This document shows positions 1 through 64,000 of a stretch of DNA of 64,000 nucleotides, piece by piece. Under the pieces are notes generated by a model. It did no database searches. It was not told the origin of the DNA and worked only from the letters and a program-made list of their open reading frames with translations. A program made the translations under genes and the position numbers. Within the stretch, counting starts at the first letter, position 1. Every line of letters begins with the position of its first letter. Source of the DNA: Eledone cirrhosa (taxonomy: Eukaryota); assembly GCA_964016885.1 (NCBI GenBank), contig OZ024746.1:42470001-42534000 (forward strand). The letters are read 5' to 3'.

Positions 1-421
1 GATCAAACAATGGTCAATTTTATAAGTGAAATTTCTAGACAGAAACTGTGCAGCAACTCATCACAAATATGCATGCACACATACACACACAACTTTTTAT
101 GTCAAACTGGCTCTGCTGCTATGAAACAAAACCTCCCTATTTGAATTAAAATCTCATATAAAAATTTTTATTTAAGATCCTTGTTATGTTACTATCTCAG
201 TATAATGAAATCAAGAACAATTTTAGATAATCCACCAAACATCTTCATCAATTCATTAAAATTGAGTGTATTTCATAAGAAATAGTCACAAAAGAGTTAA
301 TACATTATGTTACAGGCCCTACAGTTCACAGATTACTTTCATCTCAGGATGAAGTAGATCAGTTATACATTAAAGGAGTTACAGTGAGGAAAGTAAAACT
401 GTTAACTTTCTTTATTCTTAG

Positions 422-513
422 GTGTTTTACAGAAGAATTTTTATTTTTGCTTTGAATATAAATTAACTAACATTCAAAACAAAATTACTTCTCTTAAAAA
501 ACTAAAATGGGAA
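422..513 (+). CDS. Candidate internal coding exon of an unidentified host gene entering from the left
   Basis: Acceptor tttctttattcttAG ends at 421 and donor GTAAGT starts at 514. The 92 nt are open: (x)VLQKNFYFCFEYKLTNIQNKITSLKKLKWE, ending in phase 0, which fits the exon at 2506. No protein family recognised. Confidence 0.5.
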
Positions 514-1196
514 GTAAGTTATAGTAAGAAGCTATATGTTTGTATGTATGTGAATATATATACATGTATTACACACACACACATACGTGCATATATTTGT
601 ATACATGTTTATCTGTCTTTGTTAGTGAAATTCTTCTGTAAAATGTTATCCCTTTATGTCATAGCATAACTTAGCCATTTGAGAAACGAAGGTGAATAAA
701 ACAAGTACTGGGATCAATAAGTTTGACGAAAATACTTAAGGTTGTATTAAAGCATGGCTGAAATCTGAATGAGTGAAAAGAATTTAAAAAACCCATAAAA
801 GATAGTAGATAAATATAAACTCTCTTGCTGTAGTATTTCACTGTAAAACTAGAAATATGGAATGTTAATGCTATTACTACTGTTGCTGCAGCTGTTCTTC
901 TGTTCTGTTTCTATTTCTTTATATGTTGAAGTTGATGAAAGATTAAAATCTAAAAGTAAATAACAAAACTGATTTAGCAGTTTAGCTAAACTACAAATAT
1001 TTCTTTAAAAAGTGTATATTGCTTGTGTCACTGTATCTAGAATGCTAGCTACAATGTAAAACAGCAATGCCACTCTTGGGAAATTACAATGTATATACAA
1101 TACCTAATATAAAATAATGAGTTCCAACTATCTTTTTACAGAACAAAGAATGCAAGAATTTGGAAGATTAGTTAAGACATGAGATTAGATAAGATA

Positions 1197-1736
1197 CTGT
1201 ATATACTTGAATATAAACTGATCTGAATATAAGTTAACCCATATTTTATGTCTGAGAAATGGGCAAAAATCCAACCCCATGTATAAGCTGAGGCAGCTAA
1301 TCGATATGTGTTTAGATAGTGTGATTTTGAAATCCTCTTGAGTGGATAATATATTTATGAGATTTTAATATTTTGATATTTAAAATGTTTTAAGTGTGGA
1401 TCACAATATGATTTTTGTTTCACAAGTCCATTACATAATGATTTTTTAACAATTTCCAACCATTTTGAAAGCCATATTCATTGAAAACAAATTTCACCTC
1501 CAAAGTGAAACCACTGTAATATTCACTCCCAGAGTGAAACTGGTGTAATATTCACCTCCAAATAACACCACTGTAATAGTCACCTCCAAAGTGAAACTAT
1601 TTTAACACTTCATCTACATAGAATTTAAAGTTGGTAAAAATTGGTGAAATATTGACTTCAAATATAAGTCAACCACCCGTTTTACCATTGATTTTTTTTG
1701 TCACATATTTCTCAGCTTATATATGAGTATATATGG
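1197..1736. mobile_element. Non-autonomous Tc1/mariner-superfamily (Tc2/pogo-like) MITE
   Basis: Imperfect TIRs ctgtatatacttgaatataaactga and tcagcttatatatgagtatatatgg, flanked by TA at 1195-1196 and 1737-1738. They resemble the CCGTATATACTCGAGTATAAGCCGA terminus type. Confidence 0.65.
1493..1620 (+). repeat. 29-bp minisatellite (~4.5 units) inside the MITE
   Basis: Units of the type ttcacctccaaagtgaaaccactgtaata start at 1493, 1522, 1551 and 1579. Most units contain a ttcac/gtgaa hairpin. Confidence 0.85.
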
Positions 1737-2505
1737 TAAATCTGAGGTGTATTACTTCACAATGAAATGCTGTATCAGTTGACATCACAATGCTTAAATA
1801 TTTGTTAAAGTTGATCACTGAAGAAATTAGAATGTGAAGCTAAAGTTGCAGATCAATATTATGTTAAGTGGTAATTTGTGTTTGAAATTCAAAGTGAATG
1901 GTGAAATTGTTGGTCTTGGAAGTGGTAGTGATCAATGTTCTTTGGATTATGTATGAGGATAGAAAATATTTGGTTAAAGTTGGAAATGTGTTTAGTAAGG
2001 CATTGCAATACACATCTACTATGACAAGTCAAAAGAGTTTCTTGATAAAACACTGTCATTAGTCATTGTTTTGATGATGAACGCCAGGATGCTAATATCA
2101 GATTATCAATTCATCTTCATTGTAATTTTCATCTTTAAAAACTCTGTATAATTTATTCACACAGAAAAGTAAAATTTCCTGATAATTTTTTGAGGAAAAG
2201 CAGATTTGTGTATTTAATTATTTAAATGTCTAATGATAATTTCTAATCTGAACATTAGGAGTTAAAAATATTAAATATGCTAAAAGAGCCACCATAATGC
2301 ATATCAGGATGTCAAGCATATGGAGTTGATTCTTCTGAAAAGCTGCTGTTCTGCAAATATAAACAACTCATGCCAGTGTTGAAAATTGAACATGAAAATT
2401 ACTGCTGTTTCTACTGCTACTGATAATAAAGACTGAAAGTGGTAGGTTTGAAAGCTTAGGTAACAGCAGTAATAAATAATACCTATTTTGTTTCTTTTTT
2501 TACAG

Positions 2506-2568
2506 TTACATACTGGGTTCTCACTGCAAAACTATGATCAGAATACTGATGCAATAATATATCTATAA
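2506..2568 (+). CDS. Candidate terminal coding exon
   Basis: Strong acceptor cctattttgtttctttttttacAG ends at 2505. Phase 0 reads LHTGFSLQNYDQNTDAIIYL* (TAA 2566-2568). AATAAA follows at 2713 and 2774. Confidence 0.5.
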   Translation, partial: LHTGFSLQNYDQNTDAIIYL

Positions 2569-2712
2569 TTGGATTACTTCCATTTTTATTCATTGAAAAT
2601 AGCTCATCATTGTGCTTTGCTGATCCAGTCCCTTTTTCAACCAATACAAATTCCTGCCTACTGCACTGTTTTTACATTACATGAACTATAACATTACTGC
2701 TATTGCAAGATC

Positions 2713-2779
2713 AATAAAACCAATCTTTAGTAAATATTATGCACTTATCTATTTTGATGTGATAAAGCATATAAATAAA
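2713..2779 (+). promoter_or_regulatory. Candidate polyadenylation signals for the putative terminal exon
   Basis: AATAAA at 2713-2718 and 2774-2779. The hexamer is common in AT-rich DNA, so this is weak alone. Confidence 0.3.
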
Positions 2780-4215
2780 AACAAAACAAAAAATTCCTAT
2801 TTATGGGAGACCCTTACTGAGGAAAAAAGAATCACGTTTAGGAGTATGCTGTAGATTAATCAGTGCAATAACATAGAAGACAAAAAGAAAATATCAGGAA
2901 GTACTTGTCTTTCCTATAGAATTTAGAATCTAGTCAGCTTACACATGTGCAGTAATTCTGGATAGCATAAAATGAAAAGAAAACTGATAAATGGTGAAGT
3001 TATCTTGGAAGTAAACTAGAGAAGATCATGCAGTATCAACGAAAGGTCAACACAGTAGTTAACCGTTCTAGAAGAAAGCCTGCAATCTTTAGCGGATGAA
3101 TCTAAATATTGATATTGATTTCTTTAAAAAGTAATACAGACATAATATATAACCACAAAACATTCAGCAGAGAAGATTTTCTGAAACGCTACTGTTAGGC
3201 TGCTTACTAGCTCGCAATTTTGAGAAGTTGATTTTAATTTACACATATTTAATTTACAACAGCCAGTATATTATCTCATGTTTAGATGAAACTAGATATG
3301 ATGAATGCAAATAGCAAAACAATGTTTATATTTTTTGCTGTTGTTTGTTTGTGGGGGTGCGGGTGGAGTGAGAAGCAAGATTTTGAACTTCAAAATTATT
3401 TGATACAACTGGTGATCATTTAAATTAAGAAGCAAGTAAACTGGTGAGCTTATCCTACAAGCCATTTGGACAAAATCTACTTAACCATTTTGATACCAAC
3501 TTGTCTGAAACCACTCTTGGTTATATGACACAAAACTGGCCATTTTATTTACAAACATTTTGTTAAGTAATGTACAAAAATCAGTTTATTAATGAGAAAC
3601 TGGGTTATTTTATAAAATTATCCCTTGGATAAAACCCTGAACAATTTTTACCCATCATGCTATGGGTAATAAACAGTTATATATATATAAACAAGTTTAA
3701 GTGAGTTGATAATACAACCACATAAAGGTAAAGACAAATTTTAAAGCTCTGGGTGTAGAAGGATGATGATGATATGTGTGTGTGTGTGTGTAATAGCAAA
3801 AAAAATATATTGAAAAACTTAAGATATAAATATCGCATGAAGGAGCTGGTGGGTGCGCTAGTTTTCATATATGGGAAGTTAGCATAATAAATTAGATATG
3901 TTCATGATATGCTTAAAGCTCTATTCAATATTATTTTAATAAGGACCCCTGCCCTATGTGTGTAAATACGGTTTAACTCATTGTATGTTAAAGGAATAGT
4001 GGAAAGACACAGGGACACCACAAAATTCACATCTCCATATTGAAAACAATTAGAAAGACAAAATTACCAAAACTCCATTCCATAGAATTTGTTAAAGAAA
4101 TACTTTAAAATATTTTTCCTAGTGGTTAGGTTTAAAAAATGAGATCAATAAATGTATTCTATATTATACAGGGCAGAATTTAAGACAATATTTACATGCA
4201 AAATGTCACAGTATG

Positions 4216-4276
<61 letters not shown>

Positions 4277-5978
4277 CATACATATGTATGTATATATACA
4301 TTCTTAAACCAAACGCTGAATTAGTTTCTTCTTGCAAATACTGGATTTTCAGACCCCTTAAATATATAAAATTAACTGTATTACTAAGTAAGTAATCACC
4401 TAAACATCATCACAACCTCATTCCCTCTACAATGGCACATTTAAAATAAAATTTGCGGGATATATTTATGTAGGAAATATTATATAGAGATGATGGTGGG
4501 GATAATAAGTGAATCAAAGTCAAATGAAGTGAAAATAAATATCTATAAACCCTTAGTTAGAAAGTTAAAATAGTACAAATTTATAACCAAATAGATTTAC
4601 ATCTACAAAATTATGTAGCAATAGAAGTATACAACCATATACAGATAAATACGTGCACTCACATATACACACATATATCAACACACAATCCTTCATAACA
4701 GAGAAAACACACATATGATGATGATGATGGCAATTATACAAACATTGTCACATGTGCATAAAAACCTACCTATATGTGTGTGTGTGCACAAACATAAATG
4801 TTTATAGTTGAAGTGAGTGGATTTTGTGGAAGATGGAAGACCTTCAAAAAATAGGATGAAAAGGTGTTGATGGATTTCATTAAGCTAAACTTCATAAAGA
4901 AGATAACAAAAAACCTAAGCTGGTTATCACTACAAGCAGTGGTGGCATCTGAGATGTTTATGTTATTTACATTGCCTTTGTGATCCAGTATATTCCAGTT
5001 AAATCTCCATCTACTGTCTTCTTCATTATTCACATGTCTACTATTTCTTATCACTATTTACTGTACAATGTCAACTATGTAAAAGAGATAGAATTTGATC
5101 TGTTTGTATTCAATCCTCTTGCCATTATTTTTCAGCACTCTACCTCTCTTCCATCACCTGTGTAATGCAAGATGAAATCAGTTCTGTCTGTATTCAGTAC
5201 CCCCACCATCACCCTCCCTTACTAATAGCCAAATTAGCCATCATTATTCTCACTCTCCTATGTTTCTCTTCATTGATATCTGTCAATCTCACTTACCATT
5301 GCCATATAAAAGAGATTGAGATTCTTGCTGAGTTTGTCAGTAACTTAATTAGGAAAACATTTAAATGTTAATTAACTCCATTTATATGTTAAATAAAGTC
5401 ATATATAAAATAAAAAAAAAGGAAGTGAAAAACAGAGGGTACATTTGGGACACTTCTATATTAATCCTTAGCTCATTTTCAAGGTATATTTATTCTCTCC
5501 ACAGTAACTGAGCAAATTTTAGCCACCACTTTCATTCCTTTTAAAATGTAGAGTATTGTCCAATGCTTTTCCACATTATGTGACCCCCCCCCCCCCCCTC
5601 TCACACACACACTCAGATTTTGAACAGAAAAAGGAAGAATAAGATTCAAAGAGCCTTCGAAGTGTAGTAAAACCAGGTGTAATTGTAAAAGATTGGATAT
5701 TAAAAAGCAAGAAAGAAACATATTGTTATGGGATATGCTAATCAAGGGTGGATGTTAATGAATTTTGCGTCATGAAATTGTACCATATAGGCCTTTTAAA
5801 AACTTAGTGGGTATGTAAGTATAATATTTATTCTGTCTACATTTCTTTGAACCTAATTAGATTGTTCCCAACAAAATATTAAATTTACAGTTCCCTGCGG
5901 TATTGGCAGTGTTCAAAAGTCTAAAGTTTTGGATTTTTACCTCTAATTCTCTCAGAGTATTCGTAAAGCCAAATGATC

Positions 5979-6123
<145 letters not shown>

Positions 6124-7064
6124 TTTGAGGAAGTAGATCGATTTAATGGCCTACAAATTGCTGAATGCCATGGGTGAGAAACACACAGATATATATTCTG
6201 AAGGTTACATAGGTTTGTTAGTCAAACAAGCTGAATAAGACTTTAAACAAGGCTGATCTATGAAAACTAATATAACCAAATAAAATGACAAAGGATGACA
6301 ATATATGAAAAGAAACCATTAAAATAATGCAGTAATATAAATGTCTAATAATAAAGGTTGAGTGTTGTTGTATTGTTTAAAGTACAACTTGTACTAAAAT
6401 ATGATTTTGAATAGTAAATGATGGTATCACCTTAATCAGTGAAACCTACTGGGGCTAAAGCAGCTTTTTGATCTAGAAAAGCAAATGAGATTTTCAGATT
6501 CATCGCCAGTATGAAAAGATTGGTTATGCTAGGCTAAGTCCAGCAAGATAAGTCTAAACAAATTTATTGAAAATATAAAAAAGCAATATGAAAAGCTGAA
6601 AACTTCTGTAGTAATGTATAATTGAATAAGAGATGGCAATATGGTCGGCTGAAATGCATATCCGTTCCATCAACAAACTGAATATATTTTTAATAAGGTC
6701 TATTCAAATGCAATCTTTAAGATCTTATATATTCATTTATCTACATTCGTTCCTCTACTTCATGCTAAATTCATTATTTCTTATTATCAGAATTTCTATC
6801 AGATCAAAAAGACTTTATCTTTTCAAAGATGCATCTGTGAAACCAATAAATGATATCATAATAAACATTAATTTTCTTTTTCTATTACCTAGAAGCCTGG
6901 TTATATTTCCTGTGAAGCCTTAAAATGAAGTATATTTCTTGAAATATTATATCTATTTCAATATAAGAGAATTTAAAAAAAAGATAATTATCATAAAGAA
7001 ATATGGCATATAGATGAAGTGGATATTATGTAGATGTATAAATGTTTGAAATTATCATTTTCAG

Positions 7065-7094
7065 ATAGTCATCATTATTGTTCTGCAAGTATTG
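7065..7094 (+). other. Candidate 30-nt micro-exon
   Basis: attatcattttcAG | atagtcatcattattgttctgcaagtattg | GTAAGT. Length is a multiple of 3 and it is open in two frames. Confidence 0.3.
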
Positions 7095-7399
7095 GTAAGT
7101 AAAACTTCAGCTTCATTTTATACATATTTTGCTACCAATTTAATTCTAAAATGAAACACATCATTGAAGAATCAGTTATTTATAATTTTTAAGTTTTGTC
7201 GATATTTACTTCTTAAATATCAAATATCAATAATAAATATAACCACAATTATATTTTTTTAAACGTTCCATTCAAATTGATTTCAGATTGTAATGATTAA
7301 AAGAAATATTCCGTATAAAAAATTTACATAGTTTTAAGGCAGAACTGACTCCTAATAAGTTTGTCTACATGTGGTAGATAGGGCAATGGCCCTGAGTTA

Positions 7400-7990
7400 T
7401 AGGGGCCTCCTGCAATATAAGTGGATTCATCCAGTGAATAAGCAATTATGAAACAACAGTTGTGGCTAACCTAGTGTAGTAGATGGGGGGATCTTTGTCT
7501 CTTAACAATCACTGCAATGCTCTGTGACAGGATCCTGGTGTGGTGAGTTCAGGCTATCTTCTAAATAACTGTTCCAGGAGGAAAGGTCTACTCTAAACAA
7601 GTGGGCAGCAACATAAACTGTCGTTTCAGAAAAACAAAGCAAATGAATGAGGAATCAGGCACCTTACTCATGTATCACTGTCTATGAACATATCAATAAA
7701 ACAATGAAAACAAATTTCATGGATGAAATTAACAACAATGACTTGAACAGGACCCATCTATCAAGCACAGAGAGGGTAGCTTCCTGAAAGTTGGTCAAGA
7801 TGTTGGAAACAAGATACCTAGCACACAAAGGGTCATGTCAAGTATGTTGGTTGATAAGTGCCAGAGAGAAACTATGTTGGAAATGAGATACCTCGATCCT
7901 CTATTAAGCATAGAGAGGATCTCATCTTGCTAGTTGGTTGATAAGTGCAGAGAGAAATAAAGCTGAAAACGATAGACCTCTAACCTCTTC
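7400..7990 (+). mobile_element. Decayed 5' end of a non-LTR retrotransposon (R4/Dong- or RTE-like)
   Basis: GC-richer patch. ccaggaggaaaggtctactctaaac resembles LINE 5'-UTR motifs. A decayed N-terminal frame (MKTNFMDEINNNDLNRTHLSSTERVAS) is followed by duplicated blocks (gttggttgataagtgc at ~7846 and ~7933). Confidence 0.3.
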
Positions 7991-8293
7991 AGAAGAAAAA
8001 GAACATAACTGAATTGAATTTCATATAATTATTTCAAAACTTATAATAGGTAAAATCTTTACATTACTCATGAAGCAAAGGAGAGTAAAATGGATTAATT
8101 TGTAGTCAATAGGGGACCAGCCTTCTATGACCTTTTATGCCAACAATTAACAGACTAATTCATTGTACTTAAGTCTACCTTAAATGTGATTACATAAGTG
8201 ATTAGAGATCAGGTAAATAAGGCTCTAGATATGAAGAGTTAATGAACATAATATCCAATTTAATAATTAACACTAAAACCATGAATGTTTATA

Positions 8294-8421
8294 AAGAAGA
8301 AGACGAAGAAGAAGACGAAGAAGGAGACGAAGAAGGAGATGAAGAAGGAGACGAAGAAGGAGATGAAGAAGAAGACAAAGAAGACGATGAAGAAGACGAC
8401 GACGACGATGATGAAGAAGAA
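8294..8421 (+). repeat. (GAA/GAC/GAT/GGA)n trinucleotide microsatellite
   Basis: Directly visible; explains the acidic pseudo-ORF 8242..8430. Confidence 0.95.
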
Positions 8422-9338
8422 GTCTTATAAATTTATCTTTAGTATTCATTTAGTTTATGGTTAAAAAGATCCCTTAAATAATGCAAAATAAGGGAACAAG
8501 ATATAGGTCAATTAGATGATGACAGATGATAGAAAATGCCCATGTAGGAGAAAAATATGATTGCTCAATAATAGAAGCAATGTTAGTATTAGAAATGAAA
8601 CATCAGTAATGCAACACTGTCAATGAACTTGAAACAAGTTGTGATATCTGTACATTCTTCAGAAGAAAGTAAATCCTGTGCATGGACTTGAGATTTGAGG
8701 ATTGTCAAAAGAGATTATTGAAATGGTGCAATAAAGCTTTTAAATGATAGTAGAGTGCAAAAGGATTATGGATAATATGATACTGGTTTTATTAATGATG
8801 ATAAATTTCATATATGTCATGCTTAAATAGCAATAGAGCAGAAAATTATTCAAATTAGGATAACTTTAGTAGTTATAGTGAGACTGATTTGCACATTTTC
8901 CAAATTAAATGCATATTAATGCTAAATGTCTATCATGAACCACAGGATATGATAAAGACACCACTTTAGCTCTTGATTCAGCTGTTTTTAATGTTTAATA
9001 GATGAGATATGAATCTTCCTCTGGATAGATCACCAGTATATTACAGGTATATTTCCAAGAAAATATTTACCTATGCACCATGAATAAGTGAACTGAGGCA
9101 CTCAGAATTAAATGGTGTCTATAGAAACAAGTATAAAATAAATAGCAGCAAACATGAATGTGTCATGTATGAGCAAATAGTTCAATACTTTCTTCAGCTT
9201 CAATAAATCATCAATCAATATAGACATGAGGTTTGATTACTCAAAGGTCTTTCTGCCACTTTTGTTCCATCTCCATGGGTACTTTACCTGGTTTTCTTTA
9301 CTATTTATAGTGATCAACCATTATTATTGGAATTTATG

Positions 9339-9519
9339 TTTAGCAGCATAGAGTTATGGCCCTTTACGTTCTGAATTCAAATTACGTCGAAGTTAGCTTT
9401 GACTTTCATCCTTACAGAGGTCTATAAAATAAAGCACCAGTAATGTACTGGGATCAATTTAATCGACTTTCCCCTTCCTTGAAATTGCTGGCCTTGTGCC
9501 CTAATCAAAAACAATCATT
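9339..9519 (+). mobile_element. SINE family 1 (tRNA-derived), older copy
   Basis: Matches the copies at 34037 and 44781, including the central gcctttcatccttacggggtcgataaaataaagtacc-type block. Confidence 0.75.
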
Positions 9520-11635
9520 GCAATTTATGTCAGGATGCATACATTTCAAATTTTAAATATTTCTTAAACCAACTACTTTGTTTGCAATATTTTATATATC
9601 TCATGTGGAATTCTCAGTCAATGAGTATTTAGTCATAATATTGTTAGAAGAATTGTGATGTTCATACTCTTCCAAAGTGCAAGCAGAATTTACAACAACC
9701 ATGAATCAAATTTTCAATTCAACTCATTAGGAACTAACATTCTGCTCTAAGAATATCTTAAAAGGTCAAAATTGGTGATTAATATTCAATTATGATGATT
9801 ATGCTCAAAATTAATTATTGCACAATGTAAAATATTTCAACTGCCTTTCAACTGTTGATGCGCATGTACATGCATGTGTGCACAAGGACACATACATTAG
9901 AAAAATACAACCAGTAAAATGGATAAAGAGCGATCACATTTAGAATGTTTTGAATAGATTATGTTCTTTCAAACATTAAAAGATTATTATGAAGTGTGAT
10001 TATTTGGCTTTCAAGATGGCATTCAGTGGAAATTGACTGCTTTGAAAGGCATTGAGTAGAAAACACCAATAATCCTCTTGTGCAAAAGTCACTGGCAATT
10101 TCAAAATAAGAGGTATAAGTTCAAAGATAACAGGTTCCTTTTATCTTTTCATTGACCTTAGAGATACTGATAACAATAAAATAATGAGCCACTAGCAGGC
10201 TTTATGGTATAGGGTAGAAAAGGAGAAATATTTTATGAAGCATGAGAGAAAGATGCTTTTGTGTAAAAGATACAATCATTTAATAAGAGGACAGATGATT
10301 TCATCAAACACACAGCAAGAGAACATTATAGGATATTTGATTGTGTGTTATAATTGCTATATACGTTTTAATCACTGAAAGCATGCATAAAAAGAACAAT
10401 ATATGACAAAACTGTTTTAAGTGTGTTTTTTTTTCCATTTTTATTTATTCTTTAAATTTTAGATTAGCAAGCATGAAAAAATACAGCATGCATTATGCCA
10501 AGTTTGATACACATCTATTGCTACTTCATTTTGCGTTTGAGGAAGGTATGAATGTTACAAATCTCATTTCACCTAAATATAAAGTCAAATCGCCAATAAA
10601 CAGCTACTACTGGATACAAGAATCAAATGATTATTTCTGTTGACAAAACTTGAGCAATTAATAAAAATACTGCCAACTAATTATTATTCTATATTGTATT
10701 TTCTATTTTAATGTATAATATTAATAAAGAGTAATTAGTAACAAAGTACTTTTTGTTCATTGTAAAAAGAAATATGTTCAGGAACATGACAGACTTTTGA
10801 ATGTACATTACAATTAGTGGGATCATATAGGAAATTCTGTTATTTGTTTTAAACTGTTCAGTATTTGATTCACTATTCTTGAAAACAGCATGTTTCCTCA
10901 TTTTAATTTGTTCTCTCTGGTGGACAACATATTACCAACCAAGTGTACAGTTGACCATTTTGATAACTTTCTCAATCACAAACAGGCTGTGGATGGAGAC
11001 TTTCAAATACACATTAGATCCAACTTTAGCCTTGTTTATGTTATTGTCTAGTTTCCAATTCAGTACTATAGAAACTGGTTTAAGATCAAATATATTCAGG
11101 CTATAGACATTCCCCCCAAATAGTGTATCCTGGATTATATTATCCAATGTGTTCTTTTTAAAAACAGTAGAATTTTGTTTAAGAGGATTTGGTTGTTAAT
11201 TCTAGCAGGATGATTAACCACACAAAGGTTTGATTACGGCAAACCTGACATATAAATGTCAGATTTGAATCATGTTACTTGAAAACTACAGCATTGTTTA
11301 CAACTAAAGTGATTTGAATCTTTGACATTTACAGGTCAGATTTCATTAGCATATTACAAATGCAAATAATTTTGGTGTGCCTTATAATTCATATAGATAG
11401 AGCAAATAAGAAGTTTCTTTTTTTTTTTTTTAAAATGCAACAAAACCTAATGTAGCAGCAAAACTACGAAACTGTACACTCATACAACCAATATAACAAA
11501 TCACCAAGCAAGAGAATTTCATTGTATACAGCTAATACTCTGAGTTGAAGCATCTAATCCAGCTTATTACTAGAGTTGGTATTGTATCTAGACTTAAGCT
11601 TTATTTCATGTCACACATGTGCTATATATATATAT

Positions 11636-12855
11636 GAACTAGAGAAGAAATTGGCATGGCCTAGAATCAAAAGGCCTTAAAATTAACCTGTCTAAGACTA
11701 AAGTTCTAGTTTGTAGGAAGGAAAATAGGGTACTGCTCCCATCTGGGAAATGGCCAAGCTCAGTGTGTAGGAAAGAAACTCCATTTTATGTCCAAAATGC
11801 AAAGTATGGGTGCATAAAAGATGTAGTGGGATCACAAGTAAGCTAACTAAGAATATAGATTTTATATGTGGCCAGTGCTCAGGTGCAATAAGTAGCAGCA
11901 AGTGCCCACAGAATACTAGCTCATTACATTGCACAGATGGCTCTATAGAAATAGTGGACACCTTCTGTTACCTGGGTGACACAATCAGCAGTGGTGGAGG
12001 GTGCTCTGAAAGTACAGTAGCTAGAGTCAGAACGGGATGGAAAAAGTTCAAAGAGCTTATACCACTATTGGCCGCTAAAGGGTTCTCTCTAAAAATGAAA
12101 GGCAGGCTGTATGATGCCTGCATACGAACAGCAATGTTACATGGCAGTGAGACCTGGGCATTGTGTGCAGAGGATCTACGCAGACTGGAGAGGAACGAAG
12201 CTTGCATGCTCCGCTGGATGTGTAATAGTAATATACTTGAACGGCAAAGCATAAACGAACTAAGGGAAAAATTAGAAATAAGAGGGATCAGATGCTGTTT
12301 ACTCGAGAGAAGACTATGTTGGTATGGTCACATGATGCACATGAAAGACGACAGCTGTATAAAAAAGTGCAGGGCAATAAAAATAGACGGTAGCCACGGA
12401 GAAGGCAGACCCAGAAAAACCTGAGATCTTTGGTGCTACACAGTAATGCAGAAGACCCGCCTTGCCTAAGTACAAAGCGAAACCTACAGTTAGTAGGCAC
12501 CTCTAACAAAAATACACCCCCGTCCCACTACCGCCACCCCATCCACACCACCCCTTTCGATGTAAAGTTATGTTGGTACCACAACATCCAGTCTGAAATA
12601 AATGGTCGTGTAGGTGTCACGACAAAAAAACACACAGTCTGTAATGTGGCCGTGTAGGTAACACGGTAAAAACCTCCCAGTCCACACTGTAAACGTGGTT
12701 GGTGTTAGGAAGGGCATCCAGCCATAAAAAACCTGCCAGACAATCCTATACGAGCAAGACAACCAATCTTGCCTCAAGTGGGAAAATTCCCGTCCAAACC
12801 CATACAAGCGTGGAAGATGGACGTTAAACGATGATGATGATGATGATGATGATGA
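11636..12855 (+). mobile_element. 5'-truncated RTE-clade LINE with PHD-like finger
   Basis: GLKINLSKTK, then NSILCPKCKVWVHKRCSG...[28 protein letters not shown] and RRLCWYGH..GRPRKT (ORF 11810..12424). The 3' UTR ends in (GAT)n and the element is flanked by (TA)n. Confidence 0.92.
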
Positions 12856-13009
12856 TATATATATATACTAGCAAATGAGCCCATTCTTGCCAGGCACACC
12901 TTTCGCCACTGTATATACCCCACTGCCTTTCATCAACACTGGGGAAATGCATCACCTGCATACAGCCAAACAGACATTTTCATTTTTATATATATAGATA
13001 TACACATGC

Positions 13010-13109
<100 letters not shown>

Positions 13110-14179
13110 TAGATAGATAGTAGAAAATGGAAGTCATGTACCATTCTGAGAAGTGAAAAACATCTTCACGTAAGATATGTGCCTATAGATTTGATTTAGA
13201 TTGCATTTTGGGAATGCCATTAACTTGAAATTTAGCACCTAAGCATTTTTGCTGCACCAGTTGCCTCGTCTCTCAATAAAAATAATCAATTATGAAATAA
13301 TGGTAATCTCATGTTTACAATTAGATTTAATGTATTATTAAAACTTGTGAAATTCGCCTGAAGCCAATAGCTTTCCATACATAAATTTATTCTTCAGATA
13401 TGGATTGATGATGGCACAAACTAATATTACTGAAAGTAGATTTTGTTGAAACCTTTTATTTGTACTTATTTATTCATGTGTAACGCATTTCTTGATAGTT
13501 GTAAGAAACCTTATAGTATGCTGCATGTATCAACGCTTTTTCACAATGTGGTGTATATGTGTCTCACTAGATTTGGTTGTATTGCTGTTTCTTACTTTCT
13601 CACTCTCTCTGGCTTTCTTTCCATGTACACACTCATACATACAGACATACTTATATTGGTATATATGTATGCCTGGGAATACACAAAATGATGATGATGA
13701 TGACATATTTCAGAATTAATATTGGAACAATTTAAAAGGCTGATTACTAGATACATATTTTGCTAATTGAAGGTTTTAGTGGTGATGGGGAAATTAGTGC
13801 CTCATGTTTAAAGTAGGTGATTCTTATAAACTAAAATAAGCATAACTGTCTGATGATAATAATAGTCCTAAAATATTCTGACTAATTTCAGCAAATATGG
13901 TGTTAATGATTACGAAGTATAATTATTTGATAATTTGAAGATGAAATAGACTGACATAAATAATAATTATGTTCATGATTATGAAATACTAATGTAGTAA
14001 TTAACAGTAATAACATAGATTGACCTTTAGCAGAATGAAGCTTTTGGAAGAAAAAGGTAGTTAACTGTAGAATAACTAAGGAAATTAAAAAAACAAAAAA
14101 ATAAAAAATAAATAAAATAAAATAAAACAAGAACAATTAGAAACCAAGGAGATTAATAATTCTTTCTAACATTCTAAGG

Positions 14180-14360
14180 GAGGAAAGTCGAATTATATTG
14201 ACCTCAGTACTTAACTATTGCTTATTTTATTGACCTCCAAAGGATGAAGTAGAAAACTGACCTCAGCAGGATTTGAACTCACAACATAAAATGTCATAAC
14301 TCAAAAACTCAAAGCATTTTGTCTGATGTTCTACTAATGATACTAATTGACTGCTCTGCC
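14180..14360 (-). mobile_element. SINE family 1, diverged copy
   Basis: ttattttattgacctccaaaggatgaag...cctcagcaggatttgaactc is the reverse complement of the family core plus B box. Confidence 0.65.
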
Positions 14361-15689
14361 TAAGAAATTAATTATGGTCCATGTTAACATAGAAAAGTTA
14401 CAAGAATTTATAAAAAAAACCAGATAATGCAAGATTGAAAAGAGGTGTCTTCTGGTGTTTTAAGCAGAGCCTTTTTTTGAAGAATGAGATTTTTGGACAA
14501 GTGGTAAACACAATGGAATGCAACTATAGAGCAGGTATAATTTAGAATGGAAACCACAAGGAAGTATACTGAAGTAGATACAACAGCTGAGAAGGTTTAT
14601 GTAGCTATAATGAAACACGTTTTAGCAAATATAACAGAAACATATCATAAACAGGAGGAGTGCTTATAAGCAGAGTTTAAAAGAAGTAGATACCATTTCA
14701 AGTAGTAGCTCAAATAAATGAATTGTCTTATGTTAAGGTAGAGAGTTGCAGAATATAAGATGAATTTGTGCACTGAAAGTTAAAATTTGCCTATTTTTTA
14801 ACATTCACTTCTAGACTTTAACTGTATTATGAATAGGAGCTGAATTGCAATCATACTGAGCATGTAAGAATGCTTGGCAAGCACTCCACTTAAAGTTCTT
14901 AATTAAAAAGGACTAAATAGAATATAAGAATTTGAGATAATTTGCTTTAGTTAATTTCATATTTATTATATTCATTCCTTTATCCTGAATTGAAAGCATT
15001 ATTCATCAAAGAATTTCCTCAAAAGAAACTTTTTGTTAATATCGAAACATTAGCAAAGAGTTTTTTTTTTGTTTTTGAAAATCTTGTTAAACAACCTAGA
15101 TTAAGAATTACACTCTAACGTAATAGTTTCACCAGCTTTTGGCTTTTTATGCACTCTCTATTACATAATGTACAGATGGTACTGCTTTTAAAATATAATT
15201 ATTTGAATATGGTCATAATCTGGAACTTCTTGTCAGATATAATTCACTGTTCTTTCTGTTACCATAGTTTTTTTTCTTCTGAAATTCTATTTGAAGGCTA
15301 AATTTTTCATCAAATATATCCTTAATTTTTCAAAAGATTCATAATATGGTCTATATATCTACAATATATTTCTACTATGGCAATTCCAAGCCTGGGAGGA
15401 AATTTAGGGAAGTTCAGTGGAAAAACTGCTTTCAAATGTTACACTGATTTTGCTAGATTTAATTTTCTCATTGTTGATTTGAAGGATGTTAATGTTAACT
15501 TAATAAGAAGCTATTAATGTTTTACAATAAATTGTATTGTATACAAGGCTATTTATTTTCTTATATGTGGGTAGGAAATCAGGATGGTGAACTGGTAGGC
15601 TGGGATACAGAATAAAGGTTAAGAAACATTTATCTATCCTAATGCTATTCACTGGCCTGGAAATCAAGTCTATTGTTTTGGAGTCAGGT

Positions 15690-16460
15690 TGTTCTGGTAG
15701 TATTGGTTTTGTACTCTACACAGGTTTGGAGACCTGACAGGTGGCTTGCTAACTAGCATTTTGTGTTGAATATTAAGAAGGTATTTAATATTTTGTGTAT
15801 AAGTGAATAGTGAGAAATGATGTTGTAAGCTTTGCTGATGTTGATAGTAGTTAGAATCATGCATGTGGAAGATTTTTGGTATTGAAGTCACCTTGTATTC
15901 TCTCTATTAAGTTTGTAAGTAGGTGATTGAGCATAGTCATTTGAAGCTGTGTTGTGAGTTTGGGAGTGAAGTAGTGGGTTAGTGATGTACAAGTTGAGCC
16001 TTTTTAAAAATGATTTGGGAGCTCTCTCTGGGAGGGTAATGAATCCCTATAGTGTTACTTCATTTGGGGTTTTGTATGGATTCCAGATTTTCAGAATATG
16101 GCAATTTTGATACAAGTAGTTATTGATGTTGAGAAGCGCATTGGTGCTTTCAGGCTGTGAAGCCTTTGAGTTTCTTGAGTTAGCAATTACATTTTGGATA
16201 TTTGGTTAAGGAAACGGCAAAAACCATGTTCAAGTTGGAAGGTGCATATTTCCGTTTTTGTATTCCTTGTTTGATATGTTTTAGGGAACTGAGTTTTGTA
16301 AATATTTTGGTGTGGTGTTTACCTTGTTCATGGGGCTTGGCTATGTTATTTATTATTTTGAAAAGAGGTGAAGTGTGGCCATTACAATTGTTGTTTATAT
16401 TATGATTGATGCAGCTAATTACTCTATATAACGTTTTACTATTTGTTTTGAAGTTCATGT
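15690..16460 (-). mobile_element. Heavily decayed Penelope-like element (linker plus GIY-YIG region)
   Basis: Minus-strand fragments HTSPLFKI..NIAK..HHTKIF and KCNC, plus a frameshifted AKAYNI-like motif, occur in the order expected for a PLE C-terminus. Many stops. Confidence 0.45.
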
Positions 16461-17591
16461 TGGCTAAACATATTTACCAGTTTTCTATTTATTCTATATT
16501 TCATGGTGAGTTATTATTTCTGTTTTATTGTATTGTGTTTGTGCCTTTGTTTGGTTTTCAGCAGGATGGCTATTTATGATGTGTAATTGTAATTGAGTTT
16601 GAAGACAGCAAATTGACAGACTCATTAGAACATCTGATAGAATGCTCTGCAGTATTCATTCAGGTTCTCTGTACTTTAAGTTCAACCCCTCCCAACACAC
16701 CAGACCTACTTTTCTTTGCATTATTTCAAAGTTGGTAAAAAGTACCAGTCCAATACTGGGGTCAATACTTCTATATCTCTTTCTCACTTCCTCTGTCTCA
16801 TTCCCTCCATCTCTGAAAGAAATTTGCTGCGTTCAGACTTGTAATGGGAGCAGGCTTCAATAAGTTTAAAAATACCCAAGTCCCATTGTATGACTCTACA
16901 TCATCTCTACAATTCCACTAGGAGATACAGGTTCATACAAACATATAGACTGGAGATGTAATTTTAATGCCACATTGTGGGATGTATTTATGTACTGCAG
17001 TACCCATAATATTCCTAATTCCCAACACAGAAGAGAGCTGTAATATTTTTCTGTCTCTTTTAGGGACATAATATGGGTCCTATAAAATATGCTGATATAT
17101 CTCTCTCCCTCTCTCCCTTGCTTTCTCACTCCTTCACTCTCTCCCTCCATATCTTTCTGTTGCTTTCTCCCACACAGACATAAGAAGACACCTGTATATA
17201 ATTCTGGAAAGGAATTAAAGTTGAAATTGAAATACCAATTGAGTAAAGCTGAAATTATTTGGATTAAGCGAGAGATTATAATTATTGTGAAGAGTGTTAA
17301 TCGTAATGTCAGACAGGGGTTAAGTCATGAACACAGTACAGCATCAGTCAAACAAAAAAGCTAAGGTAAAGATGGAAAAATATATGAAAATTCATCTCCG
17401 ACTAATATGGATCAAATATAGAATTGTTTAATGATTTCTTACACTATATTCTGAGGTTCATTTTATTAAGTTATGCTCAGGCAGTACAAAGAGAATATCA
17501 ACAAACTAAAATAGAGTGAACTGTATACAAATACTTTGTAGACTAAGAAGGCAAAATAGCAAAATTCACTTCATAATGTTTTAATGTTTAA

Positions 17592-17805
17592 CCCTGTAGC
17601 ACTTACATTACTCTATATATAATGTTATATTTTCATATGTGAGGTAAACACTTTACCTCACATAATATTGAATCTATGAGATTTCAATATCATTTGTTTT
17701 GAGAACAATACCTTAACATCAGTATGAGCAGCCAGTTACAGAAGGTTTGAACAGAAAGAGGTGAGAAAATTATGTCCGGATACTGATGGTTTAAATAATA
17801 AAGGG
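17592..17805. mobile_element. piggyBac-like MITE
   Basis: TTAA|CCCTgtagcact ... aataataaAGGG|TTAA termini with TTAA target site. Confidence 0.6.
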
Positions 17806-18169
17806 TTAACACAGTCATTACATTTATCTACATTTTTGGGGTGTAGAATGTGCATGTGTGCATGGAAACACAGATGTGAAGAGGATGTGTGTGTGTATGT
17901 ATATATATATGCATTTTGGTTTGTAGCATTTTTACATTTTTACATTCCCAATGTGCACTGGCATCAATAGTATCACCCTGATGCATTAAAACTATATAAC
18001 GATATCCAGAGGTTGGCTATGGTGAAAGGACTGTTTCTTTTACTGTTGTCTCTGTCGAGTAGCCCCCCCCCCCCTTCCTCTTGTGGATATATATATATAT
18101 GACCTATGCAAACATGGAAAAATGGATGATGATGATATATATATATATAACATAAGTGTTCCTGATGAT

Positions 18170-18390
18170 TTGATTAACAGAACGGTCAGCTTGTGAAATT
18201 AACGCATTCCACTGACAGATGAACTCTTAACATATTTCTCAGGGAGATGCAGCATGACACTGAATTTGCATGGATTTAAGCAACATGAAATAAAGTGTCT
18301 TACTCAAGGGAAAAACTTGCCACCAGGAATTGAATTCATGACCTCACAATCATGAGTGTAATGCCCTAAACACTAAGCCATGTTCTTTCA
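18170..18390 (-). mobile_element. Older tRNA-derived SINE related to the family 2 head
   Basis: The reverse complement carries atggcttagtgtttagggca (A box), gaattcaattcc (B box) and ccttgagtaagacactttatttca. Confidence 0.65.
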
Positions 18391-20566
18391 CTTTATATGT
18401 GTGTGTGTGCATGCATGCTTGTGTACATATATACATAAATATATATGTATTTGATACTAAAATTGATGTGTATTTCTATTTGTGTATATTTCTTGAATTT
18501 AGTGAAAACAGTTCATTGTACCAGAAAATTTATTTGACGTATTGTCTTTTAATCTCAAGCCCTTTGCTTCAAATGACTTTCAATACATTTCTTGAACTGA
18601 AATCCCCTAAATGAAAGGAAACGTTTTCTTATATAAAACAAAGAGAAAACTCATTCGCTGACATTAATGGTTGAGAGGCAATGAATATATTTTTCACAAA
18701 AAAAACAAAGGCAGACATATGAGAAAATAAATGAGCAAACAGACACCTAACTGCAAAAGACAATGAGAAGAAAGAAAGAGTGTTTGGTGTTAGAAAGGCT
18801 TGGTGTTATTGATACAAAACAAAGAGAGAAGAAAGAGGTGAAATATAAAAACAAAACAAAGAGAATTGGGAAGAAAAATATTTAGGCCGGACAGTGAGAG
18901 TGGAGAAAAGGAGGAAGTGTGTGTGTGTATATATATATTTACATACAAACACATTATATCTAACTCTCTCTCTCTTTCTCGCATATATATAATGTCTGAG
19001 TGTGTGTGTGTGTATATATATATGTGTGATGCATACATAATATCACTCTCATTCATATACTCATTAAATGATGTACATTTCAGATACTTTTAAATTCACT
19101 TTTATGGGCCATTTTCTTTTTGAAAAGCACAAATATACAATCAACAAAGGAAGTGAACAATAATATGAAGAATTAACCAAGTCTTTTACTAGTTTCACTC
19201 ATTTTACTGGTGTGAGTCCATACTGGAGCACCACTTTCAAGAACTTTATCAAAGCCCAATATTTATTTCAATCTGGTACTTCTTTTATCAATCTCTATTT
19301 AATGATCCACAACATTATGGGGAAACTTAAGAACACAGATATATATTGAAATAAAGGAATACATATTCAATTATAGGAGTCAGTATGGTTGTATGGTGAA
19401 TTGTTACATAGTCCAAGAGAAGATCTACATATTGGAGCATGCACGCACATCCAAATGTTCATTAAAATCTTGTCCATTACATCATCTACTGCCCTATTCA
19501 CACCTATCACCCTCTGTATCACACTATCAACCAAACAGGGGTTAAGGCAGGGCATTTGCCTTTGTCTGTATTCTATCATCAATTATCCTTATCATAATCT
19601 TTATCTTTTATCATTTCAACCCTTTCACACAGTACACCCTTCTCATACTACACTATCACCTATTACCATTATCACACCTATTATCATTATCATGGTCATT
19701 ATCATTTTCACCCCTTCTCTACTACAGCTTCACCCATTATCAAAATCACTACCTTTCTCCCACCACACAATTACTCATTATCAATTATCACTTTATTCCT
19801 CTCACCATAGATTCTCTACCCCTACATATAACTCTTATGGTGTAGGCTCTGTGCTAAGGGACGGCATCATATCCCCCCATATTCAGTACCCTAAACCTCT
19901 ACCCTCATTGAGACTCTTTGTTGACATGTACCAATCACTTACATCCATATTCAATACCAGCACCGTCCACTACAAACAACTATTCTCTTCCCCAAGCCAT
20001 GGGTGTCATTCACTACTCTCACCGATACACTTGTCTGCATGACAAAACACTAGTTTTCTCTATTGCTCAAACTCCTCATACCAACACCCAACAGCTAACA
20101 CTTTCCCACTTCATCCCCTACCACACACTCAGTGTTTCTCACCTTCCCAGTCATATACATACTCTCACCACAGTTAGCTTCTATGCCTCCCCCACCCAAC
20201 ACCACCATTACACACAAAAACCACACTTTCAGGCCCATTTGCTTTGAAACAATGATGTCATTCCTGATATGATTACATGGCGGTGATATTTGTTTATGTC
20301 CTGCATAAACAAAATGAGCTTCAGCTTAATGGAAGTATAACCTAAACAGCTCTAGAGTATAACCTAAACATATCTCATCAAACACATGCCAGCATGGAAA
20401 AGTGAAGTTAAAAGCAATAAGGATGATGACATATATATGCATATATACTTTTCCAATATGGCTAACTAATAACAGTAATTGCTTTCTACCTCATGAGCCA
20501 TTTCACCGATTTGTATTTTACTCTCATTTGTTTCCTTTCTCTCAACATCACTCATATTTGTTTCTA

Positions 20567-20602
20567 TCTTCTGATGAAGGACTAGCATCTGAAATGTTAA
20601 GA
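20567..20602 (+). ncRNA. Decayed minimal type-I hammerhead ribozyme
   Basis: tctt CTGATGA a-gga ctagca tct GAAA tg TT aaga. Stem I is tctt/aaga. The usual ACGT stem III appears CpG-mutated to ATGT. Confidence 0.5.
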
Positions 20603-20703
20603 CTATTTTCCAACATCATCAAGCATTAAACTAATATAACATTTTTGTATTGAATTGTTTGCTTGTTATTCTTTCTTGCAGACTTTCCTTTATATATACA
20701 TAT

Positions 20704-21029
20704 AGGCACATGGCTTAGTAGTTAGGGCATTGGCCTTGCAATTGAAAGGTTGTGAGTTTAATTCTCAGACCGGGTGGTGTGTTGTTTCCTTGAGAAAGAC
20801 ACTTTACTCAGCTGTAGAAATGAGATGATAGGGACTGTGGTCCCTATCATTCCACTGCAAAGTGGTCGTGTAGGTGCCACGGCAAAAAATCACCCAGCAC
20901 TCACTGTAAATGAGGTTGGTGTTAGGAAGGGCATCCAGCTGTAGAAATCAAGCCAGAATCAGTTCCCATCCCACTCTTGCAAGCAGGGAAAAGCAGACAT
21001 AAAATGAAATGATGATGAAATGATGATGA

Positions 21030-21033
<4 letters not shown>
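20704..21033 (+). mobile_element. SINE family 2 (tRNA head, RTE-derived body and tail)
   Basis: Near-identical to 25882-26217 apart from a small internal deletion; (GAT)n tail runs into (TA)n. Confidence 0.92.
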
Positions 21034-21102
<69 letters not shown>

Positions 21103-21141
21103 AAAAATGGAGTGCTGCATGGTTGCACATGGGTTATATAC

Positions 21142-21196
<55 letters not shown>

Positions 21197-21543
21197 TGTA
21201 TGTGTATCTATCTATATCTATATCTATATATATATATATAGTGGTTCATAGGTACATATATTTGTTTATGTTATATTGTTATTTTTAACAATAATGCCAT
21301 TTGTTATAGGTTTTCAATGGGTCAATCACTGGTTCACTGCATTTCTGATGGAGAAAGTGACAAGTGTGTGTTGTGTTTGTAACTTGATGTAGGATAAATT
21401 TCTCAGGGGAATGTTTCTAAAGCAGTATTTTTTTCAAGTTTTTGCAGATAGATATAGGTTATGGAAGAAGACAGCTGCCAGAAAATAGAAGCCAGAAACA
21501 TTTAGTTGTGAAGCAAAATGCTTAACAACACACCCATGCCTGC

Positions 21544-21605
<62 letters not shown>

Positions 21606-21730
21606 GTGTGTGCATATCCATATATAAACATACATATATGCATATATAATCATAAATATATGCATATATAGATTATATATATACACACACACACATATAT
21701 GTATACATTATATATATATAAGTAAGTTTT

Positions 21731-21840
21731 GGGTATAATCTAGAAAGTTACAGTCCCAAATGTCAAAATCCCAAATGGCAAAATTTCAAAATATTAGAAT
21801 CCCAAAATATTGATATCCTGAAAACCATAATCCCAAAAGA
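21731..21840 (+). repeat. Degenerate 15-16 bp aaaatcccaaa tandem units, resembling Mutator-like subterminal repeats
   Basis: gtcccaaatgtcaaaatcccaaatggcaaaatttcaaaatattagaatcccaaaatattgatatcctgaaaaccataatcccaaaa. No partner terminus was found. Confidence 0.4.
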
Positions 21841-22149
21841 TTAGTTTTAAAATGTAGAACCTAGTAAAGATAAAAATGATGGTATACTTAGTTAGAATAT
21901 ATTTCAAGGTGCATACATTATGGTTGTTCAGTTTTATTGCGTAAAATATTTCAAATTAAAAGTGATTTAACAATAGAAACATACATAGTTTGAATTGAAG
22001 GTTTATATCATTATGATGTATACAATGTTATAGGAGTTTAGTTTTCATATATCAAGTATAGATGACAATATTATGTAATGGAGTGTTTTATACAGATATA
22101 TAAAAGGAAAAAAAATACTATTAAATCAGTCACACACACATGTACACCA

Positions 22150-22680
22150 AGTCCGAACACAGAGGAACCAGACTCCTACTGTCGCCACCTCTGTCTCTCC
22201 CACTCTCCCCATCTCTCATTATTATGAACAAATCGGGGCCCACACACTGGCCACCTCGTGCTCCTGGTGGACAGAATAGAGAAGGCGTTTCCCCAGATGA
22301 TGGTGAGGGAGATGTGCTGGAAGAGCCATTCCAGCTTGTGAGGCTCACTCCTATGGGTAGCCAGCTCAACGCCAATGGTGGTGAGTAGGGAGGTGGACCT
22401 ACGGTCAAGGACACGAGAAGTTTCCACTGCTATGGGCTCGACTGTAAACCTATCGGAGAGTGACCGATATTTGGAGAGTTAGCCTGAAGTGCAGCAGAGC
22501 CTAGGTTAGTCACAGACTGCACCAAGTTACTGCATGTGGCATCCCAGACGAGTAGTTTACCACCATGGACCAGGAAGATGGTCATGCCACCTGGCCCTTT
22601 GTCATCTCCTCAGTCCAGCCCCACTGGCTTGAGCTGGGAGGGGAAGCTTACAGCATCCAAGCCCTGCTTTATGGGGTGGT
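22150..22680 (+). mobile_element. GC-rich island, possible 5' UTR plus ORF1 relic of an L1/Tx1-like LINE
   Basis: Abrupt GC rise. ORF MNKSGPTHWPPRAPGG...EEPFQLVR, then broken frames with VTACGIPDE and PHWLELGGE. The resemblance to LINE ORF1 is weak. Confidence 0.3.
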
Positions 22681-23021
22681 TATTAAAAGTATAGCAAAGA
22701 ATGAAATACATTGCATAGAATTGTATAAAATAAATTATAATCTATTTGACTTAAAATATTTTAGAGTTCTAAACACCCTATATCTACAAAATGGGACTAA
22801 TTCCGAGTGTCAATTATATGATAGAATATTAGGGAAAAAGATTTCATATGATTCTCATGTAGAAGCTGACACAGCCTTCTATTATGGGTGGAAATATTAG
22901 GGCTTTTAATGTTAAAGGTAGATTAACACTCTACACATTTTTTTATGTTTGATGCGTGTTAATACAATATTCTAATTCTGTTTTACAGTTTTGCATGCCC
23001 ATCCTTTTGAGTTTAATGAAT

Positions 23022-23201
23022 AATTGTTTCTACTTTTGGCACAAGGCCAGCAATTATCCCAGTGTATTACTGGTACTTTATTTTATCGACCCCGTAAGGA
23101 TGAAAGGCAAAGTTAACCTCGGCGGGATTAGAACTGAGAACATAAAGGGCCGTAACTCTTTGCTGCAAAACATGGCGTCAGACCCTCTAACGATACTGCC
23201 A
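23022..23201 (-). mobile_element. SINE family 1
   Basis: Highly similar to 34037-34211. Confidence 0.88.
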
Positions 23202-24397
23202 GTACCAATTTCATACTGGAGTCAATCCTTTTCTCTTTCACAAACACTTTCTTCTTTCTCTGTAAATAATTGGCTATGTTCAGAATTGGAGAGGAATGTG
23301 CTCAACCAACTAGAAGATGACCAAGGCACATTATGTATCTTCGTGGCACCCTAATGACGCCATCAAGTATTCAAGACTTTTGGATGCATGTATGCAAACA
23401 TATACTCATACATAAATGCAAAAGGATTGTTCAAGCTATAAAATATTTTTCATGTATAGGGTTGATTAAATTTCAAGCGTGAAAATTCCTAAAGTCTAGA
23501 TGACTTCCATTTACATTTTTACATATAATTTAGAGAAGGTGTACAAACCTATATGTTTTTATTCAAATATAAAGAATATATGATAAAATATATACTAGCT
23601 TAAATTCTTACCAAATTTCAAGAGCAATTAATTCAACTAAGAGTAGATGGAAACATATATAACAATATTAATAGCAGTAACCTAAATGTGAAAAATAATT
23701 TGAGTATATCTAAAGAATTTGGTAAACATGAGAGTTACATAATTAAGATAAAGAGGATGAAAATAACGATTTTACTCCAGTAATCAACACTCTTCACAAC
23801 TAACTAAATTTAGGGAGAGATAAGCCTTTTTATCAGGATTTTGCCTCCAGGAAGATATTAATTATCTAAACACAATTCTTCCGGAGAAGATAATTATTTG
23901 TGAAGAGAGTTATTTACTACTAGTGGGTGGGACACAAAATGCTTTGGATTAGTAACCATAGCAACAGTAGAAACACAGATCTGAGAGCATGATCAGTGAT
24001 AATCTTCTTTCTTCTCAATTGCTTATTTCACCACTATGTAAAATAACAGTTGTAAGAAGTTAAAGAAGTATTTAGAGTAAACTCTAAGGCAATCTAGATT
24101 AAAACAAATATTATTGTTTTAACATAATTATCGAATCTACATTTCATATAATTGTATAGCATGTATATATATCATCATCATTTAAATTCCACTGTTCCAG
24201 GCTCTTATATATGTATGTGTGTGTATATATATGTATATATATATATATATATATATACATTTATATATATATACATTTATATATATATACATTTATATAT
24301 ATATACATTTATATATATATACATATACATTTATATATATATATATACATTTATATATATATATATACATACATTTATATATATACATATATATATA

Positions 24398-24736
24398 ATC
24401 ATCATCATCATTTTACGTCCGCTTTTCCCTGCTTACAAGGGTGGGACGAGAACTGATTCTGGCTTGATTTCTACAGCTGGATGCCCTTCCTAACATCAAC
24501 CTCATTTACAGTGAGTGCTGGGTGCTTTCCTGTCGTGGCACCTTCACGACCACTTTGCAGTGGAATGATAGGGACCCCAGTCCCTTTCATCTCATTTCTA
24601 CAGCTAGAGCTTTTAAACTGGAGCAATGGGAAATAAAGTGTCTTGCTCAAGGAAACAACACATCACCCGGCCTGAGAATTGAACTCACAACCTTTCGATT
24701 GCAAGGCTAATTCTTTAACCACTAAGCCATGTGCCT
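24398..24736 (-). mobile_element. SINE family 2
   Basis: Reverse complement of 25882-26217 with a (ATC)n tail. Confidence 0.92.
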
Positions 24737-24737
24737 T

Positions 24738-24769
<32 letters not shown>

Positions 24770-25409
24770 TTTATATATACGAAGGCAAACATTCCTAGTG
24801 ATAACAATGGTAGTTCGGCTATCTCTATAACATTAATTCTTTGTTTTTGTTCTTATTTTTTCTGGGCTTCAGTAAAGATTGTTTAACTATATCTATTAAG
24901 TTCATATGGTCTGATGATGTTACTGATTGTATTGCATCATGGTCTGATGATGTAATTAATTGGCCACAGAAATACATTATGCAACAATAAAAGAAGCTTG
25001 GGAACCTGGCCGTCACATGTTGTTCATTGAAGTTTTTAAATCCATTCTTCTACCACTCACGTTATACCACATCTATGATGGAACGTATACATGTTGAGTA
25101 ATTTTTTGCTTATTACACCACAATTGGTGTATTTCAAATGCATTATTAATTGCATTTGTAAATGAAATACGGAGTTTTCATCCTACTTGCGTTTCAATAA
25201 CGCAAAGTCCTTCCATCTATGATAATCCAGTCAATATATTTTTAATTTAAATGCAATATATATAAAATGAATATTGATATTCAATACCTATAAAATATAT
25301 GGCAGAATGATGCAACAAGCCCCCCCCCCCCCCCGAATTATGTGTGGGGTGGGTGAGAGAGAGGGGAAAGAGAGAAATATTTCATAAATTCAACTTTCTC
25401 CATCACTGT

Positions 25410-25560
25410 TTAATCCCAACCCAATACCCTTAAATTTTAACCTTATCTCTAAACCCTAACCCTAAAACCCTAAAGTTTAAATCCTAACTTTAAACCCTAA
25501 TTTTAAACCTCAAATCCTAACGCAAAACCCAAACTCAAATTCTAAGACCCAATCCAAAAC
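25410..25560 (+). repeat. Degenerate (CCCTAA)n-like tract
   Basis: aaaccctaaccctaaaaccctaaag...aaatcctaac...aaaccctaa: telomere-like hexamers, interrupted. Confidence 0.6.
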
Positions 25561-25881
25561 TTATTCCATTTCTTTCTTTCTGGATTGCAATCACTTACAT
25601 TCCCAAAATAATATTGAGAATAAAAATTCAAACCTAAATATGCTTGCTACAGCTTACTCCAAAACGGTTGCATACTCCAAAACAGAGAGATGGAGGTGGG
25701 GAGGGAGGAGAGAGTGGGGGTGGGGCTTAGTAAAAACTGAAGAAATAAATGAAAAACATTTTTTGTTTGTTGTGCAGAATCTTTAAAAAACATTCTAAAA
25801 TTTAAGGGTATGTGTTTATTGCATAAATCTGGCAATATATATGTGTAAATAAATAAATAAATAAATAAATAAATATATATA

Positions 25882-26217
25882 TGGAGGCACATGGCTTAGT
25901 GGTTAGAGCATTGGCCTTGCAATCGAAAGGTTGTGAGTTCAATTCTCAGATCGGGTGATGTGTTGTTTCCTTGAGCAAGACACTTTATTTCACATTGCTC
26001 CAGTTTACTCAGCTGTAGAAATGAGATGATAGGGACTGGGGTCCCTATCATTCCACTGCAAAGTGGTCGTGGAGGTGCCACGGCAAAAAAGCACCCAGCA
26101 CTCACTGTAAATGAGGTTGGTGTTAGGAAGGGCATCCAGCTGTAGAAATCAAGCCAGAATCAGTTCCCGTCCCACCCTTGCAAGCAGGGAAAAGTGGACG
26201 TAAAATGAAATGATGAT
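25882..26217 (+). mobile_element. SINE family 2, full-length reference copy
   Basis: A box TGGCTTAGTGG (25892-25902) and B box GAGTTCAATTC (25935-25945). Internal hairpin atgatagggac/gtccctatcat. The body matches RTE 3' UTRs and the tail matches the RTE at 58857-58912. Confidence 0.93.
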
Positions 26218-26494
26218 ATATATATATATATATACATATATCATAGAATATATGCATAATTTAATATAGTTGCTGGCTTTGCTGTGTAGTTAAGAAGACC
26301 ACTTTGCAAACACAGTTTCATGTTCTAAAAAAAAAATGTTCTCTTTAATTTAGTTCTATTGCTATATAATATATATGAAACATATAGCATTTGAGATATA
26401 GACATAGAATATATATAGTTCCACTTATTGGACTGGGCCATGCTGGAGCACTACCTTCAAGAGTATAGTTTATCATATCACATCAGTAACAGGT

Positions 26495-26757
26495 AAAGTT
26501 TTATTTACATCTTAGTAAATAAAATTTAATATAAAAAGAAAGAAAAAAATTCGATTGAGAAGAAAGAATGGAATGGAAAATAAGAAAATATTAAAAAAGA
26601 AAGAATGGGGAGGGTGATTGGGCTTAGGGTGCAGCTGTAATGGGGACAAGACTGCAAAAGCATTCCTGTGGACTATGGCTAGCAACATCTGCTGCAACAG
26701 CCACTCCATCTTGTGGGGCTCCTTCCTCAGACGAGCTGCCGACGAAGGTCGGTTATC
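26495..26757 (-). mobile_element. 3' end of a CRE-like (restriction-like endonuclease) non-LTR retrotransposon
   Basis: Minus strand reads ITDLRRQLV/(frameshift)EPHKMEWLLQQMLLAIVHRNAFAVL. This resembles the CRE C-terminal pattern LGRRL..EPRE..WL.QRLSLAIVRGNA..VL. A T-rich 3' UTR with AATAAA follows. Confidence 0.65.
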
Positions 26758-27692
26758 TAATTTATCAATCTCTATTTGTTAATCTACTAGGTAATGAATC
26801 AAATAATTTTCTTTGTAAACTATGTTATGGACACACACACACTCCACACTCAGATATAGACACACCCACACAAAGGCAGACACACACACAAACATATATT
26901 CAGTGATGTTCTGTAGTTTCCTCTACCAAATTTCATTCACAGGCACTAGTAGAAGGCACTTAGCTAAGGTTTCACACAAGGAATCTGAACTCATAAAAAA
27001 AGAATTTCCTTGGTGTTTTCAAGAGAAGAAACATTTCCATTGATTTGATTTTATTGAGTCACCTTTCAAAGGAATAGATCTCCAGTTATAAGAAGGGTAA
27101 ATATAGATTTCTAAGTGAGAAGAAATGGCTCATTGACACATTTATGTATTTCTCATACATGTGGCTTTATCTGTATTACAAACTCAGCTTGCCTGGTGGT
27201 TACTGCTTGTTCTTTTCAGTAAATATAAAGTAATGTATTAAACATGGCAATATTTTAAAAAGAAACATTTCTTTCAAGATAACATTTTATGGAGGAGGGG
27301 TATCTGGTAGTTAAGCTGGTTATCTTCATTCACTAAATATGAATCCCTTTAAGAATGAGCAAAGATATGTATAGTAAGGATGACTAACAGGAGATGAAGA
27401 TGATAGGGTAGGGAGGAGTGGATCAGCAGTTGCTGCTATGATATCAATCTCAGCTGGTGACCTGCTCCCATGCCCTACAGACAAGTACTAAACAGAGAGA
27501 TAAATCAAGATGATAACATTTCAGCAGTCTTATCCACAGGGCACAGCTACAAGTGAATACAAACACATATACACAAGAAACTATAAATGTATGCATTCCT
27601 TTAATTGTTTGTATGTGTACATGCTAGTATACTAACATGTGTGTAAAAATGTATGTATGTATATATATATATATAAATATATATATATATAC

Positions 27693-28243
27693 ATAGACGG
27701 TAGTCACGGAATAGGCAGACCTAGAAAAACCTGGGACGAGCTGATAAACTCCGACATCACACACTTACACCTCTCCAAGACAATGTCACTGGACCGAGAC
27801 CTTTGGCGGTACTCAGTAACAGAGAAGACCCGCCTTACCTAAATATATAGTAGAACCTACTCCAGCCAGTAGGCATCTCTAACAAAATAACCCCCACCCC
27901 ACACACACACACACACCCACACCCCATCCACACCACCCCGTTCTATGTAAAGTTATGTTGGTGCCGCGCCATCCAGGCCGAAACAAATGAGATCGTGTAG
28001 GTGTCACGACAAAAAAACACACAGTCCACGCTGTAATGTGGCCGTGTAGGCAACACGGTAAAAACCCCCCAGACCCACACTGTAAATGTGGTTGGTGTTA
28101 GGAAGGGCATCCAACTGTAGAAAACCTGCCAGACAGTCCTATGCGAGCAAGACAATCACTCTTGCCTCAAGTGGGACTACCCCCGTCCAAACCCATGCAA
28201 GCGTGGAACACGGACGTTAAACGTTGATGATGATGATGATGAT
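27693..28243 (+). mobile_element. RTE LINE 3' fragment, same family as 11636-12855
   Basis: DGSHGIGRPRKTWDELI...DRDLWR. The 3' UTR matches 12450-12855 and ends in (GAT)n. Confidence 0.92.
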
Positions 28244-28286
28244 ATATATATATATATATATATAAAAAATATACATACATATAATA

Positions 28287-28895
28287 TGTCAGGTAACCAG
28301 TTGGTGCTGCTGGTAACATGTATCCCAGTACAACCTGTCTCATGGTCGGGTCATTGGCGACTAAACTGGCAACCCCACCAAGGTTTCTTGGTGAGGAGGG
28401 TGACTTTGGACATCCTGCAGGACTAAAAACAAAACTTGTCAAAGGGCAAAGGAGCTCTTAAGAGTCAATGGCCATCCAAAATCACCGGGAGAGATGACCT
28501 CTTAGCCTTTGTCAAGGCAGAATTCTAGGAGAAGGAAAACTCTGATATAACACCTGCAACCCTGATGGTATCCAATGATGTTGACTTGTTCTTCTTTTTG
28601 GTAAATATCATCTTGGTTAAGAGAGTGGGACTGGCTTTGTGCAGTGCCTTTGCTCACTATAAAAGCTTCACGGCACAGGCATTGCTTTATATCTGGAGAT
28701 CTCTCTGCACTTAGCGTCACATGGTACCATGGGCCCAGCACTATGTGTCAATAATTGTCACAAGTGTAGTGTTTGTACCAGAGTTTTCAAGTGCTGGTTG
28801 GACTAAAAAGTCACACTCGTTCAGCGCATCGGTAGAGGTTCTCCTACATGGATATAAAGTAGTGGCCGTACTCGAAAACGAGTTGGCAGCCACCA
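28287..28895 (+). mobile_element. ~610-bp non-autonomous RTE/BovB derivative, copy 1
   Basis: Carries the RTE 5'-UTR-type motif ctaggagaaggaaaactctga. Its 3' end tggccgtactcgaaaacgagttggcagccacca resembles the BovB-like 3' end at 59072-59105. No RT ORF. Flanked by (TA)n. Confidence 0.75.
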
Positions 28896-29073
28896 TATAA
28901 ATATGTATATATATATGTATATATATATGTGTATATGTATATATATATATATATGTATATATCTATATGTATATGTATGTATATGTATATATATATATAT
29001 GTAATCAAGGTTTGGCAGATAAGAGGGGGTTTCAAAGTGGGTTTCAGGGAGTTAACTGTGCTTGCTGTAGTTG

Positions 29074-29158
29074 CCTTTACCAAATCGGTTTCGAGTCTCA
29101 AAAATAAATGGACAGTCCTTGCGGCCTTTGATTGAAAAGATATACTCTCGTCAGAAGG
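29074..29158 (-). ncRNA. Type-I hammerhead ribozyme, intact core
   Basis: Minus strand: cctt CTGACGA gagt [47-nt loop] actc GAAA cc gattt gg TA aagg. All three stems pair and the cleavage triplet is GUA. Confidence 0.82.
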
Positions 29159-29550
29159 TTCTTTTCACTCGGAGAATATAAAATTCCCGAGTTCAAATTA
29201 CGAACTGGCGCTATTCAAAATTGATCCTGAGATGAGAAAGAATGATGTGGAAGCAATTCTGTCCAGTGCCGTGTGTAAAGATAGAAGCAGAGGCTGGTAA
29301 AGGTGACCATAGTGGGTGCAGTGAATTTTTTGAAATTTGTTTTGAAACTTTTTCTTGTTTGCTAGACCTTGATTATATATGTTCTAGCTCGTTAATTTAT
29401 TAACCTGCCATTGAACCACATTGGCATATGGTTGGACTATACATTTGGCCCTATACGCTTTTTCCGTGTAGGGATATATAATTTATTATATATATATGTA
29501 TATGTGTATATATCTATATCTATATGTATATATATATGTATATATATATA

Positions 29551-30160
29551 TGTCAGGTCACCAGTTGGTGCTACTGGTAACATGTATCCTAGTACAACCT
29601 GTCTCATGGTCGGGTCATTGGCGACTAAACTGGCAACCCCACCAAGGTTTCTTGGTGAGGAGGGTGACTTTGGACATCCTGCTGGACTAAGAACAAAACC
29701 TGTCAAAGGGCAAAGGAGCTCTTAAGAGTCAATAGCCATCCAAAATCACCGGGAGAGATGACCCCTTAGCCTTTGTCAAGGCAGAATTCTAGAAGAAGGA
29801 AAACTCTGATATAACACCTGCAACCCTGATGGTATCCAATGATGTTGACTTGTTCTTCTTTTTGGTAAATATCATCTTGGTTAAGAGAGTGGGACTGGCT
29901 TTGTGCAGTGCCTTTGCTCACTATAAAAGCTTCACGGCACAGGCATTGCTTTATATCTGGAGATCTCTCTGCACTTGTCGTCACATGGTACCATGGGCCC
30001 AGCCCTATGTGTCAATAATTGTCACAAGTGTAGTGTTTGTACCAGAGTTTTCAAGTCGCAGGCTGGACTAAAAAGTCACACTCGTTCAGCGCATCGGTAG
30101 GGGTTCTCCTACATGGATATAAAGTAGTGGCCGTACTCGAAAACGAGTTGGCAGCCACCA
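29551..30160 (+). mobile_element. ~610-bp non-autonomous RTE/BovB derivative, copy 2
   Basis: Near-identical to 28287-28895 with scattered substitutions; same ends. Confidence 0.78.
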
Positions 30161-30392
30161 TATATATATATATATATATAAAGAGCTTTTAAAGCTCTTG
30201 ACAAATGCTTCCTTAGAACACATAGCTATTACTTTATATATATATATATATATTTTAGTGAGTTAAACAAGATTCAATGAGTACATCAAAGAATGAGTTT
30301 TACAGTAGATTGAAAGCACTCTACAGAGAGATATTTTCCATTTTCCAGAGTTATTAATATTAAATTCAAATATATTTGAATTTTAATATTTA

Positions 30393-30467
<75 letters not shown>

Positions 30468-30661
30468 ATATATACATACACACACACATATATATATGAA
30501 TACAAATAATAATATTATACATACATACATATACATATATATATATATATATACACTACATATACATACTATATATCACATATTTACTTCGATATTGTAA
30601 ACATCAATTCACTTTTTCTCTCCCACACATATTTATGCTTAGAAAAGAGGGGACACGATGG

Positions 30662-30706
<45 letters not shown>

Positions 30707-31002
30707 CTATGGCTGTGACTGTTTAGACTCAACCAAAGGCATGAAGAGTAAATAGTAGAAAGAGGGCACAGCTGGGAGACAAGATAACAAAATAGATTAT
30801 ACTATTTGCTTGGCTAGGACAATCCGTCTCTGCTGTTACATCTTACATTCTTACTTGACTGTAACTGGATAAGATAAACAGCAAAGTGTAGAAAAACAGT
30901 ACAAAACAATGAGTGGTGATAGCACATGTATGCAAGTGTGTGTTTATACACACACATGCACATATATATTATATATAAATATATATATATATATATATAG
31001 GG

Positions 31003-31190
31003 AAGGCTTAGTGGTTAGGGTATCCAGCTCATGAGTATGTATTCAATTCCCTGTGGTGCATTGAGTCCTTGAGGAAGACACTTTATTTCATGTTACTCCA
31101 ATCCACTCAGCTGGCAAAATACGTTGAACCTGTAATTCAAAAGGCCAGCCTTGTTACATTATGTGTCACACTGAATATCCCTGAGATATA
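31003..31190 (+). mobile_element. Older tRNA-derived SINE (family 2-related head)
   Basis: ggcttagtggttaggg A box; ccttgaggaagacactttatttca; related to 18170-18390. Confidence 0.65.
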
Positions 31191-31192
31191 TA

Positions 31193-31300
31193 TATTCTAG
31201 GTGGTTCAACAAGTTTAAAAGACAATTTGGAAGCCATAACATTGAGGTCTTAAAGGAAACATCCAAATGAGGATGATAGTGCAAAAGTTAGAATACTCAT
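31193..31300 (+). mobile_element. Duplicated pogo/Tigger transposase fragment
   Basis: SRWFNKFKRQFGSHNIEVLKETS; paralogous to 32177-32290. Confidence 0.6.
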
Positions 31301-31384
31301 CCAGTTGCATGTTAATTTCAGAATCAGGTTGTTCCACTGTTTGTATCAACGAGAACACTTGTCATTCTAATAGGGTGCCAGTTA

Positions 31385-31730
31385 TCACCATCACCGTTTA
31401 ACGTCCATTTATCCATGCTAGCATGGGTTAGATAATTGTCCCATTGTGAGAGAAGCCAGGTCTTTGATCATGGTTTGCTCATTCAGAACTGGTTTTAGCT
31501 TGGTTTCTATGGCTGCATACCCTTTCTAGCACCAACCACATTTACAGTACGTGCTGGACACTTTTTGTTGTGATACCTACACGACCACTTCACAGTGTAG
31601 GGTGGGCGATTTTTTACATGTTACCTACATGATCACTTTACAGTGAAGGGTGGGTGCTTTTTGTTGTGTCGCCATCACGACCACATTACAATTTGGGTTG
31701 GGGACTTGGGGGGATTGGGGAAGTAGATCT
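31385..31730 (-). mobile_element. Older RTE 3' UTR
   Basis: catcaccgtttaacgtccatttatccatgctagcatggg tail plus the ~48-bp tandem subunits seen in other RTE 3' UTRs. Confidence 0.7.
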
Positions 31731-32029
31731 AAGGGCATGTGTGAGGAGGCCGAGTGTTTATATATATATATATATTAGTGAACTTTGCAACTGACATCAT
31801 AGGTTTGATTCCAATGTGTGACATCTTGGACAGGTGTCTTTTGCCAAATGTGTGTATGTGGATGTATGTGTGAGTGTGTGTGTGTATACATCGTATACAC
31901 ACACATATGGCAATTATGCGTGTGAGAGTGAGTGTGTGTATACCCACACACACATACGTGTACATATCTATGTATATACAGAAAAATCCTGATTACTACA
32001 TAATAGGATACTGACTGCTATTCTTGGTT

Positions 32030-32300
32030 TTATGCAGCTGGTAGTTGTTATCAAAATGTGAATACAGTATGTAAGAAGTTGATTTTTTCCTGTGGCATAT
32101 AGTACACATACTTTTTACAGCAGTCCAAAGGAAACAAAGAGAGTATAAACATAAAACAAGAAGAAATAAATGAAATATTTTCTAGGCGGTTCAACAGGTT
32201 TAAAAGACAGTTTGGAAGACATAACATTAAGGTCTTAAAGGGAACATCCAAGTGAAGATGATAGTGCAACATTTAGATATTCCATCAAACAGAAAAGTAT
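32030..32300 (+). mobile_element. pogo/Tigger-like transposase relic (CENP-B-type HTH region)
   Basis: EEINEIFSRRFNRFKRQFGRHNIKVLKG resembles the F.ASRGWF.RFK.R.G.HNIK..GE motif of Tigger transposases. Confidence 0.55.
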
Positions 32301-34036
32301 TAATGGAGATGATGGTTATGTTTATGAACAAATACCAACAAAACTTGCTTGGTGTGGAAATAAAAAATTGTAATATGGCCGGAGCAGAAATCACACAATT
32401 TTGTTTGCACCTGCAATTGCCTACAATAGAGGATAACTGCAAGGTCTAAGAATAGTTTGACTTACTTGTGGACGTTAATGATGATGAGATATTTGTTACT
32501 GATGTCAAAACTCCACAGGAATTAATTTAATGTTTCTACAAGACATCTCTAGATGTAAATGGAATTAAAATAGATTAATATAATTTTTATTACAATGTTT
32601 GGGAGATAAGGAATGGTATTGAATCTCTCTCCATATTTGGTATTATCATCATCTACTAACGTTTGATCAAATTCTCTCAATTCCATTCCATTGAGCCTCT
32701 TTGCTGATATTTACCAATCACTCATACCACATACAATAATATCACCCCTCCATCTACAACTTTGTAATGGCTTATCTTTAGCTCTCTCTCTTTCTCTCTC
32801 CAGCCATGACACACTTTATTGCCCAATCTGTTCCCAACAACACACATAAAGCAGCAAGTCCACCCCCTATCATCCTATCACTATATTTCTCCTTTGATAG
32901 TCATATTCCTACTCTCACTTTTTCCACCATGAGAAACTCTTAGCTGTTATCCATTACTCTGATCATCCTACATCTTAATTGCTCTCCAGCACAAGTTCTC
33001 TCCTAAACTGTTGCTCAACCATCCATGTATATTTAACTTTGCACTGTACTGAGTACTCTCTTATTCTACATTGATAAAGATTTCAGTATAATATATATAT
33101 ATCTTTCCCTCTCTTTCTCTCTCCTCTCTCTTGCTCTCTCTTTATATATATATATATGCATGTGAAAAATAAATAGAGAGTGAGAAAGGAACAGGAACAT
33201 TTATTTTTTTAGAAGAATTTGTGTGTTTCAGTCAGCCATTTTGGGGAAATGCTGGTCAGAGAGTATCTTAGATATCAAACTCCTTTTACAAACACAAACA
33301 ATGGACTGACATAGTTTCATCTACCCGATTTCATTCCCATGAAATTAGTCAACCAGAGACTATAATAGAAGATATTGGTCCAAAGTACTGAACTGTATGA
33401 CTGAACTTGAAACCAAAGGGTTGCAAAGAAAGCTCTTTAACCACACAGCCATGCTTGCACCTGTACATATATCATCATCATCACCACCACCATTTTACAT
33501 GTTCTGAGATAAGACAACTCGGATGACTATATTGTGTTCATATGTTCCTGTTTGGCATGGTTTCTATGGCAGGGTGCCCTTTATTATCCAGCAACTTTAC
33601 AGCATGTACTGAGTGTATTAAACTACAACACTGGCACTACCATTTCACAGGCTGAGCTGGTTGCATTTTATCTTGACCTCAGCAGTCCAGTGTGACATTA
33701 ACACTGATGTGATTGTTGTGTCTTCAACCAGGGAATGGGAGAGGTTGGAAATGTGGCAAAAAGATGAGAGTGAGGAGGAAGCTACATGTTGCTGAGAGAC
33801 CAATCACACCTGGTGAGAAGGAGAAGAAAGGAAAGAGAGATTGAAAGCAATTGCCAGGTCCTAAAGGCAGCGTTCAAGATACAGGCCGATTAGCAGCTTG
33901 ATGTAAGGTATGAGAGAGCAAGAAACTGGGAGAGATATACATATATATATATATATAAATGTGTGTGTTGTTTGTTCAGGCCTTGTAACTTAGTTGATTC
34001 AATAGAGATCCATGAATAAATATCTAAACATAAAAT

Positions 34037-34211
34037 AATTGTTTCTACTTTTGGCACAAGGCCAGCAATTACCCAGTGCATTACTATTTTATCGACCCCG
34101 TAAGGATGAAAGGCAAAGTTAACCTCGGCGGGATTTGAACTCAGAATGGCAAGGGCTGTAACTCTATGCATCAAAGCATGGCGTCCGACCCTCTACTGCC
34201 AATCCACCGCC
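34037..34211 (-). mobile_element. SINE family 1, young copy
   Basis: Reverse complement: ggcggtggattggcag...gagttcaaatcc (B box) cgccgaggttaactttgcctttcatccttacggggtcgataaaat...ggccttgtgccaaaagtagaaacaatt. Confidence 0.9.
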
Positions 34212-34476
34212 CTAAACTTAATACCGATACTGCCAATCTACCAATCTAAACTTAAAATAATGATTGCTACATACTTCAATGTAATGCCAAAGCATGACTG
34301 CAGTTAAATTATAAAAACCAGTAAAATAATAATAAAAAAAAATATATATATATATGTGTGTGCAAGTGCATGTATGTAGGTAGGTATGTATGTGTATGTG
34401 TGCAATACAATGATATGTGGTTTGTATAATGAGATTATTATATCTACTATGGATAGATATGTTTTATTTATGTGTA

Positions 34477-34535
<59 letters not shown>

Positions 34536-34689
34536 CTATATATATATGTGTGTGTGCGTGTGTGTGTGTGTGTAATACAGTGATATGCAGTCTGTATAAT
34601 GATCAATATACCTACCGTTGATATTGACAAGCCAAAGAAAAGGTTTGAATTGATTTTTTATCCTTTGTTATTTTATATCTATAATTCTT

Positions 34690-36150
34690 GCTACTAAACA
34701 ATGATCTGGTAACACACCCACCTTGCTTGTCAGTTTATATCACCAAAAAAGACAATTCAATCATCCCTAGCATAGGATGCTTGATACTTCCAGCATGTTC
34801 GTTGCAATTCCAACATTATTATGAGTGTGTCTACTTTGCTAGGTAGACTTTCAATTGTTTTAGCACAGAATCATATATCATCCTGATAAATGATATTATC
34901 AAACTCATTTCCAACAGCAAATTAAACTGCTCTCTGAAACACAGAACTGGGTGTTTTAATTGCATATAGAAAACACCTTAAAAGACCAATTGGTTTGTTT
35001 ATTTTAACTTTTCTTGCATCAGAACATATTTCTATCTCATGATATGCTTCCTTCAAATCCAATTTAGCAAAATAATTCCTGTCAGAATGTGAATGAAATG
35101 TCAATTCAATATTTAGAGTTGGATAAGAATCTGAACACAATAATCCATTTGCTCCTACTTGATAGTCTCCATATACTCTGGAATCTCCATCTCTCACACA
35201 ACCCCTAAAGGAGATACTTATTTACACCCAACAAGAGGAACCTTTGCTAAAAGGCCTTCATGCTTTGCTATAACTAATGATTTAATGTGTATTAGCAATG
35301 ATATTACATCAAAATAAACTCAAGAACTTCAATTTCATGAATTAATGTTGAACTATCATCACATCCATATTGAGCAAGCCCTGATGTTTCTTACATTCAA
35401 CAGCAATGACACTCACAATACATACGCTATTATAGGTTTCCATTAATGCATCGGATTTTCCCATCTATCCAGAAGTTATGAACTATTACAGTTACTTGAT
35501 TGCCAGTGTTAAATTGCATCTTAACATTAACATTATTGGATTTTTCAGTGATCATTATAGTATTTTTTTATACCAGTTTCATAAATAAGCATCATTTTCC
35601 TCAACATTTTAATAGAAATTTACACACTGCATAAAAAAAGTGAGACTTTTTTCTACATTAAAAACAAGTGTTAACAAATGCAGTCTATTTTGATGGCACG
35701 AGTTTTATATCCACAAAAGTGACATGTGAAATTAGATTTATTACATCTATGTACATATGACATAGTGAAATCATCAAGATGACCTTTATGTTTCATACCC
35801 CCACCCCATACATACAGTATTTTGAAGTTTAGAAATCATTTATGGATGAACCAACTAAACTATCATAGTTAATTTCTTCATGTTCCAAAGCTTTGATTAC
35901 AGAAATATTTCACATGACCATTATACTTGTTTTAATTCTTAAAACAAATCTGTAATTTGTTTCTTGTCAATAATGCCCAGAAAAGTATTTGTTCTTGCTA
36001 AAATGGTAAAACACCATAGCCAAGCCTCAGATATATCTGGATCAGTACGTGTATACTGAATGTTATCAACTGTTTAACACCATTGTTATGTCATAGCAAG
36101 TTTATTCAAATGCAGTGCTTCAGCTATATTACTGTAATATTGACGCCACA
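34690..36150 (-). mobile_element. Decayed Ty3/Gypsy LTR retrotransposon (gag zinc knuckle, protease, RT)
   Basis: In order on the minus strand: candidate LTR TGTGGCG...AATAAA...ATAACA (36150-36084), PBS-like TGGTG, CHFCG knuckle (~35720), protease-like MQFNTGNQVTVI (~35510), RT GDYQV..DSYP..YFAKLDLKEAYHEI..SVFQR (ORF 34922..35197), and IIYQDDI (~34880). Confidence 0.85.
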
Positions 36151-37694
36151 GAAAAATGTATCTATATATAAATTTGAGCGACTTCCGTCTGTCCGTCACA
36201 CAATGTGTGTGCGCTTGTGTGAATGTATGTGTGTGTAAAAGGAAGGAAATGGATGGTGAAAAAACTATAGCAAAACAGTGGCTGGTATTCCATTTGCTAC
36301 GCTGTGTGTGAGTATGTTTATATGAGTGTTTGTAAGTGTGTCTGTGTTTGCGTGTTTATACTCATAAATGTATGCATATGCACATACACACAATCATACA
36401 CATATGCGTCAATGCATTGAAAAAAATCCTACTACTTTATATTACATTTCAAACTATCCAAAATGTTGTAATGTGTACCAATCAATATGCAATGTTATGC
36501 AAAATGCTGTGTAGTGCATTATTAATTAATTTGCAAATTAGACAGGCTAGTTTAGTTGTGTCTAAATCTGTATACACTATAAATAGCTATATGCTACTAA
36601 TAGGTATTCTTTGTCTGATGAGAGCTTTAGACAAATAGAAAGTACCCAGATTACTCTCTCTCTTTCTGTCAAAGGAAATATATGAATCTACAAGGTAACT
36701 TTGTTTACTGTTCACAATGAGGTTAAAATTAGATTTTTATCAAAAACATTATATATATATCTCTATATATATATAGAGAGAGAGAGGTATGTAAAATCCA
36801 TGGTGAAAAGCCGTTTCAGCTTGTGTGTTTTCAAGGGTGTAGTAATATTTGTAGGGTGTGAAAAAATAGGTCGCTTGTCTTGGTAGTGCTTTGGTTGAAT
36901 TTATCATAGTCAACCGATCTGATGAAGAAAGTGTAGGACCAGAGAATGGTAAGTATATCTGGACAGACAAGGGATCAGGAGAAGGAAGTAGTAAGAGTGG
37001 TATTATATTAACACTACTACTACTACCAAGATCACAGACCAAACAACCACTCCTGAATAGATTAAGGTATCTTCAGTTATTATTGTTGAAAACAACCCCA
37101 ACTGATTGACCTGATTCCAAGACAATGGCACCACTAAGGAATTCAATAGATTTGTTGTTGGAGTGGTGAAACTAAATATCACCAATAGGAAGGGGTTACT
37201 TCTACTGATGCTGTAAATTCCTTCATTCTACATCATATGCTACTGGTGCCTTTAGAAAGCAACACCAAAATTCAGCCCAAATTTCATCTTTATGTTTTTC
37301 TGTTCAAATTCTAACTATCTGATAATGGTTATCACTGAAATATATATAACAGTGACTTTGAATAAACAAAGTTATTCTTAATCTGTTGACTTACATGTTT
37401 ATATATATATATATATATATATATTAGATATCATGTGCTTGTTTCTTCCTATCTTTCCGTTGCTATACCATTTTTGTTTGTTTACTTGTCTCGCTCGCTT
37501 TACGCGATATTACTTGTCCCAATAGCTTTATTTAGCTATTGCTCGCACCAACTGGAGGTATATCATTTTCAAAGCGATCAAATACCGATGGTAGTTGGAA
37601 AATCACTGATGAAGGACTCATTTTTTTCATATGTAACCCATGTGCAACCACGCAGCACTCAATTCTTCTCATATTTATTATATATATATATATT

Positions 37695-37920
37695 CACAAG
37701 AAATAGATCACCAAGGTTCAGCAATTAATACATTATTTATTTGATCTACATATGTTTCATTCTCCAAAGATTAGTCATATACCTTTTATATGTTGTATAT
37801 AATTGATCCTGATGATTTCTCTACAAAGGCATCGAAAAGAATATTCTTTGGAGAATGAAACATATGTAGATCAAATAAATACTGTATTAATTATTGAACC
37901 TTGGCAATCTAATTCTTGTG
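37695..37920 (+). mobile_element. Penelope-type non-coding cassette with inverted partial duplication
   Basis: 37695-37770 is the reverse complement of 37845-37920. The cassette contains a hammerhead and is flanked by (TA)n. Confidence 0.7.
37803..37874 (+). ncRNA. Type-I minimal hammerhead ribozyme
   Basis: ttgatc CTGATGA t-ttctct...ggagaa-t GAAA catatg TA gatcaa. Stem I is 6 bp, stem III is the palindrome CATATG, and the GUA site ends at 37868. Confidence 0.82.
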
Positions 37921-37935
37921 TTTATATATGCTCTG

Positions 37936-38126
37936 TGATTATAAATCTAAGATGACCAGAAGTATACTAACTGGATTTACCTCTTCACTACCTTTCGCAA
38001 ATACAACAGTAAAGCAATCAGATATTTAAAGTTCAGATGTGGTTTTTTCAATATCCAAATTAGCAAAAAATAGTACAGAGGTAAATCCAGTTTGTTGACT
38101 TCCTGTCATCTTAGATTTATAATCAA
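37936..38126. repeat. Fold-back element with ~50-bp imperfect inverted arms
   Basis: tgattataaatctaagatgaccagaagtatactaactggatttacctct versus agaggtaaatccagtttgttgacttcctgtcatcttagatttataatca. Confidence 0.8.
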
Positions 38127-38173
38127 AGCATATATATATTTAAATATATATATATACATATAAATATATATAT

Positions 38174-38436
38174 ATCATCATCATCATCATCATCAACGTT
38201 TAACGTCCGTGTTCCACGCTTGCATGGGTTTGGACGGGGTTTTCCCACTTGAGGCAAGAGTGATTGTCTTGCTCGCATAGGACTGTCTGGCAGGTTTTCT
38301 ACAGCTGGATGCCCTTCCTAACACCAACCACATTTACAGTGTGGGTCTGGGAGGTTTTTACCATGTTGCCTACACGGCCACATTACAGCGTGGACTGTGT
38401 GTTTTTTTGTCGTGACACCTACACGATCTCATTCGT
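38174..38436 (-). mobile_element. RTE LINE 3' UTR fragment
   Basis: Reverse complement of ~27985-28243. Confidence 0.9.
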
Positions 38437-38463
38437 ATATATTTAAATATATAATATATATTT

Positions 38464-38501
<38 letters not shown>

Positions 38502-38747
38502 AATATATAATATATATTTTATATATATATATATATTTAAATATATAATATATATGAAAACACATACGCACATAGAACAAACAACCAATCAGTAACATGT
38601 AAATAAACAAATAAATAAACGAATATAAACACACACATACACCCAGATGTAACACATGCGCAAACTAAGCTCACAACACACACACAAAAACAAGATGGCG
38701 TAGGACAGAACAAAGGAGAGGCACAAAAACAAAGAAAAGAATCCCCA

Positions 38748-38790
38748 GTCACTGAAGAAGTCACAGAATGTGTGACAAAAGAATTTTGAC
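38748..38790 (+). ncRNA. Decayed or variant hammerhead in a Penelope-related 3' region
   Basis: gtca CTGAAGA a gtcaca gaatg tgtgac AAAA gaatt t tgac, with GAAA replaced by AAAA. The flank (aagatggcgtag) resembles 57400-57490. Confidence 0.5.
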
Positions 38791-39009
38791 AATATATAAA
38801 CAATCATCTGGTTGTGGAACCAACCAACCAACCAGAAATTTATAAATTCCTAAATTTATAAATTTATTATAATAAATTGAAGTGAAAGCATCTGGTGCGT
38901 GTGTTTCTTACTGGCAACATGACCCTCCCAAAGTATAACAATATATTTTATATATATATATATATATATATTTAAATATATATATGTGTGTGTGCATATA
39001 TATATAATA

Positions 39010-39052
<43 letters not shown>

Positions 39053-39607
39053 TATATTTAAATATATATATGTGTGTGTGCATATATATATATATATATA
39101 CACATACAAACATACATATATACATATATGCATGTGTGTGTGTGTCTGAACAAAACTCAAAAAGGTTAAACTGTTAATCAGCAGAATTTAAGTTAACATG
39201 GCAAAACAAAATGTGTTTCAGAAACACTGTTATCCATTCATTAGTGTTGACATCTTTATTCAACTAGAACGAGGCTGTCAATTATTACTAATAATGGGTA
39301 GAAAGGAGAGAATTATGATGTGTATTCGTTGTCTCCCTTTGCTTGATACAAAATGCTCACATACATATTAATACACACATACAGATACATTTATACACAC
39401 ACACAGATATGTATGTATAATATATGCTTGCAACTGCACATGCAGATGTGCCCAGATATACACACACACACAACACATATACATACATTAAAGAGAACAC
39501 TTGTGCTGAACTAATGAGAGTAATCTGCAGATACTTCACCCTGACTATACTTTTAGATTTGTACCTGTGTTCATTGGAGCTCTGGGATATGCTACTAACT
39601 ATCTTAA

Positions 39608-39817
39608 CCCTTTAGTGTTCAAACCGGCCAGAATTCTCTACCTCTTTCTGTTGAAACTGGTTGTAACTGGTCGCTCAAACTGATGTTAAGGTATTGTTCT
39701 CAAAATAAATACTTTCAAAATCTCATAGATTCGATATTATGTGAGATAATTATGTGAAGTAAAGCCTTTACCATGAAAATATAATAGTAAATATAGAGTA
39801 ATGTGAATGCTAAAGGG
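39608..39817. mobile_element. piggyBac-like MITE
   Basis: TTAA|CCCTTTAGtgttca ... tgaatgCTAAAGGG|TTAA. Confidence 0.75.
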
Positions 39818-40102
39818 TTAATACAAATCTTGAGAAGCTTAGTTTTACAGAAGAAAAGTCATGGCTAGTTAGGAAGTTGCAAATACTGTCCATTAATGGA
39901 AATAAAAATATGTAAAACATTTCAAACCATACAGAGCTACACATGCTATAACATCCATACATGCATGCATACTCACATACACAAACATGAACTCATGCAT
40001 ACATACATATGTACATATTTACCTAGTTGATGTTGTCTAAATTCCAATGAAAGAGTCTTGTTTCTATGTTAGATATCAACTCTCTATCAGTGAATATAAG
40101 AT

Positions 40103-40279
40103 AATTGTTTCTATTTTTTGGCACAAGGCCAGCAATTACCCAGTACATTACTGGTACTTTATTTTATCGACCCCGTAAGGATGAAAGGCAAAGTTAACCT
40201 CGGCAGGATTTGAACTCAGATCATAAAGCGACGTAACTCTATGCATGGTGTCCGACTCTCTACCAATACTGCCAATCCA
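40103..40279 (-). mobile_element. SINE family 1
   Basis: Matches 34037-34211. Confidence 0.88.
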
Positions 40280-41098
40280 AATAAAAGCAGAATACACACA
40301 CACACATACATACATAGAGCTTTCACACAGTTTTCATTGACTGAATTTCACTCACAAAGCATTGGTCAACCTAAGACTATAGTAGATGCTTGTTCAAAGT
40401 GCCATGCAGTGAAACCTAACATGAAACCATGTGGCTGCAAAGCAAACTATTTAACCATACAGCCATGTCTACTCCCAATCTTTTGACCTATTTTCTTTTC
40501 TGGAAGCTAGTTTTATCAACTAATGCTTTTCTATCTTGTTTCCTTTCATGTTCTATATATATTATATTGTAATATACTGGCTCCTTGTATACAAATGCAT
40601 TGTTGATTGATGAGAAATTGTTGTACCTGTGTGTCTGATGTAACAGTTTCAGTCATGAATTTTACATGTTTACATTGAAATTTGTATGTAATATTAGTTG
40701 TATCTTCTGTGGCTTGCTGATACATGGTTTCATGTTGATGAGCCAGTTTTTAATTATAGTACTTTTGTAATATATTCTAATGAACTTTTGTAGCTGGCTG
40801 TGATACATATCATATTTTATTTTATGAGATCTTTAACAACATATTCATCTATTCTATCAATAGAATGCATTTGATTCATGGGATTTTATTGGCTGTTATC
40901 TCTATTATATTTGTGTGAGTGAATTTGTTTTCCTATTATAGTATTTGGTCTATTAACAAGTTCAAGTATCCATCATTATTATATACCTCTTAAGCTATCC
41001 TTATTTAAACCTTCTTTAGTGGATGAAAATTTAAAAGCTCATCTCAGAAGGGATTTAAACTACAAACCATTTATGTTTAGGCATATCAACTACCCTTC

Positions 41099-41155
<57 letters not shown>

Positions 41156-41156
41156 C

Positions 41157-42000
41157 AGTAGACAGCTTCTGCTACCTAGGTGACTGAATTAGCAGCAGAG
41201 GTGGCTGTTCGGAAAGTACAATAACTAGGGTAAAAACAGGATGGAAGAAGCTCAGGGAGCTACTGCCACTGCTAGCTGCAAAAGGCTTTTCCCTCAAAAT
41301 GAAAGGCAGACTGTATGATGCGTGTATACGAACAGCAATGTTACATGGTAGTGAGAACTGGGCGCTGAAGGTGGAAGACTTACGTAGATTAGAGAGAAAC
41401 GAAGCCTGCATGCTCCGATGGATGTGTAATAGAAATATACGTGAACGGCAAATCATAAATGAATTGAGAGAGAGACTGAGCATAAGAGGCGGTTGCGTTG
41501 GTATGGACATGTGATGCGTAGAAAGGATGACAGCTGCATAAAAAGGTGCAGAGCACTAGAAGTCGATGGAAACCGCGGAGTGGGAAGACCCAAGAAGACC
41601 TGGGATGAGGTGATAAAAGCCGACCTTACTCAATTACACTTCTCAAAGGCCATGACACATGACCGTGACCTCTGGCGTCACGCAGTACTACAGAAGACCC
41701 GACCCCCATGAGTACAAGCCGAAGCTGGAGCATATAGACAATATGCCCCCACACCCTCCCACTGCAAAAAAGCACCTAACCCACACTATAAAGTGGATGT
41801 GTAGGCGCCACGGAAAAAAAGCACCCAGCACTCACTGTAAATGAGGTTGGTGCTAGGAAGAGCATCCAGCTGTAGAAATCAAGCCAGAATCAGTTCCTGT
41901 ATGAGCAAGACAAGGTCAGCCAACCGGACACTGCCCACAACAGGACAACCCGTCTAACCCATGCTAGCATGGAAGAACGGACGTAAAACGGTGATGATGA
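41157..42000 (+). mobile_element. 5'-truncated RTE LINE (family A)
   Basis: FCYLG...[21 protein letters not shown]...RWYGHVMR...GRPKKTWDEVI (ORFs 41299..41514 and 41493..41711); 3' UTR and (GAT)n tail. Confidence 0.92.
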
Positions 42001-42010
42001 TATATATATA

Positions 42011-42123
42011 TTATTAAGGCTATAGTGAGTCTTGTTACTCTGGAGTTTCGCTTGTTTATCAGAGGGACATCAGATAAACAGATGAAACTCCAGAGTAACG
42101 AGACTCACTATTTAGCCTTAATA
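42011..42123. repeat. Palindrome built from two 3' halves of a hammerhead
   Basis: ttattaaggctatagtgagtcttgttactctggagtttc versus gaaactccagagtaacgagactcactatttagccttaataa. GAAA-ctccagag-TA is present on both strands. Confidence 0.7.
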
Positions 42124-44209
42124 AAATGAATATTAAAACACTACTTGGAACAACCTATAGGAAATCGCTATGTGGTCTTTAAAAAAAACAAAACAAGATT
42201 GATATTATTCAAAAGGTCTTTTTTAGTGCAGAAATGTTAATAGACAAATTTATGATCAAGAATGACCAGTACATTCCCAAACAATTAGCTATTTACTGCT
42301 TTATCTGCAGGTATTGTGGAACATCAGCTGCAGCAATAGCTTCCAGCAGGTTTTTCTCATATATTTGGTAAAATCCCACTACATTTCAAAGGTATGAAAA
42401 CTCTGAAGAGCATAGAATAGATTTGTTGAGACACGTGATTAGAAAGTGTGGTTCAATGTTAGATTCAAGACAAGCAAAACAAATGAGAATAGAACAACAG
42501 CACTGAGGGCACAAATTTGTGTAAGTTATTGTAGAGATATATCCATTAATAGAATGTGAGATAGCTGAGAGAAGACAAACTTTTTGATCATTAAATAGTG
42601 ACCACTACCTTGGCCTTTTAGAATTAATTTCTAAATTGATCCTTTTCTTAACCACAAACAGTCCAGGAAGCTATTACCTCTACTGGTAAAAATGAATTCT
42701 CTTTCTGTCACCATTTATCAATGTTTTACTTGCTCTACTCTCTTTCTATCACCGCCTGTATCTGGTGCACTTTTATCATTTTTTGTTCTAGTTTACAGGA
42801 ATGTTAAACAAATGAAAACGACAATGTAGAACAGAGAGTAATCTTTAGACATGTCAGAAACAAGGCAACCTCTTTAGTGGTGGCTACAAAAAAAATGGGC
42901 TCTATAAAGTGTGGTTCGGGAATGATCATAGACAATGTCGCATAGTGAAGACTCTTTTGTCTTACCAATTACCAGACAACCTTTTTACTGCTGTTACAAT
43001 GATTGTATGTCTTGTTAAATTATTGGTTATAGGATGGGCAGCCCACTGCAGTAAATATGCCAAAAACTGGACCATACAACCATGAAGATATTGATGTACA
43101 AATATGATGAAGATGTATGGGTGCATGTACATGTGACTGTGTGAGTAACGTTCCAGCTTAGTAAATAAACTCTTCTAGAATAGAAAATACCAATTAATAT
43201 AAACAATTTAAAATGGTATTGTATATGATGCCTGTCTTTATTGTTTGTTTTTATGTACTTAACACATTTGAAAGTGGTAATTATGATTCTGCTATGTTAT
43301 GGATCTTCTATAGAAGAATACACCAGATTTGTTTCCCATTGTGCAATTAGGTGGGTAGAGGAGTGGACTTTTGCAATGCAAATTAACAAAACACTTCATT
43401 TTAGAGTGCACTAAACCATGAAACATAATTTCAACTGACTGAACTTGTTGATATTAAACTGTTTAACTCTCATATATAGTACACTGTTTATCAGGGGATA
43501 GAAATTACAAACTCTTCAGTTGAGAGCTTGATACTCCACCAAGCTAAACAATTGTAGCTCTTGTGATATCAGTCCTAACCTGAAATACTTATTTCTCTAG
43601 TTTGAATATAATTACAACTAGCCTATGACTATTATGTATGATTCTGTTAAGAATAGTACAATGCAATTCTTGTGTATTCTTCTTATGGGGAAAATGCTTG
43701 GAAAATTTCCACAAAAATAAATAAAGAGCACTGAAAATTGAGGTATATTTATGTGCCTGCTTAAAAGTGAAAGAAATAATTTTTCATCAACTAAATAAGA
43801 AGCTAGTGAATAGCTGACATTTTAAGCAATTTTCTAACTCTTCCACAAGAATGATAATTACTTATAAATATTCACAGAGAAGAAACAAAAATAATAATGA
43901 AATCAAAATAAAATTTGAGTGCTTTTTATTATAGACTTCAATTCAAGCCCTGCAGTCAAAACTGCAATATAACTGAACAATTGTCACACATACGCAAATG
44001 GATATAGATTTAGGATAGATACATTGAATTAACGGAATATAGAAAAACTACCCCCTTTCCTAAAAAAAAACTTATTTTAATCAGTGAATTTGCCTCTTTT
44101 GTATACTAATTTTTGATTGAACTATGAAAAGAGTGATGCATAATTGAAAAACAGAATGAGTCCATTATGTTTGGTTTGTAGGTAAGTTGTGTGTGTGTGT
44201 GTTTGTGTG

Positions 44210-44241
<32 letters not shown>

Positions 44242-44780
44242 CATGTGTGTGTGTTTTATAAATTATTAACTGGTAATTACATAGGAGTAAAAATGGAAAT
44301 TGTCTACTGTTGTGCTCAAGAATGAAATATATGTTATTTTCTTACTGGAAACTCAACTTGAACAAGATACATTAGATGGATAGTCTAAATGATAGTATTA
44401 ATGGCTAAAATCAATTGTGGTTGGCCAGCTACAGACAAGGTGTCCTTACTAATAACAAATAGATTTTATCTGTAAGTAAAAGGTAGACTTTACATTAAAA
44501 TGAGAGTTTAGCCCATCAATTTTATGAGGGTGGTGGCTCTCTTCCAAAAGTAGATAGAAGCAACATAAAAAAAAGAAAGTTCTAGACATAATTTAAGTTA
44601 AAAATACTATATTTTTTTTATACCTGCTAACTGAAGATATTCTGAAGAGCTTGTTGACTTCCAACAAAATAGAGATGATTCATTAAGAAAATGACAGTGA
44701 TGGTGGATATATATATATATAAAGTGAAATATATATGTGTGTACGCATATGTATGTAGATATATACATATGTCATTATAA

Positions 44781-44972
44781 TGGTGGATTGGCAATATCGG
44801 TAGAGGGTCGCACGCCATGCTTTGACACAGAGTTATAGCCGTTGCCATTCTGAGTTCAAATCCCCCCCCCCCCCAGGTTAACGTTGCCTTTCATCCTTAT
44901 GGAGTCGATAAAATAAAGTACCAGTAATGTACTGGGTAATTGCTGGCCTTGTGCCAAGAGTAGAAACAATTA
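44781..44972 (+). mobile_element. SINE family 1
   Basis: Matches the reverse complement of 34037-34211. Confidence 0.88.
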
Positions 44973-45181
44973 TTATTTAATGTCCATTTTCCCTGCTAAA
45001 GGTTGGTTGGTTGGTTGGACATATATATTTTCCCTGCTAAAGGTTGGTTGGACATATATATATATATATATATAAGTATTGAAGTTTCCGTTGAAAATTG
45101 AAAAAGTCATAGGAGTGAAGTGTGCTCTATGTAAGTACCAGAGCTAAATTTAATGTATAATAAACAATACAATATAATTAC

Positions 45182-45247
45182 CTCATTACCAGAGGTATCC
45201 CTAATAAGACGAATACAAGAAATGTCCTCATTCGTTCGTCGGACAAG
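45182..45247 (-). ncRNA. Decayed hammerhead ribozyme
   Basis: Minus strand: cttgt CCGACGA acg aatgaggac..gtcttatt agg GATA cc tct gg TA atgag. Stems are recognisable but there are two core substitutions. Confidence 0.45.
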
Positions 45248-45738
45248 GCAATATACAACATAGTGAAATATTTGAAAATTCTCCTCAAGAAAGGCAAAAG
45301 TTTAACGGGCAAAAAAATATATAAATAAAAGTAATGCAAGAGATATATAAAAATAAAATAAGGAAATATAGTTAGGGTATGTGTATAAATGTGTGTATAT
45401 TCACTCACAAATGTACATATGTGTGTATGTACAAATGCATGTGTATAGTGAAATAATGTGTGTGTAAGTACATATATGAGGGCAAGCATATCAGTGTATG
45501 TGTGACCACAAATACGTATATAATATATGTTGAAAAAGAAATTGTAAGATAATAGAGTTAACGTACATCCAGACTAAGGATTGAAATATATACACATACA
45601 AGTATGAAAGCACGCGTATAAACACACACACACGCGCACAACCACATACATGCGAGTGATATATACAGGGAAGGGAGTGTATCAGTCAAAGCAGTGTCAG
45701 GTTGAAGGTCGATACATATATAAAAATGAAAAAATGAA

Positions 45739-45800
45739 AATTGAATATCCCTTCTGCTTATATATATATATATATATATAAGCAGAAGGGATATTCAATT
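45739..45800. repeat. Perfect inverted repeat around a (TA)n spacer
   Basis: aattgaatatcccttctgctt (TA)n aagcagaagggatattcaatt. Confidence 0.9.
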
Positions 45801-45917
45801 TGTTGGTAAATCAACAAATATAAATGTTTATAACTGATTCAGAGCACTCAACAGATTTTCTGGAGTATAAGATACAATGATATTAAATAAATGGAAACTA
45901 TATTCATAAAACCATAT

Positions 45918-45980
45918 ATATTCTATTATATATATTTCAAGGGTACCAAAATTTTTGTACGCTATCATCAGATAAAATAC
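45918..45980 (-). ncRNA. Type-I minimal hammerhead ribozyme
   Basis: Minus strand: gtattttat CTGATGA t-agcgtac aaaaattttg gtaccct-t GAAA tatata TA atagaatat. Stem I is 9 bp with wobbles and stem III is palindromic. Confidence 0.7.
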
Positions 45981-46894
45981 AAAATGTTTTATAAATATTT
46001 GACATAACCAAGGATAATATACCTTAACGGTTCAAGTTAGCCCTGGATATTTAGAAGGAACAAGGGGCAGTGTGGTTACTTGATAAAGTGTGTGTGTGTA
46101 TATATATATACATATAAACACACAATTATTAATATCCATATTTTTCATTCACACTAAATCATGATAGTATCAAATTTTATAGTGTTAATGACACAATTCT
46201 AAATATAAACAGTTATTAACCAAACTTTATAGAAATTGTCTCATATAAATTATCTTATGTAAAGATCTATAAAAAATGCATCAGATTTTAACCCAGTGTC
46301 ATGTACTACAACATTCCTTGAAAATAATAAATTTAGACCAACTACTTTTAACCATCATTTTTTTTATTATTAATACATTCTAACAGTTTCTAAGCATACA
46401 ATTCTTCTGAATACACAGTAAATGCAGTTTTGAACCATTAAGGATTAATACTTTTTCTATCAAAGATAATTTAATCAAACAAATAGAGGCAACAACAACA
46501 AAAAGAAAATTGATACAAATTAAAAAGATGGAGTAATTTATGGTGTTTAGACTATATTTTCTAAGTAAATGTATTTTAAGTGAAATATAGTCTAGTGAAT
46601 AGCAAAATAAAGTCTCTCAACTTTGAAATATATTTTTTATAGATTATTAACATCAAAAACAAATTGTGCTGTACATTATATTATTTCTGGCATCACTTTT
46701 GACAGAACAAAAACACAAAAAATAAATAAATAAAATAAATAAATAGCTGGTTTGTTTAACAAAAACAAACTGGTTTACAATTATTAATTATAAAGTTTTA
46801 AGATCCATTTACTCTTCTACCACAAAATTGATTTTTTAAGACCTAATTTTCATTAATTTATGACAGAATATATTAGACAAAGTAAACAACTTAC

Positions 46895-46911
46895 TTGTTA
46901 GAAGAATGAAA
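46895..46911 (-). other. Candidate 17-nt micro-exon
   Basis: Minus strand: tgtatttgtatttatttctttAG | tttcattcttctaacaa | GTAAGT. No linked exons were identified. Confidence 0.25.
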
Positions 46912-47086
46912 CTAAAGAAATAAATACAAATACATTTCAGAAGCTGCTAGAAATAGGCTTTTTGAAGATTTTCTACAAAACAATTTCTCATTTGACTACA
47001 CAGGATTAGCTATTTCTTTTGCTATCCAGCTGCCAAACATTTAATCATAGGATTGTGAATTAATTTCTAAAAAACTTAAAATATAT

Positions 47087-47185
47087 AATTGTTTCTACTT
47101 TTGGCACAAGGCCATCAATTACCCAGTACATTACTGGTACTTTATTTTATCGATCCTGTAAGGATGAAAGGCAAAGTTAACCTCG
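47087..47185 (-). mobile_element. SINE family 1, 3' half
   Basis: Matches 40103-40202. Confidence 0.85.
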
Positions 47186-50100
47186 AAATATTTACATAGT
47201 TATACATAAATTATAAATAAAAATTCCTGTGTGCCATCTCCAATTGTCCATCACCCTTAGAACACTAAACAATTTCTCGGAGATATATACCAAACTGATA
47301 CAAAGACACACACACAAACACAAACCACAAAATTATTTATAAACAAAGTGCTTATAGCATGTGTAGCAAGTAACAGTTTTCTAAAACACATATAGGATGG
47401 TTGCTTCTGACAGGACCCACTGCAGAGAGTGTTTGAGGAGTCTGCTCCCACGATCCTCCCAGGAATAAGTGGGCGAAGAAAAAGAAGATACATACAGGAA
47501 AATAAATATTCCATTTATCAGTTTCTTTTCTTTTTCTTAAATCACTCCATTCTTTTCAGTATTTGAGTGTGAGTGATGTTATGAATCAGTTGATACAAAT
47601 GCAGCCATAGTGACTTATATGGTTATCTGTTTTCGTTTTGTTTTATTTAGTCTTATTTTCCAAATTAGTATTCATTTCATTATTATGTATAAGAACCATG
47701 AATTATAATTATTATGCCACTGTAGTATAAATATACTCCCAATGTTGCCTATCATATGACAGGTAACAGTATATAGAACAGATTTAATATGAAAACATCC
47801 CTATGTAGGATTTTAAACAATAAAGCCAAGACAATCAAAATATCATATGATCATATTGCTTCAAATTAAAGTAGTTTAAGAATTAAAAAAGGAAAAATTT
47901 CCTTTTAATGTACATTGTATTTTTATGTACAACAAAAATCTGTATGTGGCAACTGTGTGATTGTTAAAAATACAGATTTTCATTCATAATCTGTCCAGTG
48001 AAACATGCATCCTCAAGTATGGTTTGCTAATTTATTGTGGAACTAAATCTATACCAGACTCGTCCTTTGGACTGAGTGCTCTACCAACTATGGATATAAA
48101 CTCCCGATTTTTTCCACAACATATATATATATACACTTGAGCCATATGAATCTAAATTCTAATGTCTACTCCTAGTTATGATATAGGCTAAGTACTAAAT
48201 ATTTGTATTCCTATTATAATGATTATTCAGCTCTAGTATGGTAAGGAGAGAAAACATTCCCCATAACCCAACCAACCCATTTTATGATGGCAATAAACAA
48301 AAAGATTCCTTTGTATTAAGAATTGAAAACTGCTGAAAACAAAATGTCAACTGGTGCCCAACAAAGAAAGACAATATTTCAATATTTCTAGATAGCCTCA
48401 TCCTCACTGACATTAAATCTACAATATTTGTAACAGCTAGACAAGTCTACACCAAGTGGCTCTTGACAGGTTACAAGTTAGAAGAGGTTATGAAGTAATG
48501 TGAATACTGGATGAATTGAGCAAGATAGATATTATCAATAAAGTAATAAAGTAATGCATTAGCCTGAATAATAGAACAATATACAAAGGATGTTGGCAAT
48601 GAAATCAAATGAAATAAACAAAAAAAAAAGATATAACATAAAGTAAATAAATAACATTGTATTTAATAAAATGGCCAATAATATAAAGGAAGCAAAAAAC
48701 ATCCCACAAAATAACAAAGCAGTAATAGAACCAGTTTCCATTTGGGACAGTATCATTTTACCCTTTACAATGGCATGCTACTTTGAGATCTGTTTAATAT
48801 TCTGTTGTCATCCCCTAACAGAACAATATCAAAGATAATCTATATAACAAGGAAACCATTTATCTAGACGACTAAGTCAATATATGCACAACAGTAGTTT
48901 GGTTGACAGAAATAGCTTTCACTAAGCCTTTTGTTCCCAGTAGGTTTACCACAAATTTTAAAGAAAAATCAACACCACATTCTTTATCTTTTTCACACAC
49001 TTCTCAAACCCCAGCTATTTCATGAAACCTATACTTGATATGATAAGTCTAGTTTACTCAGATTAAAAGAATTATCATGCATATGTTTTATTTTAAAATA
49101 TGTCAAATATTGATAGCAGCCTATATTACAAAATATTTAGTCTCATAGAAGTAGAAGACATAGATATATGCTGAACAAAGTTTGTTTCACTTGTAGCATG
49201 AATATATAATAAATAAAATAAAGATGTTGATGATACAAATGCTAGTTATGATATATTTATGTCAAAGATTTTCTAACTAAAACATGTCTATTATCGTCTG
49301 CAATAACAAAAAATCCACAATTATCTCTAATTTTGATTACATAGAATTACCCTTTGAACATGAATATTGTCTTTTGTTAGTCCTGCCTGTATTTACAAAG
49401 AAAACAACTCTGTCATCAGTGTCAGTAAAAATTTAAATTTCTAAGAGTATAACCACATACTTAAGCCAATGAGCTGCATATGTATTTAAGTGATTAAGAA
49501 ATCTTAGCTATAAAACCTAATATTACTGCTAGTGATCCACAAGAACAAGCTGCATGTGTTATATATAATCATGTTGTTATGTTTATGAGGTCATTGTACT
49601 TCATATGAATTAAAAGGAATAATGTGGTAATATTGATTTCTTTCTTGGATGCAAGATATTTTTGTTTGGGAAAGAAGTAGAGCTGATCAGCTTAATCACA
49701 ACAGTAATAATATTTTATCAATTCTGGAAGAATAACACCATCTGCCAATGGGATTTGAAATCAGAGTTATAAGAAGAACTGAATAAGATATCTCGCAAAA
49801 CCTAGTCCATATATTTATTGCCTTCGACATCTTGACTGTGTTAACATGACAATGTCATGGTGAACTTCAAGAAATGGACCTTTATTATTTAAAGAAATTA
49901 TTTGTTAGATTTATGCAATTAAGGAATATTTCTTCTGCATCAGTTAAGTATTCAAAATATTATGCAATTACTCCTGAATAATTTTCCATGGAAAATATTG
50001 TAAAATTAGACATTTAATGTCATGAATGTCTTTAAGAGATAGTGAGTGCAAGCAGTAGAGATAACTACATGTAACAACAACAAAAATAAGTGTCATCATT

Positions 50101-50439
50101 ATTTTACATTCTTTCCCATGCTAGCATGAGTTGGACAGTTCAAAATAAACCACATCATTATTTAACTGAAACCACTGTCCTTCTAGATGGGTTAGGAAAC
50201 AATATCTTGCTCAAGGCAGTTGACTTTGGCATACTTTCTACAGCTTAATGCCCTTTCTAATGCCAACAAATTTCTATTCTATTACATGCATGAAAATAAA
50301 TAGCATAATTTAACTGATTAACTTCAAATGCTTTAAACCAGCAGTGTTTTCATAAATAACTTTTACCATCCCTTAAATATCACCTTAATTCAGTTTGTTA
50401 TATGAAAGAAATAATGTTAAATAGTTTACTTTAAACACA

Positions 50440-50960
50440 CAGCTACATTCTTGCACCCTGCCCAAGGAAGGGGCAAAACAAAAGTAGCAGAGTTATGTCT
50501 TTCCAAAAATGGTAATGTTTTTATATGTCAGCAAAGAAACAGTTAGATGAAGCTCTGTTCAATGTATGACAATGTGTATTCCATCAACTAGGGAAGAGCA
50601 TATAGAAGTGTGTGTCAAGGCTGCAAATCTGAGGATGAGATAAAGTGAAAGGCTGAGTTAGTGTATTGTGCACCTCCCCACAGGCTAGCGCTACAGTATA
50701 TGGGGGAATATATATATATTACATTTGTGGCAGATTATCAATACAGGGTACATGCAATGAAGAGCTTGGGCAAAGTTTGCTTAACATGGAGGTGGTCCTG
50801 ATGACCCTTGAAATAAATAAGATTTTTTCAAAGCTGTAATCCATCATCGGAGCAGAAAGAAAACCAATCAGACTGGTGGTGTAGGATAGAAAGCCCATAT
50901 GCAACATGTGTGTGAGGAAGAACCATGAGATAAGTCTGGCCAGTTGGCTGCTTCATACTT
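50440..50960 (-). mobile_element. Decayed CR1/L2-group LINE 3' region
   Basis: Minus strand YCSASLWGGA...DLQP resembles the YCSHIWGGA...LQPL pattern. Many disruptions. Confidence 0.4.
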
Positions 50961-51088
50961 TGCTCATATATATATATACATATACACATATATACATATG
51001 TATATATATAATATCTAAAGTTCTAATGTACCTTAGTATATTGTATTACATTTTTGTCCCATCCCTATTTATTTATATATATACCTCT

Positions 51089-51461
51089 CAAATGCGATGA
51101 CACACGACCGTGAACTCTGGCGTCATGCAGTAATACAGAAGACCTGACCCCCCACGGCTACAAGCCGAAGCTGAAGCATATAGACAATATGCCCCCACAC
51201 CCTCCCACTGCAAAGTGGCCGTGGAGGTGCCACGGCAGAAAAGCACCCAGCCCACACTGTAAAGTAGACGTGTAGGCGCCACGGAAAAAAAGCACCCAGC
51301 ACTGACTGAAAATGAGGTTGGTATTAGGAAGGGCATCCAGCCAAAATCAGTTCCTGTATGAGCAAGGCATGGTCAGCCGACCAGACACTGCCCACAACAG
51401 GACAACCCGTCTAACCCATGCTAGCATGGAAGAACGGATGTAAAATGGTGATGATGATGAT
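51089..51461 (+). mobile_element. RTE LINE (family A) 3' end
   Basis: Matches 41642-42000, with ~48-bp tandem subunits and a (GAT)n tail. Confidence 0.9.
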
Positions 51462-52034
51462 ATATTTATATATACACATATGCATATACATAAATCTCCA
51501 CATGCACTGTAAAACTTTTGTAATATATTTTGTATGAATGCATAGGCCCTATGACAAATAAATGAAATTATTATTATTATTATTGATTAAATAGTATAAG
51601 ATAATGATCTTTTCAGTACAAGTTGTGAATGATTCAATATTAATATATGAAAAAAAAATGTACAGAAAATTTTCAATGAAATAGATTGTTTTTTTTTTCT
51701 GTTTCCATGATCTACTTTGCATTTTTATGAACACTGGTACCATTCCATTCCACAGATTCTTATCTGTGCTTCAATCTGCTATTCTAGAACAAATAGCATT
51801 GCTTATATATTTATAAATTTCTATAGGTTGGTAGGATGATGATAATGACAATGTTGGTAATGATGATGTCAGTGATGATGATGATAATAGTGGCAATGAC
51901 GATGATGTCGGTGCATCAGGCACACTGACTCAGCATGTGAAAACCTGGTTGAAACACTAAAATGAAATCCCTTTAGACAATTTAGTTTTGCAAGAAAATT
52001 ACTTTGAAATTATCATTAATGTTATTGTTGTAGT

Positions 52035-52065
<31 letters not shown>

Positions 52066-52090
52066 TTCATTATAAGTATTATTATTATTT

Positions 52091-52313
52091 GGATGGTGGA
52101 ATGGCAGTATTAGTAGAGCATCTGGCAACATATTTTGTGGGATATTCACAGTTATGGTCATTTACTTTCTGAGTTCAAATCCTGCCAAGGTTAGCTTTGC
52201 CTCTCTTCCTTACAAGGTCGATAAAATAAAGTACCAGTAACACACTGGGGTTGATTTAATTAACTTTCCCTTCCTCCAAAATTGTTGGCCTCATGCCTAA
52301 ATTAGAAACCATT
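52091..52313 (+). mobile_element. SINE family 1, older longer variant
   Basis: gagttcaaatcc B box plus the ggtcgataaaataaagtacc core. Confidence 0.8.
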
Positions 52314-53940
52314 ATTATTATTATTTTTAGTAGTAGTAGTAGTAGTAGGAAAACCGGCAGCAACATTAGTATGAAATGAAAATGAAAATAAAAATAGTAA
52401 TTGATGCATAGGTTATAAAACAAACTGCTGCAAGCACTCCTGCATTATATTTACTTGAGCCCATTCGTACACATTTATTTATATGACTCTCTAAATATAA
52501 CCTACTGTTGTCAGAAAATCAACCATTAAACCAGCTCCAGAGCAATCAACAGAAGCCAATAAAACAAATAGATTAAAAGATTACAGGAACAAAGCAAAGA
52601 GTGGCAAGAACCAATGGATTAGATATATTCTCATCCCAAAACCTATGAAGCAAAACTCTATACAGCTGAGGATAACCCATGTATAATCTCATGGTGCTAG
52701 CCCTTTACCTGATTTCTAACTATGCACATAGAAAATGAAAGAGAAAAATTCAACGCTAGTGAGATTTGAAATTAGAACACAGAAAAATACTGTTTGGAAT
52801 TTAGTATGATTAAATAGCAGATATATTCATTTATACATCAAAAATACTATTTAACAAAATCAAAGGAAAAGGTTCTGATAGTATCTTCAATATCAGAAAA
52901 GAGCAGGAAATGTGTGATATTCAATATGACAATAATATTAAAGTGTATTTTATTATTAAATACAAAAGGAGCAAGAAATCAAATTAGCAAGATATTGCTT
53001 GCTCATTAAGGCCACAGTGGAAGTGTTAGAGCACAGAGACTTCGAAAAAAAAAAAAAAAAAAAGTCTGGATTACAAGCTGAGGATCCGCTAAGGTGAAAC
53101 AATTGTTCTCGGTATGGTGAACTAACTGTTGTGTAACCACTTCTACCTAACTCGTCCCATGGACTCAGTGCTCTACCACTACGGATATTACCTTCCAGTG
53201 TTCTAGCACCATAATATATATATAGATATATAATATATATAAATAATATATATATATAATATATATATATATGGTGCATGTGTGTGTAGACATATGTGTG
53301 TATATATATATGTGTATATAATATTTATATATATATATGTATTATATATATATATATATATATATTGTACATGAATACACACATAAATGTATACTCATAT
53401 ATTCATATATTGGAGGATATAACATATTCACTGTAGTTAAAATATAATATATATCTCACTTTTTCAGTTTCCAATTTCAAAAGGAATCATTAGATTTTTT
53501 CATAATTTTCAGTTGACTCAAAAACTATTTAACATTTTTAATTTGTCAGAGAAGTTTGTCTATTTTGATATTTAATATGATGACTTTATATTTCATTTTT
53601 ATTTAGATATTTTATCAAAATAAAAATTACTGTTTTTGTCTTACATTTGATATTGTGATTACAATGATGGTGATGATGAATTGCTTTCTGTTTTCTAAAT
53701 TCTTCTTAAATAAAAAAAAAAAATTATTTTGAAACTGTCACACTTTTCTAGCTTTTATAATTTTCTTCATTATAAATTTACTGTTGCAAATTCAATTTAT
53801 TTTTATCAAAATTCACTCAAAATATTTGACCAAAAAAAAAAAAAATTATATTCATCAAAAGGGTTAATTTTGTCTCATTAGGTACAACAGTCAGTGAAAA
53901 GTATGTGTAAAATAAAATTTCTAATTTCATTTAAAATTAT

Positions 53941-54096
53941 ATACATTCATATATATATATATATACATACATATATATACATATATATATATATACACAT
54001 ATATATATACATACATATATATATATGCATATATATATATACATATATATATATACATATATATATATACATATATATATATACATATATATATAC

Positions 54097-54169
<73 letters not shown>

Positions 54170-54184
54170 TATACATATATATAC

Positions 54185-54236
<52 letters not shown>
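53941..54236. repeat. (TA)n/(TACA) microsatellite array
   Basis: Directly visible. Confidence 0.98.
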
Positions 54237-54237
<1 letters not shown>

Positions 54238-55131
54238 CAAATAACCGAACGTAGCCTCTTCGCGGCGGCCTCAATCGAGTATTTATCCAACATTTCGACA
54301 GCATGTAGAAACTGACTAAATATACCATCAACCATACACAATTAGGTGTAAAATTAAAATTTTTTGATTTTTTGATTTTTAATTTATTAATTCTTCATAG
54401 ATCTTAAAAGTGACCAGTTGCAACATGTATATATCTATAACTTTATGTATATGTTAACCTTTATATTTAATAATCTCCCAATAAGTTGAGATTAAATCTG
54501 GCGATATTTGGCTGCGCTTTCTAGCAGCAAGCCTACCCGCCGTAAGCAACCAATCACATTCTTTCTCTCTGGCTTGACCACAGCCACATAGCGATTCTTA
54601 GCCATTTTTGAATCTATTTTTGGCGGGATCGGATTGAAAAACTAGATGTCTAATTTTGAGATTGTCTCCTGATGAATCCTAACTCAGGACATTCCTATTA
54701 TTTGGATGTCTAAAAATAAGGAAGAAACCATGGTAGAGATATAATTACGGTATGTGCGCATTTCTTCTAAGTTTAATTTTGCACCTAATTGTGTATGGTT
54801 GATGGTATATTTAGTCAGTTTCTACATGCTGTCGAAATGTTGGATAAATACACGATTGAGGCCGCCGTGAAGAGGCTACGTTCGTTTATTTGTCGGAGAT
54901 TTCCCCATGAGAGCATTTATTCTTATAGCTTGTTCTAATTGATTTTTTATATGGTTAATTATGCTAATTAGAAGAAGAAATAGTATATATTTTATTATCT
55001 GATGATTCTAAAGACATGATTTATGATATATTGCTCTGATTTTTTAATTTATTAATTCTTCATAGAGCTTAAAAGTGACCAGTTGCAACATGTATATATC
55101 TATAACTTTATGTATATGTTAACCTTTATAT
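54237..55131 (+). mobile_element. Non-coding hammerhead cassette with direct and inverted terminal redundancy (Penelope-dependent or retrozyme-like)
   Basis: Direct repeat 54373-54466 = 55037-55131 (period 665). 54237-54358 is the reverse complement of 54772-54893. Hammerhead at 54663-54741. No real ORF; (TA)n on both sides. Confidence 0.75.
54663..54741 (+). ncRNA. Type-I minimal hammerhead ribozyme
   Basis: tgtctc CTGATGA a-tcct...agga-a GAAA ccatgg TA gagata. Stem III is the palindrome CCATGG and the GUA site ends at 54735. The base of stem II is an A.A mismatch. Confidence 0.72.
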
Positions 55132-55169
55132 ATATATACATATACATATATATATATATATATATATAC

Positions 55170-55200
<31 letters not shown>

Positions 55201-55216
55201 CATATATACACATATA

Positions 55217-55266
<50 letters not shown>

Positions 55267-55267
55267 C

Positions 55268-55298
<31 letters not shown>

Positions 55299-55310
55299 CA
55301 TATATACACA

Positions 55311-55346
<36 letters not shown>

Positions 55347-55351
55347 CATAC

Positions 55352-55400
<49 letters not shown>

Positions 55401-55417
55401 CATATATATATACATAC

Positions 55418-55450
<33 letters not shown>

Positions 55451-55465
55451 CATATATATACATAC

Positions 55466-55562
<97 letters not shown>

Positions 55563-55619
55563 CATATATATATACATATATATATATATATACATATACA
55601 TACATATATATACATATAC

Positions 55620-55689
<70 letters not shown>

Positions 55690-55872
55690 ATATACATATA
55701 CATATATACATATACATATATATATATATACATACATGTATATACATACATATATATACATACATATACATATATATATATATATACATACATATATATA
55801 CATATACATACATATATATACATATATATATATACATACTTATATATATACATACATATATATATACATACA

Positions 55873-55962
<90 letters not shown>

Positions 55963-56069
55963 TACACATACATATATATATATACATATATATATACACA
56001 TACATATATATACACATACATATATATATACATGTATATATACACATACACATATATATATACATATAG

Positions 56070-56108
<39 letters not shown>

Positions 56109-56133
56109 CTTATATATATACATACATATATAT

Positions 56134-56174
<41 letters not shown>

Positions 56175-56226
56175 TACATACATATATATATATATACATA
56201 CATATATATATATATATACACATATG
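55127..56226. repeat. 1.1-kb (TA)n/(TACA) array
   Basis: Directly visible. Confidence 0.98.
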
Positions 56227-56230
56227 TATG

Positions 56231-56510
56231 ACTGGGTGATGTGTTGTTTCCTTGAGCAAGACACTTTATTTCACATTGCTCCAGTTTACTCAGCTGTAGA
56301 AATGAGATGATAGGGACTGGGGTCCCTATCATTCCACTGCAAAGTGGTCGTGGAGGTGCGACGGCAAAAAAGCACCCAGCCCTCACTGTAAATGAGATTG
56401 GTGTTAGGAAGAGCATCCAGCTGTAGAAATCAAGCCAAAATCAGTTCCCGTCCCACCCTTGCAAGCAGGGAAAAGTGGACGTAAAATGAAATGATGATGA
56501 TGATGATGAT
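56231..56510 (+). mobile_element. SINE family 2, lacking the tRNA head
   Basis: Matches 25951-26217. Confidence 0.92.
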
Positions 56511-56524
56511 ATATATACATATAT

Positions 56525-57660
56525 ATGTATCTAGAACTGGACATGAAAGGAATTTGCCCATTATACAGGAGCAAATCATGGAATAGCTTAGATAGGGCTA
56601 GACATAAGATAGGGAAAGCCACCTCATGGTACGACAACCACAGATACCAGAGTGTCATGTTTGTGGACGCTACCCCTGGAGGGAAATTAGCTAACCAGTG
56701 TAGAAAGGCCCCGAGAAAGTCCCACTTAAAGATGAAGGTGGTAGAAAAGCCAGGAACCACCATAAAATCCCTGATCAGCCAAACCTACCCTTTTAAGAAA
56801 ACCCATTGTACTAGTAGGAAATGTATGATATGTAAAGTAAACCCCCGGATAAACTGTAAAACTAGAAACGTAGTCTATAGCATAAGATGTACAGAGGGCA
56901 CTTGCAGAAACATGACAACAACATACATAGGCGAGACAGCTCGTAGCATAGGCGAAAGGATAGACCAACACTGGGGAGAACTAAAAGGACGAAAAAACGG
57001 TTCAGTACTATATGAACATGCCAGACAACAACACGACGGTAACATAGACAACATAGAAATTAGAATAATATCTAAACATAGAAATGACCCAGCAGATAGG
57101 CAAATTAGAGAGGCCAGTGAAATAGAACTTAGAAGGCAAGGCTAAACATAAAAAATGAATGGAATAACAACAACACCGAAACAAACAACACTGACCTAAG
57201 AGAAGTATAAATAAATAAATAAATAGATAAATAAATGAATACATACACAAGCACAATAACAACAAACACATATAAACACGCACTAGTAAAGATAGAATAC
57301 ATTAACCAATACACAGTCACCCAAACACTATACACACACGCAAACGCATGCGCAAAGTAGACAAAAAAAACAACAAATAAAATAAATATATAAACAGACT
57401 AAATAAAGATGGCGTAGACATACAATGCAACGGGAGAAACAATAGCACCACTGACGATGTTGCAGATGTGCAACAAAAGAAATTTGATAGACTATATATA
57501 TGTGTTTGTGACTATATTGTATCTGTATTTTTGACCATTGGTCAGTCAATGGCAACACTGAGGACCGAATAAATTAAATTAACCGATATAAAAGACACAG
57601 AAGCGAAAAGCGAAAACCAACCAAACAGTGAGTGTGTTCTGTTATTAATTCTGGCAATAT
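56525..57660 (+). mobile_element. Penelope-like element 3' part: GIY-YIG endonuclease plus 3' non-coding region
   Basis: ORF 56525..57145 contains SVMFVDATPGGKLA, CTSRKCMIC, CKTRNVVYSIRC..C..YIGETARSIGERIDQH, SVLYEH and RQIREASEI. RT is absent (5'-truncated). Confidence 0.9.
57447..57488 (+). ncRNA. Decayed or variant hammerhead downstream of the PLE ORF
   Basis: acca CTGACGA t gttgca gatg tgcaac AAAA gaaat t tgat, with GAAA replaced by AAAA. Confidence 0.55.
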
Positions 57661-57695
57661 TACACAAATATGACCCCCCCCCCATATATATATAC

Positions 57696-57728
<33 letters not shown>

Positions 57729-57812
57729 CATACATCTATATATACATACATCTATATATATATATATATATATATATACATACATCTATCTATATATATA
57801 TATACATACATC

Positions 57813-57880
<68 letters not shown>

Positions 57881-57883
57881 CAT

Positions 57884-57922
<39 letters not shown>

Positions 57923-58034
57923 CATATATCTCCCATCTACGGCAACACTCATCTTTTTCCATTTCTCCGAGGGTTATAAACCCCACTATCAGGCTAGAAA
58001 TTTCTTGAGTCTAAAATACGGTGAAAGCTTATAA

Positions 58035-58097
<63 letters not shown>

Positions 58098-58164
58098 CAT
58101 ATATATATACATATACACATATACATACATATATATTTATACATATACACATATACATACATAA

Positions 58165-58241
<77 letters not shown>

Positions 58242-58314
58242 CATACATATGAGATACATATATATATATACATACATATATATATATACATATATATATA
58301 TATACATATATATG

Positions 58315-58912
58315 AGATCAGATTAGCATGGGAGGAGGGTGTTCCGAGGCCATAGTATCTAGAATAAGGACGGGTTGGAAGAAGTTCAGGGAGCTGCTTC
58401 CTCTGTTGACGAAGAAGGGTTTCTCCCTGCGTACGAAAGGCCGGTTGTATGATGCCTGTGTGAGGAGCGCGATGCTGCATGGTAGTGAGACATGGGCAGC
58501 AACCGCAGAGGATATGCGACGGCTGGAGAGAAATGAGGCAAGCATGCTCCGTTGTATGTGCAGTGTAAATGTGCGTGAACGACCCAGCATAAATGTGTTG
58601 AGAGAGAAACTGTGTCTGAGAGGGATAGAATGTAGTGTACGGGAGAGGAGACTGAGGTGGTATGGACATGTGATGCGCATGGAGGATGACCGATGGGTGA
58701 AGAAGTGCCAGGAAATGCCAGTTGAAGGAAGACGTAGTAGAGGTAGACCACGAAAAACATGGGCGGAGGTGGTGAGAACAGACCTCAGATCATTGAAGCT
58801 CACGGTGGAGATGACGAGGGACCGTGACGAGTGGAGAGATGCTGTGCTGAATAAGACCCGTCCCACCCTTGCAAGCAGGGAAAAGCGGACGTAAAATGAT
58901 GATGATGATGAT
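58315..58912 (+). mobile_element. 5'-truncated RTE LINE (family B, almost no 3' UTR)
   Basis: ORF 58328..58894 is uninterrupted ([47 protein letters not shown]). The tail is shared with SINE family 2. Confidence 0.93.
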
Positions 58913-58926
58913 ATATATATACATAT

Positions 58927-59048
58927 AGTTCCTGTATGATCAAGGCTTGGTCAGCCGACCAGACACTGCCCACAACAGGACAACCCGTCTAACCCATGCT
59001 AGCGTGGAAGAACGGACGTAAAACGGTGATGATGATGATGATGATGAT
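58927..59048 (+). mobile_element. RTE family A terminal ~120 bp
   Basis: Matches 41891-42000 and 51349-51461. Confidence 0.9.
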
Positions 59049-59071
59049 ATACATACATATATATATATACA

Positions 59072-59179
59072 TGATGGCTGCCCCTTCGTTATCGAGTATG
59101 GCCATTGCACAAAGGAAAAAAAAAAATTAATAAATAAATAAAAAAAAAAATAAAAAAATAAAAATATATATATATACAC

Positions 59180-59222
<43 letters not shown>

Positions 59223-61660
59223 CACACACATACATTAATAACAATAATAATAATAATAACAACAACAATAGTAATGATGACAACAACAACAATAATAATA
59301 TACATATACATATATATATAGACACACACGCACAGACACAAACATATCTACACACACACACACACACACACGATAGCAACTAACAGCGCTGCGATCGAAT
59401 GTGGCTTTTTAGCCCAGCCAATGATCTAAAATGTCTTGCACAGAGTCAGCAACCAAAACATTCACTAGGAATAGCTGGCTGTGGCTGGAGTTCATGTACT
59501 TTTGCATGTCGCTTGAGCCCTCCTGCTGATTTACATTCTCTACCACATGTTTGGCAAGCATGATGAGTAGCATCTCCAACAGCAGCCTGGTAGTCAACCA
59601 CTGGTCTTACTTTATGACTGCGAAGATGACTTTCAGGTCCAGCTTTGCTTAGGCAGAGACTCGCACAGACACTGCATGTCAGCACCACAGGAGGACCCTC
59701 GCCGTCTGGAAGTGCAACAGCAATGCCCTTCCTCACATCCCGCTTTACTTTCTCGTATGCGAATCGAGATGTCTCAAAGGCAACTTTTCCCTCATATACA
59801 GTCTTTCTCCATTTATTACAATCAGCAGCAATATTTTCCCATGTATCAGCAGAGATGTTAGCTTCTTTCAAAGAGGCTTTCAAGGAATACTTATACATCT
59901 TTTTCGGTTTACGTGGAGGTCGTTTTCCTTTAACCAACTCTCCATAAAAGAGTTGTTTTGGTATTCTAGAATCCTTCATCCTGGCAAGGTGACCACTCCA
60001 ACGGAGTTGTTGCTTAAGCACAAGAGCTTCTATACTGTCACACATAGAGCTTTCCAAAATCTCAACATCACTGATGTGGTCCCTCCAGTGAACGCCATGG
60101 ATCCGTCTGAGACACATCTGATGGAAACGCTCCAATTGCTTAAGGTGGTGTCAATATGTGACCCAGGTCTCGCAGGTATAAAGAAGACAAGAGAGCACAC
60201 ATGCCTTGTACACCTTTACCTTTGTCCTCCTGCATATGTCTCGCCAACCCCAGAGTCGCCTTTCTAGCTTTCCGAAAGCATCACTTGCTTTCCTAATCCT
60301 AAGTGAGATTTCACTGTCAAGGTTGCTCTATCGATTGACAGTGCTTCCCAGGTAGACAAACTGATCAACCATTCCAAGTCGTTTACCATACACATAGATA
60401 TTTGGTTCAGTGTACTGCTTACCAGGGGCAGGTTGGTACATGACGACGGTTTTCTTGAGACTGACAGTCAATCCTAGGGCAGTGCAAGCGTCAGAAAATG
60501 CATTCAAAATGTGCTGCATATCACTCTCTGTGTGCGCTACAAGATCGCAATCATCTGCATACAAGAGGTCTCTTATGATTGATGTAAATACTTTTGTCTT
60601 TGCAGCAAAGCGCCTGATGTTAAATATGCTGCCTGAGGTTCGATATTGGATGTAAACACCATGTTCGCAATTCCTGAATGCAATACAGATAACCATTGCA
60701 AAGTATATGGCAAACAGGGTCGGTGCTGGAATATCCCCCCGTTTCACTCCATTTTTTACTGAGATAGGCTCCGACATTAACCCAAGCCTTCATGTCGTCA
60801 TGGAAAGACCTAACTAAAGCAAGGAACTTATCAGGGCAACCAAGTTTCTGGAGAACCTTCCATAATGCATCTCTGTTAACAGTATCGAAAGCTTTTGTCA
60901 GATCGACAAAAACCTGATACAGATCCAAACCTTGTTCCATGCACTTCTCCTGGAGCTGTCTAGCTGAGAAGATCATATCAGTAGTGCCGCGTCCAGCATG
61001 AAAACCAGATTGATGTTCAGGAAGAACACAATCTGCAATGTGTGTCAGCAGACGGTCCAGAAGCACCCTACATAAAACTTTCCCTACGACAGAAAGCAAT
61101 GATATACCTCTGTAGTTCCCACAATCATTCCTGTTACCCTTTCCCTTGTACAAGACCACCATTACTGCATCTCTCCAGTCCTCAGGTACGGATTCATTAG
61201 CCCATATCCTGCCAAACATAGAGTGAAGATGTTGCAGGAGTCTCCCACCACCATATTGTAGGAGCTCAGCATGTATGCCATCCATACCTGGAGACCTTCC
61301 ACTGTTCAGCTTCAAGATAGCCACTGCAACCTCCACAAGTGTCGGAGGTTCTGCGAGAGCTACTTTCACAGGACTTTCTGGAATGAGATTGAGGAAATCT
61401 TCACTGACGACAGACGGCTGATTCAAAAGATCATCAAAGTGCTCTTGCCACCTTCGTAGAATTCCCTGTGAGTCACGAAGAAGTTCTTTGCCATCCTTGC
61501 TGCGAATCGGTGTCACCGAAAAAGAAGACGGTCCATAAACCTCCCGCAAGAGACTGTACAACAGCTTTGTGTTATTGGAATCTGACGCAGTTTGTATCTC
61601 ACCAGCCTTCTCACTCCACCACTGATCCTTCATGAGAGAAAGACTCCGCCTAACACGTGA
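59072..61660 (-). mobile_element. 5'-truncated RTE-BovB-like LINE with RT and C-terminal C2H2 zinc fingers, frameshifted
   Basis: ORF 60620..61720 (SPGMDGI, NYRGISLLS, FVDLTKAFDTV), ORF 60328..60777 (GVKRGD, LYADD, FVYLGS) and ORF 59446..60135 (LRWSGH, two CxxC..HxxxH fingers). The 3' terminus lies at 59072-59105. Confidence 0.95.
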
Positions 61661-61670
61661 TGTATATATA

Positions 61671-61867
61671 TGCCTGTGCCGTGAAGATTTTATAGTGAGC
61701 AAAGGCACTGCACAAAGCAAGTCCCACTCTCTTAACCAAGATGATATTTACCAAAAAGAAGGACAGGTCAACATCATTGGATACCATCAGGGTTGCAGGT
61801 GTTATATCAGAGTTTTCCTTCTCCTAGAATTCTGCCTTGACAAAGGCTAAGGGGTCATCTCTCCCGG
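61671..61867 (-). mobile_element. Internal fragment of the ~610-bp RTE derivative
   Basis: Reverse complement of ~28487-28681; the ORF track shows near-identical peptides at 61632..61850 and 28502..28741. Confidence 0.92.
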
Positions 61868-62009
61868 ATATATATATATATACATGCATATATATACATA
61901 CATATATATATACATACATATATATATATATACATAAATATATATACATATATATACATATATATATATATATATACATGCATATACATATATATATACA
62001 TATACATGC

Positions 62010-62060
<51 letters not shown>

Positions 62061-62271
62061 CATGCATATACATATATATATACATATATATATACATGCA
62101 TATATATATATATATACATATATATATACATATATATATACATATATATATACATGCATATATATATATATATACATATATATATACATATATATATACA
62201 TGCATATATATATACATATATATATATATACATATATATATATACACATATATATATATACATGCATATAC

Positions 62272-62302
<31 letters not shown>

Positions 62303-62316
62303 CATATAAATATACA

Positions 62317-62371
<55 letters not shown>

Positions 62372-62415
62372 GCATATATATACATATATACATATATATA
62401 TATATACATATATAT

Positions 62416-62471
<56 letters not shown>

Positions 62472-62799
62472 ACATATATATATATATACATATATATATA
62501 TACAACATATATATATATATATACATATATATATACATACATATACACATATATATATACATACGTATATACATATATATATACATACATATACACATAT
62601 ATATATATACATACGTATATATATACATACATATATATATACATACACACATATATATATATACATATATACATATATATATACACATGGTGGCTGCCAA
62701 CTCGTTTTCGAGTACGGCCACTACTTTATATCCATGTAGGAGAACCCCTACTGATGCGCTGAACGAGTGATATATACACATATATATATACATACATAC

Positions 62800-62856
<57 letters not shown>

Positions 62857-62862
62857 CATGTA

Positions 62863-62900
<38 letters not shown>

Positions 62901-63260
62901 CATACATACATACATACATATATATACATATATATACATACATATATATATACATATATACAGATATATACATATATATACATATACAGATATATATATA
63001 TACATATATATATATATACATATACAGATATATATATACATATATATATATACATACATATATATATATTTATATATATATATATATACATATATACACA
63101 TCCATATATATATACATATATATATATACATACATATATATATACATATATATATATATACATATATATATATACATACAACATATATATATATATACAT
63201 ATATATATACATACATATATATATATACATACATATATATATATATATACATATTTCTAG

Positions 63261-63291
<31 letters not shown>

Positions 63292-63360
63292 CACATATAT
63301 ATACATATATATATACATACATATATATATACATATATATATACATACATATATATATAC

Positions 63361-63416
<56 letters not shown>

Positions 63417-63417
63417 C
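61868..63417. repeat. (TA)n/(TACA)/(TGCA) arrays interrupted by a short TE fragment
   Basis: Directly visible. Confidence 0.97.
62688..62769 (-). mobile_element. 3'-terminal fragment of the ~610-bp RTE derivative
   Basis: Reverse complement of ~30079-30160. Confidence 0.92.
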
Positions 63418-64000
63418 TAGAAATACCATTCTGAGAGATGTGCAAAGGTAACATTTAAGAGATAAATTATTATTACATTATCACCAATTTACAGAGGTTT
63501 TAATTTCTAAAATGGACTTCAATTAGTTGCTTCACCATTTAATTATTTAATTAATTAATTAGTAATTCAATTAAACTTTCTATGTTACCTACTAAATCCA
63601 AAGAAGATGAAAGTAATGAAATTCATTTACCCAATCTATTGGCTGCTAGTAGCAGCCAATATATTGAATTAATGGGTCACAAAAATACCCAGTTTATGTA
63701 AATTACCAGCCTGTAATAAAAGATAAGTGATATTCTCAAAGACAGGTAAAATGTCTGATTCCTACAGCTTCATTAAGAGGGATTTCCTCTTTAAATAAAA
63801 CATTTATATAAACTGAACTTCTTTCAAATCCATTCAAATGTTCTTTCATTTTGTCATTTCATAAAATGATAGATGACCACAACAGGGCGGGTGTGTGTGT
63901 GTGTGGGGGGGGGGGATGTAGTGCCAGAGCAAATCCATTGAATCTAGGCTAGTATAAAATAGGTAGAATCTAGGGTAGTATAAAATAGATATATGATAAC

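Follow-up and report, generated by a model that had tools for sequence, protein, structure and literature searches.

The window analysed here is a stretch of 64,000 nucleotides from Eledone cirrhosa (contig OZ024746.1, positions 42,470,001 to 42,534,000). Its positions 54237-55131 hold a cassette that is a single insertion, truncated and sited in (TA)n; the repeat family to which it belongs is non-coding, has a unit of 665 nt and carries a predicted hammerhead. TA-rich microsatellite adjoins the cassette on both sides, and any target-site duplication would be hidden in it. The features are listed in Table 1.

Table 1. Features of the cassette and its surroundings (window positions; unit position 1 corresponds to 54376).
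Feature	Position	Strand	Remarks
Left TA-rich microsatellite target	53950..54236	.
Inverted arm	54237..54361	-	unit 394-518, copy of 54769-54893; 0 differences from the young-copy majority over 113 sites
Head-to-head junction, short T-rich filler	54362..54372	.	filler repeats the start of the forward arm
Forward arm, ~760 nt (1.14 units)	54373..55131	+	from about 54372; ends at fixed end E2
Bulged hairpin 2	54473..54492	+	directly 3' of the read-through E2 site 54463-54466; G>A at 54484 in this copy
Predicted type I hammerhead	54663..54741	+	predicted cut 54735/54736
Long imperfect hairpin, ~240 nt	54751..54989	+	conserved across subfamilies
Fixed end E1	55026..55031	+	read through in the window copy
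Bulged hairpin 1	55033..55068	+	directly 3' of E1
Second pass over the unit start	55041..55131	+	within the ~100-nt E1-E2 tail; ends at E2 55128-55131
Right TA-rich microsatellite target	55132..56230	.	right limit approximate

All the features listed in the original prediction, which was made from the sequence alone, were recovered. The 94-nt direct repeat starts at 54376 and again at 55041, a spacing of 665, and the forward arm corresponds to the predicted 1.14 turns. BLAST stretches the repeat to 54373 (98/102 identical), partly into TA, and its 5' start lies at 54373-54376 depending on how the T-rich junction is read; one substitution separates the two copies over 82 trimmed sites. All five differences between the duplicated segments of the window copy sit on the middle unit. 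The predicted single forward hammerhead core was found in the middle of the unit (CTGATGA at 54669, GAAA at 54724), with the predicted cut at the junction already proposed; as the window copy carries one forward hammerhead only, it could not release a monomer by itself. The 122-bp inverted segment was confirmed as such (54237-54358 matches 54772-54893 in reverse complement at 118/122 positions, BLAST E 2e-54), and can now be described more precisely as a second arm, the 3' end of which is directed outward. In this copy that arm lacks the usual family end E1, its outer end lying ~135 nt short of it at unit 518, for which we infer a later deletion as the simplest reading.

No open reading frame of 100 codons was found within the unit, as had been noted, and the listed frames at the unit edges are TA-repeat frames. 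The GC content of the unit is 0.33. CpG is retained (observed/expected 0.97 in the unit vs 0.34 in the window), but its use as a sign of youth did not hold, as CpG retention is a poor clock here (49/1958 CpG transitions vs 227/11409 at other C or G); the youth of the window copy therefore rests on its 11 differences from the young-copy majority over 653 sites.

Other elements were observed in the window. Broken reverse-transcriptase frames at 60331-61747 on the minus strand (Pfam RVT_1, E 1e-16 and 5e-9) gave no match to four PLE proteins, and look like a LINE remnant. A 217-codon frame at 11771-12424 on the plus strand has a weak PHD-finger match at its start, and the remainder resembles a LINE C-terminus. 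Two hammerhead-like cores of other families lie at 45971 (-) and 20571 (+), and resemble motifs at L161:6851 and L106.

A dispersed family with two fixed 3' ends

In order to characterise the repeat family, pattern searches were performed in the 3.0-Gb genome, for which reversed-pattern controls gave 0-1 matches. The exact hammerhead 20-mer was found 405 times, the exact E1-(TA)n junction 1,142 times and the exact E2-(TA)n junction 164 times (control 0 for both junctions), and the hairpin-2 pattern matched 1,577 times. The unit, whose being single-copy had been named in advance as grounds against the prediction, is thus multi-copy. Subfamilies range from 72% to 97% identity to the window copy, and 58 natural cut-to-cut monomers measure 654-681 nt. 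The family was also found in three contig runs of one sample, possibly the source of the assembly itself.

A set of insertions was assembled from loci L001-L250, most of which had been chosen by one end, by the hammerhead or by a 750-nt query; they formed 207 clusters, reduced to 156 non-redundant ones, which yielded 146 uncut insertions. These comprise 90 simple head-to-head pairs, 45 single arms and 11 more complex arrangements, and support the earlier reading of the inversion as a PLE-type signature. In 72 of the 90 pairs (70/88 without two segmental duplicates) one arm ends at E1 and the other at E2, while E1+E1 and E2+E2 pairs number 0 each. Given this choice of loci, what is telling is that no pair carries two ends of one type. 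The other 18 pairs, including the window copy, have a non-standard end. At 88 head-to-head junctions, filler was present in 35 and overlap in 51, and two were blunt. Three groups of insertions (L007/L014, L103/L104 and L186-L188) have been duplicated along with their flanks, two pairs in inverted orientation.

The 3' ends are fixed at the two sites E1 and E2, ~100 nt apart (97-110 nt in 173/175 read-through junctions, counting overlapping loci and across subfamilies), and the 5' ends are scattered. The copies are thus not freely permuted at their ends, in contrast to the circular permutation that had been proposed as a genome-wide check. As only the 5' ends vary, the 94-bp overlap of the window copy is set by a random truncation point, and neither it nor the 1.14 turns is a special length. 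The arms average ~420 nt; they cross the unit boundary, and 36/167 are longer than one unit, in agreement with the prediction that copying ran past the unit start.

Tandem hammerhead units are also present, in arrays of 7-43 units. In four long arrays the units differ by 1.1-5.1%, with 0-3 array-fixed private variants, and nested shared variants and higher-order repeats can be observed. The nested variants indicate later growth by unequal exchange, and rule out that these arrays are single many-turn products. At L231-L234 (G000:C1:92.985-93.016 Mb) the E1 arm of a two-armed insertion has grown to 43 units, with higher-order repeats and a mean unit divergence of 5%. At L090:1500-2280, a different element, tandemly repeated and containing CTGATGA, is flanked by two 48-nt E1 fragments that lie 723 nt apart. 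On the hammerhead strand, changes that are strictly private include 69 T>C vs 31 A>G (the unit has 250 T and 193 A), and this family-wide T>C excess could be due to G-U misincorporation by the reverse transcriptase.

Hammerhead, bulged hairpins and a candidate PLE partner

The predicted hammerhead has a 6-bp stem I, a 48-nt stem II region with an internal loop and A-A at its base, and a palindromic stem III of 3 bp with a 2-nt loop. Rfam did not detect it at the gathering threshold or at E<=10, and returned TA-repeat noise only. In an alignment of 34 copies, 93.8% of the cells are paired and six pairs show two-sided change, compared with 31-43% for slid controls, and the fold covaries across subfamilies that are 75-100% alike. 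Both core motifs are intact in 82/100 copies among the matches listed. The canonical G10.1-C11.1 pair is present in 10 of the 34 aligned copies, which belong to older subfamilies, and unpaired in 14, including the window copy; the canonical type I form, this pair together with a short helix II, was not found, the stem II region being 48 nt long. In the young subfamily, A-A at the base of stem II is the largest class (78/195 cores) and may weaken cleavage. A palindromic stem III with a 2-nt loop is a form said to need dimer folding (PMC4209133), so that dimer folding is implied for the predicted cleavage.

The ~240-nt hairpin 3' of the cut has 95.7% paired cells and 10 two-sided pairs in 14 sequences, a score that leans towards the structure because both derive from the same alignment. 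On the hammerhead strand the unit folds better than shuffles (z -4.5), and five units gave z-scores of -1.0 to -4.3 vs +1.1 to -0.5 on the other strand, with 8 shuffles each and two of the five units weak. A decayed second hammerhead before E1 (54999-55025) was considered and rejected, as it has no GAAA and is not kept in older subfamilies. The same stretch is similar, in core and short stem II, to the minimal hammerhead found in another family (L156, L160, L169). At L152:6500-7410 a non-coding 459-nt unit, with a hammerhead whose stem II is 50 nt, makes 1.8 turns in (TA)n.

One bulged hairpin lies 3' of E1 and another 3' of E2; for hairpin 2, 103/116 family 20-mers keep 5 bp, a 2-nt bulge and 2 bp, with varying loops. 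A comparable pair was found in one PLE family (L318/L319), which has an 873-codon open frame at both loci with RWR, DKT, YRDD and CxCX5C motifs, a hammerhead upstream and a (TA)n target. Its twin hairpins are 92 nt apart; insertion ends lie directly 5' of each hairpin, at a distance of 94 nt from one another, and keep the register found in the 665-nt family. This PLE family is young, with 40 scored copies that show 96-100% identity, and exact junctions of its second end number 295. A Pfam search of the frame gave no match, and its placement in the Hydra clade was made by motifs and by eye against the alignment in PMC8557442.

The twin-hairpin pattern, which was written after both families had been seen, matched 91/362 loci: 72 with the 665-nt family and 19 of this one PLE family. 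Among 130 control PLE loci (609 kb) it matched only L161, which contains a family copy. Around the ends, the primary-sequence similarity between the candidate PLE and the unit scored 24, against a shuffled mean of 25, and other Hydra families have related but different hairpins. Given the post-hoc pattern, these differing hairpins and the chance-level similarity, L318/L319 is regarded as a candidate, and what ties it to the unit is the pattern, spacing and register of the hairpins. Of 12 PLE loci chosen for their second end, only two had the opposite first end within 1.5 kb. Hydra elements are abundant in the genome, and a Hydra-type fragment lies close to L015. We regard the 665-nt family as very probably a PLE-mobilised retrozyme-type element. 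That its mobiliser belongs to the Hydra clade is likely, and L318/L319 is the best candidate on these sequence features, with about an even chance of being the specific driver.

Other possible partners were discarded. For the PLE beside the family copy at L161, the matching end is a private variant and the tail is ~40 nt, and the GIY-YIG Pfam matches belong to other PLE clades and lack the hairpin pair. L161 and L251-L280 represent an abundant PLE family with ends about 40 nt apart and head-to-head arms, that is, a textbook tail.

Template and proposed mechanism

If cut linear monomers had been the template, 5' ends would pile up at unit 361. Stops at the ribozyme cut are not in excess (2 observed vs 1.6-2.5 expected), and 81/172 arms, not selected for length, cross it. 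No 9-nt window of 5' ends is significant after scan correction (best p 0.055-0.084), including the clusters at unit 492-500, 559-567, 614-622 and 87-95; an apparent pile-up just past E1 was an artefact of the linear reference and vanished on refinement. The arms are short and only 14/198 cross the cut twice, so that many-turn rolling copying is not seen.

Overlapping passes within one insertion differ by 2.1-2.2%. Near-private variants are common to opposite arms in 25 cases and to successive turns in 26, some of them in tandem-expanded loci, and differences that are not shared fall about equally on either pass (55 arm pairs, p 0.17; 45 turn pairs, p 0.29). In a comparison that left out four long arrays and six multi-unit loci, differences between passes fell at common alleles in 45/520 cases (8.7%), close to the null of 7.3% and against 25% for neighbouring insertions, and no chimeric segments between passes were found. 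A nearest-neighbour comparison of passes was set aside as uninformative, because taking the lowest of about 200 candidate values introduces a bias. No A>G editing marks common to passes were found (5 A>G, 13 T>C). The differences thus resemble new mutations, which suggests that all passes were copied from identical sequence, and the genome data point to one circle or a homogeneous multimer as their template. With the cut crossed without a pile-up, the same data alone exclude the cut linear monomer as the main template. Between the two that remain, a circle is somewhat favoured over an uncut multimer.

We therefore consider, with a probability of roughly 0.58, that the cassette family is copied in trans by a Hydra-clade PLE, with a circular RNA monomer as the probable template. 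Transcripts of a locus that has two hammerheads would be cut and ligated into a circle of ~665 nt. The PLE protein would bind both bulged hairpins and cut both strands in (TA)n, and one cDNA would be primed at E1 and one at E2. Each would extend backwards for a random distance, on average about 420 nt, passing the cut site and the boundary of the unit, and the two cDNA ends would be joined head to head. The parts of this scheme drawn from sequence are the two fixed ends, the one-of-each pairing, the scattered 5' ends, the hairpins and the target. The pairing of family insertions matches what was reported for a purified PLE in vitro, in which cDNA synthesis begins at two internal positions that delimit the tail, and the enzyme cuts and extends both strands of the target (PMC11167929).

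The same two-ended copying could have used an uncut multimeric transcript of a tandem array, with a weak or incidental hammerhead and no circle, a reading that we consider possible but hold with less confidence. With the single PLE assayed in vitro, RNA that had not been processed was the main substrate, and mutants of the ribozyme were still inserted (PMC11167929); in vitro cleavage was found in only 1/9 frog retrozyme dimers; the youngest subfamily carries A-A at the base of stem II; and the arrays of 7-43 units, with few private fixed variants, are possible sources of multimers. However, array units differ by 1.1-5.1% today, yet the dispersed passes have neither subfamily chimeras nor uneven splits, an argument weakened by the arrays having been younger then. 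No 5' pile-up marks a transcript start, and the intact core motifs among the matches listed and the covarying fold also speak against an incidental hammerhead.

It is improbable that an autonomous PLE, missed by our searches, which score top candidates only, has the unit as its ordinary pseudo-LTR, the loci being its 5'-truncated ends. Fixed 3' ends, a tail and an inverted arm are indeed ordinary PLE features, and many PLE fragments lie near units in the 230 family-selected loci; in these same loci, no ORF with RT and GIY-YIG was seen running into the unit, the arrangement that the original prediction had named as evidence for an ordinary pseudo-LTR. What lies upstream of the arms is another copy of the same unit, not an ORF, and the cut-to-cut monomers exist as such. 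Among single arms without 5' TA, PLE coding remnants at a distance of up to 900 nt were found only at L176 and L224, and the ORF fragment at L176 breaks off before its end, with a short inverted piece preceding the unit. Moreover, 50 GIY-YIG loci and 52 Hydra-search loci have no extended match to the unit except inserted family copies. Most improbable is a DNA-level satellite spread by recombination or fold-back, or a local misassembly: the nested shared variants of the long arrays are typical of unequal exchange and no contig among those listed bridges the junction of the window copy, but in more than 100 dispersed loci the 3' ends are fixed, the 5' ends fall at random and E1 is strictly paired with E2, the covarying RNA fold is strand-specific, and the duplicated segments of the window copy differ at 5 sites, unlike an assembly echo.

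Relation to known systems and implications

In the features that can be judged from sequence, the 665-nt family agrees with a metazoan non-LTR retrozyme. Like those described in PMC7229834 and bioRxiv 10.64898/2026.07.22.740005, it consists of tandem units that are non-coding and low in GC and each carry a single type I hammerhead, ranges from monomers to long arrays and co-occurs with PLEs, which are the proposed mobilisers (PMC7229834). The unit had been called relatively large and retrozyme-like; the likeness stands, and although it exceeds the typical 150-450 bp (PMC7229834), its size is not exceptional, falling within the range of 51-972 bp given in bioRxiv 10.64898/2026.07.22.740005. Unlike published retrozymes (PMC7229834), the family has a 48-nt stem II region with A-A at its base. 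Circular RNA has been shown for published retrozymes (PMC7229834), whereas the 665-nt family is known here as genomic DNA. The accessible text of these accounts (PMC7229834, bioRxiv 10.64898/2026.07.22.740005) describes neither insertions with two arms and two fixed ends nor a candidate partner by name; in that of PMC7229834 the word "inverted" has 0 occurrences.

The family shares with the PLE Poseidon_Ac two adjacent internal start sites and a tail on one arm only (PMC11167929), with published PLE copies an AT-rich target and a head-to-head inverted truncated copy (PMC8557442, PMC3846280), and with Hydra-clade PLEs the (TA)n target (PMC8557442). The two fixed ends and the tail thus represent the footprint of a PLE tail, at roughly three times the length of 30-40 nt that has been published (PMC11167929, PMC8557442, PMC3846280). 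Poseidon_Ac has an AC-rich stem-loop at the start sites (PMC11167929), whereas the 665-nt family has bulged hairpins and no ORF. Its stem III ACCA-TGGT is as listed for the Hydra-1_Obim hammerhead (PMC8557442), and a GCTC-stem-TT-GAGC hairpin occurs near the 3' end of the record printed, with no header shown, before Hydra-1_Obim in the supplement of that paper. The candidate partner carries the Hydra-clade motifs (RWK-like, DKT, CxCX5C; PMC8557442). Unlike Hydra elements, the unit itself is non-coding, and none of the Hydra elements compared matches it over an extended stretch. Hairpins are not mentioned in the accessible Hydra-clade section of PMC8557442. The Chlamys non-autonomous PLEs, for example MRC1, are likewise derivatives with pLTRs and multicopy head-to-tail insertions, but share 3' sequence with their partners, and most Chlamys PLEs lack canonical hammerheads (PMC8557442). 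The words "hammerhead" and "ribozyme" are absent from the accessible text of an octopus repeat annotation (PMC13282606). A search of the literature from 2021, covering sources other than subscription papers and preprint supplements, found no paper on Penelope tails or hairpins in non-autonomous Hydra-type elements. Relative to the accessible published accounts, three points read from sequence would be new: a strictly two-ended footprint whose tail measures 100 nt, the cut monomer being excluded as template, and an intact candidate driver that can be named.

For animal retrozymes, the moving enzyme and the circle as template have been proposed but not shown in the accessible literature. Here the family extends the PLE tail length from 30-40 to about 100 nt, and a non-coding family and an intact PLE of one genome share start hairpins and tail length, so that both a specific protein and a specific RNA are available for the in vitro assay published for PLEs. 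As a tentative and rather doubtful extension of the reading preferred above, a ribozyme-made 665-nt circle might parasitise one intact Hydra-clade PLE by mimicking its two start hairpins at a spacing of ~95-100 nt, with a PLE dimer priming both break ends on one circle and reading through the ligated ribozyme junction. If such a matched pair were real, hairpin spacing would be a code assigning each retrozyme family to its driver.
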